DNA of 44,021 bases from Escherichia phage BEK2-2. The stretch is taken from the sequence record MN158213.1. One strand, written 5' to 3'. Shown here one piece after another: positions 1-44,021 of this stretch (positions within the stretch are counted from its first letter, which is position 1; the number at the start of each line of letters is the position of its first letter). Below the pieces are notes generated by a model, which did not search any database, was not told where the DNA came from, and worked only from the letters and a program-made list of their open reading frames with translations. Both the position numbers and the translations under genes were made by a program.

Positions 1-141
1 GGCGCATACGGCATCGACTACGGCGTACTGGAATGGTTATTTAAGATGCACGGCATCGAAAACGCGCAACGTGCGTTTAAAGATATCAAGCTAATGGAAC
101 GCGTTGCGCTGGATGAGATGGCGCGGCAGAACCCCGCATAA
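1..141 (+). CDS. 3' end of a gene truncated by the window edge; possibly a tail assembly chaperone by position upstream of the tape measure gene
   Basis: Frame 1 is open from base 1 to TAA at 139-141; position resembles lambda G/GT upstream of H. No sequence-level family recognition. Confidence 0.3.
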   Translation, partial: GAYGIDYGVLEWLFKMHGIENAQRAFKDIKLMERVALDEMARQNPA

Positions 142-146
142 CGAAG

Positions 147-330
147 CGGGACAGGCGGGACGTCCCGTTTTGTCCCGCCCCTCAAAAGTGAATGGCTATG
201 CGGTTTTTCTGCATAAAGTAAGCGGGACAAAAAGCGGGACAAACAGGAGGCGGGACAAAGCGGGACAGCACCCCTGTCCCAGTCAGTGCTGCCGCTGGTT
301 TTAGCCGATCGGGACAGGCGGGACAAAGCC
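147..330. repeat. GGGACA iteron-like array, copy A (direct and inverted GCGGGACA units, including palindromes GGGACGTCCC and GGGACAG-N5-CTGTCCC)
   Basis: Read directly: at least 8 direct and 3 inverted GGGAC(A/G) units within about 180 bp; homologous to 27722-27828. Confidence 0.7.
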
Positions 331-384
331 CAGTCTTTCAGACTAGACGGGGGTCAATGGCCCCCCTCGTCTGAGACTGAATAA
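331..384. promoter_or_regulatory. Conserved 54 bp imperfect hairpin element, copy A (cagtctttcagactagacgggggtcaatggcccccctcgtctgagactgaataa)
   Basis: Identical to 27829-27882; arms agacggggg / cccccctcgtct can pair, nested inside agtct/agact arms. Confidence 0.6.
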
Positions 385-447
385 GGTTTGTTTTAAATTC
401 GCTGATACAATGACCGACGGCAACTGCATAAAAAGGGGGACTGCATA

Positions 448-3090
448 ATGGCAGATCAGGCAGCGGGCATCACGCTCAAGGCGGACGTCGCGCAAATTAA
501 AACGGCTAATACTGTGCTGGACACATTCGCGCAGAAATCCGAGAACACAGAACAGAAAGTAAAGAAATTAAACGACACACTCGGCAAGTCGAAAAAGGTT
601 ACTGGCGACGCCGCTGGAGGAATGGAAAAGTTAGCGACTGAATCGCAGCGCGCCGCCGACGGCATGACGAAACAGGAGCGACTAGCCAGCCGATTAGGCA
701 TGTCGACCAAAAACCTGGGATTTGCTTCACGGAACGCGGCATTCCAGTTACAGGATATTGCGGTAACGCTTGAGATGGGTATGCCGGTGCACCGCGTCAT
801 GCTTCAGCAGTTACCACAGCTAACCGGCGCATTCGGCGGATTAGGTAACACGCTGCGTTATGTTGCGGGCTTCCTCGGCCCAGTAGGGATCGGACTTGCG
901 GCAGTAACGGCGACGTTAGGCGTGGGCGTGGCAATCACGTCACGGGCAGAGAACCAGGTAGCCGCGCTTAATAAGACGCTGGCGCTGTCCGGTAATATTT
1001 CAGGCCTCACAGCTAACCAGATCCTTGTGCTGTCCGAGAACGCTGAGCGCATGGGCGGGTCATTTCGCAAGACGCGTGACACAATCCAGGCGCTGGCGGC
1101 GGCGGGTGTGAAAGCGGGTGGTGACTTCGGCGCATTGGCTAAGGTAGTTAATGACTTTGCGAAGGTGTCCAGCCAGCCGATCGAGGATGTGGTGGCGGCG
1201 GTGGCGAAGCTGTCAACCGACCCCGTTGGCGGACTGCGTGCGCTGGCGGATAAGTATCACGTCGTAAACGAAGCGCAGATCCAGCAGGTACAGTCGCTCG
1301 TTGATGCGGGTCGTGAGACAGACGCAGTTGCGTTGGCTAACAAAACAGCCGCTGCGTCGTTCACCAGTATGACCAATGAGGTCAAGGCGAACATGGGTAC
1401 GCTTGAGCGATCTATGAACGTCGTCACATCGGCAGCCAAATCAATGTGGGATGCCATCCTGGATGTGGGCCGCGCGCAGTCCTCCAATGAGTCCGAGATG
1501 AAAGCGCGCGAATCACTACAGCGCATGACCACGGCTTACTATGCCGAGATGAAAGCGGTAAACGCTGCCGGTGGGGTAATGACTGAAGCGCAGAAAGCAC
1601 GTATTAACATGCTTTACAGCGAACTGGTCGCCCAGGAAAAAGTGGTGGCGTCGCTCACCCTGCGTAACCGTGCTGAGCGAGACAACGCCCGCGCCGCAGA
1701 CGAATCCGCAAAGGCGAACGAGGAGGCCAACCGCACTGCCCGTGACCGCGCCGCGTTCGAGAAGGAATACGCCACCAACGCTAAGAAGCGCGCCGACGAG
1801 ATCGCCCGCCTCAATTTGCTGAATAAGCGCGGCGTTATTGATGAGAAAGAACTAGCCGAGGCGGTGAAGCAGGTAAACGAGCGGTACAAAGACCCAGCCC
1901 CGAAAAAGGCCGCGGCTGTTCGCGTGGATGCCGGTATGAAAATGCTGGAAGTCGCACGGAGCGAACTGGCCCAGCTTCGAGAATCCGGCAAGCAGATCGA
2001 AGCCAACGCGTCTACGCAGACCCGCACGCAACGCGCTCAAGCGGCCTTAAACAAGCTGATCGCCGACAATGAGCAGTTAATCGCTGCGAGCAAAGAAAGA
2101 GCGCTAACGGCAGCAGAAAAGCAGCAATTAGTCGAGTTCGGGCGCGTGAAGGAAGTCCGCGAGCAGATCGTCGAAGAAGCCAAATTGCTGGATGCGAAAG
2201 AGCAGCAGGTTAAGGCGCACGCGCAGATCGATGCCTTCGTTAAGAACCAGAACGCCGAACTAAAAGCCACCGCCGCGGGGTATGCGCTTTCCACTCGCGA
2301 AGCGGCAAACCTGCGCGAAGAATTGCAGCTAATTGACCGCCTGAAGCGGGTTGGCGCTAACGATACCGATATTGACAAGGCGGTGTCTAAGCTGCGAGAA
2401 GTGCAGGAAGCACAGACCGGCGCTAACGCCTCGTTATGGGATGGATTCAGTCGCGGGCTTAAGGATAGCGTGGATGAAATGGGTAACGGATATACGCAGA
2501 TGGCGTCGCTCACGAAATTTACATTCAGCGCTATGCAGGACACGATGAACGAGTTTTTCGAGACTGGTAAGCTGAACGCAAAGGATATGGTTAAGTCCAT
2601 CCTGAGCGAATTAATCAAGCTGGCTACCTCGCAGGCGTTCAAGTCCATCGTTAGCGCTTTCGGTGGTGACGGCGGAAAAAACGGATTGTTCGGCGCTATC
2701 TTCTCTGGCCTCACTAAGAATGCGGACGGCGGAGCGTACACAGGCGGCAATCTCGCGGCCTATTCGGGGAAAGTGGTAAGCCAGCCTACCTTTTTCAGTT
2801 ATGGCGTCCAGGCGTTCGCTAAGGGCGCTGGGTTGATGGGTGAGGCTGGACCCGAGGCCATCATGCCACTGAAGCGCGGGCCGGACGGGAAACTGGGCGT
2901 TGCCGCGTCTGGCGCAGGCGGTGGTATGGTCGTGACGACTAACGTTTACACGGGGACCGGTAAGACGGACACCAGTGTTAGCGGGCCAGACCCACGTACC
3001 GCGCAGGCGTTCGGCAAGCAAATCACCGAGGCGGTGAAGTCCGAGATCGTGAAAGCGACTAAACCAGGTGGTGTACTTTACAAACGATGA
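448..3090 (+). CDS. Tail tape measure protein
   Basis: 880 aa, Ala/Gln-rich with long coiled-coil stretches and a Gly-rich C-terminus; immediately upstream of M/L/K/I/J-like genes. Confidence 0.88.
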   Translation: MADQAAGITLKADVAQIKTANTVLDTFAQKSENTEQKVKKLNDTLGKSKKVTGDAAGGMEKLATESQRAADGMTKQERLASRLGMSTKNLGFASRNAAFQLQDIAVTLEMGMPVHRVMLQQLPQLTGAFGGLGNTLRYVAGFLGPVGIGLAAVTATLGVGVAITSRAENQVAALNKTLALSGNISGLTANQILVLSENAERMGGSFRKTRDTIQALAAAGVKAGGDFGALAKVVNDFAKVSSQPIEDVVAAVAKLSTDPVGGLRALADKYHVVNEAQIQQVQSLVDAGRETDAVALANKTAAASFTSMTNEVKANMGTLERSMNVVTSAAKSMWDAILDVGRAQSSNESEMKARESLQRMTTAYYAEMKAVNAAGGVMTEAQKARINMLYSELVAQEKVVASLTLRNRAERDNARAADESAKANEEANRTARDRAAFEKEYATNAKKRADEIARLNLLNKRGVIDEKELAEAVKQVNERYKDPAPKKAAAVRVDAGMKMLEVARSELAQLRESGKQIEANASTQTRTQRAQAALNKLIADNEQLIAASKERALTAAEKQQLVEFGRVKEVREQIVEEAKLLDAKEQQVKAHAQIDAFVKNQNAELKATAAGYALSTREAANLREELQLIDRLKRVGANDTDIDKAVSKLREVQEAQTGANASLWDGFSRGLKDSVDEMGNGYTQMASLTKFTFSAMQDTMNEFFETGKLNAKDMVKSILSELIKLATSQAFKSIVSAFGGDGGKNGLFGAIFSGLTKNADGGAYTGGNLAAYSGKVVSQPTFFSYGVQAFAKGAGLMGEAGPEAIMPLKRGPDGKLGVAASGAGGGMVVTTNVYTGTGKTDTSVSGPDPRTAQAFGKQITEAVKSEIVKATKPGGVLYKR

Positions 3091-3125
3091 TAAAATGGCC
3101 CTCACTACAACGTGGGGGCTTTTTA

Positions 3126-3724
3126 TGTCACAAGGTACAATCACACTAACGAAAGGAAGTAAGACCGTCACGGGCGCGGGAACGGCGTTCCTTAGCGAGA
3201 TCGGGAAGGTACTCGTATTCGCCCGCATCGACGGCAACGACTACACCGGCAAAATTGCGGCATTCAACTCGAACACGGTCATTACTCTTAAAGATAACTG
3301 GGCTGGGCCAACGAAATCCGGTGCGGCATATGAGCTAATCGAAGCACACGACCCGCGATCAAACGAATGGCCCTATTACTGGCACATGCAATTGCAGGGC
3401 GGTGGCGACGTGCAGTTAGCTTTCCGGTCCGAGGAATTGCAATTCGGTAATGGCTACGGGCAGAACATCGCGGACGGCCCGAACGCCGAAACTAAACAGT
3501 TCCCCGTGCAATTCATAGGGCTGACTACTGACAAGTGGTGCAACCCTAAACTGGTTTACAACTTCCTTCGCGGGCACTTCGTCAAGCCGTTTGTCGTCAC
3601 CGCGCCGGATGGCGAAACAGGTTTATTCGTGGTCGAGCGTTCGAGCTTGTCGTACACGGACAACGGACACCTCACGGCAACCGTATCCGCCACCCTTAAG
3701 ACTGCTATTGGATTCGTAAGATGA
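3126..3724 (+). CDS. Minor tail protein (lambda gpM position)
   Basis: Synteny between tape measure and gpL-like gene; start moved to the ATG at 3126 preceded by a GGGGG ribosome-binding site (ORF track begins at 3068). Confidence 0.55.
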
Positions 3725-4509
3725 ATAAACTTTATCGCGAGGCGACGCGCTTTGACCCATCGGGTCGCGTTCGCCTGATTCACATTGACGCGCAGGACGT
3801 GGAACCAGGCGACGGCGCGATCGGCGCGGGCCATCACTATTTTCACTACTGCTTTATTCCGCACACTGCCGAGGATATTGCTGCCGCTGGGGGTGACGAG
3901 GATAAGCTGAAGCCAAAATCAATCTTCTTCGGCGGGCAGGAGTTCGAATTTTGGCCCTTCGATTTATCCGGCCTTAACTTCTCCACATCGACGGCGGCAG
4001 AACCGCAACTAACAATCGTCGATATTGGCGGCATAATAACCCGGCTGTCGCTGAACCACGACCAGCTACTTGGCGCGAAGGTTGAGATCATTGATACGTT
4101 CGCGAAGTTCCTGGACAACGGGGCAGATCCAGACCCGACGCAGAAACGAGTTCAGGAGTATTACATCGACTCGCAGGTCGGGCGCAATCCGGGCAAGCAA
4201 ATTACCTTCGCACTATCCTCGCCTGCGGATATGGAAGGGCAGGTCGTTCCCCGTCGCCAAATCATGAATATGTGCGAGTGGGCGCTCAACGGGAAGTACG
4301 CCAGCGGGGACGGGTGCACCTGGAACCTTGCGAAGCCTGGTATAAAGTATTATGACGAGCGGGGTAATGAAGTCATTGCGATGAATATGGACCGATGTGG
4401 CGGCTGTTTGTCCGACTGTTATCTTCGATTTGGGCAAGGGCTTGCGGACCCGAAAGCGGCGGTGCTGGACTTCGGCGGCTTTCCTGGGTCCAGATTAATT
4501 AAGGGGTAG
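3721..4509 (+). CDS. Minor tail protein L-like (tail tip, Cys cluster)
   Basis: 262 aa; C-terminal cysteine cluster CEW...CTW...CGGC...C as in the Fe-S-binding lambda gpL family; synteny. Confidence 0.75.
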   Translation: MNKLYREATRFDPSGRVRLIHIDAQDVEPGDGAIGAGHHYFHYCFIPHTAEDIAAAGGDEDKLKPKSIFFGGQEFEFWPFDLSGLNFSTSTAAEPQLTIVDIGGIITRLSLNHDQLLGAKVEIIDTFAKFLDNGADPDPTQKRVQEYYIDSQVGRNPGKQITFALSSPADMEGQVVPRRQIMNMCEWALNGKYASGDGCTWNLAKPGIKYYDERGNEVIAMNMDRCGGCLSDCYLRFGQGLADPKAAVLDFGGFPGSRLIKG

Positions 4510-4511
4510 CC

Positions 4512-5252
4512 ATGTTAACGAAAAAGGTTAAAAGCGATATCGCCGCGCACGTTGCGGCGTGTCTGCCGGAAGAAGCCTGCGGCCTGGTGGTCATGGTGGG
4601 TCGTAAGCAAGTGTTCGTCCCATGTCTGAACGTATTTGAAGACCCGACCGGCGTGCGCTCACGCAAAGACGCGTTTACTATTAGTGATATGGCCTGGATG
4701 GATGCCGAGGATATGGGCGACGTCGTGCGCGTAGTCCACTCGCATCCGGGCCAGCGCGAGCTTACCCCATCACTGGGAGACGTTAACGGATGCAACGGCA
4801 GCGGCGTAGTCTGGACCATCACTAACGAATATGGCGACTTTATCGAGATCGACCCTGAAGACCCGCCGCTGGTAGGCCGCCGATTTGTTCTCGGAATTAC
4901 GGATTGTTACGGCCTCGTCATGGACTGGCACAAAAAGCAGGGCGTAAACCTGCCAGACTTCCGCGTGCCGTATAACTGGTGGGAGACAGGTGAAAACCTG
5001 TATATGGACAATTGGTACGGTGCGGGCTTCAGGGAATGCGAGGAGAATACGCCGGGGGCGATGGTTATCATGCAGATTAGCGCGCCAGTACCTAACCATG
5101 CTGGGATATTCCTTCCGGGCAACCAACTACTACACCACATCTACGGCAGTCTGTCGAGCGTAGTCCCTTTCCGGGCAGGATTTTTCCGCGACAATGTGGT
5201 TAAATGGGTCCGTCATAAAGACCTACCGGGGGATATCACAGAATGGCAATGA
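4512..5252 (+). CDS. Tail assembly protein K-like (JAB/MPN plus NlpC/P60-like domains)
   Basis: JAMM-like motif VVHSHPG plus a Cys/His-containing C-terminal half; size and position match lambda gpK. Confidence 0.75.
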   Translation: MLTKKVKSDIAAHVAACLPEEACGLVVMVGRKQVFVPCLNVFEDPTGVRSRKDAFTISDMAWMDAEDMGDVVRVVHSHPGQRELTPSLGDVNGCNGSGVVWTITNEYGDFIEIDPEDPPLVGRRFVLGITDCYGLVMDWHKKQGVNLPDFRVPYNWWETGENLYMDNWYGAGFRECEENTPGAMVIMQISAPVPNHAGIFLPGNQLLHHIYGSLSSVVPFRAGFFRDNVVKWVRHKDLPGDITEWQ

Positions 5253-5860
5253 CAACGTTTAAATTGTACGGCGTTTTGGGGCGTCGATTCGGTAAAGTTC
5301 ATAAGCTGGACTGCTTCACTCCGGGCGAGGGTATTACCGGCCTGTGCGTGAAGTTACCCGGCTTACAGGACTTTCTAATGTCAGCCCACCTGGACAATAT
5401 GATGTTCAAGGTGCGCAAAGGCGACCACACGATGACCGGCTATGATGAGCTGGGTGAGTTCCACGGCAACCGCGTCGTCACCATCGCGCCGGTTATGACT
5501 GGCGCAAAAAGAGGGTTGGGACAATTGCTGGCGGGTGTCGCGATCGTAGTGGCGTCGTTCTATACGGGCGGACTTGCTACTGCTGCTTTCGGGGCTTCGG
5601 CTGCAACCGCTGCCGCTATCGGGACGGCGACGTTTTCGTTCGGGATGTCGATGGCGCTGGGTGGCGTTATGCAATTGCTATCTCCGCAACCGAAAGGATT
5701 GCAGACACGGCAGGATGTGGATAACAAGGCGTCGTATGCGTTCGGCGGCCCAGTAAACACTACCGCGCAAGGCACGGCTCTTGGTGTATTATGGGGCGAG
5801 CGTGAGATCGGCGGCGCTATTATTTCAGCCGGAATCGTAACCGAGGACTTGAACGAATGA
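5243..5860 (+). CDS. Tail assembly protein I-like
   Basis: 205 aa with Gly/Ala-rich hydrophobic C-terminal half; lies between K-like and J-like genes. Confidence 0.65.
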   Translation: MAMTTFKLYGVLGRRFGKVHKLDCFTPGEGITGLCVKLPGLQDFLMSAHLDNMMFKVRKGDHTMTGYDELGEFHGNRVVTIAPVMTGAKRGLGQLLAGVAIVVASFYTGGLATAAFGASAATAAAIGTATFSFGMSMALGGVMQLLSPQPKGLQTRQDVDNKASYAFGGPVNTTAQGTALGVLWGEREIGGAIISAGIVTEDLNE

Positions 5861-8800
5861 CGATTATCTACGACGTCACAGGGCATAAAGGCGGCGGCGG
5901 AAAACAGCACACCCCACAGGAGACGCCAGATAGCCTGCATTCGCTGGCTAAAATCCGCATCTTGCTTGCGCTGGGGGAAGGGGAATTCGAAAGTATTACC
6001 AGCGCCAGCGAATTGCGGCAGCGTGTTTACCTGGATGGAACGCCGATCCAGAACGCTGACTTGTCCGAAAACTTCCCTGGCGCGCGTGTGGAGTTCCGCC
6101 CCGGCACACAGCACCAGGATGTGATCCACGGATTTTCAGCGGTGGAAAGTGAGCAATCTGTCGGCGTAAAACTGGAAAACGGTACGCCGTGGGTACGCCA
6201 GATTAACGATACCAGTCTGGACGCCGTTCGCATTCGCATCGGAATTCCGGCCCTGTACACTAACGAAGATAATGGCGACCTGGTTGGCGGACGCATTGAC
6301 TATAAGATCGTTGTGTATACGGATAACGCCGACCCGCGTGAGTTCAGATTCGCCGCCGTTGGTAAAACAATGTCGCTGTATGAGCGCGACCACCGCATCG
6401 AATTACCGCCGAACGTGAATACCGGCTGGCGCGTGGAGGTGCACCGCATAACGGCAGACTCCACATCGGCGAAAGTGGTTAATGATATCCGGGTGCAGTC
6501 CATCACTGAGATTATTGACGCCCGCCTGCGTTACCCGCTAACCGCGCTGTTGTTTGTGGAGTTCGACGCCAAAGCGTTCCAGAACATCCCGCGCGTGTCC
6601 ATCAAGTGCAAAGGTCGCAAAGTTCTAATACCGAACAACTACGACCCGATCAATCATACCTATTCCGGGGACTGGGACGGCACGTTTAAACGCGCATGGA
6701 CTGATAACCCTGCGTGGCACTGGTACGATATTTGTATTACTGAGCGCTTCGGCCTCGGTCGGCGTATCAAACCGCAAATGCTAAACCGATACGCGCTCTA
6801 CCAGATTGCGCAGCGCTGCGATCAGTTGGTCAGCGACGGCAACGGTGGTAGAGAAATCCGCTTTAAGAATGATATGTACATTCAGTCACAGACGGATGCC
6901 TGGACCGTGCTTAAGGATTTAGCCGCCATCTTCGCCGGAATGACCTGGTGGGGCAACCAGATGTTGAATATCGTCAGTGACCAACCGGTCGCAGCAGTGT
7001 CGCACACTATCACCAACGCCTCGGTAATTGATGGGCGATTCGACTACGCATCTGGTAGCCAGAAAACGCGCTATTCCACATTCGCGGTAGCATACGGCAA
7101 TCCGAAAAACCACTATGAAGATGCTATCGCAACGGGGCAACGTGTCGAACTGGTACGCCGCCATAAGATTAACCGTCTTGATATTACGGCGATCGGCTGT
7201 ACGCGCGAGTCAGAAGCGCAACGCCGGGGGCACTGGGCGCTAATCTCAAACCAGCTTGACCAGCAAGTTAGTTTTAAGGTGGGCATGGAGGGGCTATTCT
7301 TTATTCCTGGTAGCGTAGTAGCGATCGCGGATACTAATATTTCTGGCGGATTCGAGACTCGCGGCGGTCGCCTGTTGTCAGACCCTGGCACGCGTACCGT
7401 GCTGAACACGGACTGCGAAATCACGTTCCGCCCTGGCGATAAGTTCCTGGTGCGTACAGATAGCGGAAATGTGGAGACTCGCGAGATCGCCAACGTCAAC
7501 GGCAACAAGGTCACGCTAAAAACCGCACTGGATGCCGACCCGATTCCAGACCAGCCGTTTTGCGTTGATGGTGACGATATCCAGTTGCAGAAGTTCCGCA
7601 TAACCGACCTGGAATATGATGACTCTACCAGCACTTTCTCGGTGCGCGGGATTGAATACAACGATAGCAAATATGATGCCGTTGATAATGGCGCGCGCCT
7701 AGACCCGGGCATCTTTACGCAAGTGCCGGACGGTGTAATGAAGGGGCCGGAATCCGTGACTATAACTCCGTCGCAGATTTCATCGCAAGGCCAGCTAATC
7801 ACCAACGTGGATATTGTATTCCCTCCGGTGAAAGATGCCGTGGTGTATGAAATCCAGTGGAGGCGTACTAGCCTGCAGAATATGGAAATCCAGTGGGGTA
7901 ACGACTGGGTGAATATCCCGCGCACGGCGTCGAATGGGGCGCACATCCCCAACGTGTTCTCCGGTAACTATCAGGCACGCGTCCGCGCGATCGGTATGGG
8001 TGAAATCTCGTCCCCGTGGGTGTCGTCCCCCATCACGCCGATCGAAGGTCGCCTCGGTGGGCTTAATGCGCCAATCATCACCAACGCGATTTCAGGTTTG
8101 CACCAGATCCTATGGAAGTGGAACCACAACAACGCCGCGACTGATATCTCTTACACCGAGCTTGAAGTGCGCAAGACGGGCGAAACGGAATGGAAATTCC
8201 TGTCCAACGTCCCATACCCTGGGGCGGAGTATGCGCAAACGTCGCTGGAGTTCGGAATTTACCAGCAGTTGCGCGCCCGTGTAGCGGATAAAATCGGCAA
8301 CCTGTCGGACTGGTCGGCCCCGTTTGAAGGGCAGGTGAGTGACAAAGTTGACGAGTATATGAAGGGGTTGGACAACGAGTTTTTGACTTCCGAGGACGGT
8401 AAACGCTTCCAGGAAGCAATCGACACGGTCCCGCAGGGTATTTACGAGGCAATGCTCACCGACGCGCAGCAGTTGTTTAACGCCCGTGCCGAGTACAAAG
8501 GGATTTACGCAGAAATCAAGGTGGCTTATAACGTAGCCGCGGATGCCCACAAGGCCGTAGCGCAACTGGAGACGTTGATCGGCACGCGCCTCGACGATGC
8601 GGAAGCGGCGATCCACACGTTGCAGACAGCGCAAAGCACCCACGAACAAGCGTTCGCCCAGTACCAACAAACGGTTGCCGCTAAGTTTGGGGAACAGGAA
8701 GCCGCCATCCAGCAGGTACAAACGGCAACGGCAGACGTAGCGGGCGCGCTGGCGGAGTACAAGACCCAGGTGGCGGCACAGTTCGGTCAGCAGTCTGCAG

Positions 8801-9279
8801 CTATTGAGCAGAAGATGACGTCCACGTTTAACCATGCCGGTGGCAACGCCACATACAGCCTTAAGGCGGGCGTGACGTATAACGGGACTTACTATGATGC
8901 TGGTATGCAGCTTTCCGTCGTGGCGGAAGGCGGCGCGGTTAAATCCCGCATCGCATTCAAAGCGGACCAGTTCTACATCATGCACCCATCTAACGGGTCG
9001 CTTTCGTCCGCGTTTATCGTAGACGGCGGCGCGGTGTATATTGACACGGCGCGCATCAAGGACGCGACTATTAACTTCGCGCAGATCACGGACACGCTGC
9101 AATCGAGTAACTACGACGGCATCACTCGCGGATGGCGCTTAGGGAAAGATGGAACGTTCATCAACCTGGGCACAGGTAGCGGTGGCGGGGCGATGAAAAT
9201 GACGAATGATACAATCAGCGTCAAGGATTCGAACGGAGTTTTGCGAGTTCAGCTTGGTAAAATCACTGGCAGTTGGTAG
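5857..9279 (+). CDS. Host specificity protein J-like central tail fibre / tip attachment protein
   Basis: 1140 aa, follows I-like gene; size and position match the lambda J family. Confidence 0.85.
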   Translation: MTIIYDVTGHKGGGGKQHTPQETPDSLHSLAKIRILLALGEGEFESITSASELRQRVYLDGTPIQNADLSENFPGARVEFRPGTQHQDVIHGFSAVESEQSVGVKLENGTPWVRQINDTSLDAVRIRIGIPALYTNEDNGDLVGGRIDYKIVVYTDNADPREFRFAAVGKTMSLYERDHRIELPPNVNTGWRVEVHRITADSTSAKVVNDIRVQSITEIIDARLRYPLTALLFVEFDAKAFQNIPRVSIKCKGRKVLIPNNYDPINHTYSGDWDGTFKRAWTDNPAWHWYDICITERFGLGRRIKPQMLNRYALYQIAQRCDQLVSDGNGGREIRFKNDMYIQSQTDAWTVLKDLAAIFAGMTWWGNQMLNIVSDQPVAAVSHTITNASVIDGRFDYASGSQKTRYSTFAVAYGNPKNHYEDAIATGQRVELVRRHKINRLDITAIGCTRESEAQRRGHWALISNQLDQQVSFKVGMEGLFFIPGSVVAIADTNISGGFETRGGRLLSDPGTRTVLNTDCEITFRPGDKFLVRTDSGNVETREIANVNGNKVTLKTALDADPIPDQPFCVDGDDIQLQKFRITDLEYDDSTSTFSVRGIEYNDSKYDAVDNGARLDPGIFTQVPDGVMKGPESVTITPSQISSQGQLITNVDIVFPPVKDAVVYEIQWRRTSLQNMEIQWGNDWVNIPRTASNGAHIPNVFSGNYQARVRAIGMGEISSPWVSSPITPIEGRLGGLNAPIITNAISGLHQILWKWNHNNAATDISYTELEVRKTGETEWKFLSNVPYPGAEYAQTSLEFGIYQQLRARVADKIGNLSDWSAPFEGQVSDKVDEYMKGLDNEFLTSEDGKRFQEAIDTVPQGIYEAMLTDAQQLFNARAEYKGIYAEIKVAYNVAADAHKAVAQLETLIGTRLDDAEAAIHTLQTAQSTHEQAFAQYQQTVAAKFGEQEAAIQQVQTATADVAGALAEYKTQVAAQFGQQSAAIEQKMTSTFNHAGGNATYSLKAGVTYNGTYYDAGMQLSVVAEGGAVKSRIAFKADQFYIMHPSNGSLSSAFIVDGGAVYIDTARIKDATINFAQITDTLQSSNYDGITRGWRLGKDGTFINLGTGSGGGAMKMTNDTISVKDSNGVLRVQLGKITGSW

Positions 9280-9305
9280 CACAGGGGTCCATACGGACCC
9301 CTCTA

Positions 9306-9920
9306 TCAGTCATATTTAGCGGCATCTATCACAAGTATGGATGATGAGTAATAAACGCCAAGCGGCCCCGGTGTGTGGGCTACTTGCTTAGCTATCGAAT
9401 AAATACTTGTCCCGGATGCGCCGGATTGTGACTCGTAAATAGCGTGCCCACCAATCTGAGGGGCGGGAACCGAGTTTATTGCCGTTTGTTGTGGGGATAC
9501 AGCACATGTATACCCCAAATTAACATCAAAAGACAGACCGTTTATAGGTATTTGGTGGGCCTCCAACGGCAACATTTTCCCGTGGTACACCATATCACCC
9601 GCAGAATTATAGAATGCGATCCCGTAGTCTCCCGGCGGTGTGACCATGTCACTAAAAGCATAAACCTTAATCCATCCGGGGTTGTCGGTCTTGTCTAGTC
9701 GGAGCGCATGATAACCACCGTTATTTATGTGCGTGAATGCGGTGTACGCGCGCCCGCCCATCCTCACAAAGAAAAAGCACACGCGATCGAATGGTATTGG
9801 AGTTGTAAAAACAGAACCGCTATATACACCCATATCACCGCGACTTATTAAATTAACAGGCGTAAAATCCGGGCTTAACCAAATGGACCCATCAGGCTTT
9901 ACAAGCTGCATTCCGTACAT
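9306..9920 (-). CDS. Hypothetical protein, third gene of a reverse-oriented cassette
   Basis: Start placed at the ATG (MYGMQLVKPDG...) preceded by GGGGG and lying 1 nt downstream of the upstream gene's stop; shares a YG(F/I)A(I/F)..GxD(V/M) motif with the upstream ORF. Confidence 0.5.
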   Translation of the reverse strand: MYGMQLVKPDGSIWLSPDFTPVNLISRGDMGVYSGSVFTTPIPFDRVCFFFVRMGGRAYTAFTHINNGGYHALRLDKTDNPGWIKVYAFSDMVTPPGDYGIAFYNSAGDMVYHGKMLPLEAHQIPINGLSFDVNLGYTCAVSPQQTAINSVPAPQIGGHAIYESQSGASGTSIYSIAKQVAHTPGPLGVYYSSSILVIDAAKYD

Positions 9921-9921
9921 G

Positions 9922-10200
9922 TTACCCCCAATACGTATATATAAACCTGGATTCACCAGCGTTAAAGCCGCTCCAGGAGACAGTGTTGTCGCTTACGGAT
10001 ATTGATGGCGCACCCCACGATGTGCCGTTCCAGGTATGCGTACCAACATAACCGGCCTTTAAACTTTTCCCCGGCGGACGGTTGTGATACGTCTTGCTCC
10101 CGGATGGTTGTGTGAATTTGTCGAGGAAAAAAACCGGCGTTAGCAGGCCGGTTACATCCCGGCCGTGCTCGTCAAAAATCGCGAACCCATAGTTACTCAC
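9922..10200 (-). CDS. Hypothetical protein, second gene of the reverse cassette
   Basis: GTG start preceded by GGAG; start overlaps the stop of the lipoprotein gene, suggesting translational coupling. Confidence 0.45.
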   Translation of the reverse strand: MSNYGFAIFDEHGRDVTGLLTPVFFLDKFTQPSGSKTYHNRPPGKSLKAGYVGTHTWNGTSWGAPSISVSDNTVSWSGFNAGESRFIYTYWG

Positions 10201-10462
10201 TTTTACACTCCACGATTTCGAATTTATCTTCGCGTTGCCATCTGTGAACGAAAGTCACAAATTTCAGCGATGGGGCTACCCGGTATTGTTTTTCGCCAAA
10301 TCTATTTTCACGCACCGCGTTTAGGTTAACAGGGTAGCTATCGTTTACAGGGAATGTTTTAACAACATATTGGCCTACGCAATCGATAGCCTTGTAGTTG
10401 CCGTCTGGCGATGCGGAGCAACCGGATAAAAGAACCGCACAAATCATAATTAAAGTTTTCAT
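10193..10462 (-). CDS. Small lipoprotein (signal peptide plus lipobox LSGC); candidate superinfection-exclusion protein
   Basis: MKTLIMICAVLLSGCSAS N-terminus with strong AGGAG site; reverse-oriented between J and tail fibre genes, as for cor/llp-type genes. Confidence 0.6.
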   Translation of the reverse strand: MKTLIMICAVLLSGCSASPDGNYKAIDCVGQYVVKTFPVNDSYPVNLNAVRENRFGEKQYRVAPSLKFVTFVHRWQREDKFEIVECKSE

Positions 10463-10542
10463 GGTATCATCTCCTATATTTGGTTGAGTTTTAGTATTAC
10501 ACCGCTCGATCAAGAATGCAACCAATTTACGAGGATTTAGCT

Positions 10543-12480
10543 ATGGCGGCGGGAACATTATCCGTAACGAATAACAGCAAGGCAGTTGCAGGGGTTGACA
10601 CGACGTTTACCGCGTTCAAGGCTGGCGACTTCTTAACTCTGGTGGTGGGTCAAGTCCCCTACACCGTGGCAATCGCATCCATCGAGAGCGACACCGCGCT
10701 TACTCTGGTGTTGCCGTTCGACGGCCCAACGGCAACCGGCCTTGCATGGGATGGCGTTGCGCGCGATACCATGTCGCTGGCGACGATGGGCATAACAGTC
10801 CAGGCACAGAAAGCGTTGCGCTTGATGATCGCAGATGAAAACAACTGGCGTGCAATCTTCGGCGACGCTGAAGAAATCACAGTGACGTTACCTAACGGGC
10901 AAGTTATGCAGGGCATGTCGTGGGGCTATTTGTCCTCCTTGCTGAAGGAAGTAGACCCCGTTGAGATGCGCAACCTTCAACAACAGGCCGAGACGGCGAA
11001 AAACCAAGCTGTTACCGCTAAGGGGCAGGCAGAATCGGCGCGCGACGCAGCTAATACGGCGAAGACTGGGGCGGAGACGGCACGCGACCAGGCTAACAAT
11101 GCGAAGACCGACGCGCAGACCGCAAAAGGCCAGGCCGAATCCGCGCGCGACGCCGCTAATACTGCGAAGACCGGAGCAGAGAACGCCCGCAACCAGGCGC
11201 AAGGCTACCGTGATGAGGCGGAAGGTTTTAAAAACCAGATTAACCCTGCACTATTCGTGCAGAAGTCCCAAAACCTGAATGACGTTGCCGATAAAGCTGA
11301 GGCGCGCGCTAACTTGCAAGTTTTATTTGCGTCAAACTCTAACCTGGGGGATACCGACCTCAACACGCTCAACAGCACGAAGGAAGGGCGTTACTACCAG
11401 ACCACATCGGTGGACGCTACACCAGAGCGTAACTACCCGTTTCAGGAAGCCGGTTGTCTTACCGTGTTTAAAACCGGCGGGGGGAGTGTCGAGGCGTGCG
11501 TCCAGGAGTACACCACGTTTTCAAGCCTGCGTCGGTTCGTCCGTTCGCTTGCTGGGGCGGTATGGACGGCGTGGAGGGAGATCTACCTGCAAGGGTCGTC
11601 CCCAACATACGAAAATATCGACTCGACAGGACGAGTTAGATCTGAAAAGGCATACCCCTCGTTCGAGTGGGTGTCGACGAGAGTAGCCGACGATTTCATC
11701 GGTAAGCGAGTCAGCATTGAGAACGACACAGGCGTTAATATGTTTATGTTCTTCATGCAGAAAGACACAACCGCAAACAGACGTGTCGTAGCGTTCGCAA
11801 GGCCAAACTCTACTGTTTTCCACTTCGTAGGATATAACGGCGGGCTACCTACCGACGGCGACAGTGCGCCGTCAAATAACATCAACTTTAACACGCAACC
11901 GCAAGGCTGGCGTCTGGTGGCCAGCCGCTGGCAAAATGCACCGCTAGCCGGTGACAATTACGGGACACTATTCACGCAATGTATGCAGGGTGTCGCGAAA
12001 GGGGATTCGAAAGACAACGGTACATTTGGCTTGTGGTATTCACAGCGATATTTTAATACCGATTCTAGGGTGTTCATCCGACATCAAACAAACAACTCCG
12101 CCTGGGCTGGCTGGTACGAGCTTACTAAAACAGCAGTATCGGATGAACGCCTGAAGAATGTAAAAGGTAATTTGAATGTTGAAGGTGCGCTCGATAACAT
12201 CAACCGCATGGAATTTAAAGTATTCTCGTTTAAGGATGAGAAGGCCGGTAAGGGGTATCGTCGCGGTGTTATCTCGCAGCAGATTCGCCAGATCGATAAA
12301 GAGTACACGAAGGAGATCGGCGGGTACTATCACCTCGACCAGACACCAATGCTACTGGACGCCCTAGCGGCAATTAAGGCGTTGCGTGCGCGTGACGAGG
12401 CGAACAAGGCCGAGATTGCAGAACTGAAAGCTGCCGTAGCGGAGTTGAAAGCCGCGGTCGCGGCACTGACTAAAGCATAA
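10543..12480 (+). CDS. Tail fibre with C-terminal intramolecular chaperone (peptidase S74-like) domain
   Basis: Internal helical repeats (AKTGAETARDQA.. twice, encoded by a tandem DNA repeat about 10980-11200); C-terminal SDERLKNVKG motif followed by coiled coil. Start moved to the ATG at 10543 with GAGGA site (ORF track begins at 10516). Confidence 0.72.
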   Translation: MAAGTLSVTNNSKAVAGVDTTFTAFKAGDFLTLVVGQVPYTVAIASIESDTALTLVLPFDGPTATGLAWDGVARDTMSLATMGITVQAQKALRLMIADENNWRAIFGDAEEITVTLPNGQVMQGMSWGYLSSLLKEVDPVEMRNLQQQAETAKNQAVTAKGQAESARDAANTAKTGAETARDQANNAKTDAQTAKGQAESARDAANTAKTGAENARNQAQGYRDEAEGFKNQINPALFVQKSQNLNDVADKAEARANLQVLFASNSNLGDTDLNTLNSTKEGRYYQTTSVDATPERNYPFQEAGCLTVFKTGGGSVEACVQEYTTFSSLRRFVRSLAGAVWTAWREIYLQGSSPTYENIDSTGRVRSEKAYPSFEWVSTRVADDFIGKRVSIENDTGVNMFMFFMQKDTTANRRVVAFARPNSTVFHFVGYNGGLPTDGDSAPSNNINFNTQPQGWRLVASRWQNAPLAGDNYGTLFTQCMQGVAKGDSKDNGTFGLWYSQRYFNTDSRVFIRHQTNNSAWAGWYELTKTAVSDERLKNVKGNLNVEGALDNINRMEFKVFSFKDEKAGKGYRRGVISQQIRQIDKEYTKEIGGYYHLDQTPMLLDALAAIKALRARDEANKAEIAELKAAVAELKAAVAALTKA

Positions 12481-12484
12481 CGAG

Positions 12485-12510
12485 AAGGGGCCACACGGCC
12501 CCTTTTTTAG
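12485..12510. terminator. Intrinsic terminator between the convergent tail fibre gene and leftward operon
   Basis: GC hairpin aaggggccacacggcccc followed by a T-run; sits between convergent genes. Confidence 0.6.
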
Positions 12511-13082
12511 TTTGAGTTTTCCCAGTCCATTTTGCGCCGCACCAGCGGGCTTTCGTAATATTCCTTGCCCTCAACTTCCACTAATGGCCAGTCATTAACA
12601 ATCACGTACGGTTCCGCGAAATCTTCAATAACGCCGTGCGCGCTTTGCGGCCCTAACGACACACCCACCAGGATAACACCGGCAACTCGACGGGTGAGAT
12701 ATTCGCGAGCGCAACGGGCCTCCACCAGTCCGCGACGAATGCCGCTGGTGGCTTTAACCTCGTAGGTCCATACGGCATCGATCACATGCTCGCGGAAGTC
12801 GGGACCGGACTTCACCTTGCGCTTGCCGACCATGATGATATCGCCGCGGTCAATGGTGTTGGCGCTAAACAGGCCGGTACGCATAAGCAAGCCTTGCGGT
12901 ATACAACTGCGCCCGCCTGCTTGCCCTTCAAGGTACATGCCTGCAAACATTTCGCCCAGCACACCGACAAGACGGCTTTGCTTGCACGCGTCAGACTTGT
13001 ATCGCCACTGGTCAAACTCGATGCTTGCAATCATTGCCGCCAGGTGGAATTGTTTACCGGTTATTTCATATTCGCCGTACAT
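12507..13082 (-). CDS. Hypothetical protein, possible PD-(D/E)XK-like nuclease fold
   Basis: ATG with GAGGG site; D...EVK arrangement (GDIIMV ... TYEVK). Weak, motif-level only. Confidence 0.45.
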   Translation of the reverse strand: MYGEYEITGKQFHLAAMIASIEFDQWRYKSDACKQSRLVGVLGEMFAGMYLEGQAGGRSCIPQGLLMRTGLFSANTIDRGDIIMVGKRKVKSGPDFREHVIDAVWTYEVKATSGIRRGLVEARCAREYLTRRVAGVILVGVSLGPQSAHGVIEDFAEPYVIVNDWPLVEVEGKEYYESPLVRRKMDWENSN

Positions 13083-13124
13083 TGTGAATCCCTCATTGAT
13101 GCGGGCCGAAGCCCGCGATTAGAA

Positions 13125-13646
13125 TTATTTCAGTGCACCAGTCACCAGTGTTTTTTCCATGTTGCGGAAGTCTTCCGGCGTCATGAGGATTTTGGATCCG
13201 TCTTCGCCGGTGAGCACGACCATAGGATGGACGTCCTGGGCTACGACGCCGAAATTGGCGGCTTTGACAGTCTTGCCCGCAGATGCCGAAGGATGCCACG
13301 CCCCAGCGGTGGCGATGGGACAACCTTTAAGGCTGTCGTATTGCGCTGCCGTTGTATCGATCTGAATCTCGTCATGCACGGTCATGTAAGACTCGCCCAG
13401 CAGGGCGGCATACGCTACCAGGTCGACGATATTGTCTTCCTGGTGCTTACGGTGCTGGCGCACCAGCTTCAGGCAGATCAAGAAGGTCCAGGCTTCTTGC
13501 TCGGTAAGGTCGCGACCGGTAAGCGCGTTAAACACGGCAGCGATCTGCTTAGCACTACGCTCCTCTTTCGCGTTGTCATAGCCGTTTTCTTTCCCGCGCT
13601 GTTCCATAGTGGTGGCGGCGTTTTTGCAGTATTCGTATGCTTTCAC
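13125..13646 (-). CDS. Hypothetical protein
   Basis: 173 aa ORF in the leftward operon; no confident family. Confidence 0.45.
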   Translation of the reverse strand: MKAYEYCKNAATTMEQRGKENGYDNAKEERSAKQIAAVFNALTGRDLTEQEAWTFLICLKLVRQHRKHQEDNIVDLVAYAALLGESYMTVHDEIQIDTTAAQYDSLKGCPIATAGAWHPSASAGKTVKAANFGVVAQDVHPMVVLTGEDGSKILMTPEDFRNMEKTLVTGALK

Positions 13647-13700
13647 AGTATTACCCTTTTAGCGAGGGGGCTGTATTGCCCCCGACACGTTTACTATAGT

Positions 13701-13722
13701 GCAACCAACCTATTGGTTGCAA
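13701..13722. promoter_or_regulatory. Perfect palindrome TGCAACCAA-N4-TTGGTTGCA (operator-like)
   Basis: Read directly; member of the recurrent TGCAACCAAT motif family. Confidence 0.5.
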
Positions 13723-14180
13723 GTGAATTTTGCAACGTTTATCGCATAAATTTTCGGGACCAGATCGCCACACGCCCGACGAATTGCCGCGATGTTCTTC
13801 GGGCAGTCTTCAATGATGACCAGTTCCGACACGTCCGCATAGCAGACCATTTTGAACACGGCGCACGCCTTAAACTCTGGCGGCGGGGTGTCGTCCAGCA
13901 TGTGGCGCATAAACAACCGACCCACGGGGAAGACCTCCAATTGCTCGGCTGTGGTTTCCCAACATTCGCGCTGCCGGTTGGTCAGATACGCTATCTTGAA
14001 GCCTTGCTCTTCATACATGCGCAGCAGCGGCAGCATATCCATGTTAAGTTCTTCGCGTACGTGCGCTTTGTGCCACTTCGCCCAAAAAGTGGATTTGGTT
14101 TTTATGCCGGGGACAAGGTCGGCACGCGCATCGCTTGATCCGTTAATAACGCCATCCAGATCACAAATCAGTAGTTTCAT
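13710..14180 (-). CDS. HAD-superfamily phosphatase / nucleotidase-like protein
   Basis: N-terminal motif I LLICDLDGVI (DxDG) typical of HAD phosphatases. Confidence 0.6.
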   Translation of the reverse strand: MKLLICDLDGVINGSSDARADLVPGIKTKSTFWAKWHKAHVREELNMDMLPLLRMYEEQGFKIAYLTNRQRECWETTAEQLEVFPVGRLFMRHMLDDTPPPEFKACAVFKMVCYADVSELVIIEDCPKNIAAIRRACGDLVPKIYAINVAKFTCNQ

Positions 14181-14401
14181 TTTAAGCTCTCAATAAGGGT
14201 GTTTCGGGCGCTGCGCGCGGTGAAGGAGTTACACACAAAATGGCAACGCTTGGTTATGATAAGCCATCCGGTAAGGTCCAGGCCCAGAAGGTATTCAGGC
14301 CGCGACACGCGACGCACACGATCGCGGCGTGGGTCGATGCAGAAGTCTTTCTGCATTTGGTCTACTACCGCGGGGTCGCGGTCAACGATTAAGATATTCA
14401 A
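14177..14401 (-). CDS. Hypothetical small protein
   Basis: ORF fills the gap between the Dam and HAD genes with small overlaps; no motif. Confidence 0.3.
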   Translation of the reverse strand: MNILIVDRDPAVVDQMQKDFCIDPRRDRVRRVSRPEYLLGLDLTGWLIITKRCHFVCNSFTARSARNTLIESLK

Positions 14402-14867
14402 GGAGTTCTCCTTCGCTCATTATTTCAATTTGTGCGCTGCCGATTGGTGGCGCTTCGTCAAATATTATCAATTGCTGGCATTTGTTATTGCTCGGCCCGA
14501 CTTCACCGGTGACGGCGTGAATGAATCTAATCCGCCAGTCCAGAAGAATTATCAGGTTTGCAGTCTTCCGGGCCAACTTCGCCCACTTCGTCGACGTGTC
14601 CTGATTCAGTAGCATGACAGTCCGTCGTCCGTGCGCAGCGCACTCTACCCACGGCAGCGGATCGGAATACGGTGGATTGCACCACTTCCACCCTTTCAAC
14701 TCCGCCCAGTCAACATCAAGCGCGCTGTGTTCCGCCGTGAAGTAACGCGGGAGCAGGTGGTTGGCATCGCTTGCAGCCATATCGTAACGGAATCGGTACT
14801 TCCGACGAAGCGGTTTAAATAAAGCTGGCGGCGTGCGCCAGCTATCTTTTTGCTCACTCTTCTGCAT
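14382..14867 (-). CDS. dam: Phage-type DNA N6-adenine methyltransferase (Dam family)
   Basis: N-terminal DSWRTPPALF and catalytic NPPY (WCNPPYS) motifs. Confidence 0.85.
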   Translation of the reverse strand: MQKSEQKDSWRTPPALFKPLRRKYRFRYDMAASDANHLLPRYFTAEHSALDVDWAELKGWKWCNPPYSDPLPWVECAAHGRRTVMLLNQDTSTKWAKLARKTANLIILLDWRIRFIHAVTGEVGPSNNKCQQLIIFDEAPPIGSAQIEIMSEGELLEYLNR

Positions 14868-14965
14868 GGTCGGTGTCTATCGCATAAAGTGGAGTCTTAC
14901 CTCCTTTATTGATGCCGCGCTGCACGCGCTTTGCTTCTTCGACACTAAGCGGACGCACGTACGCC

Positions 14966-15226
14966 TCAGCGCGCTTGCAATGCTCGCGCAGACCTTCGGC
15001 AGTGATGCGGTTTAGTGCAACGCTGGTTGTATAATCCGGTGCGCTGCATAATCCCCATCAATTCGAAAAGCAGTTCGAAGCGCTCCTCTAATTCCTTGCG
15101 CATCTTCTCCTCGCCTTCATAGCTTGCCAGGTAGGTATCAGCCAGCGCGTTCGCCCGTTCGGCTTGCTCTCGGGCTTCGAGGCATTGCGCGGCCCAGTAA
15201 TTTTTCTCTTCTTGTAAAATTTTCAT
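14966..15226 (-). CDS. Hypothetical coiled-coil protein
   Basis: Glu/Arg-rich helical ORF; true C-terminus uncertain. Confidence 0.35.
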   Translation of the reverse strand: MKILQEEKNYWAAQCLEAREQAERANALADTYLASYEGEEKMRKELEERFELLFELMGIMQRTGLYNQRCTKPHHCRRSARALQAR

Positions 15227-15307
15227 CGTGTTGTCTCCGGGTATTAAAAAGGGCGTCCAAACCGGACACCCTCAATATAATGCAACCAATCTAATTATGC
15301 AACCAAT

Positions 15308-15631
15308 TTACGAATAAAAATTTGGGTCGCGTGCAACGTCTACCAGATACAGATTGCTGATTCGGTTGCCGTAGTGGCCTGGTGTTCGCTGGCGGCACAC
15401 AACGGCGTAGCCTGGAGGAATTGTATTGCCGGTCGCGATAATCCACGCCACGCGTGCGCCAGACAGCGTCTTTCCGTTGCATTCGATACGTGTTCCGCCG
15501 TCGGCAGTATTGATGTTGCCAATCTTGCAGCCGGTGGACTTCAGACGAATGACGCCGGTTTTGCTGTCGTAGGAGAATAACTGGTTAGTCATTGCGACCG
15601 AAAAGTCGATGGCTTCGAATGTCGTATTCAT
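15308..15631 (-). CDS. HNH_3-like domain protein with substituted catalytic residues
   Basis: ARVAWIIATGNTIPPGYAVVCRQRTPGHYGNRISNLYLV resembles the HNH_3 core, but the usual D-H is replaced by C-R. Confidence 0.45.
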   Translation of the reverse strand: MNTTFEAIDFSVAMTNQLFSYDSKTGVIRLKSTGCKIGNINTADGGTRIECNGKTLSGARVAWIIATGNTIPPGYAVVCRQRTPGHYGNRISNLYLVDVARDPNFYS

Positions 15632-16323
15632 TTTAAATTTTCCTCGTTAACCGCTATCGCGAAGCCGCGCGGAGTGAGCGACCGGATTAATTTTGTGCGG
15701 GCTGATTTGCCTCCGAGGCGACTATACTGCTTCGAGTACCCTTTTTCAACGAAAACGGGTTTCTTCTCTGGCATACGGAAGCCGTTGCCGGTCCATAAGC
15801 AGGTCAGCTTCGGATATGAATCGCGGGCGTTGATGTATTCCGGGAAGAGCGGGTGTACGTCATCCTCCGGCAGATATCCCCCATACTCCCACGGGTCGAA
15901 TGAGTGATCCGGTTTGCGCCACTGGGTGGATAGCACACTGCGCGGATTCTCAATCATATATGGCACTTCGAAGAAGTCACCCAGGTAAGCGGCGATCTTC
16001 GCGGTGCGCACCGCCTTAAGCTGAAAGGCTGGGTCTTTTGCACGCTTGCGCGGGAAAGCTGGCGCACCGCTCACTGCCAGATCCGTGCACGGAGGAAACG
16101 CATAGATGATATCTGGCGTACCGAAATCGCCATTCATCGCACGGTCTACAAAGTCCGGATCGATAAACTCATTGCGATAGCGGATTCCGCGACCATAAAT
16201 CCGGTAGTCAAGGTATGACCCGTGATCAGCTTCGGAGTAGTTGAAGCAATAACACTTATGCCCCATCTCGGCAGCACGCTCAATCATCAAGCCGCTGCCG
16301 TCAAACAATGACCAGATTATCAT
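15628..16323 (-). CDS. Short DNA cytosine-5 methyltransferase-like protein
   Basis: Motif I-like LFDGSG, motif IV-like FPPCTDLAVSG (catalytic Cys), motif VI-like IENP; only 231 aa, so the target-recognition region must be minimal. Confidence 0.5.
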   Translation of the reverse strand: MIIWSLFDGSGLMIERAAEMGHKCYCFNYSEADHGSYLDYRIYGRGIRYRNEFIDPDFVDRAMNGDFGTPDIIYAFPPCTDLAVSGAPAFPRKRAKDPAFQLKAVRTAKIAAYLGDFFEVPYMIENPRSVLSTQWRKPDHSFDPWEYGGYLPEDDVHPLFPEYINARDSYPKLTCLWTGNGFRMPEKKPVFVEKGYSKQYSRLGGKSARTKLIRSLTPRGFAIAVNEENLK

Positions 16324-17744
16324 TTGCGCGCCTTTTTAGCTTTCATGTATTCCATCAAGTCGTCCTGAATATCTCGCTTGCTGTCGCGACGCTCGGCGAC
16401 CAATTCGTCCAGTGTCCCGCGCGCCTGGATAATGTAGACGAATACCGGACGGGGGTGTCCTGCCTGCATCTGGCGAACCGGCCCGATACGCTCAACGATC
16501 TGCGAAAAGTGCTCAAAGTTCCAGGTATCGGAGAAGATTGCCAGGTGATGTCCGCCGTCCTGCAAGTTAAGGCCGTGGCCTGCCGATGCCGGGTGTGCAA
16601 ACATGATGGGGATCTCGCCCCTGTTCCACGCTTCCATATCCTTATTGCCCTGCTTACCCTCACCCAACGCGACGCCGTGCGGAAATTTCTTCTTAAGACG
16701 TGCCAGGTCATGCTTATACTGATACGCAACGAGCAACGGCGCGCCGTTCAACTCCTCCACGATACTTTCCAGTGCGTCCAGCTTCGCGTCGTGAATCTTC
16801 ACCCACTCGTCGGTCCGTTCGCCGTCTTCGTCCACCTTATACACAGCGCCGGAAGCAAGCTGAAGGCACTTAATTGTCTTCGATGCCGCGTTCGCCGCTT
16901 CCACTGTTCCGCTTTCCAGTTCGGCAAATAGCTCGCTTTCAAACTGGTCGTAAATCTTGCGGGCTTTCTTCGGCAGGTCCACAACAACCGGCGTATAGAT
17001 TGGCTTGTCGCACCCGAAGTATTCAGCCGCGTCAACGGTGAGGGATACATCTGACAGACGTTGTTGTATCTCTTTCTCGGAGTTCTTTAGCGGAGCGTGC
17101 TGCATAGTGAAGCTGCCCGGCTTAACAGGCTTGCTAATGAACCAGCGGTCGGTAAATGCCTTATAGCTACTGCCGAGGCGTTCGCCACCGTCGACAAACC
17201 ACGTCTGACCCCATAAGTCTTTCAGCCCGTTGGGTGCGGGTGTGCCTGTAAGGTTAATCCAGCGCTTGACGTGTTTATGTGCAATCGCTGCCAGTGCGCG
17301 GGCGCGCTTGCTCCCCTGCTTGCTACGATAGCCTTTCAGCTTAGTCGATTCATCGGCAACAACGACCGTAAAGGGCCACGCATCGCCGTAATAGTCGACC
17401 AGCCACTCAACCACATCGTAGTTAACACAAACTACGTTAGCGTCGCTCTCAAGCGCAGCGATGCGGTCCTTCTCTGGTCCGGTGCCGTCTACTACCAGCA
17501 GGGCAGGGAAGCGCCATTTTTCTTGCTCCGGGGGCCATGTACCGGACGCAACTCGCAGCGGGGCCAGCACCAGTACGCGGTCCTCCTGGTTGGACAGGAT
17601 ACCCGTCTGGAACATTTTATTCAGCGCCCACATAGTCGCGCCGGTTTTACCCGACCCCATTGTCGCCCATATATTGCATCGCTTATGCTTGAGGATGAAC
17701 GCGGTTATCAACTTCTGATATTCGCGACGTCGGAAACGTGCCAT
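16320..17744 (-). CDS. SNF2-family ATP-dependent helicase
   Basis: Walker A ATMGSGKT, DExx box VVADESTKLK, SNF2-type LTGTPAPNGLKDLW; start placed at MARFRRRE (ORF track extends to 17834). Confidence 0.8.
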   Translation of the reverse strand: MARFRRREYQKLITAFILKHKRCNIWATMGSGKTGATMWALNKMFQTGILSNQEDRVLVLAPLRVASGTWPPEQEKWRFPALLVVDGTGPEKDRIAALESDANVVCVNYDVVEWLVDYYGDAWPFTVVVADESTKLKGYRSKQGSKRARALAAIAHKHVKRWINLTGTPAPNGLKDLWGQTWFVDGGERLGSSYKAFTDRWFISKPVKPGSFTMQHAPLKNSEKEIQQRLSDVSLTVDAAEYFGCDKPIYTPVVVDLPKKARKIYDQFESELFAELESGTVEAANAASKTIKCLQLASGAVYKVDEDGERTDEWVKIHDAKLDALESIVEELNGAPLLVAYQYKHDLARLKKKFPHGVALGEGKQGNKDMEAWNRGEIPIMFAHPASAGHGLNLQDGGHHLAIFSDTWNFEHFSQIVERIGPVRQMQAGHPRPVFVYIIQARGTLDELVAERRDSKRDIQDDLMEYMKAKKARK

Positions 17745-17748
17745 ATCT

Positions 17749-17973
17749 TTATTCCGCCTTTTTCCAGACTTCGGTTTCACTGTTCCAATTCCTTTTTGTG
17801 GCGTCGTAGTTGGTGCGGTGCCCGATGTGCACACCCGTCGCCCGGAAGCTCTTAAATTTTTGCCAGCATACCGTCAACGGCAGCGGGTCATTCATGCCCG
17901 CGATAAACCATACGCGATCGCCCGGTTTACATTCGCCCAGCTTGGTGAGTCGGTAATGATCTTTCATCGTCAT
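17749..17973 (-). CDS. Hypothetical protein
   Basis: ORF between helicase and Zn-ribbon genes; start placed at MTMKDHY (ORF track extends to 17982). Confidence 0.4.
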   Translation of the reverse strand: MTMKDHYRLTKLGECKPGDRVWFIAGMNDPLPLTVCWQKFKSFRATGVHIGHRTNYDATKRNWNSETEVWKKAE

Positions 17974-18010
17974 GTCTCCCAAAAATGGCGGGACAAGCCC
18001 GCCGTATTAA

Positions 18011-18183
18011 TTATTTTTGCTCTGCGCGGTAGCGGCGCTGCCGTTCGCGCTCTTTTTTATTGCGGCACGATTTGCACTCGGCCCGATACCCGTCCGGGCT
18101 GCGTGCAGTCTTACCGGTGTATTTGTGGAACTGGGATAGCGGTTTAACGCAGCCGCAATTACTGCAACGTTTTTCTTCAATCA
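18011..18183 (-). CDS. Small zinc-ribbon protein (CxxC ... CxxC)
   Basis: MIEEKRCSNCGC...ECKSCRNKK; GAGGA site; start placed at MIEEK (ORF track extends to 18256). Confidence 0.45.
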
Positions 18184-18224
18184 TCTCTAAAATCCTCGAT
18201 ATGGCTAACCGGCACACTATACCG

Positions 18225-18503
18225 CTATGCGACCAATTCAGCAACCAATAAATCACAGTCGGCGATGTTGTCTATAACGCGAACGTCAGCGCCGCGGCGG
18301 GCCATCCGCTCATGTTCACGTACCTGGTGCGGCTTCGGTTTTCCTCCTGGGCGCTTCACTTCGACGAACACTATTTTGCCGTTGATGATGATAATCAGGT
18401 CGGGCGCACCTGCGCGCCCCTCCCAGGCCATTTTGCGGCAGAATCCGCCTACCTCTTTCACCCGTCGCATCAGGTGACTTTGAATCTTGCCTTCTGGTGT
18501 CAT
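18225..18503 (-). CDS. VRR-NUC domain nuclease
   Basis: GAPDLIIIINGKIVFVEVKRPG matches the VRR-NUC PD-(D/E)XK core; start overlaps the polymerase stop (TAATG). Confidence 0.75.
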   Translation of the reverse strand: MTPEGKIQSHLMRRVKEVGGFCRKMAWEGRAGAPDLIIIINGKIVFVEVKRPGGKPKPHQVREHERMARRGADVRVIDNIADCDLLVAELVA

Positions 18504-20794
18504 TACTTCCTGTACCTGTACATGATGTCGCCTTCGGCGGCAAGCGGGAAGCCTTTCGCCCAAACAGGCAGGTCGCACATCAGCGCGCATAGCTCCTCGG
18601 TCGTGTAGTCGTCAGTATCCGGAACCTCGGTGATCAGTTCATCGTGTACGGACAGTACGATCTCATACCCCGCAGCTTCAACGCCTGGCATGGACCATGC
18701 GAGAATATCGCGACACAGCGCCTGCACGATGTTTTCCGTCAGTTTGCCGCCGTAGGTATACTGGAAGCCCCACTGGCGCGTCGTCTGATTCTCGCCCTGG
18801 TATTTGATGCGGGTGCTGGTGCGCTTCTTGCCGGTGTCCTCGTCAATCTCTGTCGTGACAGACAGCGCGATGCCTGGGTAGCTCATGATGCGCCCTGACG
18901 GCAACTCAATTTTAAGCCACCACCCCGCCGCGTTCGGGTCGTCGCGCTCCTCGTCGAAGGTCGGGTCATGCTTCGCCTTCGTTCGAACAATTTTGAGCGC
19001 TTTCCTGCCATCCGGGCGAACGTTCGCGCCAGCCCAGTACGCTTTGCCCGGATTGCGGATCGCGCAGAGCACTGCGTCCTCCAGTTCGGCCCAAAATGCT
19101 ACCGTCATCGGGTGAGACTCACGCCACATACGTTTGATCGCGTCACACGTCAACCACACGTTTTTCGGCAGTATGTAAGTTGGGCGCTCGTCTTTCTTGC
19201 CAGGCTTCGGCGGGCGCTTGGCTTCGTTAATGCGGGCATACTCATAACCACGTTTCGCCGCGGCCCAAATATGATCGGGGAATGTGCCCTTCATGACGTC
19301 CGCCATCGCATACAGGTCGAGGCCCAGGTTTTTAGCAAACTGCAGGAACGCTGCAACACCGCCACCATAGCCCAACCCCAATTCGCACGCCTTACCAATC
19401 TGGCGCAAGTCTTTGCGGTTGGCTTTGATGTATTCCGGGTCGAGGCCAAACATCTTACCGGCAGTCTCACAATAGATATCACGACCGGCCTTAAACACCA
19501 TTAGCGCGGTTTTCTCGCCAGCGATCCAGGCAAGCCCGCGACCTTCCACGTTAGAATAGTCAGCTACAACAAACTTCTTGCCCTTAGCCGGGATAATGCA
19601 CCCGCGAACGGTCGAGGCCGTTAACTTCGATATGTCATACGCCCAGTGTGCAGTCCCGCGTAACAGGGAGTTGATGCCGTTGGTGAGCATGTGCGACCGG
19701 ACCCAAAAAGAAACGTCGCTCTCGCCATCACGGCGCTTAATCTTCCCTTCGTGGTCGTCGCTATACTCGCCGCGCGCCAGGTTTTGCGGCTGGAAGCCTT
19801 TGCCCGCCCAGCGTAGCGTGCGTTTCGCCCCACCATACTGGAGACACCCACGACGGCGACCATCTGCAGATAAGCCATTAACGAGCGGATTGTACTTAGT
19901 CGATGCCGTTGATGATGCACCGAGGCGCATCTCGATAAGCACTTTGCCCTCGTCGGGGAAGTCCGGGTCTTCCAGCAGGTCGTTAAGCGTGGATTTCTGC
20001 GCGTTGTGTATTGTGAACGCAGGCGCGAGGTCGCGCAGCGCTGGCAGGAAGTCATTGCCTGTCAGCTTACCGCCGAAGCGCTCCCATGCTTCTTCCTTCA
20101 ATTCTTCCTTATGCGCCTGCACCGCTTTGATCGCGGCGTTCGCCAGGTCAACGTCCACATAGAAGCCGCGGTCGTTGATCAACTGGTCAATAAGCAGGAT
20201 TTCATCTTCCTTCGGCGTGTTACCCCAGTCCGGTATGCGCCAGTAGACTTCCCTCATCGCTATAATGTCAAGCGCGGCATAGCGCAGGAATTTAGCCCAC
20301 TCCTCGGGGTGCGTCTCGCGCGTGTAGCGGCGGATTTTGTAGGTCTTAGGGGTTGGCTTACAGAATCGTTTGATCAGCGCCTTGCCCGCCTTATCCTTCG
20401 CGTGCTCTGCGTCAACGCCCAGCACCTGGCATTGCATATCGAGGCTACCCGGCAGCGCGTGGCGAAAGGCCATAATCATGGTATCTTCGATCTGGCCTAC
20501 CGGCAGGTCAATGCCCCACTTCTCGCGAATAACCAGGCGGTCAAACAGGAGGCCGTTAGCCATCACGATTTTTGCTTTCTTGCGGGATACCTGGCGGAGC
20601 GCCTTGCGCAGTTCACGCGGCATTGTGGGGGATTCGGTGCAATCCCAGGTCTGCACGCGGCCCTCGTCGATGGCGTATGTGCAAATCATAATCTCAGTAG
20701 TTGGGTGTTCCGCGTAGGCGTATGCGCCCACTTTCTTCAGATCCACCCCGCTAAATGTCTCGGTATCGAGAAACAGGCGTTCAAAGTCTTTCAT
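18503..20794 (-). CDS. Family A DNA polymerase with N-terminal 3'-5' exonuclease domain
   Basis: Exo I motif FLDTET; motif A VVADYSNVEGR; motif B RQIGKACELGLGYGGG; motif C SVHDE. Confidence 0.92.
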   Translation of the reverse strand: MKDFERLFLDTETFSGVDLKKVGAYAYAEHPTTEIMICTYAIDEGRVQTWDCTESPTMPRELRKALRQVSRKKAKIVMANGLLFDRLVIREKWGIDLPVGQIEDTMIMAFRHALPGSLDMQCQVLGVDAEHAKDKAGKALIKRFCKPTPKTYKIRRYTRETHPEEWAKFLRYAALDIIAMREVYWRIPDWGNTPKEDEILLIDQLINDRGFYVDVDLANAAIKAVQAHKEELKEEAWERFGGKLTGNDFLPALRDLAPAFTIHNAQKSTLNDLLEDPDFPDEGKVLIEMRLGASSTASTKYNPLVNGLSADGRRRGCLQYGGAKRTLRWAGKGFQPQNLARGEYSDDHEGKIKRRDGESDVSFWVRSHMLTNGINSLLRGTAHWAYDISKLTASTVRGCIIPAKGKKFVVADYSNVEGRGLAWIAGEKTALMVFKAGRDIYCETAGKMFGLDPEYIKANRKDLRQIGKACELGLGYGGGVAAFLQFAKNLGLDLYAMADVMKGTFPDHIWAAAKRGYEYARINEAKRPPKPGKKDERPTYILPKNVWLTCDAIKRMWRESHPMTVAFWAELEDAVLCAIRNPGKAYWAGANVRPDGRKALKIVRTKAKHDPTFDEERDDPNAAGWWLKIELPSGRIMSYPGIALSVTTEIDEDTGKKRTSTRIKYQGENQTTRQWGFQYTYGGKLTENIVQALCRDILAWSMPGVEAAGYEIVLSVHDELITEVPDTDDYTTEELCALMCDLPVWAKGFPLAAEGDIMYRYRK

Positions 20795-20964
20795 TGCTTA
20801 ATCCTCACTACGGCGTCGGCGCTGCCGATCATGGAGAAGATGCCGTCGGAAAGGGTTATCTCCTCGCCGTTGTTGCGAATCTCGGCAACGGTGAAATATT
20901 CCCCCAGCAATTTGGACCATACCTGCATTCCGACTTTTACTTCGCTGGCTTTAATGCGCATTTT
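20795..20964 (-). CDS. Small hypothetical protein (about 56 aa, below ORF-track cutoff)
   Basis: Hand-translated ORF MRIKASEVKVGMQVW... whose stop overlaps the polymerase start; weak ribosome-binding site. Confidence 0.25.
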
Positions 20965-20974
20965 TCATTGTCCT

Positions 20975-21008
20975 ATTAAAAAGCCCGCATTAAGCGGGCT
21001 TGAATAGT
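20975..21008 (-). terminator. Intrinsic terminator downstream of SSB-like gene
   Basis: On the - strand, hairpin agcccgcttaatgcgggct followed by TTTTT. Confidence 0.5.
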
Positions 21009-21019
21009 GGGCCTTGCCC

Positions 21020-21793
21020 TTAACGGCGGCGACGTTTGCGTGGTGCTTCGTCTTCGTCGTCGTCCTCATCATCTTCGTCATCGCGTGGCTTACGACGTTT
21101 ACGAGGTTTCTCATCTTCGTCGTCATCGTCATCGCGGCGCTTGGACTTTTTGGACTTGCGCGGCTTGTCGTCTTCGTCATCGCGGCGCTTGGACTTTTTG
21201 GACTTGCGCGGGCTTTCATCTTCGTCGTCGTTGTCCAGGTCTTCATCGGAGCACGAAGACCCGCCACCGAAGGCTTCACCGTCATCACGGAAGCGTAAAC
21301 CCAGCAGTCCAGCACCGAGTCCCTTGCCGTTGGTGTTGTTCCACGCCCAAATATCCAGTGACACATTGCAATAACAACCGGAGTAGATCTCCTTGCCTTC
21401 GATTTCGTCGCCTTCTACGGTCAGGCCCTGTTCGGTCTGCTTCTCGCCGAGTGACGTTTGGATGTTTGGCTGTTTGAACGATTTAGCGTTGATGTACAAC
21501 ATTCCTTCGAATTCTTCGGTTACTTCATCGCGCTCGTCGCCGTCGCGAACTGCACATTCCTTAGAATCCTGGGCGTAGTGGCGGTCCATCCACTTATCGG
21601 CATTCTTCTCGGATTTCAGCTTGTCGGTGAGCACTGCGCGCGCTGCCGCTTCCACTTTGTCCACCTGCGGATCTTCTTTATCAAGAAGAATCACGGCGCG
21701 GTATGCCGGTTTTTGTCCATCCTGTTTAGGGGTATCACGTTCCCAAATTTTCAGGAAACATACGCGCACATTTTTCAGGTTGACTTTAGCCAT
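21020..21793 (-). CDS. DUF2815-like single-stranded DNA-binding protein with highly charged repetitive C-terminal tail
   Basis: N-terminus MAKVNLKNVRVCFLKIWE typical of DUF2815; C-terminal DDEDDKPRKSKKSKRRDD repeats encoded by a tandem DNA repeat near 21100-21220. Confidence 0.6.
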   Translation of the reverse strand: MAKVNLKNVRVCFLKIWERDTPKQDGQKPAYRAVILLDKEDPQVDKVEAAARAVLTDKLKSEKNADKWMDRHYAQDSKECAVRDGDERDEVTEEFEGMLYINAKSFKQPNIQTSLGEKQTEQGLTVEGDEIEGKEIYSGCYCNVSLDIWAWNNTNGKGLGAGLLGLRFRDDGEAFGGGSSCSDEDLDNDDEDESPRKSKKSKRRDDEDDKPRKSKKSKRRDDDDDEDEKPRKRRKPRDDEDDEDDDEDEAPRKRRRR

Positions 21794-21883
21794 TTTCCAA
21801 TTCCTCATTTTCACATGTATCGGGGTTATTGGAAGCCACCCCGTTCGGCTTGGTTGCTAATTTACTTGGTTGCGCCTAAGCGG

Positions 21884-22126
21884 TCAAGCATTTTCACTAA
21901 AAAGATTTCTGGTAACGTAGTTGGTGGCGTTCTCGATCCAGCTTAGCGGCGGTCGGTCGATGTTCTTTTCCACCCAATCGACGGCAACTTCGCTATAGCC
22001 GTCATCCAGCCAGCGGGTCGGATGGCGAATCATCCACGCCACCATTAACACGCCTTGCACGCAATGCAGGATAAAGCCCAGCGCGCCGAGCAAAAACATC
22101 AATAAGATTGCAAATACTTTATTCAT
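21884..22126 (-). CDS. Small membrane protein
   Basis: Hydrophobic N-terminus MNKVFAILLMFLLGALGFIL; start overlaps the upstream nuclease gene end. Confidence 0.45.
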   Translation of the reverse strand: MNKVFAILLMFLLGALGFILHCVQGVLMVAWMIRHPTRWLDDGYSEVAVDWVEKNIDRPPLSWIENATNYVTRNLFSENA

Positions 22127-23549
22127 TGCTTAAGTCCTCGTCAGTAGCTTCCGACCACGCAGGGCGCGGGTCGTCGATCGGTGCTAACACCGGTTTAGCT
22201 GGCGCGCGTGTGATTTTATCACACAGCTTAGCCCACACTTTCGGTTTTTCGTCCTTCAGTACCTTCTCGGCATCCGTAGGGCTGAGCAATGTTTCTTTGT
22301 ACATCACATCGCGCTTGATCCGGGCCTTCGTGAAGATTTCAATAACTTCGCTCTCGTCCGCCCACTTACGGACCCCTTCCTTACCGGCAACCATCTTGAG
22401 GCCCAGCGATTCGCCATCGCCCGCCATTACCGCTTTGAATACCGCGGACTCGATAGCCTTGATGTGCTGGCGCATTGCGTCCAGGCCTTCATAAGCCTTG
22501 CGCAGTTCTGCGGCGGTCATAGCGCCGGGGGCCGCTTCTTTCTTGCCACGCTTCGCACGTCGGGCCGCCTTCCGGGCTTCGCGGGCCATATTGCGGTCGT
22601 GATTGGCGCATTCTTCCTCTGTCGCAATACTCACGTCGTCGCCCAGGTCTTCGTCTGTTGCCGTTGGCGGGGCCATCGTGTCGATTGCGGCCTTAGCGCG
22701 GGCGCTACACTGATCCGCAAATCTGCACCACTGACACGCATCAACGCTCGGTCGGAAGTCGGCACGGGTGAGTCCCTTTTTGCCGCGGGCGTACGCTTCC
22801 AGGGCGGCGATAGCACGCTTGGACGCAAACTTCGCGAATATCTCCAGGGCTTCTACCGAAATATCCCACTCCGACGCCCCGCCGCAATACGGCTGGAAGA
22901 TAACCAGGCGCACGGTCGTGATGTCGTACATGGATTGCAGCTTGCGCAGCAGGCCGAGCGCATACAGCATGAGCTGTTTGTTTTCTTTCGCCTCGACCTT
23001 ATGCCGCCCCGTCTTCAGGTCGCCAACAATCAGCATGTACGTGCCGTCGGTCTTCTTCATGACCATGACCATATCCGCAGTGCCGAACGTCTTAACCCGG
23101 TTGCCGTCGATCTCGAAGCCCGAGTGTAGGACGCGGGTGAGATCGGCGCGCATCTCAAGCTGAACAAACTCCGCCACTTCGAGGAGCGGTCGCCAGTGGT
23201 CGATGTACGCGTCGCACTGTTTCACCATGTCGTCGTTGACCAGTACGCCGCCTTTCGGCGCTTTCGGGTGCGCCTTTACCGGCCCCTTACCTTCGTTCTC
23301 GACGTAGCACCCTTTGTACGTTTTCGCGGTTATCAGCTTCTCACCGGCGATAATGCGGTTAAGCACGACTTCCGATACTGTGTGCATACTCGTACCGTTA
23401 ATAGCCGCTTGCCCGGATTCGTTCGGGATACCCTGTTCTACCACCAGGGCCGCGGGACACCCCATCCATTTTTTAGCACCGGATGGCCCGAGTAATGAAT
23501 GTTCCGTATTACTACCGGATTGTGTTTTGCGCTTCGGTTTAATCGCCAT
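22119..23549 (-). CDS. RecB/Cas4-like PD-(D/E)XK nuclease (DUF2800-like) with C-terminal cysteine cluster
   Basis: IVGDLKTG and QLMLYALGL (QxxxY) motifs plus CQWCRFADQC cluster; position upstream of SSB-like and polymerase genes. Confidence 0.65.
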   Translation of the reverse strand: MAIKPKRKTQSGSNTEHSLLGPSGAKKWMGCPAALVVEQGIPNESGQAAINGTSMHTVSEVVLNRIIAGEKLITAKTYKGCYVENEGKGPVKAHPKAPKGGVLVNDDMVKQCDAYIDHWRPLLEVAEFVQLEMRADLTRVLHSGFEIDGNRVKTFGTADMVMVMKKTDGTYMLIVGDLKTGRHKVEAKENKQLMLYALGLLRKLQSMYDITTVRLVIFQPYCGGASEWDISVEALEIFAKFASKRAIAALEAYARGKKGLTRADFRPSVDACQWCRFADQCSARAKAAIDTMAPPTATDEDLGDDVSIATEEECANHDRNMAREARKAARRAKRGKKEAAPGAMTAAELRKAYEGLDAMRQHIKAIESAVFKAVMAGDGESLGLKMVAGKEGVRKWADESEVIEIFTKARIKRDVMYKETLLSPTDAEKVLKDEKPKVWAKLCDKITRAPAKPVLAPIDDPRPAWSEATDEDLSNE

Positions 23550-23737
23550 TATTCCACCCTTGAAAATTGAGCAATGTAATAATCGTGTTCAACATTGGCC
23601 CGCTTCGCGGCATTGTTCATGGTAGCCGCCAGTCCTCGAGCTTGCGTCCAGCAGCAATTCCAGTTTTGATTCATAATAATTTCTGGTTGCTCGTCGCCGG
23701 TAATACGGCAACGAAATAAAACAAAGAAGATAGCCAT
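23549..23737 (-). CDS. Hypothetical small protein
   Basis: 62 aa ORF fitting the gap in the operon; no motif. Confidence 0.3.
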   Translation of the reverse strand: MAIFFVLFRCRITGDEQPEIIMNQNWNCCWTQARGLAATMNNAAKRANVEHDYYIAQFSRVE

Positions 23738-23989
23738 TTATTTTGTCTCCCAGCGGTCAATTGTTCTTGCTTCGGATGCAACTGCGAATCGAACATATTC
23801 CAGATTGGACTCCGCCCAAATATAAAAGTCGGGATTAGTAAAGGTGGTGCGCTTGATTTGCGCGGGTGTATTGCGGCGTTTATCTATTACGGCAACTCGC
23901 GACTGAAAGCTGCCGATGCGTTCGAATAGCCAATAGTAAGGGCGTTGGTCGCGTGAATCCACCGCCTCGATTAGCGTGAAGCGTGCCAT
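23738..23989 (-). CDS. Hypothetical protein
   Basis: 83 aa ORF in the leftward operon. Confidence 0.4.
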   Translation of the reverse strand: MARFTLIEAVDSRDQRPYYWLFERIGSFQSRVAVIDKRRNTPAQIKRTTFTNPDFYIWAESNLEYVRFAVASEARTIDRWETK

Positions 23990-23996
23990 TGTCTCG

Positions 23997-24032
23997 TCCT
24001 CTAAAAAGAGGCCCGCTAATCTGCGGGCCGGA
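23997..24032 (-). terminator. Intrinsic terminator or attenuator after the first leftward early gene
   Basis: On the - strand, hairpin ggcccgcagattagcgggcc followed by TCTTTTT. Confidence 0.5.
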
Positions 24033-24037
24033 ATATA

Positions 24038-24553
24038 TTAATCTTCCAGTTCGAAATAGGTTTCGACGATTTCTTTTAGCTCTTTGTGGAAGTCTTCGAC
24101 GTCGTCATCTTCCAGCTTGGCGATTGATTTGATCTCGAACGATTCCAGCAGGTCGTCGAATTCGTCGTTCGCGTCGTCGTCATCACCACCGGCAATAATA
24201 GCGGCATATTGTTTGATTTCGTCGCGCATCTCCGCCAGCGGATCGGCATCTTTCTTGCCTTTGCCTTTCGCCGGGGCTTTTTTAGATTTAGCCGGTTTTT
24301 CGTCTTCGGCATCATCGTCGTCGTCGTCATCTTCTACGACTTCTTTTTTGGCCTTACCCTTCGCCGGTGCTTTTTTAGCTTTAGCCGGTTTTTCGTCTTC
24401 GTCGTCGTCATCTTCGACAACTTCTTTTTTGGCCTTAGACGGCTTCTTGTCTTCCTGTTTACCAACGGCAGCGCCAACGGTTTCATAATGCTTTGCAATG
24501 GTTTCCAGTGCTACTACGCCGCGAGTGATCAGGTTTACGATTTGCTCAAACAT
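24038..24553 (-). CDS. Highly acidic Lys/Asp/Glu repeat protein, first gene of the leftward early operon (candidate DNA mimic)
   Basis: Start placed at MFEQIVN with GGAGA site (ORF track extends to 24733); two KKEVVEDDDD(E/D)DEKPAK(A/S)KKAPAKGK repeats from a tandem DNA repeat about 24230-24440. Confidence 0.6.
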   Translation of the reverse strand: MFEQIVNLITRGVVALETIAKHYETVGAAVGKQEDKKPSKAKKEVVEDDDDEDEKPAKAKKAPAKGKAKKEVVEDDDDDDDAEDEKPAKSKKAPAKGKGKKDADPLAEMRDEIKQYAAIIAGGDDDDANDEFDDLLESFEIKSIAKLEDDDVEDFHKELKEIVETYFELED

Positions 24554-24895
24554 GGTATATCTCCGATTGGTTAAGTTTAGGTGTCGGCAGTTAACTTCGT
24601 CGGTGGCCTTAACATATTGCCAGGTTACGCGTTCTCCCGTTCGGGTAGTGGACCTGGTTATATAATCACGGTTGGGAATCCTGACACTTCGATCCGGCCC
24701 CTGCGTTGCCCCTCTCCAGTTTGCGTCCTGCATCCTGTCGACGGAGTGAATGATAGATTGGTTGCAGGATGGGTGTCAACAACTAATTTCAAAAAAAAAG
24801 CGCCGAGGCAAAATGCGACGGCGCTAACCAATAAGAGACAATGAGACGGGAATTATTATTACACGCGTGCGCGCCCGTTTCAATATCCAAAGGAT

Positions 24896-24924
24896 TTGAC
24901 ACCGTGCAGTTTTGGGTGTAGTTT
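24896..24924 (+). promoter_or_regulatory. Putative sigma70-type promoter for the rightward early operon
   Basis: Perfect -35 TTGACA, 17 bp spacer, weak -10 TAGTTT, about 30 bp upstream of the 24956 gene. Confidence 0.3.
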
Positions 24925-24955
24925 CGTTGGTCATTAACCAACAGGAGACTGAATT

Positions 24956-25285
24956 ATGAATATCAAAGAAGCAATTGAAGTGTTATCTAATGCAATCCGC
25001 GGCGAAGCGGGTAAATCCTGGTATTACACAAATGCGGTGGATACTCTGTTATTTGAAGTGTCCAGATTATCGCGTGCTGAGAAGGAGCTTACCGCGAAGC
25101 TGGAATTGCTCAACGGCACGGCAGCAAGCAAGCTGCAAAAACACAATGAAGAAATGGAAGAATACAAAAAGCAGGTTATCCGTTTACGCAATGAGGGAAA
25201 GTCATGGGCAATGATCGCCGAGTTGACCGGAATTAATCAGAGCACAGTGCGCTCCTGGGTACGCAATAATAAAACTTCAAAGTAA
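24956..25285 (+). CDS. Putative HTH transcriptional regulator
   Basis: C-terminal helix-turn-helix-like segment SWAMIAELTGINQSTVRSWVRNN; first gene of the rightward early operon. Confidence 0.55.
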   Translation: MNIKEAIEVLSNAIRGEAGKSWYYTNAVDTLLFEVSRLSRAEKELTAKLELLNGTAASKLQKHNEEMEEYKKQVIRLRNEGKSWAMIAELTGINQSTVRSWVRNNKTSK

Positions 25286-25295
25286 GGCAACGGCA

Positions 25296-27560
25296 ATGAG
25301 CTTGATTAAATTCGCTGTAACACGACCCGCTAAAAAAGGCGAAAAAGCCAGGGCGGAAAACTTCCAGATGAGTACCGAAGAGTTTTTCGAATTTATCAAT
25401 GATGCGAAAGAAATCTCCTCGGTGCATATCAACAAAACGGAAGATAAAGCGGAGTATGCGCGCCGCAAGCGTAAGGCTGATGGGATTGTGGCTTATACCA
25501 GTGACGGATTACGCCGCAAGACCAGTGCGGTGGACCGCTCGATCCTGTTCTTCGATATTGACCGTACCGACACCCGCACCCTACGCCGCTGCCGTAAGGC
25601 TTTCATCGACGCGGGGCTGGAGCACGTATTCCACACAACCACCGGCGACCGTCACCCGCTTAAGGGCGGAACGCGTTGCGCTCGCTTCCTGGTACTCACT
25701 GACAAGCCTGTACCGGCTGAAGACCTGGGCCGTGTCCAGTATGCGCTATTACACCAACTTGGCCTGTCAGATGTGGACTTCGACGATTGCACGAAAGACA
25801 CAAACCGCCTGATGTACCTGCCACACCAGCAGTCTGTTATTAAATGCCATTACGGAAAGCGCGCCCGTGTCCGTCGTCTGCTTCGCCTGGCCGATAAGCT
25901 GGGAATGGAAAAAGAGGAAGTACGACGAGAACTGACCCAGGGCGATAACGGCGTGGCGGACGGTATTCTGGATTGGTGCTTCCAGGCGGGATTCGAACCG
26001 CTGTCGTCCGGTCGTGGTTATGAAGTGCCATGCCCGAACGAACACCTGCACAGTGGTGAAGGGTCCACCGCTATCATGGTTAAGGATGGCGAGATCCGTT
26101 TCAAGTGTATGCACACCGGCAACGAGTGTTGCTCGGAGCTAAATAGACACCAGCACCTTGCGCTACGCCTCATCGGGATACCGGACCACCTGAACGTCGA
26201 ACCGCACAACATGTCACGTAAGCAAATCGCCGCCATCCTCCCAGGGCTGGACGACGAGGAAGTCGAATCCTTATATGAACATATTGTTGATGCGGTTGGC
26301 GACGGCGAAGAATACGGCGTGTGCACCGATGCGGATCTGGATAACGAGCCGGTTGCGCTGTTCAGTAAGCACGACCCGATTATCGAGGGGTTGGTTAACT
26401 TTAAATCAACCTGGTATATGGCGGGTGAGTCGAACATCGGTAAATCGTTCTACGTGCTGGGGCAAATGGGTGCGGTTGCCGCGGGGATTCCGTTCGGTGG
26501 CGCGAAGGTCGTCCAGTCTCATTGCTTCTATTTCGACGCGGAAGGTGGCGAAGCCTCCAACCAGCGTAAGGAAGCATTGCAGATTAAATATGAGCACGAC
26601 CTGGACAAGCTGCACATTATCGATCTGCAATCACGCGGCTGGGATATCACCAGCAAATCCGGCTTGCGTGAAGTTATCAGCTTCATCAACCGCACCGCTA
26701 ACGGCGAGCCGGTTGGCCTGGTGGCGTTCGACTCACTCAACCAGACTGTTGCGCTGCGGTCCGCCGATGCTAAACCGTTCGACGAGAACAACGCCAGCGA
26801 TATGGGTGAAGTGGTCAAGGCGCTGAAGGCCATTGCGGAAAATACAGGCGGCAGTGCGGGCGTCATCCACCACCCGGCGAAGGGTGCAAACGGCAGCAGA
26901 TCTCCCCGTGGGTCCGGCGCGCTGCATGGCGCTGTCGATTCTGCGTTCTTCCTGGAGCAACCGGACGACAATCAGCCGGGCCAATTGAACCTGTATCACG
27001 AAAAGGCACGTAACGGCATCAAGCAAGCGCCGCGCGGCTTCGTCCTGCTCAAGTGCAAGGTTAAGGTGGATCTCCGCAAGTCCGAAGCGTTCGAATCACA
27101 CCAGTCCACCAGCATCGGGCCTGACTTCGGCGACGTGGTTGCCGGTTGGGACGTCAAGCCAATTGCATCCACGCCACGCGACGAGACTCTTTATCTCGTA
27201 CCGGTCGCCCTGGCACCGTTCGCCATCGAACAGGCAAAGGCCGCGGGCAAGGCCGCAGTTAAGGATGAGAACGCCGCAGGACCGCGCAACGAAAAAGAGA
27301 AAGTTCTTTATGCGGCACTGGAAAAACTGATGGAAGATAACCCGGACCATACCGGATTCAGTAAATCGGCAATTGTCCGCCAGGCTGGACTTGCGAAAGG
27401 TGGCACATCGACGAAGGCAATAGACGATATGGTGGAGCGCGGCGTGCTCGGTTTTTATACAGATCCGCACACCGGGGCCATCTATGGGTCGTCGAATATC
27501 GTCATCAAAACGAATATACCCATCACGCTTTCTGCGACCGACGATGACCTGAAAGATTAA
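25296..27560 (+). CDS. DNA primase/helicase (prim-pol-like N-terminus plus RecA-fold helicase)
   Basis: N-terminal FFDIDR (DxD); C-terminal Walker A GESNIGKS and Walker B-like VGLVAFDSLNQ. Confidence 0.7.
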   Translation: MSLIKFAVTRPAKKGEKARAENFQMSTEEFFEFINDAKEISSVHINKTEDKAEYARRKRKADGIVAYTSDGLRRKTSAVDRSILFFDIDRTDTRTLRRCRKAFIDAGLEHVFHTTTGDRHPLKGGTRCARFLVLTDKPVPAEDLGRVQYALLHQLGLSDVDFDDCTKDTNRLMYLPHQQSVIKCHYGKRARVRRLLRLADKLGMEKEEVRRELTQGDNGVADGILDWCFQAGFEPLSSGRGYEVPCPNEHLHSGEGSTAIMVKDGEIRFKCMHTGNECCSELNRHQHLALRLIGIPDHLNVEPHNMSRKQIAAILPGLDDEEVESLYEHIVDAVGDGEEYGVCTDADLDNEPVALFSKHDPIIEGLVNFKSTWYMAGESNIGKSFYVLGQMGAVAAGIPFGGAKVVQSHCFYFDAEGGEASNQRKEALQIKYEHDLDKLHIIDLQSRGWDITSKSGLREVISFINRTANGEPVGLVAFDSLNQTVALRSADAKPFDENNASDMGEVVKALKAIAENTGGSAGVIHHPAKGANGSRSPRGSGALHGAVDSAFFLEQPDDNQPGQLNLYHEKARNGIKQAPRGFVLLKCKVKVDLRKSEAFESHQSTSIGPDFGDVVAGWDVKPIASTPRDETLYLVPVALAPFAIEQAKAAGKAAVKDENAAGPRNEKEKVLYAALEKLMEDNPDHTGFSKSAIVRQAGLAKGGTSTKAIDDMVERGVLGFYTDPHTGAIYGSSNIVIKTNIPITLSATDDDLKD

Positions 27561-27670
27561 ATCCAGCGCGCATTGGTTGCCGATATGGGGATTCCCATAT
27601 CGCTAAAAGGTTAAATCCTGCGCGCATTGGTTGCCATTTTTAGTGTTTTTATCCGGTCGTATTGGTTGCC
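27557..27670. repeat. Direct repeats ttaaatccWgcgcgcattggttgcc (two copies plus a third partial) flanking palindrome gatatggg-N-cccatatc
   Basis: Read directly, immediately after the primase/helicase stop codon. Confidence 0.6.
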
Positions 27671-27721
27671 GTGTAGTGTGAATACAGTGAATAGTTATGC
27701 AATAAAACTGCATAAACCAAA

Positions 27722-27828
27722 CGGGACAGAAAGCGGGACAAACATGGGGCGGGACAAAGCGGGACAGCACCCCCGTCCCGCCCCGGATGGCGCGGCCTGG
27801 CGGGGAGCGGGACAAGCGGGACAAACCC
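27722..27828. repeat. GGGACA iteron-like array, copy B
   Basis: Direct GGGACA units and palindrome GGGACAGCACCCCCGTCCC; homologous to copy A at 147-330. Confidence 0.7.
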
Positions 27829-27882
27829 CAGTCTTTCAGACTAGACGGGGGTCAATGGCCCCCCTCGTCTGAGACTGAATAA
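27829..27882. promoter_or_regulatory. Conserved 54 bp imperfect hairpin element, copy B
   Basis: Identical to 331-384. Confidence 0.6.
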
Positions 27883-28037
27883 AATCCGGAGATTGCAAAA
27901 CACACGGCAGCATGATACGAAGTGCGGTCGTCTACTAACTAGGCAACCAATGCGGGTTGTATTATGCTGAGTGAAAAATGCGGTTTGCAGCCACAGCAGA
28001 TAGCGATCAACTTTTTCATGCGCGTGATTAATATTGG

Positions 28038-28066
28038 TTGCGTCCACCCCGGCACCAGGCTATATT
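28038..28066 (+). promoter_or_regulatory. Putative promoter TTGCGT-N17-TATATT overlapping two ATTGGTTGC motifs
   Basis: Read directly; 28 bp upstream of the 28095 gene. Confidence 0.35.
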
Positions 28067-28094
28067 GGTTGCACACCAACATGAGGACTGAACA

Positions 28095-28400
28095 ATGAAA
28101 GCATTAATCTGGAATTACACAATGGCGGTGGCGAAGCTGTATGAAGCGAAGCACACAGACGGCAACGCAGACGACGCGCGCCAGGTTGTCATCCTGGCCC
28201 AGCAGGGAATCATGCACGCGTTCGACGATATGTTTGCCAGTCTGGACGAACTGGAACCGCTGCGCGTGGCAATCTGCGAATATGCGATGGCTTTTGCCCG
28301 CGAGCGCCTGGCGTATCGCTTCGGGATCGGTGAGACGGCAGTAACAAACGTCGCCCGGATTAAAGCCCAGCGCGAACTATTCGCCCAGCTTGCGAAATAA
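28095..28400 (+). CDS. Hypothetical early protein
   Basis: ATG with GAGGA site; 101 aa. Confidence 0.55.
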   Translation: MKALIWNYTMAVAKLYEAKHTDGNADDARQVVILAQQGIMHAFDDMFASLDELEPLRVAICEYAMAFARERLAYRFGIGETAVTNVARIKAQRELFAQLAK

Positions 28401-28409
28401 GGGGCAAAA

Positions 28410-28679
28410 ATGGACCGCAGACGAGCTAAACGGCTTTCCTGGAGCATTACCCTGCATTGCATACGAATATGGGCTAAGAATGCGAATGAGGGCGATTCTG
28501 TGTTCTGGAGCTATCGCGACGATGTGAAGCCATTAACGCAGACTCGCTACTTGCACCAGTTCGCCAGGGAGCATGGGTTAGCCATAAAAACGTCCTTGCA
28601 ACCAATTGGCGTTCGTATTACATTACGCCGGAAGCCTGCCGTTGAGCGGGTAGGCAAACACTGGAGACTGAGCAAATGA
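28410..28679 (+). CDS. Hypothetical basic early protein
   Basis: ATG with AAGGGG site; tightly packed in the operon. Confidence 0.5.
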   Translation: MDRRRAKRLSWSITLHCIRIWAKNANEGDSVFWSYRDDVKPLTQTRYLHQFAREHGLAIKTSLQPIGVRITLRRKPAVERVGKHWRLSK

Positions 28680-28885
28680 CACCAATGCAAAAAACACTAA
28701 TGGAGGGATTCTCGCAGGAGTTTATCGACCTGGAATCCTGCCACGACGACTACAAGCATTACGGCATCGCTACGGTATGCGACGGCGACAACCTTACCGC
28801 CGACGAGATCGACGAAAGCGAATGCAACCACGACCACCAGCAAGAAATCATCGTGTGCGACAAGTGCGGCACGGTTAAACTTTAA
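28676..28885 (+). CDS. Small acidic Cys-rich (zinc-ribbon-like) protein
   Basis: SCHDD...VCDG...ECNHD...VCDKCG; start overlaps the upstream stop. Confidence 0.5.
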   Translation: MTPMQKTLMEGFSQEFIDLESCHDDYKHYGIATVCDGDNLTADEIDESECNHDHQQEIIVCDKCGTVKL

Positions 28886-28898
28886 AGGAGACAGAGCA

Positions 28899-29423
28899 AT
28901 GAAATTACTATTACGCCGTAAGCACGATGGTCGCATCCTGAAGCCGATCCAGACCCTGGATTCCTACGTCCGCTTACAAAACGCGGCAGGCAATCGGGTG
29001 TGGCGGGCGCCGAAACACACGCTGCCGCAGTTCTTCGACGTACTCACACATGATATTGAGCGCGGCGATGTGCTGCGTGATATTCGCGACGGGCAGCTAT
29101 GGGTCGTGGAGCACACCCACCAGCACGGCTTGCGGTTGAAGTCCGGCATCTTGTTGAAGGGGATGACTTACTTCGGGCTAATCCACTTTGAACGAGTGGG
29201 GCGCAAATACCTCCTTCGCGACCGCCAGCCGCATGAGCGCGCTACTTACGACGCGACCCAGGTGCAATCTAAAATTCGCCAGGCGACGCATGAGATTATT
29301 AATCGCTTTGATGCCGTGACGAATGCGCAGCGCCATGCGCAGGAATACGGCGTTGGATTCATCCGGGTAGAACGAGACGGCAGCATGAACGCCATTGACC
29401 CGCGCTCGGTGATTCTGAAATGA
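28899..29423 (+). CDS. Hypothetical early protein
   Basis: 174 aa with GGAG site. Confidence 0.55.
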   Translation: MKLLLRRKHDGRILKPIQTLDSYVRLQNAAGNRVWRAPKHTLPQFFDVLTHDIERGDVLRDIRDGQLWVVEHTHQHGLRLKSGILLKGMTYFGLIHFERVGRKYLLRDRQPHERATYDATQVQSKIRQATHEIINRFDAVTNAQRHAQEYGVGFIRVERDGSMNAIDPRSVILK

Positions 29424-29642
29424 GTGCGGCTATCCGTGATATGCTGATGCACAACCGCTTTGAGATCGGCGGTCGGGTGTTTCGCAATTACTTCGTGGCG
29501 CGTGCCTGGGCGCGCCATATTGGCAAACCAGAGGGGGCAATACGATGCTACACGTCTTCGCGGTAGTATGTGGCGGTAGTCTGGCGGCCCTGGTGCTGTT
29601 GGCGTCGGTTATTAGTCTGGTTAAATACCTATGGGGCAGATT

Positions 29643-29930
29643 ATGATTCATGATGTGATTTATTGGTTTGGTTTGATCTGCGGGCTATGCCTGCGTACCG
29701 CGGTGCTGTTGGGCATCCTGATGTTCGTCGTATGGCCTGCAGTGGAGGCCGCCAGTATTACCCGCATGACGTTCGAGGTATACAAGCGCCACGGGGTCAC
29801 GGAGCACCCGACCAGGTTGCGCATGTGGTGGCTGTGGTATCGGGATATGATAGGCGGGCGAACATTCGAAGCCGTCCGGTCGAGTGGATGGGAGTGGAAA
29901 GGCGTCGGCAAGTGGTCCATTTTCGATTAA
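29643..29930 (+). CDS. Small membrane protein
   Basis: Hydrophobic N-terminal half; start placed at MIHDVIYW (ORF track begins at 29631). Two shorter upstream ORFs (29420-29566, 29544-29645) are below the track cutoff. Confidence 0.4.
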   Translation: MIHDVIYWFGLICGLCLRTAVLLGILMFVVWPAVEAASITRMTFEVYKRHGVTEHPTRLRMWWLWYRDMIGGRTFEAVRSSGWEWKGVGKWSIFD

Positions 29931-29947
29931 TTATGCAAGCGTGATAT

Positions 29948-29982
29948 AGTCCCAGTGAGATAAAACTTACTGGGACTTTTTT
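29948..29982 (+). terminator. Intrinsic terminator-like hairpin just upstream of the holin gene
   Basis: Hairpin agtcccagtgagataaaacttactgggact followed by TTTTTT. Confidence 0.5.
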
Positions 29983-30273
29983 ATGGATAAGCTAAACGAG
30001 TGGTTATTCGCCCTCGCGTGCCTTGCAGGTGGCTTTGTTGGCGCCCGCATTCACGGCGAGGCTACGAAAGGGCCGCTAAACTTCGTTTTATATATCGTGG
30101 TCGGCTTCTTGTGTGCCGTTTTTGGCGCTCCAGCGATTGCCGAGTGGGCTGGCTTATCTGGCGAGCGCACTGTCGCCGGTTTGGGCTTCGTAACTGCTAT
30201 CTTCTGGATGCCAATAGCCGCCCGGATCAGGGAGACTATTGAGTCGTTCCGACTTCCGGGGGGCGCAAAATGA
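29983..30273 (+). CDS. Holin (multi-pass membrane protein)
   Basis: 96 aa with hydrophobic helices; immediately upstream of the lysozyme gene. Confidence 0.6.
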   Translation: MDKLNEWLFALACLAGGFVGARIHGEATKGPLNFVLYIVVGFLCAVFGAPAIAEWAGLSGERTVAGLGFVTAIFWMPIAARIRETIESFRLPGGAK

Positions 30274-30515
30274 TTATCTCCGTCCTGTTGTTTGTTATCA
30301 TAGGGGCTTCGTCCCTGTTTAACGTGTATGCGCCGTCCGTCCAGGATGGCATTTTAGGCCGGGTGTTATATCTGCTAACGGCAATGATCTGCGTTATCGG
30401 ATTATTGCAAACAGGAGACGTATCTGACACCACCTGGACCGCGTTAATCTGGCTGTTTGCATTGCGCACGCTGCGTAATGCTGTTTTGAATGGGGTAAAA
30501 CATGCGATTCAGTGA
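30270..30515 (+). CDS. Second small membrane protein (holin or antiholin partner)
   Basis: 81 aa with two hydrophobic segments; overlaps neighbours in the lysis cassette. Confidence 0.45.
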   Translation: MIISVLLFVIIGASSLFNVYAPSVQDGILGRVLYLLTAMICVIGLLQTGDVSDTTWTALIWLFALRTLRNAVLNGVKHAIQ

Positions 30516-30993
30516 TAACGGTCTAAGATTTACGGCAGCATGGGAGACGTTCAGCCCAGTGCCGTATTTCGCGACTAAGAAAGAGCAGGCCCGCGGCCTG
30601 TACACCTGGGGCTATGGTCACACCGGCACTAACCCGCCTCGAAGCATTACCCGAGAGGAAGCGCTGGCGCTACTCAAGCGCGATGTGGCGTATGCCGAGG
30701 CTTGGGTGAATAAATACGCACATCCGAGCATTAACCAGGCGCAATTCGACGCGCTGGTGGACCTGGTTATCAATGCCGGTAATGGCCCGATCGTACCGGA
30801 TAACATCGCGAACGATTTCGATGATGCGGTGCGCCTGGGTGACTGGGCGAAGGTCCGAGCTACGCTGCCACAGTTCCGCAAGCAAGGCGGGGAAGTGCTG
30901 AAGGGGCTAGTCCGTCGAGCAATCGGCAGGCAAGCGCTATTCGACGGTAAGCAGTGGGACGTTGCCGAGAAAATCGGACGTAACGCAGCATAA
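30502..30993 (+). CDS. Endolysin, GH24 phage lysozyme (P22 gp19 / T4 E-like)
   Basis: Matches the lysozyme core by eye: catalytic Glu in AAWETF, GYGHTG, INQAQFDALVDLVINAG. Confidence 0.88.
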   Translation: MRFSDNGLRFTAAWETFSPVPYFATKKEQARGLYTWGYGHTGTNPPRSITREEALALLKRDVAYAEAWVNKYAHPSINQAQFDALVDLVINAGNGPIVPDNIANDFDDAVRLGDWAKVRATLPQFRKQGGEVLKGLVRRAIGRQALFDGKQWDVAEKIGRNAA

Positions 30994-31009
30994 TACGGAG
31001 TAACACAGT

Positions 31010-31417
31010 ATGCTAAAAAGTATTCTTGATCATAACGCCGACGCGCTCGCCGCGCTGGCTAAAACCAAAGACCCAGGCGCACGCGCTATTGTAGCGGATA
31101 CGATCAGCCATGCGGGGGTCTTCGACGCGAAGTTACCCAGCCCGCCGGAAAGTAAGCCGGTGACAAGTGCAACCGTAACTATCACACCGGAATCCGCCGC
31201 AGTTGGTGCGAAGGCCACCGCTTCGGTTGCGGTACAGCCATCCGACGCAACTAACAAGGCCGGGTCGTGGGTGTCGTCTAATCCTGCCTGCGCGGCAATC
31301 GATCAGACTACCGGAGAAATCACAGCCCAAACGGAAGGTGGCGCCCACATCTTTTGGGTGGCATCCGACGGCAGCGGGGTGCTAGCGTCCGCCATCTTCA
31401 CCGTAACGAGAGCATAA
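31010..31417 (+). CDS. Ig-like (Big_2-type) domain protein
   Basis: Ser/Thr/Ala-rich beta-type C-terminal half resembling bacterial Ig-like domains; follows the endolysin gene. Confidence 0.45.
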   Translation: MLKSILDHNADALAALAKTKDPGARAIVADTISHAGVFDAKLPSPPESKPVTSATVTITPESAAVGAKATASVAVQPSDATNKAGSWVSSNPACAAIDQTTGEITAQTEGGAHIFWVASDGSGVLASAIFTVTRA

Positions 31418-31427
31418 GAATAAAACC

Positions 31428-31457
31428 ACAAGCCCGGTTAATTCCGGGCTTTTTATT
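31428..31457 (+). terminator. Intrinsic terminator ending the early/lysis operon
   Basis: Hairpin caagcccggttaattccgggctt followed by TTTTATT. Confidence 0.6.
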
Positions 31458-31661
31458 GCTTGACTTGCAACCAACATAGACGCCATACTGCGACCAACCA
31501 ACGAGAGGAGTATTACACTATGGCACGTAATGATATTTGGGTATTGGCAATCTGGTCCACCGCAGCATTTATCGGTATGGTTATTTGCGAATTGCTATAA
31601 CCCGCCGCAATAGGGACCGTGGTATATTGTCCTCGGTACCATAATCTGGAAGTGAATTAAT

Positions 31662-32804
31662 ATGCACCCGCAAACTAAAATCACCGACGAGCAATTGATC
31701 GCCGAGTTGCAATCCGGCACTACCGCGAAAGAGATTGCGAAGAAGTACGGAATTGCTCTTCGAAATGTCTACATGCGCAAAGCCCGCCTGTCGAAGAAAG
31801 GTATTGGTCACGGTAATGATGCCGTAATTCGTAAGCGCGTTGCCGATGGCTTCGGCGTTAAACGCGTATCCGCCCTGGTGCGCGGAAATGGCGAAGAGGT
31901 CATGTCGTGGGTTATCACTGAGCAGGACAAAGAGCGCCAGCTTGAAGCAATGCGCGCCGTTGTCGAGGGTATGAACAGCGAAATCACACCGGCAGCGCCA
32001 GTAAGCGCCCCACCAGTCCCGATCCAGGCACTTGACCTACTCAACCTGTACACAGTGTCAGACTTCCACCTGGGCATGTTGGCATGGGGCGAGGAGACTG
32101 GCGAGGATTGGGATATGGCAATCGCCGAAGACCTGTTTTACCGCTGGTTTGTCGAAGCCTTCGCACGCGCACCGGACGCAGGCACTGCCGTAATTAATAT
32201 CCTCGGTGATATGGCCCACTTTGACAGCCTTGATGCCGTCACTCCAGCCAGCGGTCACGTACTGGACGCGGATACCCGCTACCAGAAGCTGGTCCGCTAC
32301 ATGATCCGCATGGTGCGCAACGTGGTGGAACTGGCGCTGCAAAAACACCACAAAGTCAAACTGCTAATCGTCCAGGGGAACCATGACGAGTCGGGTATGA
32401 TTTGGCTGGCTGAAATGTTCAATACCCTGTACGAGAACGAGCCGCGCGTCGATGTGGACACGTCCCCGGACGTATACAAGATGGTGCAGCACGGCAAGAC
32501 CACGCTGTTCTTCCACCACGGGCACAAAGCGCGCTTCGATGCTATCGAAACCGTCATGATTTCTAAATTCAGACAGGCTTTCGGGGCCAGCGAGTACAGC
32601 TACGCGCATATAGGCCACTTGCACCACCAGAAGATTGTAGAATCCCGCAACATGATTGTTGAGCAGCACCGGACACTCGCAGCGAAAGACGCCTACGCCA
32701 GTCGTGGCGGTTGGATGAGCGGTCGCAGCGCAAACGTCATCACCTATAGCGCCAACTACGGAGAAGTAGCGCGCTTAACCATTAGCCCGGAAATGTTGAA
32801 GTAA
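31662..32804 (+). CDS. N-terminal HTH fused to calcineurin-like metallophosphoesterase domain
   Basis: Five metallophosphoesterase motifs in order: SDFHLG (DxH), ILGDMAHFD (GDxxD), VQGNHDE (GNHD/E), FFHHGH, HIGHLHH (GHxH); N-terminal segment TAKEIAKKYGIALRNVYMRKARL is HTH-like. Confidence 0.6.
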   Translation: MHPQTKITDEQLIAELQSGTTAKEIAKKYGIALRNVYMRKARLSKKGIGHGNDAVIRKRVADGFGVKRVSALVRGNGEEVMSWVITEQDKERQLEAMRAVVEGMNSEITPAAPVSAPPVPIQALDLLNLYTVSDFHLGMLAWGEETGEDWDMAIAEDLFYRWFVEAFARAPDAGTAVINILGDMAHFDSLDAVTPASGHVLDADTRYQKLVRYMIRMVRNVVELALQKHHKVKLLIVQGNHDESGMIWLAEMFNTLYENEPRVDVDTSPDVYKMVQHGKTTLFFHHGHKARFDAIETVMISKFRQAFGASEYSYAHIGHLHHQKIVESRNMIVEQHRTLAAKDAYASRGGWMSGRSANVITYSANYGEVARLTISPEMLK

Positions 32805-32934
32805 CGGCAACCCATAAGCCTCCCAGCCTGCCGATTTGGTGGGCTTTTTTGTGCCTGTTATAATCCCCCTTAGATGGCAGGGCCGTCTCCTATGTTGCCG
32901 ATGGTCGGCGCATATGAACAAAAGGGCTTATATC

Positions 32935-33486
32935 ATGGCAGAAATTAAAGTTAAGGGCCGACGCGCCAAACTGGACGGACGAGTAGCAGTAACCCCTCGC
33001 CGTAAACCAGGCGAGCAAACCGAGCACACCAATCTCGGACCTGAAATCGAGTACGGAAAGCGCCGTAAAGGCGGCAAATGTGGCCGCCCTACTGACTACC
33101 GATCCGTTTACTGCGACCAGCTTCGCCGCTATTTTGCCGACGCCGACGCATGGCAGGTCAACTACTCCGATAAAGGCGCTGCGCAAGTAATCCCCCGGAA
33201 CAAAATGCCAACCTTCGGCCGATTTGCCGCTGAAATCGGCGTGGGCGTAGCTTGCTTGTATCGCTGGGCGCGTGCGCATGAGGAGTTTGCCGAGGCGATG
33301 GCGGACGCAATGGAGTTGCAGAAAACTTTCCTGATGGAAGCTGGCGGCGTAACCATCGCGGCGGGCTTCGCTACGTTCCTGCTTAAAGCAAACCACGGCG
33401 TCCGCGACGATGTACCGCTGGATGACGACGAAGATGATAACGGCGACGTAGTTGTCGAACCTTCCGGCAAAGGTCAGGGTGAATAA
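32935..33486 (+). CDS. Terminase small subunit
   Basis: TFGRFAAEIGVGVACLYRWA HTH-like core and acidic C-terminus; immediately upstream of the large subunit. Start placed at MAEIKVKG (ORF track begins at 32836). Confidence 0.7.
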   Translation: MAEIKVKGRRAKLDGRVAVTPRRKPGEQTEHTNLGPEIEYGKRRKGGKCGRPTDYRSVYCDQLRRYFADADAWQVNYSDKGAAQVIPRNKMPTFGRFAAEIGVGVACLYRWARAHEEFAEAMADAMELQKTFLMEAGGVTIAAGFATFLLKANHGVRDDVPLDDDEDDNGDVVVEPSGKGQGE

Positions 33487-34871
33487 TGCGTAACTATGCG
33501 GCAGAACACCGCGCACTGGAACGCGCGATCGCAAAGCGCAACCGACCGCCACGCCCGACACGCGTTGCGCAGGCCGTCCGCCTTTACCAGCCTGATTGCT
33601 TGCCGCACCAGGTTGAACTACTGCGCGACACAAAGACTAAAATCCTCGGCCTGTGCTCCGGCTTCGGCGGTGGAAAGTCGTGGGTCGCTGCGCGTAAGGT
33701 CATCCAGCTTTTAACCCTGAACCCAGGTCATGACGGCATCGTTACAGAACCGACTATTCCGCTCCTGGTTAAAATCATGTATCCGGAACTGGAGAAGGCA
33801 TTCGACGAGGCTGGATTCCGGTGGAAGTTCAATAAGCAGGACAAGATTTATAGCGTGCTGGTGAAAGGGAAATGGACCCGCGTTATCTGTGAATCAATGG
33901 AGAACTATACCCGCCTGATCGGGGTCAACGCCGCATGGATTGTCGCCGATGAATTCGACACTACTAAGCAAGACGTCGCGCTGGCGGCGTATCACAAATT
34001 GCTCGGTCGTCTGCGTGCGGGCTTCGTCCGCCAGTTCGTCATCGTGTCAACGCCTGAAGGCTACCGGGCGATGTATCAAATTTTCGAGGTGGAGAAAGAC
34101 AACCAGAAACGCTTGATCCGGGCGAAGACCACGGACAACCACCATTTACCGGCAGACTTTATCGACACGCTGCGCAGTCAGTACCCGGCTAACCTGATTG
34201 ATGCGTACCTGAACGGCCTGTTTGTTAACCTTACGTCGGGCGCGGTGTACAAGATGTTCAACCGAGAGGAGAACGCCAGCACCGAAGAAGTGCAGCCGGA
34301 CGACACGCTGATTATCGGCATGGACTTTAACGTCACTAAGATGGCGGCGGTTGTGTACGTCAGACGGCAGCGAGTCACCGAGAACAAGGAGTTCCGCGAC
34401 GAGATTCACGCGGTGGATGAATTTGTGGACCTGTTTGATACCCCGGCTATGATTGAGGCGATCGAGGAGCGATACCCCGATCATTGTGCTGCCGGTCGTG
34501 TTGTCGTTTACCCGGATAGCAGCGGCAAGTCTCGCAAGACTGTCAACGCATCGTCGTCAGATATCGCGCAACTGGAAGACGCGGGCTTCGAGGTGGAGTA
34601 TGACAGCGTTAACCCGCCTGTGAAAGACCGATTGATCGCGATGAATACGATGATGTGCAACTCGAAGGGCGTGCGCCAGTATTTTGTCAACCTGGATAAA
34701 TGCCCTACACTAGCGAAATGTCTGGAACAGCAGGTTTACGACCTGAAGAAAGGCGAGCCGGATAAGACCGCCGGTGTGGACCACATGAACGATGCCGCGG
34801 GATACCCAATTGCGCACCTGTTCCCAGTGATTCGTCCGATCGCCGTTGTTCCAACTGTAGACTTCTACTAA
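33486..34871 (+). CDS. Terminase large subunit
   Basis: Walker A LCSGFGGGKS, Walker B WIVADEFD, C-terminal nuclease-type acidic residues (GMDFN). Confidence 0.9.
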   Translation: MRNYAAEHRALERAIAKRNRPPRPTRVAQAVRLYQPDCLPHQVELLRDTKTKILGLCSGFGGGKSWVAARKVIQLLTLNPGHDGIVTEPTIPLLVKIMYPELEKAFDEAGFRWKFNKQDKIYSVLVKGKWTRVICESMENYTRLIGVNAAWIVADEFDTTKQDVALAAYHKLLGRLRAGFVRQFVIVSTPEGYRAMYQIFEVEKDNQKRLIRAKTTDNHHLPADFIDTLRSQYPANLIDAYLNGLFVNLTSGAVYKMFNREENASTEEVQPDDTLIIGMDFNVTKMAAVVYVRRQRVTENKEFRDEIHAVDEFVDLFDTPAMIEAIEERYPDHCAAGRVVVYPDSSGKSRKTVNASSSDIAQLEDAGFEVEYDSVNPPVKDRLIAMNTMMCNSKGVRQYFVNLDKCPTLAKCLEQQVYDLKKGEPDKTAGVDHMNDAAGYPIAHLFPVIRPIAVVPTVDFY

Positions 34872-34881
34872 GGAAACGACC

Positions 34882-36402
34882 ATGACCGTTAACGTTGACA
34901 ACCAGCACCCGCTCTATGCGCGCATCGCGCCAGAGTGGAAAATGATCCGCGATTGTGTGGCAGGGGAGCGCGCCGTGAAGGCGTGCGGCCCCTTGTACTT
35001 GCCTCATCCCGCCAGTGGCGACAATACGGACCCGAAAGCACGGGCGCGGTATAAGGCGTACAAGCAACGCGCTGTATTCCTGAACGCCACCGCCCGCACA
35101 CTTAACGCGCTGTTAGGCGTTGCCTTTGCTAAACCGGTAAGTCTGGACCTTTCCGGGGCGATGGCTGACCTGATTGACGACGTAGACGGCAGCGGTATGC
35201 CTCTGCCGCAACTACTGCGCGGTGCTATGTCGGAAGTGCTGCAATCAGGCCGTGCGGGCTTTATGGTGGACTACGATCGCCAGGCGCATTTTGATGAACT
35301 GGGTAACGTAGTTCCGCAGACAGCCGCCGAGATGGCGTCACACCGCCCGCTTATCCGCCTGTACACGGCAGAACAGATCATCAACTGGCGGCAGACCCAC
35401 GGCGTCGATACGCTAATTGTGCTGAAGGAAACGGACGAAATCAGCACCGAAGACCCGGACGACTTCGCAAACCACGAAGTAACAATCTGGACCGAGCTTC
35501 GCATGATTAACGGTGCGGCACACGCCCGCCGCTGGTACTACAACGCGGACACGTCCGAGGTGCAAATGGATTTGCCGCGTGGATTCACCCGCACCGACCT
35601 GGTGCCGCTGGTGGATGCCTCCGGTAATGCGCTTACACAACTTCCGTTTTGCTGGTGTGGTGCGGTGGACAACAACGCAACGCCTGACGCCGCTCCGCTG
35701 GCGGATATCGCATCCATCAACATTAAGCACTACAACGCCGAAGCGGATGTCGCCGAGATTGCGCACATCGTGGGTCAGCCTACTCTGGTGGCAACTGGCT
35801 TGACTCAATCATGGGCGGACAAAAACCTGAAGGGCGGCATTGCCCTCGGTGCGACTAAGGGCGTTATCCTGGGCCAGAACATGGACGCTAAACTGATCCA
35901 GGCGGAGGAGCGCAACTTGTCGGTTGCACTGTGTGAGCGTCGCGAATTGCAAATGGCTAAACTTGGTGCGGCCCTGGTTGAGAAGGGGACTGCACCTAAG
36001 ACGGCGACTGAAGCGGCCTACGATGCGCAGACTGATAACAGTATCCTGTCGCTTATTGCCGGTAACGTTGAGAAGGCTTTCAACCGTGCGCTGCAAATCG
36101 TCCAGCTATTCACGGGCGACACCGCCGACCAGCGTGTGACGCTGAACAAGTTCTACACTGAAATCACGGTTGATGCGCAGCTTATGACCGCGATGATGGC
36201 AGGTGTGCAGACTGGTACGGTCCGACTTGCTGACTTCATCAAGTGGATGATGGCGCAGGGCGTCATAGACGACTCGCAAACCGTCGAGCAGGTGGAAGAC
36301 GAATTGCGAAATCAGAATCCATTGCCTCAAATGTCCCCTGATGCGGTAGAATCTACCGAAGAAGACCCGGACAAGGTAGCGGACAATGGCGAAGACAATT
36401 AA
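34882..36402 (+). CDS. Portal protein
   Basis: 506 aa immediately after the large terminase with an acidic C-terminus. Confidence 0.8.
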   Translation: MTVNVDNQHPLYARIAPEWKMIRDCVAGERAVKACGPLYLPHPASGDNTDPKARARYKAYKQRAVFLNATARTLNALLGVAFAKPVSLDLSGAMADLIDDVDGSGMPLPQLLRGAMSEVLQSGRAGFMVDYDRQAHFDELGNVVPQTAAEMASHRPLIRLYTAEQIINWRQTHGVDTLIVLKETDEISTEDPDDFANHEVTIWTELRMINGAAHARRWYYNADTSEVQMDLPRGFTRTDLVPLVDASGNALTQLPFCWCGAVDNNATPDAAPLADIASINIKHYNAEADVAEIAHIVGQPTLVATGLTQSWADKNLKGGIALGATKGVILGQNMDAKLIQAEERNLSVALCERRELQMAKLGAALVEKGTAPKTATEAAYDAQTDNSILSLIAGNVEKAFNRALQIVQLFTGDTADQRVTLNKFYTEITVDAQLMTAMMAGVQTGTVRLADFIKWMMAQGVIDDSQTVEQVEDELRNQNPLPQMSPDAVESTEEDPDKVADNGEDN

Positions 36403-37489
36403 TCAATATATGGCGGATCGAATGATTCGCCGTCACATCTTCACCCAGCGCCTGAGCAATGACCAGGCGCGACGGGTGCTGGCTATGTGGGAGAAGTTCC
36501 GGCCCACTTTACTTGGTAAGCTGACCGAGTTACTTGATGGCAAAAAGTCCATGAGCAACAAGGCACTTACCACACTGTTAACTCAAATCGACAAGACCGT
36601 CAAAACGGAACTGCGCGCAGAGTTTAAAGTGCTGGCGGAGAGCCTTCAGGAGTTCGCCGACACCGAGGCTGATTATCTCGCGGACACATTAACGGCAGCG
36701 ATCCAGCCCGCGGTCGCTGTGCCTGCGGTCGAAGTAGTGGGCGTTGTGACCGGCGCGCAGATTGCCGCGACTGCAATGAAAAACCCGTTCCAGGGGAACA
36801 CCATGATGCAATGGCCTGATTCACTTTCAGAGTGGACCAGGACGCAGATCGGCAATCAGGTGCGCGCTGGATTCATCCAGGGCAAGCCGACTATGGAAAT
36901 TATTGCGGACGTGAGGCGCGCGCTAGGCGGTCGTAGTGCGCAAGCAATCTCAAGCGTTGTTAAGTCCGCAGTCAACCACTATGCGGCGACCGCCCGCGAA
37001 CTAATGGTAAAAGCAAATGACGATATTCTCGAAGGTCGCCAATGGTTATCTACATTGGACACGCATACTTCTCCCATGTGCCAGCTACGCGATCGCCTGT
37101 TTTATCCGGTTGATGTTACTCCCGACACCAAAGGCAAGCGCGGCGGGAAAGTGGTGGCGGGATCACAATATGGCGCTGGTCCGGGCAAGTTGCATTATTG
37201 CTGCCGGTCGACGGAGACGTGGAAAGTCAAAGGTATGGAAGATTGGCCCAGTGGTAAGCGTCCGGCACTGAAGGCTGACGCGGGCCGTTTACTGAGTGAG
37301 CAGGTCGACGCGCAGACTGATTTCTTCTCATGGGTGCAGCGCCAGCCGCGCCATATCCTGGAAGAATTATACGGGGTGCAGCGCGCGGACCAGATTATGC
37401 GCGGCGTGAAAGTGCCGAAGATGTTCACCGACACCGGCGAACTAATGACGATTGCGCAGCTTAAAAATCGGGGGTTATGGCGTGATTAA
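36386..37489 (+). CDS. Head morphogenesis protein (SPP1 gp7 / Mu F-like)
   Basis: 367 aa gene directly after portal. Confidence 0.6.
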   Translation: MAKTINQYMADRMIRRHIFTQRLSNDQARRVLAMWEKFRPTLLGKLTELLDGKKSMSNKALTTLLTQIDKTVKTELRAEFKVLAESLQEFADTEADYLADTLTAAIQPAVAVPAVEVVGVVTGAQIAATAMKNPFQGNTMMQWPDSLSEWTRTQIGNQVRAGFIQGKPTMEIIADVRRALGGRSAQAISSVVKSAVNHYAATARELMVKANDDILEGRQWLSTLDTHTSPMCQLRDRLFYPVDVTPDTKGKRGGKVVAGSQYGAGPGKLHYCCRSTETWKVKGMEDWPSGKRPALKADAGRLLSEQVDAQTDFFSWVQRQPRHILEELYGVQRADQIMRGVKVPKMFTDTGELMTIAQLKNRGLWRD

Positions 37490-37790
37490 ATACGCAGCGA
37501 TCGGGTTGGTTATCGGCCTGGCGGTTGGCTTCTGGCTGGGTGATTCCTACCGTGCAGGTGTTGAGGCGAGAGCGGCGCAAGAAGCGCAAGCGAAAGCCCA
37601 ACGGCAGCAAACTAAGGTCGTCGAGGGGTCTGTGCAGGCAGAACAGGCCCGCGATGTGGAATACAGGACTATCACGAAAGAGGTTGTGAAATATGTTACG
37701 CGTCCTAACCGTACTGATTGCCGTTTTGATGATGAGCGCGTGCGGATCAAGCAAAGGGCCATCGATGCCGCTAACCGAGTCGGTCTATAG
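37482..37790 (+). CDS. Putative i-spanin (Rz-like)
   Basis: N-terminal transmembrane segment AAIGLVIGLAVGFWLG then charged helical region; GTG start with GGGGG site; contains the overlapping lipoprotein gene. Confidence 0.5.
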   Translation: MIKYAAIGLVIGLAVGFWLGDSYRAGVEARAAQEAQAKAQRQQTKVVEGSVQAEQARDVEYRTITKEVVKYVTRPNRTDCRFDDERVRIKQRAIDAANRVGL

Positions 37791-37923
37791 ACCTCCTTGC
37801 ACCTTTGAGAATGCCTCGGCAGATCCAGACGAAGACTTGCTGGTTGATGTTAAGAATATGGAGTGTGGTGCTAAGCTAAGGGCGCAAGTGCTGGAGTTGC
37901 AGAAAATAATTCGGGGGCCGTGA
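37693..37923 (+). CDS. Putative o-spanin (Rz1-like outer-membrane lipoprotein)
   Basis: Signal peptide with lipobox LMMSAC; short product; starts inside the Rz-like gene in another frame. Confidence 0.55.
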   Translation: MLRVLTVLIAVLMMSACGSSKGPSMPLTESVYRPPCTFENASADPDEDLLVDVKNMECGAKLRAQVLELQKIIRGP

Positions 37924-37936
37924 TGGCCCCCTTTTT
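37912..37936. terminator. Intrinsic terminator between convergent genes (bidirectional candidate)
   Basis: Hairpin cgggggccgtgatggccccc followed by TTTTT. Confidence 0.6.
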
Positions 37937-37937
37937 G

Positions 37938-38702
37938 TTAGCGCGGAATACCGCAGATTTCGTTTAACGTCTTCACATCCAGCGCCACCGCCGTGGATTT
38001 AGGCTTGTCCTGGTATGGAATGAATTGCTCAACTTCAGGCCATGCCTTAATCAGCTTCTTGTCAGTATTGTGCAGGTCCAGCACACCGGTAACGGTGAGT
38101 TTGAACGCATCATACTTCGCGCGCAACTCGCGACGGGCCTTGTCGTTGCGGTCCAGGCGCTTACAGAAGTCATGGTCCGCCGGGTAGTCTACGCGACCGC
38201 GTGGCATATATATCGGCAGCGCTTTTCCGTCATCGTCCAATTCGCACACTGACGCTAACAAAATTTCCTCATACCCTGGCACAATATCGCCGAGATCGGG
38301 AGACAGCTTATTCATGTATTTATATTCCCAGTATCCGCGATGTACTCGGAATCGGTGTCCGTCTCCGCTCAATGACACGGTACGGACGTTTCCGCCGGCG
38401 TTGATTTCGAAAGTGGCATCATAAACGCGGCCGATACCATACGGGCGGTCAGCGTTATAACTATACGTCGCCTTGTTGGTGTATACGCTTACTCCGTACA
38501 TCTGCGACGGGTCATCGCAGATTGCTTTAATGCGCGCGAGTAGCTCGGCGAAAGTGCGAATGCCTTCCGGCATACAGTCCAGCGTAATGGCGTACGCCAG
38601 GTCGCGCGAGTCCATCATGATGGATTTGGCTTCGGTCGCGATTTCGTGGTCGCGCAGGATGTTAGCCAGAATCTGGTTTTTAATGTCTTTCGTCAGTCTC
38701 AT
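37938..38702 (-). CDS. Hypothetical protein, reverse-oriented accessory gene inside the head module
   Basis: 254 aa ORF on the opposite strand to all flanking structural genes; no recognisable motif. Confidence 0.55.
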   Translation of the reverse strand: MRLTKDIKNQILANILRDHEIATEAKSIMMDSRDLAYAITLDCMPEGIRTFAELLARIKAICDDPSQMYGVSVYTNKATYSYNADRPYGIGRVYDATFEINAGGNVRTVSLSGDGHRFRVHRGYWEYKYMNKLSPDLGDIVPGYEEILLASVCELDDDGKALPIYMPRGRVDYPADHDFCKRLDRNDKARRELRAKYDAFKLTVTGVLDLHNTDKKLIKAWPEVEQFIPYQDKPKSTAVALDVKTLNEICGIPR

Positions 38703-38741
38703 TTGTGTGTCCTCGTTGTTGGGGCTTTCGCCCCGTTTGGA

Positions 38742-39056
38742 TTAGTTAAACTTGATGTCTCCACCGGCGGAAGTTAAGCGAGCGCATACAGCTTCAACGG
38801 CATCAACGCACATGAAATCGTTAAAGGCTTTGACCAGGGCGTTGATGAAAGATGCCGGAACCAGACCGCAAGCCGGATTATCAAAGGTCGCGGAATTGAT
38901 TGCAGCCTTCGCTGCTTCATTAGCGTTCATGCTCTGGCACAGATTCAGAGCTTCGGCGTTACGCATTGCGTGAAAGGTGAAGGTATTGGCTACGGTAGCT
39001 TTATTGAAACGGGTCATTGCTACGTCTACTGGAGTTACTACGGTCATGTTAGTCAT
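38742..39056 (-). CDS. Hypothetical protein, first gene of the reverse accessory cassette
   Basis: Start placed at MTNMTVV with AAGGA site (ORF track extends to 39107). Confidence 0.5.
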   Translation of the reverse strand: MTNMTVVTPVDVAMTRFNKATVANTFTFHAMRNAEALNLCQSMNANEAAKAAINSATFDNPACGLVPASFINALVKAFNDFMCVDAVEAVCARLTSAGGDIKFN

Positions 39057-39077
39057 TTTGTTTTCCTTCATATCTCT

Positions 39078-39120
39078 GTCGGTGTGCAACCAATATATTG
39101 CAACCAATACACGGATTGCA
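39078..39120. promoter_or_regulatory. Divergent control region with two TGCAACCAAT motifs
   Basis: gtgTGCAACCAATatatTGCAACCAATacacggattgcaagc read directly between the reverse cassette and the scaffold gene. Confidence 0.45.
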
Positions 39121-39211
39121 AGCTAATTTTGCGATTATTTTTATCACTGATAATATTAGAGGCGTGAAGTCGAGCGGGTGGCCCGCTCTGCCACAATCCC
39201 AGGGGGATAGC

Positions 39212-39913
39212 ATGAAACTTACTAAAGCAGAATATGACGCGTTGCCGGAAGGTATGAAGGCGCTTTTTGTTGCCGATGGCGACGGGTATAAATCAACGTT
39301 CATGACCGCTGAAGAAGTACAGGCGGAAATCAAGGGTCTGAAAGACAACAACGCGAAGCTGGTGAGCGAGAAGAAAGCAGAAGCCGAACGCCGCGCCGAA
39401 GCTGAGCGCCTTGCGAAAGAGAAAGAGGAAGCCGCCGCGCGCAAAAATGGCGACCTCGAAGCGATCGATAAGTCCTGGAAAGATAAGTTTGCGAAACACG
39501 AAGCAGACACATCGGGGAAAATCGAAGCCTACCGCAAGCAGATCCACGATCTCACCATCGGCAGCGCTGCCAAAGACCTGGCGTCGAAGCTGTTCGGTAA
39601 GAATGCGGGCATCATGCAACGCCACGTAATGGACCGCCTGACGCTGGAAGACGGCGAAGACGGCAGCTTGAAAGTGCGTGTCTTGCAGGATGGCAAACCG
39701 TCCGCGCTGACTATGGAAGAGCTTGAAAAAGAGTTCCGTAATAACGCCGATTTTGCATCCGTCCTGGCTGGCACGCCAGCAGGCGGCGCTCCTAGCAAAC
39801 CGACGCAGGTTGTCGAAGATGTGAAGTCTAAAATTACTATGGGCCATAGCTTCGGTATCACCGATCTCACCAAACAGGCCGGGGATATCATCGCTAAAAT
39901 GGGCGACGAGTAA
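39212..39913 (+). CDS. Capsid scaffolding protein
   Basis: Coiled-coil Glu/Lys/Ala-rich protein upstream of the major capsid gene; start placed at MKLTKAEYD with GGGGGA site (ORF track begins at 39098). Confidence 0.6.
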   Translation: MKLTKAEYDALPEGMKALFVADGDGYKSTFMTAEEVQAEIKGLKDNNAKLVSEKKAEAERRAEAERLAKEKEEAAARKNGDLEAIDKSWKDKFAKHEADTSGKIEAYRKQIHDLTIGSAAKDLASKLFGKNAGIMQRHVMDRLTLEDGEDGSLKVRVLQDGKPSALTMEELEKEFRNNADFASVLAGTPAGGAPSKPTQVVEDVKSKITMGHSFGITDLTKQAGDIIAKMGDE

Positions 39914-40010
39914 GCAGATTGCCCGCTTTCGCGGGCAATTTTGCGAGCGCGTAAAACTAAGGTAACATTAACGTCACTGGGCGAATGCTCACAACTCAAA
40001 GGATTTAGAT

Positions 40011-41111
40011 ATGTCTTTAACAGTGTTCCAGCGTAAACTCGTTACCGCGGTTACGCAAATGATCCCCGACAACCTGAACGTATTCAACGCTGCCGCCAAT
40101 GGCGCTGTTGTTCTCGGTACTGGTGAAGTGCTGAAGGACGTTGTAGAAAAAATGTCCGTAGGCTTGATCGCCAACCTCGTTACCGACCGTAACGCCTATG
40201 CCCCTGTAGGTACTCCGGCGACCGCAAAAGTGCTGGCGCGTATGCTGACCAACTCCGTTAACCTTTCCGCTAAAGTGGGTCCGGTGGCAATCACTAAGGC
40301 CATGATGGCTAAGATCGAAACCAACGTTAACAGCGTTGCGGCTGAGATTGCGGCACAGGCCACGCAAGCGATTATGCTGCATTACCTGAAAGCGGGTATC
40401 GGTGCGGGTAAAGCGGCGATCGAGAGCAACAACAACGCGGTATACACCCAACCGGCGCGCGTCGATGGCGTTGGCGGTCGTACCTTCCCGACCCTGGCTG
40501 ACTTCCCTCTGGCGGCTTCTAAGTTCGGCGATCAGGCGTCTTTGATTAAGTCCTGGTTTATGGACGGCGTTACCTGGGCAAACTTCATCGCGTACCAGGC
40601 GCTCCCTTCCGCTGAACAGGTATTCGCAATTGGCGATCTTCAGGTAATGGGTGATGGCCTGGGCCGTCGTTTCATTATCTCCGATGCCGCTGCCGATGCT
40701 ATGGGTGCTGGTAAAATGCTTGGTCTGGTACCGGGTGCGGTTGCAGTTACCACCAACGGCCTCGATATGCTGGCGCAGGAAAAAGGCGGCAACGAGAACA
40801 TCGAACGCTGGTGGCAGGGCGAGTTCGACTTCAACGTGGCGGTTAAAGGCTACCGTCTGAAGGCGTCCGCTCGTACCCCGATCGAAGGCATTCGCTCGTT
40901 CAAGCTGTCAGATATCACCACTAAGGACAACTGGGAGCTTGACCAGGGCCAGGTAGACAACGCACCGGCAACCGTGCAGGACGTTGGCGCTGTTGGTGAT
41001 GGCGATACTAAAGGCCGTCGTAAGACCCAGGCCGCACAGGAAGTGCCGACCCGTCACATCAAGGAAACGGCGGGCGTGCTGGTTACGCTGACTGCGACCA
41101 AAGCGTCCTGA
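40011..41111 (+). CDS. Major capsid protein
   Basis: 366 aa after scaffold with a strong terminator downstream; Ala/Gly/Val-rich. Confidence 0.82.
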   Translation: MSLTVFQRKLVTAVTQMIPDNLNVFNAAANGAVVLGTGEVLKDVVEKMSVGLIANLVTDRNAYAPVGTPATAKVLARMLTNSVNLSAKVGPVAITKAMMAKIETNVNSVAAEIAAQATQAIMLHYLKAGIGAGKAAIESNNNAVYTQPARVDGVGGRTFPTLADFPLAASKFGDQASLIKSWFMDGVTWANFIAYQALPSAEQVFAIGDLQVMGDGLGRRFIISDAAADAMGAGKMLGLVPGAVAVTTNGLDMLAQEKGGNENIERWWQGEFDFNVAVKGYRLKASARTPIEGIRSFKLSDITTKDNWELDQGQVDNAPATVQDVGAVGDGDTKGRRKTQAAQEVPTRHIKETAGVLVTLTATKAS

Positions 41112-41129
41112 TCTACGCACATCCCAAAT

Positions 41130-41156
41130 GGGCGGGCTTATGCCCGCCTTTTTTAT
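41130..41156 (+). terminator. Intrinsic terminator after the major capsid gene
   Basis: Hairpin gggcgggcttatgcccgcc followed by TTTTTT. Confidence 0.6.
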
Positions 41157-41169
41157 AGGAGCAAATAAG

Positions 41170-41670
41170 ATGTATGGCGACCCGCAAACCTTTGTCGATT
41201 ATGCCGCTGCGCGAGGCGTTGAAATTACGCTGGGCGATGCAACGCGACACCTTACCATCGTTAATGACTTCCTTAACGGCATCAACTGGATCGGCGAACA
41301 AGCGGACCAGACAGGAATCGACGCATGGCCCCGCATCAATTACCTATCGGACGGTAAGCCGGTGCGCGACACGCTAACCGAAGTCGTGGCGGTAGTGCCT
41401 GCCGGGCAAATCGTAGACTTTGCATCAATCCCCGTTGCCGTTGAGCAAGCTGTTTACCGGCTGGCGCTGTTGGTGGCGGACGAGATCGATATTTCTCCGG
41501 TCGGCGATGGTAAAGAGACTATCCGCGAAACGGTCGGCCCGATAACGATGGAATATGACCCTGCGACGATTGGTAGCGGTGTCTCGTTCCCGTGGTGGGA
41601 TGGCTTGCTGGGCCACTGGATTGACACAGACGGCAACGCAGCGGGTAATTTTGACGTATTCCGGGGGTGA
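41170..41670 (+). CDS. Putative head completion / head-tail connector protein (lambda FI/W position)
   Basis: Synteny only; start placed at MYGDPQTF with AGGAG site (ORF track begins at 41128). Confidence 0.4.
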   Translation: MYGDPQTFVDYAAARGVEITLGDATRHLTIVNDFLNGINWIGEQADQTGIDAWPRINYLSDGKPVRDTLTEVVAVVPAGQIVDFASIPVAVEQAVYRLALLVADEIDISPVGDGKETIRETVGPITMEYDPATIGSGVSFPWWDGLLGHWIDTDGNAAGNFDVFRG

Positions 41671-41774
41671 TATGAATCCTGCATTACTGGCGGCTATTTT
41701 AGCCGCAAATACTAAACGTCAACCGGAACCTGAACCAGAGCCAGAACCGGAACCACCGGTACAGGAGGATGAAA

Positions 41775-42128
41775 ATGGCTGGCTTTAATTACGCGGGCTT
41801 AAAGCGGAAAGTCAATCCGCTGATTAAAAAGTACGGCATGACGGCTACGGTGACGCGTCCTGGTACAGTCGACCGCGTAGACGGCGACGAAGTGGTCATC
41901 CCTCCGACCTCGTTTGACGTCATCGGACTTCGTGAGGAGTACAAGCCAAGCGAGATCGACGGGACGCGTATCGTTGCCGGAGATGTGAAGTTTTTATGTC
42001 GGGCTGTCACGCAGGTCAAGGTCGGGGATTTGATTAGCCTGAACGGCACGGACTACCGGGTCGTCAACCCTAACCCACTGCAACCGGCTGGCACTACCAT
42101 GCTGTTTCAACTACAGCTAAGGGGCTAA
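41775..42128 (+). CDS. Head-tail joining protein (lambda FII position)
   Basis: 117 aa with AGGAGG site; order and size match lambda FII. Confidence 0.5.
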   Translation: MAGFNYAGLKRKVNPLIKKYGMTATVTRPGTVDRVDGDEVVIPPTSFDVIGLREEYKPSEIDGTRIVAGDVKFLCRAVTQVKVGDLISLNGTDYRVVNPNPLQPAGTTMLFQLQLRG

Positions 42129-42129
42129 C

Positions 42130-42723
42130 GTGGCTGAAGTCTACTCGTTCGCCGCCACTATTGCTACGTGGGTGGATAAGACGAAGGAGAACAACGACAA
42201 GGCGGTGCGGGCGTACGGTATGCAAATACTCGGACGCCTGATCGAGATCTCCCCAGTGGGCGACCCCCGCCGGTGGAAAATTAACAGGGCTTACGCGCTC
42301 GCCCGCCAGCACGCAAACAAGGTGAACGCCGCACAGCGTCGCAAGAATGGCGGCAAACTGAAGCGTGGGCAGAAGAAGCACGCAAGTGTGCTGGTATCGT
42401 TCAAGACTAAAAACGGCAATGTAACATTCCGCCAGCGTGGCTGGGCCGCGAAGAATTACACCGGCGGGCGCTTCCGTGGTAACTGGCAGGTGACGTTCGA
42501 CCGCCCGGCTGTTGGCGCTATTGACCGCGTGGACAAGGCCGGAACGGCAACATTAGCCGCTGGGCGTGAAGTGTTGGCGCACTATGATTCGAGTGAATAC
42601 GGGTCGATCTGGTTTACTAACAACGTGCCATACGCGCAGCGACTTGAGTATGGCTGGAGTAAACAAGCGCCAGCGGGGATTGTTCGCGTCGTAGCGGCAG
42701 AAATTAATTCGAAGGTGAAATAA
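42130..42723 (+). CDS. Tail completion protein (lambda Z position)
   Basis: 197 aa; order and size match lambda Z (192 aa). Confidence 0.5.
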   Translation: MAEVYSFAATIATWVDKTKENNDKAVRAYGMQILGRLIEISPVGDPRRWKINRAYALARQHANKVNAAQRRKNGGKLKRGQKKHASVLVSFKTKNGNVTFRQRGWAAKNYTGGRFRGNWQVTFDRPAVGAIDRVDKAGTATLAAGREVLAHYDSSEYGSIWFTNNVPYAQRLEYGWSKQAPAGIVRVVAAEINSKVK

Positions 42724-43145
42724 TGAGCAATACCGCAATCCGCAAAGCGCTTAACAGCGTGGTTGAAGAGTTATCGACAAGCCTGAGCACAAGCCAGCGT
42801 CCGATTAGGGTTAACTGGGAGAACGTGAGCGGCGACCACGCAAACGGCAGCGGTGTCTACCTGGAGCCGTACCTGCTACCGGCCCCGACCCAGTTTGTGG
42901 GCTTACAGCAGAAGGGTCGGATCTATGCTGGCGTATATCAGGTTGCCGTGGTGTTTCCCGCAGGAACTGGAACACAGTACGCGAGCGAACTGGCGGACGC
43001 CATCGCTACGTCTGATAAGTGGCTGGCGGTGAAGATTTCCGGTGCGTCATTTCAGCTTCAGGACGCGCCATACACCAGTTCAGTGATTGAAGACGTTGAT
43101 CGCGCCCGCATCGTGGTTACAGTACCCTACACCTGTTGCGCCTGA
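42723..43145 (+). CDS. Tail terminator protein (lambda U position)
   Basis: 140 aa; order and size match lambda U (131 aa). Confidence 0.5.
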   Translation: MSNTAIRKALNSVVEELSTSLSTSQRPIRVNWENVSGDHANGSGVYLEPYLLPAPTQFVGLQQKGRIYAGVYQVAVVFPAGTGTQYASELADAIATSDKWLAVKISGASFQLQDAPYTSSVIEDVDRARIVVTVPYTCCA

Positions 43146-43206
43146 TTTGGCGCTATTCTGCGCGTGCTGTATCATTAAACCGTATATCTAAACAGGAGCG
43201 TTCATT

Positions 43207-43932
43207 ATGGGTTATCAACTTCCTAACGGGTCTAGCGTCCAGATTGGGTCCGTACTGGGCAACGGTATCGCTGTTACGGCAGCTACCAACGCCGCCGCGT
43301 CGATCTCTGATCTTACGAAAGGTTGCGTTATCACCTGCGCGGCTTCTCATGGCCTGCAAGTTGGTGACGTGGTTATGTTCACTAAAACCCCGTGGGTACG
43401 TGCGCTGAACCGCGCGTTTATCGTGGGTAAAGTGGCGACTAACGACGTTACACTGGCGCGCTTCGACACCTCGGACGTTACCAAATATCCTACCGGTGCT
43501 TTCGGCGTAGGCACACCAGGCGAGGTGGTGAAGGTGTCGAGCTTTATCGACTTCCCGTTTATCACTAACGTCGCCGTGTCTGGTGGCGACCAGCAGACTA
43601 CTACCTTCCAGCCGTTGCAGGTGAATACCGCGATCAGTCTGAACACCACGAAAAACCCGTTGGTCCAGACCTACACTTTCACCCACGACGAAGAAGACCC
43701 GATCCGCCCGATTCTGGAAGACCTGGACGACACACAGAAAACCACTGTGATTAAGTTCACCAACCCGGCAGCGGCAAGCGGCAAAGGTGAGATCCGCATT
43801 TACCCGGCTAAGGTGTCTTTCCAGAAGATTCCATCTGCTGAAGTAAACAACGTGGAGACGGTGGAGTCCACCCTCACTATGCAGTCAGATATGGTTATTT
43901 ACCGTAAGGATTTGGTCGAGGCGCTGTCGTAA
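43207..43932 (+). CDS. Major tail protein (lambda V position)
   Basis: 241 aa, beta-rich; after the U-like gene and before a terminator-like attenuator. Confidence 0.72.
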   Translation: MGYQLPNGSSVQIGSVLGNGIAVTAATNAAASISDLTKGCVITCAASHGLQVGDVVMFTKTPWVRALNRAFIVGKVATNDVTLARFDTSDVTKYPTGAFGVGTPGEVVKVSSFIDFPFITNVAVSGGDQQTTTFQPLQVNTAISLNTTKNPLVQTYTFTHDEEDPIRPILEDLDDTQKTTVIKFTNPAAASGKGEIRIYPAKVSFQKIPSAEVNNVETVESTLTMQSDMVIYRKDLVEALS

Positions 43933-43962
43933 TTTGGTCGCTTAAATAGCGGGTGTTAATAT

Positions 43963-43989
43963 GGGGCCAGTACGGCCCCTTTTTATTGG
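43963..43989 (+). terminator. Hairpin plus T-run after the major tail gene (attenuator)
   Basis: ggggccagtacggcccc followed by TTTTTATT. Confidence 0.5.
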
Positions 43990-44000
43990 AGAATTACATA

Positions 44001-44021
44001 ATGGCTAAATCACCACTCTTC
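44001..44021 (+). CDS. 5' end of a gene truncated by the window edge (tail assembly chaperone by position)
   Basis: ATG with GGAGAA site at 44001; only 7 codons in the window. Confidence 0.3.

What the first reader, a model, noticed from the sequence alone, without database searches (positions are those of the whole stretch)
147..447. Second, diverged copy of the GGGACA-iteron plus identical 54 bp hairpin module, upstream of the tape measure gene
An approximately 200 bp element (189-384) is homologous to 27678-27882. The iteron portions have diverged with substitutions and indels, yet the terminal hairpin element is base-for-base identical in both copies, which argues for selection on that structure or recent conversion. 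The copy sits between a chaperone-like gene end and the tape measure gene, an unusual place for a long structured non-coding region. The differences between copies are not synonymous in the overlapping ORF-track frames (104..304 and 27627..27872), so a DNA- or RNA-level role is favoured. Candidates are a second origin, a packaging or recombination site, or a transcription control element ahead of the tail genes.
Basis: seen in the sequence. Interest (0 to 1): 0.7.

Follow-up and report, generated by a model that had tools for sequence, protein, structure and literature searches.

The report
Duplicated iteron-plus-hairpin origin-like module
This coliphage carries two copies of a conserved non-coding module (short protein-binding repeats plus a long hairpin), one right after its primase-helicase gene and one before the tail tape-measure gene; it is most likely a replication origin and a second copy of it.

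Summary
Window 187-384 and 27686-27882 are homologous, about 79% identical overall. A 56-bp block holding a 20-bp interrupted hairpin is identical in both copies (329-384 and 27827-27882).

The window is a Dhillonvirus-type genome, and 158 public phage records contain the module, nearly all of the complete genomes twice. The Sodalis phage SO-1 GenBank record already flags "region A/B" repeats, but I found no functional study.

Copy B has counterparts in distant relatives (Cornellvirus FSL SP-031, phiEap-2, metagenomic phages). There a module of the same layout follows the primase-helicase gene directly:
- an AT-rich TGAATAGTTATGCA box,
- 3-4 direct and 1-2 inverted hexamer repeats,
- a spacer, then two or three more repeats,
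- a three-segment hairpin,
- a CGGCAGC box.

The repeat sequence is lineage-specific (GGGACA, CGGACA, CCGACA, GGGGAGA, GGGATA, GGGGAT).

The adjacent protein is an AEP primase, an AAA_25 helicase, a predicted C-terminal winged helix and an acidic tail.

Best reading: an iteron origin bound by this self-loading initiator, as in SaPI Rep. Copy A would be a second origin or fork barrier, as with SPP1 oriR or P4 crr. This is inferred, not shown.

Packaging site, intrinsic terminator, known RNA family and coding sequence are disfavoured.

The parts
1..141 (+). 3' end of the gpT-like tail assembly chaperone gene (stop codon 139-141); left boundary of region A
   Evidence: Pfam DUF1799 and phrog_680/14875 matches. 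The SO-1 record has gp15/gp16 followed by 'region A' at the same place.
146..181 (.). Upstream palindromic iteron cluster of region A: two forward sites (148-153, 157-162) and two reverse sites (161-166, 171-176)
Evidence: (pair I2).
189..216 (+). AT-rich box of copy A: TGAATGGCTATGCG, a 7-nt spacer, then TGCATAA
   Evidence: 61% A+T here against 45.6% for the genome. Homologous to 27688-27715 and to the TGAATAGTTATGCA box of all other lineages.
223..267 (+). Four direct CGGGACA iterons of copy A, starting at 223, 235, 251 and 261 (start-to-start spacing 12, 16, 10)
   Evidence: near-invariant in 30 copies.
275..280 (-). Inverted iteron (TGTCCC on the + strand) that forms a palindrome with the fourth direct iteron
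   Evidence: An equivalent inverted repeat sits at this position in every lineage.
281..309 (.). Spacer of copy A; it contains GCTGCCG (288-294), the reverse complement of the CGGCAGC box that follows the hairpin
310..325 (+). Two further direct CGGGACA iterons of copy A (310-316, 319-325)
329..384 (.). The 56-bp block identical in both copies. The hairpin is 331-379: outer stem CAGTC/GACTG, middle stem TCAGAC/GTCTGA plus GA/TC, inner stem GGGGGTC/GGCCCCC, loop AAT. It is followed by TGAATAA (378-384).
   Evidence: arms 99.8-99.9% conserved while the loop varies.
385..447 (+). Region between the copy A hairpin and the tape-measure start: an AT-rich stretch (70-73% A+T), CGGCAAC (418-424) and two TGCATAA boxes (425-431, 442-448)
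448..3090 (+). Tail tape-measure gene; right boundary of region A
   Evidence: phrog_24, E = 6.5e-183.
25296..27560 (+). Primase-helicase, 754 aa: AEP primase (about aa 1-205), Zn-finger region, AAA_25 helicase (aa 357-531), predicted winged helix (about aa 665-740, nt 27288-27515) and an acidic DDDLKD tail. This is the candidate iteron-binding initiator.
   Evidence: phrog_3228 and PF13481. N-terminal model with pLDDT 84 matches the S-2L PrimPol AEP domain, E = 5.7e-6. The C-terminal model's confident part is H-H-H-strand-strand and matches only winged-helix proteins, best E = 0.012.
27688..27715 (+). AT-rich box of copy B: TGAATAGTTATGCA, a 7-nt spacer, then TGCATAA. A further TGAATAC lies at 27679-27685.
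   Evidence: 72% A+T. The 14-mer is shared with all other lineages.
27722..27766 (+). Four direct CGGGACA iterons of copy B (starts 27722, 27734, 27750, 27760)
27774..27780 (-). Inverted iteron of copy B
27781..27807 (.). G+C-rich spacer of copy B (13-17% A+T). It is conserved among B copies and differs from the spacer of copy A.
27808..27823 (+). Two further direct CGGGACA iterons of copy B
27827..27882 (.). The 56-bp block of copy B identical to 329-384; hairpin at 27829-27877
27905..27911 (+). CGGCAGC box (ACACGGCAGC) after the hairpin, conserved in all lineages that carry the module

Best explanation
The module is an iteron-type replication-origin element of the phage.

Copy B (27679-27911) lies immediately 3' of the gene for a self-loading initiator. 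That protein combines an AEP primase, an AAA_25 hexameric-type helicase, a C-terminal winged helix and an acidic tail.

Proposed mechanism:
1. The winged helix binds the GGGACA hexamers, which occur as direct arrays plus inverted copies.
2. Bound protein assembles on the DNA next to the AT-rich TGAATAGTTATGCA...TGCATAA box.
3. The duplex opens, and the long palindrome can then extrude or fold as a hairpin. Its apical 3' arm is an inverted iteron or a near-iteron. The hairpin would mark where the helicase loads or where the AEP primase starts.

Copy A (146-447) is a second set of binding sites for the same protein, placed in the late tail-gene cluster 16.5 kb downstream. It would act as a second origin, as a cis-acting partner of the first (like P4 crr), or as a protein-bound fork barrier that helps switch from circle-to-circle to concatemer replication (as proposed for SPP1 oriR).

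Shown here: the anatomy, its conservation, its tie to the helicase gene, the lineage-specific repeats and the protein's domain make-up.
Inferred: that this protein binds the repeats, that replication starts there, and what copy A does.
For: 1. Synteny across deep divergence. Relatives whose primase-helicase is only 37-45% identical have a module of the same order directly after that gene. The order is box, 3-4 direct plus 1-2 inverted repeats, spacer, 2-3 repeats, three-segment hairpin, TTATTCA, ACACGGCAGC. The hexamer differs by lineage: TCCGACA, AGGGATA, GGGGATG, CGGACA, GGGGGAGA. In FSL SP-031, 7 of 9 GGGGAGA sites in the genome lie within 150 bp after the gene's stop. A far more distant AAA_25 helicase (24% identity, no primase domain) also ends at the same 14-mer box followed by GGACAT repeats.

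2. Binding-site-like conservation. Iteron columns are 95% conserved (35 of 42 invariant) against 77-90% for the inter-iteron spacers, in 30 copies from 15 genomes.

3. Protein architecture. The N-terminus has an AEP fold (Foldseek E = 5.7e-6 to the S-2L PrimPol). The middle is AAA_25. The C-terminal ~80 aa are modelled at pLDDT 80-85 as helix-helix-helix-wing, and the top-ranked matches are almost all winged-helix proteins.

4. Co-variation. The C-terminal region is the most diverged part between lineages with different repeats: 52-59% against 76-92% elsewhere for L023/L068, and 26-48% against 60-83% for L026/L028. It is 96-98% identical between the window and HK578, which share GGGACA although their N-termini are only 36-71% identical. 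The one lineage with an unrelated C-terminus (L027) lacks GGGA-type repeats.

5. The hairpin is conserved as a structure. Independent folds of eight lineages or variants all give a long three-segment hairpin at the same position, with different sequences. Within one genome the two copies differ by a compensatory A-T to G-C change, AGACG/CGTCT against GGACG/CGTCC. The apex carries the inverted repeat of its own lineage: TGTCGG, TGTCCG, ATCCCC, TGTCCC.

6. Precedents.
- SaPI Rep/PriRep helicases bind 6-12 penta- or hexanucleotide iterons immediately downstream of rep through a C-terminal winged helix (PMC9371898).
- SPP1 has oriL in its initiator gene and a similar oriR in a non-coding gap within the late genes. 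Both are bound by gp38, and oriR is proposed as a fork barrier (PMC6316719, PMC3485210).

7. Both copies are retained in essentially all of the 158 related records. The module is absent from 5,426 E. coli genomes and 72,556 plasmids.
Against: - There are no binding or replication data.
- The winged-helix call rests on a model with mean pLDDT 62 (80-85 only in the relevant 70 residues), and no Foldseek hit has E below 0.001.
- The GC-skew minimum lies at the divergent transcription point near 24-25 kb, not at either module.
- The spacer between the two iteron sets is G+C-rich in copy B (13-17% A+T). This is unlike the central AT-rich region of SaPI origins; here the AT-rich box lies to one side.
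- Six relatives with a homologous primase-helicase (L019-L022, L024, L025) have terminators or other genes, not a module, after the gene.
- A 68% relative has different residues at the start of the putative recognition helix but the same GGGACA repeat.
- Both copies lie in transcribed intergenic gaps on the coding strand, so an RNA-level role cannot be excluded.
Confidence: 0.55

Rival explanations
1. RNA-level element. Both copies are transcribed as parts of long + strand mRNAs. The 20-bp interrupted hairpin would be an RNase III-type processing site or a 3' stabiliser that separates upstream from downstream messages (primase-helicase | late genes; chaperone | tape measure). The repeats would be protein-binding or structural RNA motifs.
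For: - Both copies sit in intergenic gaps between same-strand genes.
- The RNA fold is strong (-30.8 kcal/mol, z = -5.0) and slightly better on the + strand, with a U-G pair that would be a C-A mismatch on the other strand.
- The hairpin structure is conserved across lineages, with a compensatory change.
- GCUGCCG (spacer) and CGGCAGC (after the hairpin) could pair to close a domain.
Against: - No Rfam family matches, even at E = 1; the only hits are chance matches to miRNA-precursor models.
- There is no U-tract.
- Inverted repeat copies, and repeat arrays upstream of the box, fit double-stranded DNA recognition better.
- The module tracks the helicase gene, not a class of transcript. In relatives the strong sigma-70-like promoter lies downstream of the module, so the module is not in that transcript's leader.
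- As ssDNA the hairpin folds equally well on both strands.
Confidence: 0.15
2. Transcription-control array. A phage DNA-binding protein occupies the GGGACA sites to switch downstream promoters on or off (late genes after copy B, tail genes after copy A), or to act as a transcriptional roadblock or insulator. Replication would not be involved.
For: - Copy B marks the boundary between the replication genes and the lysis/structural genes on the same strand.
- In relatives a near-consensus promoter (TTGACA-17-TATTGT) lies 60-150 bp downstream of the module.
- A small HTH protein gene (24956-25285) sits next to the primase-helicase gene.
- A second over-represented motif, ATTGGTTGC, surrounds copy B.
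Against: - No consensus promoter is found in region A or B of the window.
- The HTH protein is confined to Dhillonvirus and is poorly conserved in HK578, which has the same repeats. Other lineages carry an unrelated XRE-type protein there (PMC4913238).
- The conserved partner of the module across lineages is the helicase gene.
- This reading does not explain the conserved long hairpin.
Confidence: 0.15
3. Packaging (pac/cos) or site-specific recombination site recognised by the terminase or by a recombinase.
For: - Repeated short motifs are typical of terminase small-subunit binding sites.
- Several public records begin or end close to copy B.
- PhageTerm reports for this genus disagree with one another: cos in PMC10673088; headful in PMC10059673, PMC13348001 and PMC10783031.
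Against: - The reported 10-nt cos end (ATCTTAAGGG) has its nearest equivalent at about 32862-32876, just upstream of terS. That is 5 kb from copy B and 11 kb from copy A.
- The module tracks the helicase gene, not the terminase genes, in all lineages.
- Two pac sites per genome would be odd.
- No integrase or recombinase is encoded nearby.
- Record ends near a 200-bp repeat are what assembly breaks would produce.
Confidence: 0.05
4. A selfish or accidental duplication with no function of its own: copy A would be a passively retained copy of copy B, or a MITE-like insertion.
For: - Copy A exists only in the Dhillonvirus lineage.
- In other lineages the module is bounded by short inverted TGAATA/TATTCA sequences.
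- 78 bp of region A are missing from this window compared with all close relatives, so part of region A is dispensable.
Against: - Copy A is present at the same site in essentially all of the 158 records. Its iterons are 96% conserved and its hairpin arms 99.8% conserved, while its spacers drift.
- A diverged relative keeps copy A with a compensatory stem change.
- No target-site duplication and no additional scattered copies were found.
Confidence: 0.05

Closest known systems
SaPI replication origins with Rep/PriRep self-loading helicases (Staphylococcus aureus pathogenicity islands; PMC9371898)
   Same: - Short penta- or hexanucleotide iterons, 6-12 copies, lie immediately downstream of the helicase ORF.
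- The repeat sequence is lineage-specific and matched to the initiator.
- The initiator carries a C-terminal winged helix. In SaPI5 the primase is fused to the helicase, as here.
- Repeats occur in both orientations.
   Different: - The helicase here is AAA_25 (RecA/RepA-like), not the SF3-like AAA+ helicase of SaPI Rep.
- The primase is of the AEP type.
- The AT-rich element lies beside the main repeat array rather than at its centre.
- There is a conserved long hairpin and conserved flanking boxes.
- There is a second copy elsewhere in the genome.
- The host is Gram-negative and the element is a virulent phage, not a satellite.
- Binding has not been tested.
Bacillus phage SPP1 oriL / oriR (PMC6316719, PMC3485210)
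   Same: - There are two distant copies (about 13 kb apart there, 16.5 kb here) of a similarly organised repeat element.
- One copy is at the initiator gene.
- The other is in a non-coding gap that interrupts the late virion-gene order.
- This offers a mechanism for the second copy: an initiator-bound fork barrier that triggers the theta-to-sigma switch.
   Different: - The SPP1 initiator gp38 is a separate origin-binding protein that works with a loader and a DnaB-type helicase and uses the host primase.
- oriL lies inside gene 38, not after it.
- No hairpin element is described for SPP1.
- No sequence or protein homology was shown here.
Satellite phage P4 ori / crr with the alpha protein
   Same: - A single polypeptide carries primase, helicase and a C-terminal winged-helix origin-binding domain.
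- It recognises an octamer repeat present at two separate cis-acting loci, ori and crr, and both are needed.
   Different: - P4 alpha has a different primase type and an SF3-type helicase.
- Its repeat is TGTTCACC.
- The two loci are 4.5 kb apart.
- There is no conserved hairpin.
- Membership was not tested here, and 1KA8 was not among the top Foldseek hits.
RSF1010/R1162 oriV
   Same: - Iterons are followed by hairpin-forming single-strand initiation signals, at which a plasmid-specific primase starts.
- The helicase (RepA) belongs to the same broad AAA_25/RepA class. The only PDB sequence hit to that class was RSF1010 RepA, at E = 0.45.
   Different: - In RSF1010 the initiator (RepC), helicase (RepA) and primase (RepB') are three separate proteins.
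- Its iterons are 20 bp long.
- It has two hairpins, on opposite strands.
- A priming role for the phage hairpin is pure inference.

Membership tests
Iteron origin served by a self-loading initiator-helicase (SaPI Rep / P4 alpha type) | An array of at least six short (5-8 nt) repeats immediately downstream of, or adjacent to, the initiator-helicase ORF | tested here: met
   Copy B starts 120-160 bp after the stop codon and has 7 sites. The same placement is seen in at least 7 other lineages.
Iteron origin served by a self-loading initiator-helicase (SaPI Rep / P4 alpha type) | The initiator has a helicase domain and a C-terminal winged-helix DNA-binding domain | tested here: inconclusive
   AAA_25 is clear (6.3e-19). 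The C-terminal model is confident only for about 70 residues (pLDDT 80-85). The top-ranked Foldseek hits are almost all winged-helix proteins, but the best E is 0.012.
Iteron origin served by a self-loading initiator-helicase (SaPI Rep / P4 alpha type) | The repeat sequence is lineage-specific and co-varies with the initiator's DNA-binding region | tested here: met
   Six or more hexamer variants occur across lineages. The C-terminal region is the most diverged part between lineages with different repeats, and is 96-98% identical where the repeat is shared. This is a correlation only, and it is confounded by phylogeny.
Iteron origin served by a self-loading initiator-helicase (SaPI Rep / P4 alpha type) | An AT-rich unwinding region flanked by repeats in opposite orientations | tested here: inconclusive
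   An AT-rich box (61-75% A+T) adjoins the array in all lineages. It has repeats on both sides in region A and in other lineages, but not in region B of the window. The inter-array spacer of copy B is G+C-rich.
Iteron origin served by a self-loading initiator-helicase (SaPI Rep / P4 alpha type) | The helicase is homologous to SaPI Rep or P4 alpha (SF3-like AAA+) | tested here: not met
   The helicase is AAA_25/RepA-like, and the primase has an AEP fold. The resemblance is therefore functional analogy, not family membership.
Iteron origin served by a self-loading initiator-helicase (SaPI Rep / P4 alpha type) | The initiator binds the repeats, and the element supports initiator-dependent replication | not testable with these tools
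   This needs EMSA or footprinting, an ori-plasmid amplification assay, or marker-frequency analysis.
Dual phage origins (SPP1 oriL/oriR; P4 ori/crr) | Two distant loci with the same repeat organisation, one at the initiator gene and one in a non-coding gap elsewhere | tested here: met
   The copies lie at 27679-27911 and 146-447, in the same orientation and about 79% identical. Both are conserved in nearly all complete genomes among the 158 matching records.
Dual phage origins (SPP1 oriL/oriR; P4 ori/crr) | The same initiator binds both loci, and the second locus affects replication mode or efficiency | not testable with these tools
   No data are available. This is inferred from the shared invariant repeats.
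Intrinsic (Rho-independent) terminator | A G+C-rich stem-loop followed directly by a T/U run | tested here: not met
   The scan does not report the hairpin. The sequence after the stem is AATAAGG (copy A) or AATAAAA (copy B). The 'terminator' annotated in record LR999870 lies in the repeat palindrome, not at this hairpin.
Any curated RNA family (Rfam 15), tRNA or tmRNA | A covariance-model match at or near the gathering score | tested here: not met
   No hit at gathering score. At E <= 1 there are only 18-22-bit chance matches to miRNA-precursor models in region A and none in region B. ARAGORN finds none.
Packaging site (cos/pac) | Location at or next to the terminase genes, with virion ends mapping there | tested here: not met
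   The cos-like sequence and terS lie at about 32.86-32.94 kb (PMC10673088). End mapping itself could not be tested here.
Host repetitive extragenic elements or plasmid origins | Similar sequence present in host chromosomes or plasmids | tested here: not met
   No blastn match in 5,426 E. coli genomes or in 72,556 plasmids.

The most novel reading that the evidence does not exclude
A family of enterobacterial siphophages (Dhillonvirus, Cornellvirus, phiEap-2-like and metagenomic relatives) uses a previously undescribed type of origin. A fused AEP-primase / RecA-type helicase / winged-helix protein would recognise lineage-specific hexamer iterons. It would then load or prime at a conserved three-segment hairpin that presents an inverted iteron at its apex. 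Dhillonviruses have added a second copy inside the tail-gene cluster. That copy is kept similar to the first by occasional gene conversion, and it works as a second origin or as a programmed fork barrier controlling the switch to concatemer synthesis. This would be a convergent counterpart of SPP1 oriR in Gram-negative virulent phages.
Probability: 0.3. Interest if true: 0.65.

Novelty: new variant of a known kind. Interest (0 to 1): 0.5.

Why it matters
Replication origins of virulent siphophages that encode their own polymerase and primase-helicase are rarely mapped. If the reading is right, three things follow.

- It gives a sequence-defined origin for well over a hundred sequenced E. coli, Shigella and Salmonella phages, including therapy candidates and phages of the BASEL collection.
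- It provides a natural series of initiator/iteron specificity pairs for studying how a winged helix re-targets by single-base steps.
- It gives a testable second example, in Gram-negative hosts, of a duplicated origin inside the late genes, the arrangement proposed to drive the theta-to-sigma switch in SPP1.

There are also practical points. The two 200-bp direct repeats are likely to break or mis-join assemblies, and several public records annotate spurious 'hypothetical proteins' across them. They are also sites to avoid, or to exploit, when engineering these phages.

Tried and rejected
- **Coding.** ORFs 104-304, 18-326(-), 27627-27872 and 27603-27824(-) are rejected. Orthologous copies carry single-base indels, and conservation follows the repeats rather than codons.
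- **Frameshift extension of the chaperone.** Rejected. The gene ending at 141 is already the gpT-like part.
- **Known RNA, tRNA or tmRNA.** No hits.
- **Intrinsic terminator or sigma-70 promoter.** Not found by scan.
- **put/nut-like antiterminator.** Unlikely, because in relatives the promoter lies downstream of the module.
- **CsrA-type GGA sponge RNA.** Considered because most repeat variants contain GGA. Rejected because the L023 repeat (CCGACA) lacks GGA, and because inverted copies are part of the conserved layout.
- **The 109-aa HTH protein (24956-25285) as the repeat binder.** Rejected as the main candidate. It is confined to the genus and poorly conserved in HK578 despite identical repeats.
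- **ArgR box.** The box resembles TNTGAATWWWWATTCANW, and tandem boxes sit 21 bp apart. This is recalled from memory only, the central bases are often not A/T, and I make no claim. Weak DnaA-box similarity (TTATGCA..) is treated the same way.
- **GC skew as an origin marker.** Uninformative; it follows transcription direction.
- **RNAalifold on a MAFFT alignment of hairpins from all lineages.** Uninformative, because the sequences are too different to align by sequence. I relied instead on independent single-sequence folds.
- **Second copy in distant lineages.** Not found. There is one hairpin match per contig, one place per record, and one GGGGAGA cluster in FSL SP-031.
- **Literature.** No paper found in the held library describes these regions. 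Only the SO-1 GenBank note does, and its text is truncated in the tool output.
Full report
**What the window is.** The 44,021-bp window is a nearly complete Dhillonvirus-type E. coli siphophage genome. 158 records of the phage collection match both queried regions.

Genes run on the + strand from about 24.9 kb, through the window end, to about 12.5 kb, and on the - strand between about 12.5 and 24.7 kb. Copy A of the finding lies between the stop codon of a gpT-like tail assembly chaperone (139-141; DUF1799, phrog_680) and the tape-measure gene (448-3090). Copy B lies between a 754-aa 'replicative helicase-primase' (25296-27560; phrog_3228, E = 0) and a run of small genes starting at 28095.

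- The repeat finder pairs 187-280 with 27686-27779 (84%) and 307-384 with 27805-27882 (96%).
- The identical run is 56 bp, 329-384 = 27827-27882.
- The hairpin at 331-379 folds at -30.8 kcal/mol as RNA (z = -5.0), with three stacked segments totalling 20 bp. As ssDNA either strand folds at about -13 to -14 kcal/mol.
- CGGGACA occurs 19 times against 6.35 expected, and 14 of the 19 lie in the two modules.
- Counting both orientations, region A has 11 GGGAC[AG] sites and region B has 7.
- Single-base indels among orthologous copies rule out the overlapping ORFs.

**It has been seen before, but not explained.** The RefSeq record of Sodalis phage SO-1 annotates 'region A' (before the tape-measure gene) and 'region B' (after the helicase-primase gene). 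One other record labels part of copy B a terminator, and several call hypothetical proteins across it. I found no paper in the held library that analyses these regions.

**Conservation within the genus.** I aligned 30 copies (A and B from 15 genomes).
- The six direct repeats are 95% conserved (35 of 42 columns invariant).
- The hairpin arms are 99.8-99.9% conserved.
- The hairpin loop is 78% conserved, the inter-repeat spacers 77-90%, and the AT-rich box 82%.
- Mean identities are A-A 87.9%, B-B 87.6%, A-B within a genome 79.9% and A-B between genomes 78.4%.

Within the genus, then, the two copies behave as separate, old, positionally orthologous elements under purifying selection. The base-for-base identity of the hairpin in this window is not a sign of recent conversion.

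**The key result: copy B belongs to a wider, syntenic module family.** I fetched loci around relatives of the primase-helicase and scanned IMG/VR for the 14-mer TGAATAGTTATGCA. The same ordered layout appears directly after the primase-helicase gene in lineages whose protein is only 37-45% identical. These include Salmonella phage FSL SP-031 (Cornellvirus) and Enterobacter phage phiEap-2. The layout is:
1. one or two tandem AT-rich boxes 21 bp apart (TGAATAGTTATGCA...);
2. three or four direct hexamer repeats;
3. one or two inverted repeats, forming a palindrome with the last direct one;
4. a 25-45-bp spacer, often containing GCTGCCG;
5. two or three more direct repeats;
6. a long three-segment hairpin;
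7. TTATTCA;
8. ACACGGCAGC;
9. in those relatives, a near-consensus sigma-70 promoter and the next gene.

The hexamer differs by lineage: GGGACA here, TCCGACA, CGGACA, AGGGATA, GGGGATG, GGGGGAGA and GGACAT. These differ from one another by one or two bases.

In FSL SP-031, 7 of the 9 GGGGAGA sites in the genome lie within 150 bp after the gene's stop, and there is no gap before its tape-measure gene. A very distant AAA_25 helicase, 24% identical and without a primase domain, also ends at the same box followed by GGACAT repeats and a palindrome.

Six other relatives have terminators or convergent genes there instead, so the association is frequent but not universal.

**The hairpin is conserved as a structure.** Independent folds of the equivalent segment from eight lineages or variants all give an outer, a middle and a G-rich inner stem, with different sequences (z from -1.2 to -5.0).

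The apical 3' arm carries the inverted repeat of its own lineage: TGTCGG with CCGACA, TGTCCG with CGGACA, ATCCCC with GGGGAT, and TGTCCC in an 83% relative. The window has a one-mismatch version, TGGCCC.

A diverged Dhillon-like genome (IMG/VR contig 3300045988_050407) has both copies. Its two hairpins differ by a compensatory change, AGACG...CGTCT against GGACG...CGTCC.

In that genome copy A is 78.1% identical to its own copy B, but only 65.2% identical to the window's copy A. B-B between the two genomes is 77.9%. Over deeper time, therefore, the copies evolve in concert, by gene conversion or re-duplication.

**The neighbouring protein looks like an initiator.**
- The N-terminal 345 aa model well (pLDDT 84). 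Their best PDB match is the AEP domain of the cyanophage S-2L primase-polymerase (E = 5.7e-6), followed by LigD and Prim-PolC polymerase domains. A Cys/His cluster follows.
- The centre is AAA_25, RepA/RecA-like. The only PDB sequence hit of that class is RSF1010 RepA, at E = 0.45.
- The last ~90 aa are predicted, at pLDDT 80-85, as helix, helix, helix, two strands. The top-ranked Foldseek hits are almost all winged-helix proteins (MarR family, ORC, RIOK2). No hit has E below 0.001, and the best is 0.012.
- An acidic DDDL tail ends the protein in all lineages.
- This C-terminal region is the most diverged part between lineages with different repeats, yet it is 96-98% identical between the window and HK578. 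Those two share GGGACA although their N-termini are only 36-71% identical.
- The adjacent 109-aa HTH protein is confined to the genus and poorly conserved in HK578, so it is a worse candidate binder.

**Comparison with known systems.**
- SaPI Rep and PriRep proteins are self-loading helicases. Their C-terminal winged helix binds 6-12 penta- or hexanucleotide iterons located immediately downstream of rep (PMC9371898). Layout and logic are the same as here, but the helicase is of a different superfamily, so this is analogy, not membership.
- Phage SPP1 has oriL in its initiator gene and a similarly organised oriR about 13 kb away, in a non-coding gap that interrupts the late virion genes. Both are bound by gp38, and oriR-bound gp38 is proposed to stall the fork and trigger the switch to concatemer synthesis (PMC6316719, PMC3485210). 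This is the closest precedent for copy A.
- P4 alpha with ori and crr, and RSF1010 oriV with iterons plus ssi hairpins, are further analogues. I cite these from memory only.

**Rivals.**
- *Packaging is unlikely.* A PhageTerm study of a Dhillonvirus reports a 10-nt 5' cos end, ATCTTAAGGG (PMC10673088). Its nearest equivalent in the window lies at about 32862-32876, just before terS. Other papers report headful packaging without placing a pac site in these regions (PMC10059673, PMC13348001, PMC10783031).
- *The hairpin is not an intrinsic terminator.* No consensus promoter is present either.
- *No Rfam family, tRNA or tmRNA matches*.
- *The module is absent from E. coli genomes and from plasmids*.
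- *An RNA-level role remains possible.* Both copies are transcribed intergenic segments, so the hairpin could, for example, be an RNase III site.
- *A purely transcriptional role for the repeats* cannot be excluded either.

**Weaknesses of the origin reading.**
- There is no biochemical or replication evidence.
- The winged-helix prediction is only moderately confident.
- GC skew is uninformative.
- The spacer between the repeat sets is G+C-rich in copy B.
- A 68% relative has different residues at the start of the putative recognition helix but the same repeat.

**Verdict.** I put about 0.55 on the module being an iteron origin element bound by the primase-helicase, with copy A a second binding locus (origin, crr-like partner or fork barrier). 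It is a new variant of a known kind and of moderate interest.

Noticed in passing
window 10518, 13712, 15282, 15299, 18241, 24757, 27572, 27626, 27661, 27943, 28033, 28064, 28598, 39086, 39100: ATTGGTTGC occurs 15 times against 0.43 expected, mostly in intergenic gaps. Six copies flank module B, and two overlap a weak TTGCGT-N17-TATATT promoter-like site at 28038-28066. Other lineages have an analogous TGTTGGCTG/CAGCCAACA motif, often just before the ribosome-binding site of the gene that follows the module. It is probably the operator of a phage regulator.
   Followed up: partly
L027 5269-5553 and L045 5255-5338 (IMG/VR contig 2700989012_000001): In a relative with 45% primase-helicase identity, GCAACCA/TGGTTGC clusters replace the GGGA-type repeats after the primase-helicase gene. 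They recur near the chaperone/tape-measure junction, after three inserted minus-strand ORFs. Its primase-helicase C-terminus is unrelated to the winged-helix region of the other lineages.
   Followed up: partly
window 181-187, compared with L079 11165-11245 (HK578): Region A of this window is 78 bp shorter than in all 30 best-matching relatives. The missing piece holds two TGCATA boxes and a palindromic GGGACA pair, and the deletion lies between short CCTC(T)AAAA-like repeats. That sub-module therefore appears dispensable.
   Followed up: partly
window 32820-32880: A terminator-like hairpin (CCCAGCCTGCCGATTTGGTGGGCTTTTTTGTG) is followed by AATCCCCCTTAGATGG just upstream of the small terminase gene. 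The reverse complement of the latter resembles the 5' cos end ATCTTAAGGG reported for Dhillonvirus EE09. This is the likely packaging end region.
   Followed up: partly
window 21020-21814 (-) and 24038-24733 (-): Two minus-strand ORFs contain internal repeats that read on the + strand as runs of GTC/TTC triplets (repeat families D1-D6). These look like repeat-rich early proteins of unknown function; I did not translate them.
   Followed up: no
window 44021 / 1: The window is not a closed circle. About 0.5 kb is missing between its end and its start, by comparison with SO-1 gp15/gp16: the gpG-like chaperone gene and the start of the gpT-like part.
   Followed up: no
L084 5908-7400 (IMG/VR contig 3300037153_000557, 55 kb): A distant AAA_25 helicase without a primase domain ends at the same TGAATAGTTATGCA box. 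GGACAT repeats and a palindrome follow. The next gene has a weak DnaG-type zinc ribbon, so helicase and primase are split here.
   Followed up: partly
public records found (e.g. PP759150 HH3, PQ658967 UDS3lw, NC_073058 WFI, MZ234026 CHD2B1): Several deposited Dhillonvirus genomes begin or end within a few hundred bases of module B, and one ends inside it. This fits assembly breaks at the ~200-bp duplicated module. Many records also annotate 'hypothetical proteins' across these non-coding regions.
   Followed up: no

Follow-up and report, generated by a model that had tools for sequence, protein, structure and literature searches.

An exchangeable terminal-receptor cassette of Escherichia phage BEK2-2: a probable BtuB allele with a proposed split receptor-binding protein and a Cor-like lipoprotein

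Introduction

What do three tightly packed minus-strand genes encode when, in a phage genome, their neighbours are J, the central tail fibre gene, on one side and a lateral tail fibre gene on the other? The question is posed by Escherichia phage BEK2-2 (MN158213.1), of which we analysed a stretch of 44,021 nucleotides, called here the window. The genome that carries the three genes is that of a Dhillonvirus. The first gene encodes a small lipoprotein; the other two, ORF2 and ORF3, were described in an initial annotation as repeat-sharing proteins.

In small siphoviruses (BASEL), the receptor-binding protein (RBP) locus is located directly downstream of gpJ (PMC8594841; bioRxiv 10.64898/2026.04.02.716166). 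The alleles of this locus combine an RBP with its cognate superinfection-exclusion (SE) protein and match the terminal receptor (PMC8594841), and the match between allele and receptor was confirmed on 255 phages in a 2026 preprint (bioRxiv 10.64898/2026.04.02.716166). The terminal receptor of KarlJaspers/Bas06 and FritzSarasin/Bas04 is BtuB (S5 Table, PMC8594841); for the BtuB allele, the RBP has been assigned in the literature from correlation and AlphaFold3 models only. We propose, with a probability of about 0.78, that the BEK2-2 cassette represents the BtuB allele of an exchangeable Dhillonvirus module for the terminal receptor, in which ORF2 and ORF3 form a split RBP and the lipoprotein blocks BtuB.

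Gene layout of the cassette

The cassette and its two flanking genes are arranged as follows.

5857-9279, plus strand: gene J, the upstream flank, convergent with ORF3
9920-9306, minus strand: ORF3 (the "large" subunit), ATG to TGA, 204 aa, PHROG 425
10200-9922, minus strand: ORF2 (the "small" subunit), GTG to TAA, 92 aa, PHROG 557
10462-10193, minus strand: lipoprotein gene, ATG to TAA, 89 aa (mature 75 aa)
10516-12480, plus strand: lateral tail fibre gene, the other flank; it starts at 10543 in the PTXU06 annotation

With J ending at 9279, the cassette spanning 9306-10462 and the fibre gene starting at 10516 or 10543, the position is that of the RBP locus. All sequence features that the initial annotation had given for a reverse-oriented three-gene cassette between J and the tail fibre gene were found. 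The translational coupling that it proposed is supported. The 5' end of ORF2 overlaps the 3' end of the lipoprotein gene by 8 nt, and a single base separates the stop codon of ORF2 from the ATG of ORF3 (TAAcATG). The start of ORF3 was set at the ATG at 9920, because all homologues begin with MYGM; the GTG at 9956 chosen by the ORF lister lies upstream of it.

Homologues of ORF3 occur in 281 phage records (26-96% identity) and all three proteins matched PHROG families, which indicates that the genes are real. A Pfam search returned no family for the lipoprotein, ORF2 or ORF3. J was matched by 157 phage records at 84-94% nucleotide identity, and the nearest relative of the phage was PTXU06 (92.6% nt).

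The lipoprotein

The N-terminus of the first protein reads MKTLIMICAVLLSG followed by CSAS, with the cleavage site within LLSG-C, so that the canonical lipobox recognised earlier is present, with Ser at position +2. A serine at this position predicts outer-membrane sorting of lipoproteins. The protein matched PHROG 1119, "Cor superinfection exclusion protein", over its full length (residues 1-87, E = 7.6e-7), as did the orthologues from Bas06 (E = 4.3e-11) and Bas04 (E = 1.1e-7), to which it is about 75-77% and 52% identical, respectively. Two mature cysteines, C28 and C86, are conserved. The signal peptide is identical to those of the jat Cor and the Oekolampad SE protein. A PDB search with the lipoprotein family gave no sequence match to solved structures, including Llp and Rtp45.

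The match to PHROG 1119 and the position next to receptor-binding genes support the Cor/Llp-type exclusion role suggested at the outset, and the lipoprotein is most likely an SE factor, as judged from this analysis. Precedents for a block of the receptor from the periplasmic side are Llp on FhuA and Rtp45 on LptD (PMC9586334, PMC12685063), of which Rtp45 was shown to be an exclusion factor at the equivalent locus (PMC12685063). An exclusion role of Cor toward FhuA, at the equivalent locus, has been inferred.

Families of ORF2 and ORF3 and their shared motif

ORF2 matched PHROG 557 (E = 3.7e-19), and ORF3 matched PHROG 425 over its full length (E = 1.3e-47). The initial annotation saw no counterpart of the two proteins in the cor/llp arrangement, which does not hold: PHROG 557 and PHROG 425 are found together beside cor in T1, phi80, N15, HK022 and ES18 (PMC13164509). 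The small proteins of Bas06 and Bas04 are 80% and 70% identical to ORF2, and the large proteins of KarlJaspers/Bas06 and FritzSarasin/Bas04 are 82% and 62% identical to ORF3. Neither a signal peptide, nor a lipobox, nor a transmembrane (TM) segment was found in ORF2 or ORF3. ORF2 is a small six-strand beta protein, for which the structural search gave no informative match. No Pfam or PHROG profile and no fold match connected ORF2 or ORF3 to tail-fibre assembly families (Tfa/gp38 type). Profile and structure searches thus placed the proteins in PHROG 557 (ORF2) and in PHROG 425 with an RBP fold (ORF3), and not among the ordinary tail fibre assembly factors that had been named as a possible outcome; there was no assembly-chaperone signal. 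Neither the virion proteomics of PTXU06 (PMC6563267) nor the cryo-EM tail tip of T1 (PMC11945409) covers these proteins.

The motif behind the description "repeat-sharing" (NYGFAIFDEHGRDV / DYGIAFYNSAGDMV) is present, and we also observed a third copy, MYGMQLVKPDGSIW, at the N-terminus of ORF3. The glycines of the motif rank among the most conserved residues in both families. When ORF2 was compared with parts of ORF3 in hhalign, the 14 columns of the motif alone were aligned (E = 0.034, probability 1.5%), and BLASTP of ORF2 against the halves of ORF3 returned nothing significant. As only the 14-residue motif was recovered, the sequences do not establish that ORF2 and the domains of ORF3 are homologous; the motif and its conserved glycines are real, but the domain relationship lacks statistical support.

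Fold of ORF3 and the Oekolampad RBP

The AlphaFold2 model of ORF3, computed from 28 diverse family members, is all-beta and consists of two domains (pLDDT 92.2, pTM 0.85). It shares its fold with the experimentally solved RBP of Oekolampad (PDB 9RPT). A Foldseek search of BFVD found the ORF3 fold in many uncharacterised phage proteins, as well as proteins of ~95 aa that match one ORF3 domain with borderline scores. PDB sequence searches with the ORF3 family profile and with a fusion protein gave zero matches, and phmmer comparisons of the Oekolampad RBP with the ORF3 family were not significant (E of at least 0.015). A weak, partial and collinear match was obtained between residues 82-129 of ORF3 and PHROG 1265, the family of Rtp44 and the Oekolampad RBP (E = 0.012; 0.0012 for the Bas06 protein). 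Given that no significant sequence link was found, the relation between ORF3 and the Oekolampad RBP is one at the level of the fold. The "four unrelated families" of RBP distinguished in the preprint may therefore share an origin.

The two loci also correspond in layout. The Oekolampad RBP gene (321 aa, PHROG 1265) occupies the place of ORF2 and ORF3 (92 + 204 = 296 aa), directly downstream of the SE lipoprotein gene and on the strand opposite to J. The purified Oekolampad RBP binds its receptor. The N-terminal end of the RBP is disordered in the Oekolampad complex and is tail-proximal.

Split and fused forms of the pair

A profile search of 1.84 billion representatives yielded 102 relatives of the ORF3 family, about 10 of which are fusions of 307-325 aa with the ORF3-like part beginning near residue 100. 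The N-termini of the fusions match PHROG 557 (P0068, E = 4e-8; P0094, E = 5e-5) and the remainder matches PHROG 425. They align collinearly with ORF2, keeping G5, the SGS-x-x-Y segment and SGNT-x-x-W. These natural fusions are Rosetta-stone evidence that the small and large proteins act as one unit, and they identify the small module with the N-terminal end, which is the tail-proximal end in the Oekolampad complex.

The split between ORF2 and ORF3 is kept in PTXU06, Bas06, Bas04, JenP1, jat and the Stx phage TL-2011c, and hence is no frameshift artefact. The initial suggestion of one gene split in two was correct insofar as fusions and a single-chain RBP of the LptD type (321 aa) exist, and incorrect as regards a sequencing frameshift.

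The pair also occurs in other settings. In the Stx podophage TL-2011c, the J-like gp61 is followed on its strand by an unannotated ORF of 92 aa, which shares 51% identity with ORF2, and by gp62, which shares 42% with ORF3; a lipoprotein is lacking there. The Nonagvirus JenP1 has an inverted small-large pair convergent with J; it can have no lipoprotein gene there, since just 153 nt separate the pair from the divergent fibre gene. In FhuA-type cassettes, the small and large genes are co-oriented with J, and cor is on the other strand. Taken together, the absence of export signals, the natural fusions and the occurrence of the pair without a lipoprotein make a split RBP the most likely reading of ORF2 and ORF3.

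We must also note the Stx2 phage Sp5, in which a near-complete set of deletions identified only nine late genes as essential for infection of K-12, including the J-like ORF71. The genes after ORF71 are apparently outside these nine, and the homologous pair would then be dispensable in Sp5, provided that this mapping, made by synteny alone, is right.

J tip, hairpins and promoter

Four further features concern the ends of the cassette and its expression.

9187-9279, plus strand: 3' end of J; its product ends in ...GAMKMTNDTISVKDSNGVLRVQLGKITGSW, the C-terminal tip on which ORF2/ORF3 are proposed to dock
9283-9302, both strands: GC-rich hairpin with the core GGGGTCC-ATAC-GGACCCC, between the convergent J and ORF3
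10475-10471, minus strand: ribosome site AGGAG, upstream of the lipoprotein gene
10493-10526, minus strand: putative cassette promoter, TTGCAT (10521-10516), 17 nt, TGT-AATACT (10501-10493)

The J C-terminus ...TISVKDxNGVLRVQxGxITGxW is common to the window, PTXU06, Bas04, Bas06 and jat, all of which carry the PHROG 557/425 pair. The J-like gp61 of the Stx phage ends in a similar hairpin, and the J tip of Oekolampad differs over roughly the last 45 residues. RBP type is thus tracked by the type of J C-terminus, which fits a J tip that would dock this type of RBP, as far as can be judged from the sequences. We also considered a J C-terminus unique to the BtuB cassette and rejected the idea, as FhuA-type Dhillonviruses share the tip and the LptD type alone differs.

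The hairpin at 9283-9302 has a predicted stability of -21.5 kcal/mol on the plus strand and -17.6 kcal/mol on the minus strand (z about -4), and no shuffled sequence was as stable. Comparable hairpins are found at the equivalent place in Bas06, Bas04 and Bas18. It has no T-run and was not called by the terminator scan; it is likely a two-way transcription stop. Another hairpin, with a T-run, lies inside ORF2 (10153-10132) and was examined as an attenuator between the lipoprotein and RBP genes. It is not conserved in Bas06, Bas04 or TL-2011c, and the idea was rejected; we ascribe this hairpin to the conserved VTGLLTPVFFLD codons, from which it would arise incidentally.

The putative promoter is sigma-70-like and weak by consensus; it fell below the threshold of the promoter scan and was not called. 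Its -35 element overlaps the ATTGGTTGCA / TGCAACCAAT motif at 10517-10526, the motif that the initial annotation had noted in the divergent promoter region. TGCAACCAAT is over-represented in the window, with 19 sites at no more than one mismatch against 3.2 expected.

Cassette borders and exchange between phages

The borders of the cassette became apparent from comparison with phages carrying other alleles. Homology between the window and jat, a Dhillonvirus of the FhuA type, stops at 9287 and returns at 10419, the codon of the lipobox Cys; with Oekolampad, of the LptD type, it stops at 9148 and returns at 10414. The interior (9187-10384) gives a 76% nt match to the Drexlerviridae phage KarlJaspers, with the homology starting at 9187, inside the 3' end of J. 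The whole cassette is found at high identity (92.6% nt) in PTXU06 and Zar3M only, so that the BtuB allele is rare in Dhillonvirus (2 phages among ~125 matching records). Most Dhillonviruses share with the window just the first ~45 nt of the lipoprotein gene and the start of the fibre gene. The breaks in homology, together with the KarlJaspers-like interior, indicate a horizontally exchanged module. By these alignments, the right joint is placed at the end of J, and the left joint at the conserved signal peptide and promoter, which includes the following segment.

10419-10462, minus strand: left recombination joint, the signal-peptide codons up to the lipobox Cys, of the Dhillonvirus backbone

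Allele assignment and comparison with known systems

Bas06 and Bas04, the BtuB-dependent phages introduced above, carry the same operon: its genes, for products of 89, 91-92 and 204 aa, are ordered and oriented as in the window and run toward J. PTXU06 has been treated as a BtuB-dependent or BtuB-type Dhillonvirus (PMC10373560, PMC11990801), and Warwickviruses with the same allele are reportedly FhuA-independent (PMC10373560). The homology to Bas06 and Bas04, the status of PTXU06 and the FhuA independence of the Warwickviruses together assign the cassette, as a BtuB allele, to a kind of locus already known. BtuB binding by BEK2-2 itself would follow from these homologues.

The BtuB modules of relatives resemble that of the window in their place after gpJ, in gene sizes, order and orientation, in the terminator hairpin between J and the large gene, and in sequence (identities of 52-96%). 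Compared with Bas06 and Bas04, the window has a Dhillonvirus backbone (like PTXU06 and Zar3M), its other flank is a lateral fibre gene and not recombination genes, and its lipoprotein carries the Dhillonvirus signal peptide.

The LptD module of Oekolampad/Bas18 and Rtp differs more. Its RBP (PDB 9RPT; Rtp44 family, PHROG 1265) is one chain, whereas here there are two, and it shows no significant sequence similarity; the J C-terminus is also different. Its SE lipoproteins are bas18_0026 and Rtp45. The receptor is LptDE, which is not a TonB-dependent transporter, and Rtp45 works by steric clash in the LptD lumen.

The extended cor cassette of T1, phi80, N15, HK022 and ES18, and of the Dhillonviruses jat and JLBYU37, has the same PHROGs (1119, 557 and 425), the same J C-terminal tip, and likewise separate small and large genes. 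Its order is J -> small -> large <- cor, as in jat, which has essentially the same J. The order in the window is J -> <- large <- small <- lipoprotein; it is therefore not the canonical cor-cassette order, the pair being inverted and joined to the lipoprotein operon. The FhuA-type small protein is 27% identical to that of the window, the large protein shows only end-to-end profile similarity, and the FhuA-type Cor resembles the window lipoprotein only in the signal peptide and in ~40 residues at the start of the mature protein; the receptors differ as well.

The T5 oad (pb5)-llp pair, and its BF23 equivalents for BtuB, are alike in having an RBP that sits non-covalently on the tip of the central fibre, and whose gene adjoins that of a small lipoprotein blocking the same TonB-dependent transporter from the periplasm. 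However, pb5 of T5 is an unrelated, much larger single protein, and the T5 locus has another genomic location. Searches gave neither a sequence nor a fold match of the cassette proteins to pb5 or Llp.

Outside the BtuB siphoviruses, the sequences nearest to the pair (51% and 42%) come from short-tailed Stx phages (TL-2011c; the 933W/Sp5 group). There the pair has the same split and comes after a protein with a J-tip-like C-terminus; unlike in the window, it is on the tail-gene strand of a phage with a podovirus tail, lacks a lipoprotein, and the reported receptor is BamA.

Alternative readings

The initial annotation leaned toward a role of ORF2 and ORF3 as host-envelope proteins that aid the lipoprotein in superinfection exclusion, which would suit their co-transcription and translational coupling with the lipoprotein gene. 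In a similar vein, the 2026 KanT1 paper calls the T1 homologues exclusion-related membrane proteins, given their association with cor (PMC13164509). Nevertheless, proteins with no signal peptide, lipobox or TM segment are poor candidates for the envelope, and ORF3 has the fold of a solved RBP. The pair is found without a lipoprotein in Stx phages and JenP1, FhuA-type cassettes transcribe it with J and not with cor, and the validated RBP of Oekolampad likewise sits downstream of a lipoprotein; we consider an envelope role unlikely. An equally low probability is given to ORF2 and/or ORF3 being assembly chaperones for the J tip or the lateral tail fibre that stay outside the virion. Small genes beside fibre genes often encode chaperones, ORF2 has no informative fold match, and non-essentiality in Sp5 would suit an accessory role. 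Against this stand the absence of Pfam or PHROG matches to tail-fibre assembly families and the fold of ORF3, which is that of an RBP binding its receptor as a purified protein. Moreover, across unrelated phages the alleles track the terminal receptor and not the type of lateral fibre, and the fusion to ORF3 argues that ORF2 remains with its partner.

Two further readings concern how the two chains are related. The roles at the virion tip could be swapped, with ORF2 contacting BtuB and ORF3 connecting to J. The two proteins are equally specific to the allele (ORF2 shares 27% identity with its FhuA-type small counterpart), and either could present the receptor-facing surface; we nevertheless give this arrangement only a slim chance. 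That a frameshift, from a sequencing error or in a recent pseudogene, has divided a single gene into ORF2 and ORF3 is the least probable reading and close to negligible. It might be suggested by the single-chain versions of 307-325 aa and by the one base between the two genes, but the split, with its own start codon and a Shine-Dalgarno-like G-run, is present in the six phages listed above (27-96% identity), and each protein is conserved over its full length, to its ends.

Proposed mechanism

In the split-RBP reading that we prefer, a single promoter, divergent from that of the lateral fibre gene, would serve all three genes, with transcription ending at the hairpin shared with J. The lipoprotein would leave the cytoplasm, receive its lipid anchor and reach the inner leaflet of the outer membrane, where it would bind BtuB from the periplasmic side and stop the adsorption of later phages and of progeny released by lysis. 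ORF2 and ORF3, soluble beta-proteins made in the cytoplasm, would be mounted on the C-terminus of J, at the tip of the central tail fibre. ORF3 would make contact with BtuB, the vitamin B12 transporter of E. coli, on its extracellular side, and ORF2, as the counterpart of the tail-proximal N-terminal part of single-chain RBPs, would link ORF3 to J. Recombination at the end of J and in the signal-peptide/promoter segment would move the module between phage lineages.

Implications

A module of this kind has been described before, and in this respect the locus is ordinary. The modestly new elements are that ORF3 shares its fold with the LptD binder, that the pair comes in split, fused and inverted forms, and that the RBP type correlates with the J tip; current views stand. 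For annotation, the "hypothetical" or "membrane" proteins become subunits of a tail-tip receptor-binding protein, and the lipoprotein a Cor-like exclusion protein. This re-annotation predicts that the phage needs BtuB, which would be useful in composing phage cocktails with non-overlapping routes to resistance.

More speculatively, the FhuA-, BtuB- and LptD-specific binders and the small/large pairs of Stx podophages could form one ancient modular superfamily, an idea that we hold tentatively and regard as rather doubtful. Its members may be built from three beta-modules that each start with a YG-x5-7-G hairpin; the LptD type and the 307-325-aa fusions would have all three in a single chain, and the FhuA and BtuB types would have them split 1+2. 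The unit as a whole may be able to flip relative to J, and the small module may be a swappable adaptor on a matching J hairpin. If true, this would give a rule for re-targeting such phages by exchange of defined pieces. How such cassettes are assembled and exchanged is suggested by the fold that ORF3 shares with the LptD binder, by the natural occurrence of the pair in split and in fused form, and by its association with a particular J tip; this pattern bears on the engineering of receptor specificity.

Small and large proteins as pairs and as natural fusions

Counterparts of the small (92-aa, PHROG 557) and large (204-aa, PHROG 425) proteins encoded by ORF2 and ORF3 also occur without a lipoprotein gene. 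The following pairs were located in other phages:

TL-2011c (NC_019442), 4717-4995: 92-aa ORF starting at TTG, absent from the annotation, with gp61 (J-like) on one side and gp62 (the ORF3 homologue) on the other
JenP1 (KP719132, Nonagvirus), 2217-3115: inverted small-large pair, convergent with J

The TL-2011c ORF is 51% identical to ORF2 and adjoins gp62; therefore, the short-tailed Stx phages have the same small/large pair, and in them it stands without a lipoprotein. The JenP1 pair likewise lacks a lipoprotein gene, and the gap to the divergent fibre gene is only 153 nt. Among the profile-search relatives we also observed natural fusions of 309-325 aa, in which a PHROG 557-like N-terminus is joined to a PHROG 425-like body (P0057, P0068, P0069, P0076, P0083, P0084, P0086, P0092, P0094 and P0105). 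Many of them end at the C-terminus in a conserved additional tail, ...YDxYYxxALG.

Hairpins in the proteins and within ORF2

The relevant protein hairpins were as follows:

9187-9279: J C-terminus, tip hairpin ISVKDSNGVLRVQLG
N-termini of ORF2 and ORF3: YG...G hairpins
ORF3 residues 99-113: YG...G hairpin

The pattern of the J tip hairpin (alternating hydrophobic residues, D/N, any two residues, G, strand) recurs in the YG...G hairpins with which ORF2, ORF3 and the second domain of ORF3 begin. In the ORF2 and ORF3 models confidence is lowest at the N-terminal hairpins (pLDDT 70-78), which may pair between subunits.

At the nucleotide level, ORF2 contains one further element:

10132-10153, minus strand: terminator-like hairpin followed by T7, 40-60 nt past the lipoprotein stop

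Bas06 and Bas04 (both BtuB phages with the same cassette) do not share this hairpin, nor does TL-2011c, and it is thus probably a by-product of the conserved codons.

A repeated motif in the window

TGCAACCAAT occurs at 19 sites in the window, versus 3.2 expected, when at most one mismatch is allowed. The motif scan gave:

10517-10526: TGCAACCAAT site
13700/13712, 15281/15298, 18228/18240, 24757, 27572-28073, 31466, 39085/39099: examples among the 18 further sites

Most sites are intergenic, direct pairs or a palindrome are frequent, and promoter-like elements contain or adjoin the motif, as at 24757 (TTGACA-N7-motif-N1-TATCAT). TGCAACCAAT looks like an operator for a regulator that the phage encodes, or else like a promoter element specific to the phage.

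Database records and annotations

Six 'Campylobacter phage' records (host C. jejuni; MG065681, MG065643, MG065648, MG065649, MG065657 and MG065680) hold sequences of E. coli phages of the T1-like or Dhillonvirus kind, among them J at 94% and a cassette of this type at 82%. Mislabelling or contamination of the assemblies is the probable explanation. The PHROG 557 and PHROG 425 annotations have already led readings of the cor locus, the FhuA-type relative, astray.

What the first reader, a model, noticed from the sequence alone, without database searches (positions are those of the whole stretch)
14382..16323. Clustered DNA-modification genes: Dam methyltransferase, degenerate HNH-like protein and a minimal C5-methyltransferase-like protein
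Within 2 kb the leftward operon encodes a confident phage Dam (NPPY), a 107 aa HNH_3-like protein whose catalytic D-H is replaced by C-R, and an overlapping 231 aa protein with C5-methyltransferase motifs I, IV (PPC) and VI (ENP) but far too short for a conventional enzyme with a full target-recognition domain. The translational coupling of the HNH-like and methyltransferase-like genes suggests they act together, for instance the inactive HNH domain supplying DNA recognition to a minimal catalytic core. Adjacent HAD phosphatase and unknown genes could also belong to a nucleotide-modification pathway.
Basis: partly seen in the sequence, partly recalled or inferred. Interest (0 to 1): 0.5.

Follow-up and report, generated by a model that had tools for sequence, protein, structure and literature searches.

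The report
Known Dhillonvirus Dam/Dcm methylases, dead HNH
This stretch of an E. coli phage (genus Dhillonvirus) carries two ordinary, already annotated DNA methylase genes plus a conserved, catalytically dead remnant of a homing-endonuclease gene, and nothing indicates that the remnant and the small cytosine methylase work as a pair.

Summary
The window is a Dhillonvirus genome, 92-94% identical in DNA to over 140 GenBank phages. On the minus strand it encodes a PF05869 Dam with an NPPY motif, a 107-aa HNH-like protein that lacks the catalytic His, and a 231-aa protein with FxGxG, PPC and ENP motifs.

So the short enzyme most likely works alone. The HNH-like gene is confined to Dhillonvirus and, distantly, Eiauvirus. 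It is a truncated version of the HNH-AP2 homing endonucleases that sit intact near dcm in some other phages, and it evolves under purifying selection (dN/dS 0.07-0.24). The ATGA overlaps occur along the whole operon, so they are not evidence of a partnership. No hypermodification pathway showed up. GenBank already annotates these genes this way, so interest is low.

The parts
15628..16323 (-). Dcm-like C5 cytosine DNA methyltransferase, 231 aa. Motif I F7-D-G-S-G11 is at nt 16305-16291, catalytic P77-P78-C79 at nt 16095-16087, and E125-N-P127 at nt 15951-15943.
15308..15631 (-). 107-aa catalytically degenerate HNH-like protein: the N-terminal beta domain plus HNH core of an HNH-AP2 homing endonuclease, with no AP2 domain. 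A59-R60 replaces H-R and C79-R80 replaces D-H (nt 15397-15392).
15246..15306 (-). Intergenic module: two direct copies of TTGGTTGCA (15306-15298 and 15289-15281), then a hairpin GGGUGUCC-GGUUU-GGACGCCC with a U5 run (15273-15246). It looks like a terminator and/or promoter separating helicase-dcm-HNH-like from the downstream genes.
   Evidence: The element is almost fully conserved in the divergent relative L007 and has three repeat copies in PaulFeyerabend. Its function is inferred.
14854..15226 (-). phrog_10530 gene (labelled 'DNA ligase' in some records, function unknown; 142-154 aa in relatives), disrupted in this window by a 1-nt insertion near 15034 and shortened by a 93-nt in-frame deletion near 14952.
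   Evidence: The 86-aa ORF matches only profile positions 1-65 of 154.
14382..14867 (-). Phage-type N6-adenine DNA methyltransferase (Dam family PF05869), 161 aa, with NPPY at nt 14678-14667.
   Evidence: Pfam PF05869 at E 2e-35. PHROG 111 at 7.4e-55. TIGR01712 scores 85 bits, below its cut-off of 97.
14177..14401 (-). 74-aa conserved protein of unknown function. It overlaps the Dam gene by 20 nt and the HAD gene by 4 nt.
   Evidence: PHROG 10685 at 4.8e-45. No Pfam or NCBIfam hit.
13710..14180 (-). HAD-superfamily phosphatase, 156 aa (DLDGV motif), neighbouring gene.
   Evidence: PHROG 415 at 4.6e-36. Pfam Acid_phosphat_B scores 24.4 bits, below its cut-off of 27.
13125..13646 (-). DUF6378 protein, 173 aa, neighbouring gene of unknown function.
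   Evidence: Pfam PF19905 at 8.2e-10. PHROG 9871 at 9.9e-110.
16320..17744 (-). SNF2-family DNA helicase, the upstream gene of the same overlapping gene string. Its stop overlaps the dcm start as ATGA.
   Evidence: Pfam SNF2-rel_dom at 5.6e-11. PHROG 62 at 1.4e-156. The start at 17744 is inferred from the 475-aa annotated orthologs.

Best explanation
This is the replication and DNA-metabolism arm of a Dhillonvirus phage. It carries two stand-alone ('orphan') DNA methyltransferases. One is a 161-aa PF05869 Dam-family N6-adenine methylase. The other is a 231-aa 'mini-Dcm' C5-cytosine methylase with a full catalytic core (SAM-binding FxGxG, catalytic Pro-Cys, ENP) but only a vestigial target-recognition region, an architecture closest in fold to the DNMT3 catalytic domain. 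Inferred: both enzymes methylate replicating phage DNA. By analogy with its relative in phage K42, the Dcm acts at CCWGG, which occurs 158 times in this window. That would protect the phage from methylation-sensitive restriction in hosts lacking the matching methylase, at the cost of being a trigger for retron Ec86/Eco1. The 107-aa gene overlapping the dcm stop codon is a truncated, catalytically dead descendant of an HNH-AP2 homing endonuclease gene of the kind found intact near dcm in some other phages. It has been kept under purifying selection across the genus, so it probably has some non-nuclease role, but the methylase most likely does not need it.
For: Identity of the window: 92-94% nt identity to 145 Dhillonvirus records, whose annotations already read 'Dcm-like C5 cytosine methyltransferase', 'Dam-like N6-adenine methyltransferase' and 'putative homing endonuclease'. 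Dam. Dcm fold and motifs. PF00145 is the only Pfam family hit repeatedly by family members (13 of 24 at E<=1, best 1.3e-6; 4 of 60 at E<=0.01). Activity of a homolog: in phage K42 (a KarlJaspers strain), mutations disrupting the 711-bp dcm or lying just upstream of it allow escape from retron Ec86. Dcm alone is toxic when Ec86 is present. LC-MS shows 5mC on msDNA, and mutating the msDNA CCTGG abolishes defence. The proposed catalytic and binding residues are C82, E128, K175 and K176. KarlJaspers Dcm is 54% identical over full length, and C82, E128 and K175 align with C79, E125 and K172 of the window protein. Independence from the HNH-like gene. HNH-like protein as a truncated, dead member of PHROG 99. 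Purifying selection: dN/dS 0.07 against PaulFeyerabend and 0.24 against the divergent L007, compared with about 0.03 for its neighbours. Its length is fixed at 107 aa in nearly all 162 records. CCWGG count is 158 against 68 expected, so the site is not avoided.
Against: The window protein itself scores below every Pfam and NCBIfam threshold. Family profiles do not find C5-MTases in PDB by sequence. Membership therefore rests on fold, motifs, transitive Pfam hits and the experiment on a 54%-identical relative. Neither activity nor specificity has been measured for any Dhillonvirus enzyme. In the K42 study, msDNA from a dcm+ host had little 5mC without the phage enzyme, so the phage enzyme's specificity or substrate preference may differ from host Dcm. 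A degenerate HNH-like homolog (40% identity) also sits next to a conventional 330-aa C5-MTase in Edwardsiella phage eiAU. That is a weak hint of a conserved association, though shared ancestry of the gene module explains it just as well.
Confidence: 0.8

Rival explanations
1. One reading: the dead HNH domain is an obligatory DNA-recognition or targeting subunit for the minimal C5 methylase, and the two translationally coupled genes form a two-component enzyme.
For: The two genes overlap as ATGA. The methylase has almost no TRD: only 177-188 of 231 residues align to C5-MTases of 291-418 residues. The HNH-like gene is under purifying selection. In eiAU a degenerate HNH-like homolog also neighbours a C5-MTase, of a different type.
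Against: The methylase family is about ten times more widespread than the HNH-like family, and 57 of 65 non-Dhillonvirus loci have no HNH relative nearby. The K42 Dcm acts alone and has no HNH-like neighbour in KarlJaspers. The 107-aa protein lacks the AP2 DNA-binding domain. ATGA overlaps are generic in this operon. In eiAU the neighbouring methylase is a full-length enzyme that should need no helper.
Confidence: 0.08
2. The 107-aa ORF is only a decaying homing-endonuclease pseudogene with no function.
For: Catalytic residues and the AP2 domain are lost. Free-standing HNH genes are sporadic near dcm in other phages. It evolves faster than its neighbours.
Against: The reading frame is intact at 107 aa in nearly all 162 records and in relatives down to 63% identity. 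dN/dS is 0.07-0.24. A 40%-identical, equally degenerate homolog persists in Eiauvirus.
Confidence: 0.1
3. The 231-aa enzyme installs something other than 5mC on phage DNA (for example C5-carboxymethyl), or acts mainly on another substrate such as ssDNA, RNA or host DNA.
Against: LC-MS on the K42 relative detected 5-methylcytosine. The best structural matches are dsDNA C5-MTases. No accessory modification genes turned up among the neighbouring genes I scanned.
Confidence: 0.05

Closest known systems
Dcm of Escherichia phage K42 / KarlJaspers (Drexlerviridae, Hanrivervirus), the trigger of retron Ec86/Eco1
   Same: Same protein family and length class (236 against 231 aa), 54% identity over the full length, with the catalytic Cys, the ENP Glu and K175 conserved. 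Both are stand-alone phage genes.
   Different: K176 of the phage enzyme is L173 here. The genomic neighbourhood differs: there is no HNH-like gene in KarlJaspers. Activity and specificity of the Dhillonvirus enzyme are untested.
DNMT3A/DNMT3B catalytic domain, M.HhaI, M.HaeIII (canonical C5-MTases, Pfam PF00145)
   Different: It is 60-100 residues shorter, and the segment between the last core strand and the C-terminal helices is about 30 residues, so there is no conventional TRD. Sequence similarity is below Pfam's threshold for the window protein.
E. coli Dcm / M.EcoRII (CCWGG C5-methylase)
   Same: Presumed target site and product, inferred from the K42 work.
   Different: From my own knowledge, E. 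coli Dcm is about twice as long (472 aa) and has a large TRD. There is no detectable sequence match here.
Phage Dam family PF05869 / TIGR01712 (phage T1-type N6-adenine methylases)
   Same: Clear Pfam membership and the NPPY catalytic motif.
   Different: It scores below the TIGR01712 equivalog cut-off (85 against 97 bits). GATC specificity is assumed, not shown. From memory, some members of this family are reported to be non-specific adenine methylases.
I-HmuI and PHROG 99 HNH-AP2 free-standing homing endonucleases
   Different: The catalytic His/Asp positions are replaced, the C-terminal AP2 domain is absent, and the gene is fixed and conserved in a whole genus rather than sporadic.

Membership tests
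C5 cytosine DNA methyltransferase (PF00145-type) | Motif I FxGxG (SAM binding) | tested here: met
   F7-D-G9-S10-G11 is invariant in 24 homologs and aligns to motif I of M.HaeIII. It is less strictly conserved in the 60 most diverse members.
C5 cytosine DNA methyltransferase (PF00145-type) | Motif IV Pro-Cys with the catalytic cysteine | tested here: met
   P77-P78-C79. C79 is invariant in 60 diverse representatives. It aligns to the PPC of M.HaeIII and to C82 of K42 Dcm.
C5 cytosine DNA methyltransferase (PF00145-type) | Motif VI ENV with the Glu that contacts the target cytosine | tested here: met
   E125-N126-P127, with E125 and P127 invariant. This is E128 of K42 Dcm. It is an ENP variant rather than ENV.
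C5 cytosine DNA methyltransferase (PF00145-type) | Fold most similar to solved C5-MTases | tested here: met
C5 cytosine DNA methyltransferase (PF00145-type) | Score above the Pfam PF00145 gathering threshold | tested here: not met
   The window protein has no Pfam hit at E<=1. Of its homologs, 13 of 24 hit PF00145 at E<=1 (best 1.3e-6) and 4 of 60 at E<=0.01. Family profiles against PDB sequences give only E 0.5 to M.HaeIII.
C5 cytosine DNA methyltransferase (PF00145-type) | Sizeable target-recognition domain between motifs VIII and IX | tested here: not met
C5 cytosine DNA methyltransferase (PF00145-type) | Formation of 5-methylcytosine in DNA, and its sequence specificity | not testable with these tools
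   Reported for the related K42 enzyme, whose KarlJaspers ortholog is 54% identical to the window protein: LC-MS 5mC on msDNA and dependence on CCTGG. Not measured for any Dhillonvirus enzyme that I could find.
Phage Dam (PF05869) | Pfam gathering threshold and the (D/N)PPY catalytic motif | tested here: met
   122.4 bits against a cut-off of 28.1. NPPY is at residues 64-67.
Phage Dam (PF05869) | Equivalog-level match (TIGR01712) and GATC specificity | tested here: not met
   85 bits against a cut-off of 97. Specificity is not testable here. GATC is neither enriched nor avoided: 155 observed against 163 expected.
HNH_3 / I-HmuI-type homing endonuclease | HNH beta-beta-alpha core fold with an N-terminal beta domain | tested here: inconclusive
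HNH_3 / I-HmuI-type homing endonuclease | Catalytic His (general base) and the preceding Asp, and the His of the HR motif | tested here: not met
   A59-R60 and C79-R80 stand where intact relatives have H-R and D-H. Pfam HNH_3 scores 13.1 bits against a cut-off of 24.8.
HNH_3 / I-HmuI-type homing endonuclease | C-terminal DNA-binding module (AP2 or HTH) and sporadic, mobile distribution | tested here: not met
   The protein ends at PHROG 99 position 198, whereas intact neighbours of dcm extend to about 270 and include the AP2-like part. The gene is present in all Dhillonvirus records found.

The most novel reading that the evidence does not exclude
The genus-wide, catalytically dead, AP2-less HNH remnant has been exapted. 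This would also cover its equally degenerate homolog next to a different type of C5-methylase in Eiauvirus. One possible role is as an accessory factor that targets or regulates phage cytosine methylation. Another is as a small DNA-binding regulator, for example at the TTGGTTGCA repeats that begin 2 nt downstream of its stop codon and recur in other intergenic regions of this genome.
Probability: 0.1. Interest if true: 0.45.

Novelty: already known. Interest (0 to 1): 0.15.

Why it matters
It matters little as a discovery. These genes are annotated the same way in over a hundred GenBank Dhillonvirus genomes, and the mini-Dcm family already has a published activity and a published role as the trigger of retron Ec86/Eco1. 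Two modest points remain open. First, how a C5-methylase of about 230 aa with almost no target-recognition domain reads a 5-bp site is structurally unexplained, and this family could be a compact tool enzyme. Second, a homing-endonuclease remnant kept under selection across a whole genus is a tidy candidate case of domestication.

Tried and rejected
- Direct sequence searches with the 231-aa protein gave nothing significant: Pfam, NCBIfam and phmmer against PDB.
- Family profiles against PDB sequences gave only E 0.5 to M.HaeIII. With a more diverse 60-sequence profile I got only non-significant Rossmann-type hits.
- hhalign of the family profile against the single eiAU C5-MTase sequence was uninformative, at probability 1%. 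I ran no further search on building a canonical C5-MTase profile.
- A profile of the HNH-like family found nothing in PDB by sequence.
- The consensus terminator scan did not list the hairpin after the HNH-like gene. I read it from the sequence and folded it; its z-score against shuffles is only -1.3, so the case rests on conservation.
- One accession guess was wrong: MZ501089 is KarlGJung, not KarlJaspers.
- I considered and rejected a hypermodification pathway involving the HAD and DUF6378 genes. Those genes gave only generic matches, and the BASEL papers describe Dhillonvirus phages as less resistant to restriction than the hypermodified Queuovirinae and only moderately sensitive to the RM systems tested.
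- Literature searches found no methylome data for any Dhillonvirus.
Full report
**What the window is.** Nucleotides 13000-17000 match 162 phage records, and 145 of them cover at least 80% of the query, mostly at 90-95% identity. Nearly all are Escherichia or Shigella phages of the genus Dhillonvirus: SO-1, mckay, PaulFeyerabend/Bas15, SECphi18, HK578 and others. The GenBank annotations of these relatives already read 'Dcm-like C5 cytosine methyltransferase', 'putative homing endonuclease' or 'HNH endonuclease', and 'Dam-like N6-adenine methyltransferase', in the same order and with the same lengths as in the window.

**Gene map of the region (minus strand).**

| Coordinates | Product | Main evidence |
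|---|---|---|
| 16320-17744 | SNF2 helicase | Pfam SNF2-rel_dom, PHROG 62 |
| 15628-16323 | 231-aa Dcm-like protein | PHROG 757, E 3.8e-82; no Pfam hit |
| 15308-15631 | 107-aa HNH-like protein | PHROG 99, E 1.5e-16; Pfam HNH_3 13.1 bits, cut-off 24.8 |
| 15246-15306 | intergenic module | see below |
| 14854-15226 | phrog_10530 gene, disrupted here | see below |
| 14382-14867 | Dam, 161 aa | PF05869, E 2e-35; NPPY at residues 64-67 |
| 14177-14401 | 74-aa ORF | PHROG 10685 |
| 13710-14180 | HAD phosphatase | PHROG 415 |
| 13125-13646 | DUF6378 protein | Pfam PF19905 |

- Stop and start codons overlap as ATGA at helicase/dcm, dcm/HNH-like and 74-aa/HAD. Dam and the 74-aa ORF overlap by 20 nt. 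Overlap is therefore the rule in this gene string, not a mark of one particular pair.

**The 231-aa protein is a real but very short C5-methyltransferase.**
- It has 2885 relatives at E<=1e-3 among 90%-identity clusters, and the listed ones are nearly all 225-250 aa. It also has 813 relatives among 50%-identity representatives and is encoded in 1510 phage records from Escherichia, Klebsiella, Salmonella, Vibrio, Arthrobacter and other hosts.
- F7-x-G-S-G11, P77-P78-C79 and E125-N-P127 are invariant in 24 homologs. C79, E125, P127, K172 and W177 stay invariant in 60 diverse representatives. The window protein keeps all of them.
- Sequence methods are weak. The window protein hits no Pfam or NCBIfam model. 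PF00145 is the only family hit repeatedly by homologs: 13 of 24 at E<=1 with a best of 1.3e-6, and 4 of 60 at E<=0.01. A family profile aligns motifs I and IV to M.HaeIII only at E 0.5, and a broader profile finds no C5-MTase in PDB.
- Only about 30 residues separate the last core strand from the C-terminal helices.

**Published evidence that this family works alone.** The source is bioRxiv 10.1101/2023.08.16.553469, on phage K42, a strain of KarlJaspers.
- Escape mutants of retron Ec86 all carried mutations that disrupt the 711-bp dcm or lie just upstream of its start codon.
- Dcm expressed alone from pBAD was toxic only in cells carrying Ec86.
- LC-MS showed increased 5mC on msDNA. A C82A/E128A/K175A/K176A mutant was inactive.
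- Changing the msDNA CCTGG site abolished defence.
- Later papers cite this as established.
- The 236-aa KarlJaspers Dcm is 54% identical to the window protein end to end. C82, E128 and K175 align with C79, E125 and K172, and K176 corresponds to L173 here.
- KarlJaspers has no HNH-like gene beside dcm.

**The 107-aa protein.**
- Its relatives are few: 6 clusters and 162 phage records, which is the Dhillonvirus set plus four Edwardsiella phages at about 40% identity and one Xanthomonas phage.
- Intact relatives read AHRIxW...(I/L)DH(I/E)(D/N)xxRxxNRIxN (most continue LR). Examples are an unannotated ORF in Xanthomonas phage NR08, with Pfam HNH_3 at 7e-12, and 167-195-aa PHROG 99 proteins in other dcm-bearing contigs. 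The Dhillonvirus protein has A59-R60 and C79-R80 instead. It also stops at PHROG 99 position 198, so it lacks the AP2-like C-terminal domain of the intact proteins.
- It is not decaying. It is 107 aa in nearly all records, including a relative with 63% identity that keeps the same synteny. dN/dS is 0.07 against PaulFeyerabend and 0.24 against that divergent relative, compared with about 0.03 for helicase, dcm, Dam and HAD.

**Test of the proposed partnership.**
- I examined 80 viral contigs that encode a dcm relative. The 15 Dhillonvirus-type loci all have the HNH-like gene immediately downstream. Of the other 65, 57 have no HNH relative within 3 kb.
- The remaining 8 have intact HNH-AP2 endonuclease genes at various distances. 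In three of them the gene lies about 400 nt downstream of dcm.
- This is the pattern expected of free-standing homing endonuclease genes that land near dcm from time to time. One such gene was truncated, inactivated and retained in the Dhillonvirus ancestor.
- The one observation pointing the other way comes from Edwardsiella phage eiAU. There the order is helicase, degenerate HNH-like gene, a conventional 330-aa C5-MTase (PHROG 363), then Dam. Because the two genera share this whole module, common ancestry explains it, but a functional link is not excluded.
- JohannBuxtorf_Bas84 is nearly identical to the window here. It carries a 56-nt frameshifting deletion in dcm and an intact, 100%-identical HNH-like gene. 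This shows dcm is dispensable and is sometimes lost.

**Likely function (inferred).**
- Both methylases probably modify progeny DNA. The window has 158 CCWGG sites, against 68 expected from a first-order Markov model, and 155 GATC sites against 163 expected.
- From established knowledge, Dcm methylation blocks EcoRII-type cleavage. A phage-borne Dcm would therefore help in dcm-lacking hosts, while exposing the phage to retron Eco1.
- The specificity of the Dhillonvirus enzyme is untested. In the K42 study, msDNA from a dcm+ host carried little 5mC without the phage enzyme, so the phage and host enzymes may not be equivalent.

**Other genes.** The HAD, DUF6378, 74-aa and 191-aa genes gave only generic or unknown-function matches. 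I found no sign of a base-hypermodification pathway among the genes I scanned. The BASEL papers describe Dhillonvirus as less restriction-resistant than the hypermodified Queuovirinae and only moderately sensitive to the RM systems tested.

**Verdict.** The features are already known and annotated. The residual novelty is limited to the possible exaptation of the dead HNH remnant and the unexplained site recognition by a methylase with almost no TRD.

Noticed in passing
window 14854-15226 (minus strand); insertion near 15034, deletion junction near 14952: The gene between the HNH-like gene and Dam (phrog_10530, 142-154 aa in relatives, labelled 'DNA ligase' in some records without support) carries a 1-nt insertion (GGATTATAC against GGATATAC) that shifts the frame. 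It also has a 93-nt in-frame deletion. The downstream frame stays open up to the Dam start, so this is either a recent mutation or a sequencing error.
   Followed up: partly
window 15246-15306, and also 13700-13721, 18228-18248, 21850-21874, 28065-28073, 31466-31497, 39085-39107: The motif TTGGTTGCA occurs 12 times exactly and 16 times with one mismatch, against 11.7 expected in total; none of 100 shuffles reached 28. It often comes as pairs 12-23 nt apart in intergenic DNA shortly upstream of start codons. The pair after the HNH-like gene is followed by a hairpin plus U5 that is almost fully conserved even in a relative whose neighbouring proteins are only 63-79% identical. It may be a phage-specific promoter or operator element.
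   Followed up: partly
L006 (Escherichia phage JohannBuxtorf_Bas84) 1865-2504: A near-identical relative has a 56-nt frameshifting deletion in dcm just after the Pro-Cys motif, while the HNH-like gene downstream is intact. Truncated dcm products of 148-195 aa also appear among the closest database clusters. This suggests recurrent loss of dcm, which is what selection by Dcm-sensing defences such as retron Eco1 would produce.
   Followed up: partly
whole window: CCWGG is strongly over-represented: 158 sites against 68 expected from a first-order Markov model (z = 11). GGCC is under-represented, at 171 against 227 (z = -3.9). Codon usage and host-like very-short-patch repair bias were not controlled for.
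   Followed up: no
L005 (Edwardsiella phage eiAU) 3360-5382: A 151-aa, equally degenerate HNH-like homolog (about 40% identity) sits between the helicase and a conventional 330-aa C5-methyltransferase, which is followed by a Dam gene. The dead HNH remnant therefore predates the split of Eiauvirus and Dhillonvirus and neighbours a C5-MTase of a different type in each.
   Followed up: partly
L054 4058-4603, L067 4116-4622, L068 4115-4615 (IMG/VR contigs of about 50-53 kb): Intact PHROG 99 HNH-AP2 homing endonuclease genes lie about 400 nt downstream of the dcm homolog in three otherwise different contigs. The dcm neighbourhood may be a recurrent homing site, or dcm may hitch-hike with such genes.
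   Followed up: partly
window 18011-18256 (minus strand): An 81-aa zinc-ribbon-like protein upstream of the helicase matches PHROG 5558 'Lar-like restriction alleviation protein' at E 1.6e-18. A possible anti-restriction gene therefore lies in the same arm as the two methylases.
   Followed up: no

What the first reader, a model, noticed from the sequence alone, without database searches (positions are those of the whole stretch)
24038..24553. Extremely acidic repeat protein as first gene of the leftward early operon: candidate DNA mimic / anti-restriction protein
The about 171 aa product is dominated by Asp/Glu runs interspersed with Lys-rich KPAKAKKAPAKGK blocks, encoded by an imperfect tandem DNA repeat, and ends in a very acidic helical C-terminus. 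Being the first gene transcribed from the divergent early control region, it is positioned like known early DNA-mimic anti-restriction proteins such as Ocr and ArdA, which are also highly acidic. It could instead be a nucleoid-associated or scaffold-like protein. An in-frame upstream extension (to 24733) is Arg-rich and lacks a ribosome-binding site, so it is probably leader rather than coding.
Basis: inference. Interest (0 to 1): 0.55.

Follow-up and report, generated by a model that had tools for sequence, protein, structure and literature searches.

The report
Acidic tethered early protein, structured leader
The gene is real and encodes an uncharacterised core phage protein (anchor helix, floppy charged tether, small very acidic three-helix head) at the front of the replication/recombination operon. 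It shows no sign of being an Ocr- or ArdA-type anti-restriction protein, and its "leader" turns out to hold a conserved structured RNA that is not in Rfam.

Summary
Window 24038..24553(-) encodes a 171-aa protein with 31% Asp/Glu, net charge -23 and pI 4.4. It contains a 2 x 93-nt tandem repeat. It has its own ribosome-binding site, a near-consensus sigma-70 promoter and a terminator directly after it. The window is a Dhillonvirus-like coliphage.

The protein belongs to PHROG 3127, a narrow phage-only family of unknown function. It has three parts:
- a highly conserved N-terminal helix;
- a disordered, net-neutral, block-charged linker that ranges from 20 to 101 aa across the family;
- a conserved acidic three-helix bundle.

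In every locus examined the gene sits at or next to the front of the exonuclease / Gp2.5-like SSB / PolA operon, divergent from the helicase-primase.

Sequence profiles and fold searches gave no significant match to any solved structure, and neither Ocr nor ArdA appeared among the listed matches. The genome is purged of EcoKI, EcoAI and EcoDI sites, which argues against an effective type I restriction inhibitor. My best reading, held at low confidence, is an acidic decoy or adaptor for a DNA-binding recombination or replication protein. A Gam-like RecBCD inhibitor is the most testable version.

The upstream extension is non-coding. It is instead a ~160-nt structured RNA with strong covariation, shared with Drexlerviridae and other siphophages and without an Rfam match.

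The parts
24750..24779 (-). Sigma-70-type promoter TTGACA-18-TATCAT (11 of 12 matches) driving the leader and the acidic gene
   Evidence: The -35 box and spacing are conserved in all 16 Dhillonvirus loci aligned.
24581..24743 (-). Roughly 160-nt conserved structured RNA element that starts within a few nt of the predicted transcription start (5' leader of the acidic gene)
   Evidence: Covariance-model hit of 148.8 bits, E 1e-37. Covariation on alignment A5: 90.5% of cells paired, 14 pairs with changes on both sides, 0 of 500 shuffles as high, and slid controls at 0.087 or less against 0.305. No Rfam match. Replaced by about 14 nt in L007, L008, L009 and L016.
24561..24564 (-). Shine-Dalgarno GGAG, 7 nt before the ATG
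   Evidence: conserved in all loci.
24038..24553 (-). CDS of 171 aa, a PHROG 3127 family protein (function unknown)
   Evidence: (E 2e-53, full length).
24473..24550 (-). N-terminal helix, residues 2-27, the most conserved segment of the family (L8, R11, V13, V14, A15, E17, A20 invariant down to about 30% overall identity)
   Evidence: AF2 predicts a helix over residues 2-27 with block-mean pLDDT of 73 and 83 over residues 1-20.
24242..24472 (-). Disordered block-polyampholyte linker, residues 28-104 (KPAKAKKAPAKGK blocks alternating with Asp/Glu runs)
   Evidence: pLDDT below 50. Fraction of charged residues 0.65, net charge per residue -0.03, kappa 0.45. Length 20-101 aa and median net charge 0 across the family.
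24244..24426 (.). Imperfect tandem DNA repeat, two copies of about 90 nt, 93 nt apart, 80% identical, encoding the repeated linker unit
24053..24241 (-). C-terminal acidic three-helix bundle, residues 105-167 (net charge about -19)
   Evidence: AF2 helices 105-122, 126-138 and 149-167, with block-mean pLDDT 88-94 over residues 111-160. Conserved acidity. Tandemly duplicated in P0121, P0225, P0226, P0230 and P0241.
24003..24029 (-). Intrinsic terminator or attenuator directly after the stop codon (7 G-C pairs, then TCTTTTT)
   Evidence: A GC-rich hairpin follows the stop in most of the loci checked, including distant homologues.

Best explanation
The gene encodes a modular early protein that is a core part of the phage's replication/recombination module. 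It has an N-terminal anchor or oligomerisation helix, a flexible block-charged tether of variable length, and a small, strongly acidic three-helix head.

The most likely mode of action is stoichiometric protein binding, not catalysis or DNA binding. In this reading the acidic head acts as a nucleic-acid-like ligand that occupies the basic DNA or ssDNA-binding surface of a DNA-processing protein. The conserved N-helix would provide the second contact or the multimerisation.

The single version I commit to is a Gam/gp5.9-like role. The protein would be made first and in excess (own promoter, attenuator after the gene) and would block host RecBCD so that the phage exonuclease and Gp2.5-like annealing protein can act on linear phage DNA.

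What is shown: the gene, the architecture, the conservation pattern, the synteny and the expression signals. What is inferred: the binding mode and the target.
For: Architecture: a conserved N-helix, a disordered linker and a confidently predicted C-terminal three-helix bundle.

Conserved acidity: the head has a median net charge of -14 in 51 family representatives, while the linker is net neutral and varies 20-101 aa in length.

Autonomy of the head: it is an independent unit, tandemly duplicated in some members.

Synteny: in all loci examined, down to about 30% identity, the gene lies at or next to the head of an operon. That operon holds a DUF2800/PD-(D/E)XK exonuclease, a Gp2.5/Enc34-type SSB and annealing protein, PolA and an SNF2 helicase, and runs divergent from an HTH gene plus the helicase-primase. 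This parallels the lambda gam-bet-exo arrangement.

Expression signals: a strong promoter upstream and a terminator hairpin directly downstream fit a product needed in excess over the enzymes that follow. The hairpin is found after the stop in most relatives checked.

OLD sensitivity: according to the preprint 10.64898/2026.07.10.737580, P2 OLD is triggered by the RecBCD inhibitors Gam and gp5.9 and protects robustly against Dhillonvirus phages. The carefully annotated relative Bas84 lists no RecBCD inhibitor in the stretch of that record that I examined. The "Gam" label that some records put on the neighbouring 109-aa gene matches only HTH models.
Against: - The most conserved part is the hydrophobic N-helix, not the acidic head. 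That suggests a co-evolving, possibly phage-encoded, partner.
- Strict synteny and presence in 154 Dhillonvirus records look more like a core replication factor than a counter-defence gene.
- OLD can also be triggered in other ways (ssDNA hairpins at origins, per the same preprint), and the Dhillonvirus trigger was not mapped.
- Another small acidic ORF (28676..28885, net -12 in 69 aa) is an alternative candidate mimic.
- No experiment on this protein was found in the literature searches.
Confidence: 0.3

Rival explanations
1. Replisome or recombination adaptor. The protein would be a structural accessory of the phage's own machinery. The N-helix would dock on one phage protein (for example the helicase-primase or polymerase). 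The acidic three-helix head, like the C-terminal domains of single-strand annealing proteins, would dock on the exonuclease, the SSB or a basic patch of the polymerase. The tether would set the reach.
For: - Strict synteny with the helicase-primase, exonuclease, SSB and PolA across deep divergence, and universal presence in the genus.
- The conservation is highest in the N-helix.
Against: - All of these similarities are below significance.
- hhalign against full-length Red-beta found nothing.
- Three-helix bundles match many unrelated proteins.
- No interaction data exist.
Confidence: 0.28
2. The protein would be an Ocr/ArdA-like DNA mimic that blocks type I restriction-modification (and perhaps BREX) at the start of infection.
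For: - The protein is highly acidic and sits first in a sigma-70 operon.
- The acidity of the head is conserved.
- PMC11990801 notes that some Dhillonvirus isolates plate on many wild strains despite only moderate RM resistance.
Against: - No HMM, sequence or fold match to Ocr or ArdA.
- The folded acidic unit is far too small, as a monomer, to mimic the 20 or more bp that a type I enzyme grips.
- Type I sites are depleted: EcoKI 0 of 7.2 expected, EcoAI 0 of 3.8, EcoDI 0 of 6.6, EcoBI 1 of 4.1. BASEL Dhillonviruses carry 0-1 EcoKI sites. This indicates that site avoidance, rather than inhibition, is the strategy.
- Dhillonvirus phages are described as RM-sensitive compared with other groups (PMC8594841).
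- GGTAAG, which I recalled from memory as the E. coli BREX recognition motif, is not avoided (30 observed against 14.5 expected).
Confidence: 0.08
3. Nucleoid or condensate scaffold. The oligomerising N-helix together with a block-charged polyampholyte linker would drive self-association or DNA coating through the Lys-rich blocks. This would organise a replication compartment or remodel the host nucleoid.
For: - Linker kappa is 0.45 against 0.11 for shuffles, with a fraction of charged residues of 0.65.
- The KPAKAKKAPAKGK blocks resemble H1/AlgP-type DNA-binding repeats (my own knowledge).
- The mixed basic and acidic character of the linker is kept family-wide.
Against: - Natural variants with linkers of only about 20-27 aa exist in otherwise near-identical phages (P0097, P0082), so a long blocky linker is not essential.
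- The linker sequence is not conserved.
- There is no evidence of DNA binding.
Confidence: 0.1

Closest known systems
PHROG 3127 (phage protein family, function unknown), including Sodalis phage SO-1 gp46 and HK578/Dhillonvirus hypothetical proteins. Distant relatives are Edwardsiella phage eiAU Gp46 and the Salmonella phage MB78 '13.88 kDa late protein'.
   Same: Full-length profile match, E 2e-53. The window protein is 90-100% identical to proteins in 154 Dhillonvirus records. The architecture and synteny are the same.
   Different: Nothing differs: it is a member. The family itself has no assigned function.
Lambda Gam and T7 gp5.9 (RecBCD inhibitors, DNA mimics)
   Same: Both are small, acidic, helical early proteins encoded alongside a phage exonuclease and an annealing protein. 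Dhillonviruses, like lambda and T7, are sensitive to P2 OLD, which senses RecBCD inhibition (10.64898/2026.07.10.737580).
   Different: There is no sequence or structural similarity. The architecture differs (anchor helix, long tether, three-helix head). RecBCD inhibition has not been tested.
T7 Ocr (gp0.3) and ArdA (type I restriction inhibitors)
   Same: High negative charge and an early, promoter-proximal position.
   Different: There is no homology, and the fold is not an elongated DNA-shaped dimer. The genome shows type I site avoidance. The gene is a conserved core gene of a replication module.
C-terminal three-helix domains of single-strand annealing proteins (Red-beta C-terminal domain, PDB 6m9k; phage 80alpha Sak, PDB 8qe9)
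   Same: A three-helix bundle of about 60 residues in a recombination-gene context, with weak profile and fold similarity.
   Different: The similarity is not significant (hhalign probability 36%; nothing against Red-beta). Here the domain is a separate protein on a tether rather than the tail of an annealing protein, and it is far more acidic.
HK022 put RNAs (promoter-proximal cis-acting antiterminator RNAs): comparison for the leader RNA only
   Same: A structured RNA immediately downstream of an early promoter, upstream of an operon that contains an intrinsic terminator.
   Different: The element is about 160 nt and multi-helix, not two stem-loops. Phages that lack it keep the same terminator. 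It occurs upstream of unrelated genes in other phage groups. No antitermination test has been done.

Membership tests
PHROG 3127 (unknown function) | Full-length match to the family profile | tested here: met
   E 2.2e-53, residues 1-171 against profile positions 1-178 of 178.
Ocr (T7 gp0.3) | Sequence or profile similarity to Ocr | tested here: not met
   No Pfam hit. A profile search of all PDB chains up to E 10 returned 9 sequences, none of them an Ocr or other DNA-mimic chain.
Ocr (T7 gp0.3) | An elongated helical dimer whose surface carboxylates imitate about 24 bp of bent B-DNA | tested here: not met
Ocr (T7 gp0.3) | Inhibits type I restriction-modification or BREX | not testable with these tools
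   Indirect evidence against: depletion of EcoKI, EcoAI and EcoDI sites and reported RM sensitivity of the genus (PMC8594841, PMC11990801).
ArdA | Match to the ArdA profile or its three-domain elongated fold | tested here: not met
   no match.
Lambda Gam / T7 gp5.9 RecBCD inhibitors | Sequence or fold similarity | tested here: not met
   no match.
Lambda Gam / T7 gp5.9 RecBCD inhibitors | Encoded with the phage exonuclease and annealing protein, and expressed early | tested here: met
   The gene is first in an operon with a PD-(D/E)XK exonuclease (PHROG 69) and a Gp2.5-like SSB and annealing protein (PHROG 112), behind a sigma-70 promoter.
Lambda Gam / T7 gp5.9 RecBCD inhibitors | Binds and inhibits RecBCD | not testable with these tools
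   The only support is the OLD sensitivity of the genus reported in a preprint.
Annealing-protein C-terminal domain (Red-beta C-terminal domain, Sak C-terminus) | Detectable homology of the three-helix domain | tested here: inconclusive
Any Rfam family (for the leader RNA) | Covariance-model match | tested here: not met
   No hit within 24581..24743 at E up to 10.
HK022 put-type antiterminator RNA (for the leader RNA) | Presence linked to read-through of downstream terminators | tested here: not met
   Four Dhillonvirus loci without the element keep the same terminator after the acidic gene. No functional test was possible.

The most novel reading that the evidence does not exclude
There are two linked novelties. 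(a) The PHROG 3127 protein could be the founding member of a new class of tethered acidic decoys: an anchor helix, a tunable polyampholyte tether and a three-helix DNA-like head. Such a decoy would neutralise RecBCD or another host DNA-end or ssDNA sensor, and would be the unidentified trigger that makes Dhillonviruses sensitive to P2 OLD. (b) Its 5' leader is a previously undescribed, roughly 160-nt structured RNA class. It is promoter-proximal, and it is shared by Dhillonvirus, Drexlerviridae, Murrayvirus, Sortsnevirus and related virulent siphophages, upstream of unrelated genes. It could be a new phage riboregulator, for example a ligand- or protein-binding leader or a transcription-complex modifier. 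The existence of the conserved structure in (b) is already well supported, and only its function is open. The probability below refers to (a).
Probability: 0.2. Interest if true: 0.7.

Novelty: new variant of a known kind. Interest (0 to 1): 0.45.

Why it matters
Dhillonviruses are among the most commonly isolated coliphages and are used as models in defence-system work (SECphi4, SECphi6, SECphi18, BASEL Bas14-18 and Bas83-85). Even so, the first gene of their replication operon has no assigned function.

If the protein is a RecBCD-type decoy, that would explain why these phages trigger OLD. It would also add a structurally new, length-tunable inhibitor design. If it is a replisome adaptor, it would define a missing component of the widespread Enc34/Gp2.5-type replication module.

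Independently, the leader RNA is a clean, covariation-supported structured RNA without an Rfam match. It is confined to virulent siphophages and portable between unrelated genes, which makes it a directly testable candidate for a new kind of phage gene control.

Tried and rejected
- Upstream extension as coding sequence: rejected because of presence/absence, frame breaks and non-synonymous changes and because the PHROG profile starts at the short ATG.
[quoted passage not shown] The RAZR trigger in SECphi18 is the portal protein.
- Remote homology: an exhaustive profile search of 1.84 billion representative proteins found only 61 clusters, all the same small phage family and none fused to another domain apart from tandem copies of the C-domain. 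Pfam hits were only sub-threshold noise from low complexity (BUD22, DUF6669). NCBIfam gave nothing.
- Homology to annealing-protein C-terminal domains: this was followed up and stayed inconclusive. The last word-indexed search returned too few Sak homologues to build a profile.
- Leader RNA as a put-like antiterminator tied to the downstream terminator: no presence/absence correlation.
- Leader RNA as a known family: none in Rfam. Single-sequence folding gave no stability signal (z = +0.96), so only comparative analysis revealed the structure.
- Replication origin inside the repeat (by analogy with the origin inside lambda gene O): rejected, because the repeat region is the least conserved part and is lost in natural variants. 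The GC-skew minimum at 23-25 kb simply follows the switch in gene orientation.
- BASEL plating data as a test of type I anti-restriction: uninformative, because these phages carry 0-1 EcoKI sites.

Full report
**What the window is.** The 1.9 kb around the finding is 93-97% identical to Dhillonvirus coliphages such as Dru_SM5, JLBYU60, jat and the BASEL isolates. At 44 kb, the window is about the size of a Dhillonvirus genome. In the annotated relatives every copy of the gene is called a hypothetical protein.

**Checking the observation.**
- The ORF at 24038..24553(-) starts at an ATG 7 nt after GGAG and encodes 171 aa.
- It has 53 Asp/Glu and 30 Lys/Arg, net charge -23 and pI 4.44. By acidic fraction it is the most acidic of 145 ATG-ORFs of at least 60 aa in the window.
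- The repeated KPAKxKKAPAKGK(A/G)KK...EDDDD unit is encoded by two copies of about 90 nt, 93 nt apart and 80% identical, at 24244-24333 and 24337-24426.
- A TTGACA-18-TATCAT promoter lies at 24779..24750. A terminator with 7 G-C pairs lies at 24029..24010, directly after the stop codon.

**The upstream extension.** I aligned 16 Dhillonvirus loci from IMG/VR. The ~150 nt between the promoter and the ribosome-binding site are replaced by about 14 nt in four loci (L007, L008, L009, L016). The reading frame into the ATG is broken in L006 (-1 nt) and in L010 and L011 (+2 nt). The few substitutions are mostly non-synonymous in that frame. The PHROG 3127 profile also begins at the short start.

**Anatomy of the protein.** Homologues range from 115 to 180 aa, or up to about 230 aa where the head is duplicated. 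Alignments reaching down to about 30% identity show three parts.
- Residues 1-28 form a helix that is the most conserved segment. L8, R11, V13, V14, A15, E17 and A20 are invariant in alignment A3.
- The linker has no conserved sequence. Its length runs from 20 to 101 aa. Its median net charge is 0, but its fraction of charged residues is high.
- The C-terminal domain of about 65 residues is conserved and acidic, with a median net charge of -14. Some members carry it as two tandem copies (P0121, P0225, P0226, P0230, P0241).

AlphaFold2 with a 51-sequence alignment gave the following. The N-helix spans residues 2-27, with block-mean pLDDT of 73 and 83 over residues 1-20. Residues 28-104 are disordered, with pLDDT below 50. 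Three helices follow at 105-122, 126-138 and 149-167, with block-mean pLDDT of 88-94 over residues 111-160.

In the window protein the linker is net neutral but strongly block-segregated, with kappa 0.45 against 0.11 +/- 0.05 for shuffles. The "acidic repeat" is therefore a dispensable, tunable tether. The net acidity belongs to the folded head.

**Relatives and context.**
- An exhaustive profile search of 1.84 billion representative proteins found only 61 clusters. All were small proteins of the same architecture.
- A word-indexed search found 2,753 close variants, most of them on phage-sized contigs of about 40-45 kb.
- No library assigns a function: Pfam, NCBIfam, PHROGs, PDB sequences.
- BFVD returned family members only: eiAU Gp46, a St162 protein, and the MB78 "13.88 kDa late protein".

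In every locus examined the gene sits at or next to the head of one operon. That operon holds one or two small genes, a DUF2800/PD-(D/E)XK exonuclease, a Gp2.5/Enc34-type SSB and annealing protein, PolA and an SNF2 helicase. It runs divergent from an HTH gene plus the AAA_25 helicase-primase. A GC-rich hairpin follows the stop codon in most of the loci checked, including distant relatives. The gene is present in 154 Dhillonvirus records.

**Testing the anti-restriction reading.**
- Nothing links the protein to Ocr or ArdA by sequence or by fold.
- The folded acidic unit is about 60 residues, much smaller than the DNA-length surfaces of those mimics.
- The genome has 0 EcoKI, 0 EcoAI, 0 EcoDI and 1 EcoBI sites, against 7.2, 3.8, 6.6 and 4.1 expected from a first-order Markov model.
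- BASEL Dhillonviruses likewise carry 0-1 EcoKI sites.
- Such purging implies that type I enzymes still select on this DNA. That is not expected if an efficient inhibitor were made first.
- The BASEL papers describe the genus as moderately to considerably RM-sensitive (PMC8594841, PMC11990801).

I therefore rate the Ocr/ArdA-like function as unlikely, at about 0.08.

**What it more likely does.** The data fit a stoichiometric protein-binding factor of the replication/recombination module. Two versions are about equally likely.

(a) A Gam/gp5.9-like decoy for RecBCD. In its favour:
- the gene occupies the gam-like position ahead of the exonuclease and the annealing protein;
- it is set up for high expression;
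- its acidity is conserved;
- a 2026 preprint reports that P2 OLD, which is triggered by the RecBCD inhibitors Gam and gp5.9, protects robustly against Dhillonviruses, with no trigger identified (10.64898/2026.07.10.737580);
- no RecBCD inhibitor is annotated in the stretches of the related genomes that I examined, and the "Gam" label on the neighbouring 109-aa gene matches only HTH models.

(b) An adaptor within the phage's own machinery. In its favour:
- the synteny is strict, like that of a core gene;
- conservation peaks in the N-helix, which suggests a co-evolving partner;
- the head shows repeated but sub-threshold similarity to the C-terminal three-helix domains of annealing proteins.

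The similarity scores behind that last point are as follows.

| Comparison | Result |
|---|---|
| A4 profile against 80alpha Sak chain 8qe9 | E 0.12 |
| Foldseek against 8qe9 | rank 7, E 1.2 |
| hhalign, A4 against the 80alpha Sak C-terminus | probability 36% over 58 columns |
| hhalign, A4 against full-length Red-beta | negative |

I commit to (a) as the single most testable mechanism, at 0.30, with (b) at 0.28. Both remain inferences.

The segment 24581..24743(-) is almost invariant among Dhillonviruses and still shows compensatory changes. A CCAGG/CCTGG pair becomes CCTGG/CCAGG in L011 and CCCGG/CCGGG in L018.

- The same element occurs in several other phage groups: Drexlerviridae (PHB17, slyngel, JK16, KMI8), Murrayvirus Lumpael, Sortsnevirus sortkaff, Alux-21 and Serratia phage MQ-4. 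There it almost always lies in an intergenic gap of roughly 240 nt, in the orientation of the flanking genes. In most of them a -10-like box lies a few nt upstream.
- The downstream genes in these phages are unrelated to one another.
- It is absent from 5,426 complete E. coli genomes. Among the representative genomes of 185,579 species it was found once, on a 42.7-kb contig assigned to a metagenome-assembled genome.
- No Rfam model matches it.
- A covariance model built from 17 sequences scores all instances at 147-186 bits.
- On the resulting alignment 90.5% of cells are paired. Fourteen pairs change on both sides. None of 500 shuffles reaches the observed covariation score. Slid-partner controls reach at most 0.087, against 0.305 observed.
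- Two nested hairpins are 100% paired with 8 of 9 pairs covarying, and the closing helix covaries between phage groups.
- Many pairs alternate between G-C and G-U, which fits RNA on the transcribed strand rather than a DNA structure.
- Phages that lack the element keep the terminator after the acidic gene. A simple put-like antitermination role is therefore not supported, and the function is open.

**Verdict.** The Ocr/ArdA interpretation is disfavoured, and a broader "acidic decoy or adaptor" role remains plausible but unproven. The protein itself is an already-catalogued orphan family. The structured leader RNA is the more solid new result.

Noticed in passing
window 24581..24743 (-); also L032:2474-2638, L033:2489-2650, L034:2474-2636, L035:2489-2650, L056-L059 and L062-L076: A roughly 160-nt structured RNA lies right after the promoter, with strong covariation and no Rfam match. 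It is shared by Dhillonvirus, Drexlerviridae, Murrayvirus, Sortsnevirus and related virulent siphophages, upstream of unrelated genes. It is absent from E. coli genomes and nearly absent from 185,579 species genomes. Four Dhillonvirus loci replace it with a ~14-nt sequence that I read by eye as a small hairpin.
   Followed up: yes
window 24791..24883 (-): A second promoter-like site (TTGAAA-17-AATAAT with an upstream TG, 24883..24855) is followed about 30 nt later by a conserved hairpin and a run of nine T (GCGCCG...CGGCGC at 24824..24800, T-run 24799..24791). This ends just before the -35 box of the main promoter. It would yield a small RNA of about 58 nt, or act as an insulator. The stem shows two compensatory changes in L016 (TCCCCG...CGGGGA).
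   Followed up: partly
whole window: Type I restriction sites are strongly depleted: EcoKI 0 of 7.2 expected, EcoDI 0 of 6.6, EcoAI 0 of 3.8, EcoBI 1 of 4.1. In contrast, Dcm sites (CCWGG) are 2.3-fold over-represented (158 against 69 +/- 8), and GGTAAG and EcoRV sites are about 2-fold over-represented.
   Followed up: partly
window 28676..28885 (+): A 69-aa, Cys-rich, very acidic ORF (net -12; PHROG 15977, function unknown). It is an alternative candidate for a small DNA-mimic or decoy protein in this genome.
   Followed up: partly
window 24956..25285 (+): The divergent 109-aa gene is variously annotated in GenBank relatives as 'DNA recombination nuclease inhibitor gamma', 'transposase' or 'resolvase'. 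It matches only HTH and sigma-region-4-type models (HTH_23, Sigma70_r4_2), so it is most likely the early regulator, and the Gam label looks like an annotation error.
   Followed up: partly
window 24010..24029 (-) and the homologous loci: The loop of the terminator hairpin after the acidic gene occurs in two forms (CAGATTAG and CTAATCTG). The two hairpins are exact reverse complements of each other, so the hairpin has been inverted between otherwise near-identical phages.
   Followed up: no
L004 and L013, just after the acidic gene: In two Dhillonvirus loci the sequence right after the stop codon of the acidic gene is different from the terminator hairpin seen in the other loci. It begins with an ATG and may be an inserted small gene, but I did not call or check the ORF.
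   Followed up: no

What the first reader, a model, noticed from the sequence alone, without database searches (positions are those of the whole stretch)
27557..28094. Repeat-dense 540 bp non-coding region directly after the primase/helicase gene: candidate replication origin
Immediately after the primase/helicase stop the sequence has two 25 bp direct repeats around a perfect palindrome (gatatggg/cccatatc), three ATTGGTTGCC motifs, an AT-rich stretch, about 9 GGGACA iterons including a 7 bp-arm palindrome, then a 54 bp GC-rich imperfect hairpin and further ATTGGTTGC motifs before the next gene. Iterons plus an AT-rich segment plus a hairpin beside the initiator helicase/primase gene is the classical origin layout. 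The ORF-track frame across the iterons (27627..27872) is probably not coding.
Basis: partly seen in the sequence, partly recalled or inferred. Interest (0 to 1): 0.7.

Follow-up and report, generated by a model that had tools for sequence, protein, structure and literature searches.

The report
Duplicated iteron–hairpin module beside phage terminus
The repeat-dense non-coding stretch after the helicase-primase gene of this HK578-like coliphage is real; its core is present twice per genome and kept in related phages with changed repeat sequences. It most likely holds a replication origin next to the DNA-packaging start point, but neither function has been tested.

Summary
The window is a nearly complete Dhillonvirus (HK578/SO-1-like) genome. 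All the described repeats exist, with small corrections. There are 7 CGGGAC(A) units rather than about 9, and the hairpin is 49 nt.

New facts:
1. The iteron-plus-hairpin core (27683-27882) is duplicated at 186-385, between a tail gene and the tape-measure gene. Both copies occur in all 158 complete Dhillonvirus records. The SO-1 GenBank record already labels them 'region A/B'.
2. Relatives whose helicase-primase is only 37-49% identical keep the same layout but use other iterons (TCCGACA, AGGGATA, GGGGAGA, GACTCGCAA, TTCCGCACA). Some also carry a second copy in the late region.
3. ATTGGTTGC is a genome-wide, promoter-associated motif (15 sites against 0.43 expected), not an origin-specific one.
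4. At least 8 independent records start at window 27994, and one carries a 2,026-bp terminal redundancy. The virion end, or pac cut, therefore lies inside the finding.
5. The gene product is an AEP primase, a RepA-like helicase and a winged helix.
6. ORF 27627-27872 is not coding.

Best reading: a composite cis-acting hub. It combines a two-copy iteron origin (SPP1 oriL/oriR-like), the packaging start and promoters. The origin role is plausible (about 0.45) but unproven. Terminase recognition and transcriptional control remain live rivals.

The parts
25296..27560 (+). Helicase-primase gene (754 aa): AEP primase, Zn ribbon, RepA-like AAA_25 helicase, C-terminal winged helix, acidic tail
24956..25285 (+). 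Small HTH protein (109 aa) co-transcribed with the helicase-primase; a candidate site-specific DNA binder
   Evidence: Pfam HTH_23 and Sigma70_r4_2, E about 2e-6. Replaced by an unrelated XRE/HTH_3 protein at the same position in distant relatives.
27549..27635 (+). Optional 54-bp tandem duplication: two 33-nt repeats, each ending in ATTGGTTGCC, around the palindrome 27581-27602
   Evidence: D2, I13. Present in 10 of the 20 Dhillonvirus sequences compared, counting this window, and absent from HK578, EP23 and others.
27572..27669 (+). Three upstream ATTGGTTGCC motifs (27572, 27626, 27661); only the last is universal
27681..27721 (.). AT-rich segment with the small palindrome TATGCA-N7-TGCATA (27696-27714) and the conserved box GAATAGTTATGCA
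   Evidence: 30% GC, 11th least stable 40-mer of the genome. The box is conserved in relatives with 37-45% identical helicase-primase. The palindrome loop occurs in both orientations among genomes. TTATGCA occurs 10 times in the window, 5 of them in the two modules.
27722..27823 (+). Iteron array B: six direct CGGGACA, one inverted copy at 27775-27780, and a GC-rich spacer at 27767-27807
   Evidence: 78% of iteron-core columns are invariant, against 22-41% for the spacers, across 24 copies.
27829..27877 (.). 49-nt imperfect palindrome / hairpin B, identical in sequence to hairpin A
   Evidence: z = -4.5 on the + strand, -3.7 on the - strand. 90% of stem columns are invariant and 0% of loop columns. 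A hairpin of different sequence occupies the same place in distant relatives.
27894..27989 (.). Second, nested imperfect palindrome (arms 27894-27904/27979-27989 and 27908-27918/27959-27969). It carries the ACGGCAGC box (27904-27911), with the inverted ATTGGTTGCC (27942-27951) near its apex.
   Evidence: I12, I20. 78.5% of cells are paired against 20-45% for slid controls, and 6 pairs change on both sides. Caveat: the structure was derived from the window sequence.
27993..27994 (+). Inferred physical left end of virion DNA (pac cut or terminal-redundancy boundary)
   Evidence: At least 8 independent GenBank records start at CAGCAGATAG, which is window 27994. The WF5505 record has an exact 2,026-bp redundancy beginning there. 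Korf 2019 linearised contigs at abrupt read ends (PMC6563267). PhageTerm predicted headful packaging for the genus (PMC9022532). The site lies within 2 nt of the centre of the inverted ATTGGTTGC pair 27943-27951 / 28033-28041. The 45 nt after it are almost invariant.
28033..28072 (+). Two ATTGGTTGC motifs with a promoter-like TTGCGT (28038-28043), 17-nt spacer, TATATT (28061-28066), before gene 28095
   Evidence: Read from the sequence. It fails the strict consensus scan. The motifs are invariant in 18 Dhillonviruses.
147..325 (+). Iteron array A. Extra palindromic iterons at 147-177; TATGCG/TGCATA box at 197-215; six direct CGGGACA at 223, 235, 251, 261, 310 and 319; one inverted copy (TGTCCC) at 275-280.
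331..379 (.). Hairpin A. The last 60 bp of module A are 100% identical to module B.
403..424 (+). Extended -10-like promoter TGaTACAAT (403-411) and ACGGCAAC box (417-424), between module A and the tape-measure start at 448
   Evidence: Read from the sequence. TGATACAAT is invariant in 15 A copies.

Best explanation
The 540-bp gap is a composite cis-acting control region of a Dhillonvirus genome, with three layers.

1. Its core (27683-27882) is a module made of an AT-rich box, seven short iterons (CGGGACA) and a 49-nt hairpin. A sequence-specific phage protein probably binds the iterons. The module most likely serves as the replication origin used by the adjacent AEP-primase / RepA-type-helicase / winged-helix protein. 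In this model, iteron binding opens the AT-rich box, the helicase loads, and the extruded hairpin offers a single-strand start site for the primase, as ssiA/ssiB do for RepB' in RSF1010.

A second copy of the module lies 16.3 kb downstream in the late operon (window 186-385). It would then be a second origin, or a bound-initiator barrier that stalls the fork and triggers the switch to concatemer synthesis, as proposed for SPP1 oriR.

2. About 116 nt to the right of the hairpin, at 27993/27994, lies the left end of packaged DNA (the first pac cut of headful packaging). A second palindrome and an inverted pair of ATTGGTTGC motifs flank it.

3. ATTGGTTGC is a genome-wide motif that overlaps the -35 position of several phage promoters. 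It is probably the site of a phage regulator, not an origin iteron.

What is shown: the anatomy, the duplication, the conservation pattern, the protein folds, and the shared start nucleotide of database records. What is inferred: every binding event, origin firing, the role of the hairpin, the role of the second copy, and the identity of the iteron binder.
For: Identity and duplication:
- The window matches 157 Dhillonvirus phage records.
- The module occurs twice in the window at 85% identity, with the last 60 bp identical. It occurs twice in every complete record: 158 records, 334 places.
- SO-1 annotators marked both copies as related repeat regions A and B.

Selection acts on the motifs, not on a reading frame:
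- 78% of iteron-core columns and 90% of hairpin-stem columns are invariant. Spacers are 22-41% invariant and loops 0%.
- One-base indels occur between iterons.

Same architecture, different iterons, in relatives with 37-49% identical helicase-primase:
- TCCGACA, AGGGATA and GGGGAT.
- GGGGAGA in Salmonella phage FSL SP-031 and TTCCGCACA in Serratia phage Tsm2.
- GACTCGCAA.
- A 68%-identical relative keeps CGGGACA and the same hairpin.
- A coordinated change of all copies within each lineage is the signature of protein-bound iterons.

Second copies arose at other late-region positions, 9.8-10.8 kb from the first copy, in Tsm2 and L272.
- They lie after the Mu F-like head gene. SPP1 oriR likewise interrupts the virion-assembly gene block of the late region (PMC6316719).
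- SPP1 has two origins of like organisation about 13 kb apart. Fork stalling at gp38-bound oriR is proposed to drive the theta-to-sigma switch.

Protein evidence:
- AAA_25 RepA-type helicase.
- C-terminal winged helix.
- RepB' starts on 40-nt hairpins in oriV (PMC8567376).
- pRN1 and the BIP-1 phages place an origin stem-loop just 3' of a primase-helicase-wH gene that follows a small repressor gene (PMC4234260).

Other points:
- HK578 mutants that escape OLD defence map to the helicase-primase gene and to its operon promoter (bioRxiv 10.64898/2026.07.10.737580).
- Terminus evidence.
- ATTGGTTGC.
Against: - No result shows replication initiating here. GC skew turns at about 24.8 kb together with gene orientation.
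- The AT-rich element is only the 11th least stable 40-mer of the genome.
- The iterons are short 7-bp cores with irregular 9-16-bp spacing, unlike classical 17-22-bp plasmid iterons. There is no good DnaA box: TTATGCA matches at most 7-8 of 9 positions.
- All phages that carry the module share the same gene order. 'Next to the helicase-primase gene' is therefore not independent of 'at the head of the block that leads to the terminase genes'.
- The virion end lies only 116 nt from the hairpin, so the module could instead belong to the packaging signal.
- Co-variation does not single out a binder. The small HTH, the TerS helix-turn-helix region and the winged helix all differ where iterons differ. 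The HTH and TerS helices are nearly unchanged where iterons are the same, and the winged helix is less so.
- Jerseyvirus and Kagunavirus genomes with related helicase-primases show no such array near the gene.
- FSL SP-031, over its whole genome, and L026, over the 22 kb examined, show only one copy.
Confidence: 0.45

Rival explanations
1. The iteron/hairpin module is part of the packaging signal. The small terminase subunit binds the CGGGACA array (as gpNu1 binds cosB, or SPP1 G1P binds pacL/pacR), bends the DNA, and directs the first cut at 27993/27994. The module is then not an origin.
For: The virion end maps 116 nt from the hairpin. The genus packages by headful (PMC9022532). The TerS helix-turn-helix region is nearly unchanged between the window and L271, which share CGGGACA. 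It differs between L026 and FSL SP-031, whose iterons differ. The module always sits at the head of the block that runs small genes, lysis genes, terminase.
Against: Module A lacks the whole cut-site part (27883-28094), yet it is conserved as strictly as B. A second terminase-loading site 16 kb away has no known precedent, and no record starts near it. Tsm2 and L272 put their second copies at different late positions. Other conserved elements flank the cut more closely: the inverted ATTGGTTGC pair, the second palindrome and the invariant 45 nt. These could be the real pac determinants.
Confidence: 0.2
2. The module is a transcriptional control cassette at the early/late boundary. The array binds the small HTH regulator (as a roadblock, repressor or activator), the hairpin attenuates read-through from the early operon, and promoters directly downstream restart transcription. 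The second copy does the same inside the long late operon.
For: Module B ends the early HTH/helicase-primase operon and precedes the small-gene, lysis and structural block, all on the + strand. Both copies have the same orientation as transcription. Promoter-like elements follow each copy: the TGaTACAAT extended -10 after A, invariant in 15 genomes, and TTGCGT-17-TATATT after B. Distant relatives have strong TTGACA-17-TATTGT promoters after the module. The XRE-type HTH recognition helix tracks iteron similarity better than the winged helix does. SPP1 oriR is likewise bracketed by transcription signals.
Against: The hairpin has no U-tract and fails the terminator scan. There is no iteron copy at the HTH gene's own promoter. 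Seven to eleven irregularly spaced sites plus a strictly invariant 49-nt palindrome is far more than known phage operators or activator sites need. Second copies sit before unrelated genes in different lineages.
Confidence: 0.2
3. The two copies encode a structured non-coding RNA or an RNA-level element, such as a put-like antiterminator or a processing site.
For: Both copies are transcribed-strand co-oriented and end in a stable hairpin. Two copies in two transcription units recall HK022 putL/putR (from memory, not tested).
Against: There is no Rfam match at gathering or at E<=1. The RNAalifold covariation term is 0.11, and no pair outside the invariant hairpin is supported. Lineages replace the repeated heptamer wholesale instead of making compensatory pair changes. 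The hairpin is a near-perfect palindrome that folds equally on both strands.
Confidence: 0.05

Closest known systems
Bacillus phage SPP1 oriL / oriR
   Same: A 44-kb lytic, headful-packaging siphovirus with two origin regions of like organisation (direct repeats plus an AT-rich DUE). One lies at a replication gene. The other interrupts the late structural operon about 13 kb away on the circle and is bracketed by transcription signals. The distal copy is proposed to stall the fork and trigger the theta-to-sigma switch (PMC6316719, PMC3485210). Here the two copies are 16.3 kb apart; in Tsm2 and L272 they are 10-11 kb apart.
   Different: The proteins are unrelated: SPP1 uses gp38 origin binder, gp39 loader and gp40 DnaB-type helicase with the host primase. 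SPP1 oriL lies inside gene 38. The repeats differ in sequence and length. SPP1 has no long hairpin. Nothing here has been tested experimentally.
RSF1010 (IncQ) oriV with RepA / RepB' / RepC
   Different: Primase and helicase are fused here and carry a winged helix. No RepC homologue was found. The iterons are 7-bp cores rather than 20-mers. There is one palindromic 49-nt hairpin instead of ssiA/ssiB on opposite strands. There is no sequence similarity to ssi sites.
Phage P4 ori / crr with the alpha protein
   Same: A multifunctional primase-helicase with a C-terminal winged helix. According to PMC4234260, the winged helix binds the repeats at the P4 origin. From my own knowledge, not checked here: the repeats are short octamers in direct and inverted orientation, at two separate loci both needed in cis.
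   Different: P4 alpha has a Toprim primase and, from memory, an SF3 helicase. Here the primase is an AEP and the helicase is a RecA-fold RepA type. It is not shown that the winged helix binds the iterons; co-variation does not favour it.
pRN1 ORF56/ORF904 replicon and Bordetella phages BIP-1/BPP-1
   Same: A small DNA-binding repressor gene, then an AEP-primase / helicase / winged-helix gene, then an essential stem-loop origin directly 3' of that gene (PMC4234260).
   Different: Those systems use an SF3 helicase and have no functional iterons. Here the helicase is AAA_25 and there are iterons and a second copy.
pac sites of headful phages (SPP1 pacL/pacC/pacR, P1 pac)
   Same: A defined first cut flanked on both sides by short repeated boxes in a non-coding region of about 250 bp, with terminal redundancy (2,026 bp, about 4.5%, in WF5505). 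The box layouts of SPP1 and P1 pac are recalled from memory, not checked here.
   Different: The cut here lies about 4.8 kb upstream of the terS gene rather than in or next to it. The flanking motif (ATTGGTTGC) also occurs at promoters elsewhere in the genome. Terminase binding is untested.

Membership tests
Iteron-type (theta) replication origin | Cluster of repeated initiator-binding sites, statistically non-random | tested here: met
   Six direct and one inverted CGGGAC(A) in 102 bp. 14 of the 19 genome copies lie in two modules, against 6.35 expected genome-wide. The cores are conserved and the spacers are free to vary.
Iteron-type (theta) replication origin | Adjacent AT-rich DNA-unwinding element | tested here: inconclusive
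   27681-27720 is 30% GC with z about 3, but it ranks only 11th among 40-mers in the genome.
Iteron-type (theta) replication origin | Iterons co-vary with a phage-encoded binding protein across lineages | tested here: inconclusive
   Iterons change lineage by lineage. The small HTH, TerS and the winged helix all change with them, so the binder is not identified.
Iteron-type (theta) replication origin | Supports initiation of replication, or binds the initiator | not testable with these tools
   Needs marker-frequency analysis, a plasmid replication assay, or EMSA/ChIP.
Iteron-type (theta) replication origin | Host DnaA boxes (TTATNCACA), an optional feature | tested here: not met
   Only TTATGCA(A/G)(T) occurs, matching 7-8 of 9 positions.
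SPP1-type dual origin (oriL/oriR) | Two regions of the same organisation, one at the replication genes and one in the late region | tested here: met
   also Tsm2 and L272.
SPP1-type dual origin (oriL/oriR) | Homologous replication proteins (gp38/gp39/gp40) | tested here: not met
   The protein here is AEP + AAA_25 + wH. This is analogy only.
RSF1010-type oriV | RepA-type helicase and RepB'-type AEP primase | tested here: met
RSF1010-type oriV | Two ssi hairpins on opposite strands and 20-bp iterons bound by RepC | tested here: not met
   There is one palindromic hairpin and 7-bp iteron cores. No RepC-like protein was seen among the flanking genes.
pac site / virion DNA terminus | Ends of packaged DNA map to the site | tested here: met
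   The evidence is indirect. At least 8 independent records start at window 27994. WF5505 carries a 2,026-bp redundancy from that site. The method statement is in PMC6563267. Raw reads were not analysed.
pac site / virion DNA terminus | Terminase small subunit binds flanking repeats | not testable with these tools
   Needs footprinting or EMSA.
Intrinsic transcription terminator | GC-rich hairpin followed by a U-tract | tested here: not met
   Neither hairpin is reported by the scan. The sequence after the stem is GAATAAAATCC.
Known RNA family (Rfam 15) | Covariance-model match | tested here: not met
   No match at gathering or at E<=1. No covariation support.
Protein-coding gene (ORF 27627-27872) | Reading frame and peptide conserved among relatives | tested here: not met
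   The frame is broken or shifted in 5 of 20 B copies and 6 of 15 A copies. Local frameshifts alter the peptide while the DNA motif stays.

The most novel reading that the evidence does not exclude
This phage group uses a portable 'origin cassette' made of lineage-specific iterons and a hairpin start site for a fused AEP-primase/RepA-helicase. The cassette has been copied independently into different places of the late operon. The proximal copy fires right beside the pac site. The distal copy acts as a programmed fork barrier or second origin that converts theta replication into concatemer synthesis. This would be a convergent re-invention of the SPP1 oriL/oriR logic in Gram-negative siphoviruses. 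It would also be the likely source of the ssDNA hairpins sensed by OLD- or Lamassu-type defences.
Probability: 0.2. Interest if true: 0.65.

Novelty: new member of a known kind. Interest (0 to 1): 0.45.

Why it matters
Dhillonviruses are among the most frequently isolated coliphages. They are in the BASEL collection and in therapeutic candidate sets, yet neither their origin nor their packaging site has been defined.

Locating both in one 540-bp gap, and showing that the iteron/hairpin core is a conserved two-copy module, gives concrete and testable targets. These matter for engineering: what must be kept, and what can be cloned to make phagemids or transducing vectors. They also matter for understanding the switch from theta to concatemeric replication.

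The result may also explain why HK578 escapes the P2 OLD defence through mutations in its replication-initiation operon. The lineage-specific iterons offer a natural specificity series for studying how an AEP-primase/RepA-helicase is recruited to DNA.

Tried and rejected
- GC skew and cumulative skew: the minimum is at about 24.8 kb and coincides with the switch of gene orientation, so it says nothing about an origin.
- Consensus promoter/terminator scans: nothing significant in either module.
- Rfam at gathering and at E<=1, and RNAalifold on 24 copies: no RNA family and no covariation.
- PDB sequence search with the helicase-primase: only a marginal RepA hit (E 0.45). Fold search was needed.
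- Plasmid collection search with the protein: no plasmid replicon uses this protein.
- IMG/VR scan with the 14-mer GGGATAAAGGGATA: it was swamped by chance hits and wasted.
- Assigning the iteron binder by co-variation:
  - The XRE recognition helix tracks iteron similarity slightly better than the winged helix. L026 and L028 have similar helices and similar iterons. L023 and L026 have similar winged helices and unrelated iterons.
  - The TerS HTH co-varies as well, so the binder is unresolved.
- Linking variants of the RTTGGNNGC motif to the winged-helix sequence: no consistent pattern.
- Jerseyvirus SETP7 and Kagunavirus Bas71: no iteron cluster near the helicase-primase, so the module is not universal in the wider family.
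- Literature searches for a described Dhillonvirus or Guernseyvirinae origin: none found. The SO-1 GenBank note ('possible ...') is cut off in the tool output, so the original annotators' guess could not be read.


Full report
**What the window is.** The 801 bases around the finding match 157 phage records at 80-95% identity, almost all Escherichia or Shigella Dhillonvirus (HK578/SO-1-like siphoviruses of about 44.5 kb). Compared with phage BMA1, the window lacks only about 515 bp between its end and its start, so it is a nearly complete, permuted genome. In the annotated relative PaulFeyerabend the gene order on the + strand is: small HTH gene, helicase-primase, this gap, small genes, lysis, terminase, head, tail. 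The other replication genes lie on the - strand.

**Check of the observation.**
- The 33-nt direct repeat (27549-27581 and 27603-27635, 91% identical) flanks the palindrome 27581-27602.
- ATTGGTTGC(C) occurs at 27572, 27626 and 27661 (+), 27943 (-), and 28033 and 28064 (+).
- CGGGACA occurs six times in direct orientation, with one inverted copy. The total is 7, not about 9. The internal palindrome has 10-bp arms.
- The hairpin spans 27829-27877 and is far more stable than shuffled sequence (z = -4.5, 0 of 200).
- The AT-rich 40-mer at 27681-27720 is real, but it ranks only 11th among the least stable segments of the genome.

Both motifs are far from chance. ATTGGTTGC has 15 sites against 0.43 expected. 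CGGGACA has 19 against 6.35, with 14 in two clusters.

**The core is duplicated.** The second CGGGACA cluster lies at window 147-325. Aligning 100-460 with 27640-27920 shows a module of about 200 bp present twice: copy A at 186-385 and copy B at 27683-27882. The two are 85% identical overall, and the last 60 bp, including the whole hairpin, are 100% identical.

Copy A sits between the tail gene in the chaperone position and the tape-measure gene. Every complete Dhillonvirus record has both copies: 158 records, 334 places. The Sodalis phage SO-1 GenBank entry already annotates them as 'region A' and 'region B', described as 'direct, inverted and palindromic repeat sequences' with mutual similarity. 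The duplication is therefore not a new observation, although I found no publication that analyses it.

**Conservation pattern.** I compared 20 B and 15 A copies and then a 24-sequence alignment.

| Element | Invariant columns |
|---|---|
| Iteron cores | 78% |
| Spacers | 22-41% |
| Hairpin stems | 90% |
| Hairpin loop | 0% |
| TATGCA/TGCATA arms | 75% |
| Loop between those arms | 0% |

- The 7-nt loop between the TATGCA and TGCATA arms occurs in both orientations among genomes.
- Variants of the last iteron pair (8- versus 9-bp spacing) are shared between A and B copies of different genomes. This indicates exchange between the two copies.
- One-base indels between iterons shift the reading frame.
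- The frame 27627-27872 is open in most copies simply because the sequence is poor in stop codons. It is broken or shifted in 11 of 35 copies, and the peptide changes where the DNA motif does not. It is not a gene.
- The 54-bp duplication with the palindrome is present in 10 of the 20 Dhillonvirus sequences compared, counting this window, and so is dispensable.

**Distant relatives.** Loci that encode helicase-primases only 37-49% identical keep the same order after the gene. The order is: a conserved GAATAGTTATGCA box, an iteron array with a few inverted copies, a hairpin, an ACGGCA(G/A)C box, and then a promoter. The heptamer differs in each lineage:
- TCCGACA, AGGGATA and GGGGAT.
- GGGGAGA in Salmonella phage FSL SP-031 and TTCCGCACA in Serratia phage Tsm2.
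- GACTCGCAA in L272.

A 68%-identical relative keeps CGGGACA and the same hairpin. The hairpins differ in sequence but occupy the same place, and each folds better than shuffled sequence (z -1.9 to -4.6).

Replacing all copies of a repeat within a lineage, with no compensatory pair changes, argues for protein-bound DNA sites and against an RNA structure. Rfam and RNAalifold also give nothing.

Tsm2 and L272 also carry a second copy, 10.8 and 9.8 kb downstream, after the Mu F-like head gene. FSL SP-031, over its whole genome, and L026, over the 22 kb examined, show only one copy. Jerseyvirus and Kagunavirus genomes show none near the gene.

The upstream 109-aa protein has a sigma-70-region-4/HTH_23-type helix-turn-helix. 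In distant relatives an unrelated XRE protein takes its place.

I tried to identify the iteron binder by co-variation.
- The XRE recognition helix follows iteron similarity somewhat better than the winged helix does.
- The TerS helix-turn-helix also co-varies.
- The binder therefore remains open.

**ATTGGTTGC is a separate system.** Eight of its 15 sites lie outside the finding, in intergenic regions. At 5-6 sites its TTGC(A) forms a -35-like hexamer, 16-17 bp upstream of a TATATT-like -10. One of these is the promoter of the HTH/helicase-primase operon at 24757. The same positions carry the motif in PaulFeyerabend.

Related forms (RTTGGNNGC) flank the iteron/hairpin core in opposite orientations in most distant lineages. 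The motif is best read as the site of a regulator that overlaps promoters, and it clusters here. It is not evidence for an origin.

**The virion end lies inside the finding.** At least eight records from unrelated laboratories begin at exactly the same nucleotide, CAGCAGATAG, which is window 27994. The records are BMA1, PTXU06, WF5505, SP1, UDS3lw, Zar3M, 101114B2 and Pandora71. The position is 104 nt before the first gene, so the shared start is not a gene-based convention.
- The WF5505 record carries an exact 2,026-bp terminal redundancy that begins at this site.
- Dhillonvirus assemblies circularise, and PhageTerm predicted headful packaging (PMC9022532).

I therefore infer that the first pac cut is at 27993/27994, 116 nt after the hairpin.
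- The cut lies within 2 nt of the centre of the inverted ATTGGTTGC pair (27943-27951 and 28033-28041).
- It lies 4 nt after a second, nested palindrome (27894-27989). That palindrome keeps 78.5% pairing across 19 genomes, against 20-45% for slid controls.
- The 45 nt after the cut are almost invariant.

**Interpretation.** The gap is a composite hub. For the duplicated iteron/hairpin module I favour a replication role at about 0.45. The reasons are:
- iterons with lineage-specific sequence;
- an AT-rich box;
- a hairpin suited to an AEP primase that resembles RepB', which starts on hairpins in RSF1010 oriV (PMC8567376);
- the arrangement 'small repressor, then primase-helicase-wH, then stem-loop origin' known from pRN1 and the BIP-1 phages (PMC4234260);
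- above all, the recurrent second copy in the late region. This mirrors SPP1 oriL/oriR, where the distal copy is thought to stall the fork and start concatemer synthesis (PMC6316719, PMC3485210).

Weaknesses of the origin reading:
- The shared synteny of all module-bearing phages makes 'beside the helicase-primase' non-independent evidence.
- The AT-rich element is modest.
- There is no DnaA box.
- The pac cut is very close.

Rivals are terminase recognition (0.2), a transcriptional boundary cassette (0.2) and an RNA element (0.05). It is plausible for the core, wrong for ATTGGTTGC, and it missed the packaging function of the right-hand third.

**Novelty.** This is an uncharacterised member of a known kind, an iteron-type phage origin or cis-acting hub. 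It has a notable two-copy layout and an unusual fused AEP-primase/RepA-helicase. Database annotators have partly noticed it already, and it is experimentally untouched.

Noticed in passing
window 10518, 13712, 15282, 15299, 18241, 24757, 28598, 39086, 39100: ATTGGTTGC sites outside the finding lie mostly in intergenic regions, and several supply a -35-like TTGCA(N16-17)TATATT promoter. At 13700-13720 two copies form a palindrome (GCAACCAAcctATTGGTTGC). At 15282/15299 they are in tandem, and there are three copies in PaulFeyerabend. The binder is unknown.
   Followed up: partly
window 403-411: An extended -10-like element cgcTGaTACAAT lies directly after module A and 37 nt before the tape-measure start codon. 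It is invariant in 15 genomes. This suggests that the tail genes downstream of the inserted module have their own promoter.
   Followed up: partly
window 27696-27714 and the homologous sites in relatives: The 7-nt loop of the small palindrome TATGCA-N7-TGCATA occurs as ATAAAAC in some genomes and as its reverse complement GTTTTAT in others. This flip of the loop suggests hairpin or cruciform-mediated inversion.
   Followed up: no
window 24956-25285 versus L026:2635-2865, L272:9699-9935, L273:5005-5244: The small DNA-binding gene in front of the helicase-primase has been replaced non-homologously. It is a sigma-70-r4/HTH_23-type 109-aa protein in Dhillonvirus-like phages (PHROG label 'transposase') and an XRE/HTH_3 protein of about 75 aa in Cornellvirus- and Tsm2-like phages.
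   Followed up: partly
L285 (WF5505, NC_073060.1) 1-2026 and 45057-47082: The RefSeq record contains an exact 2,026-bp terminal redundancy, so five genes are annotated twice. This is useful as a record of the headful size (about 104.5% of the genome).
   Followed up: yes
plasmid record CP088689.1 (hit H131): A 44,086-bp 'plasmid' from an E. coli blood isolate encodes a full-length homologue (34.5% identity) of the helicase-primase. It is probably a siphovirus genome carried or co-assembled with the host, not a plasmid.
   Followed up: no
window 21142-21199: Four copies of AAGTCCA (or its complement) occur within 60 bp on the - strand gene block. This was the only other short-repeat cluster found by the k-mer scan. 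It is probably a coding repeat.
   Followed up: no
L270 (Serratia phage Tsm2) 1-58 and 39742-39799: The record ends repeat its first 50-60 nt. This is most likely an untrimmed circular-assembly overlap rather than a real terminal repeat.
   Followed up: no
L019-L025 (IMG/VR relatives, 43-44% identical helicase-primase): These GC-rich relatives have canonical terminators and convergent genes directly after the helicase-primase, with no iteron module there. Their equivalent cis elements, if any, must lie elsewhere.
   Followed up: no
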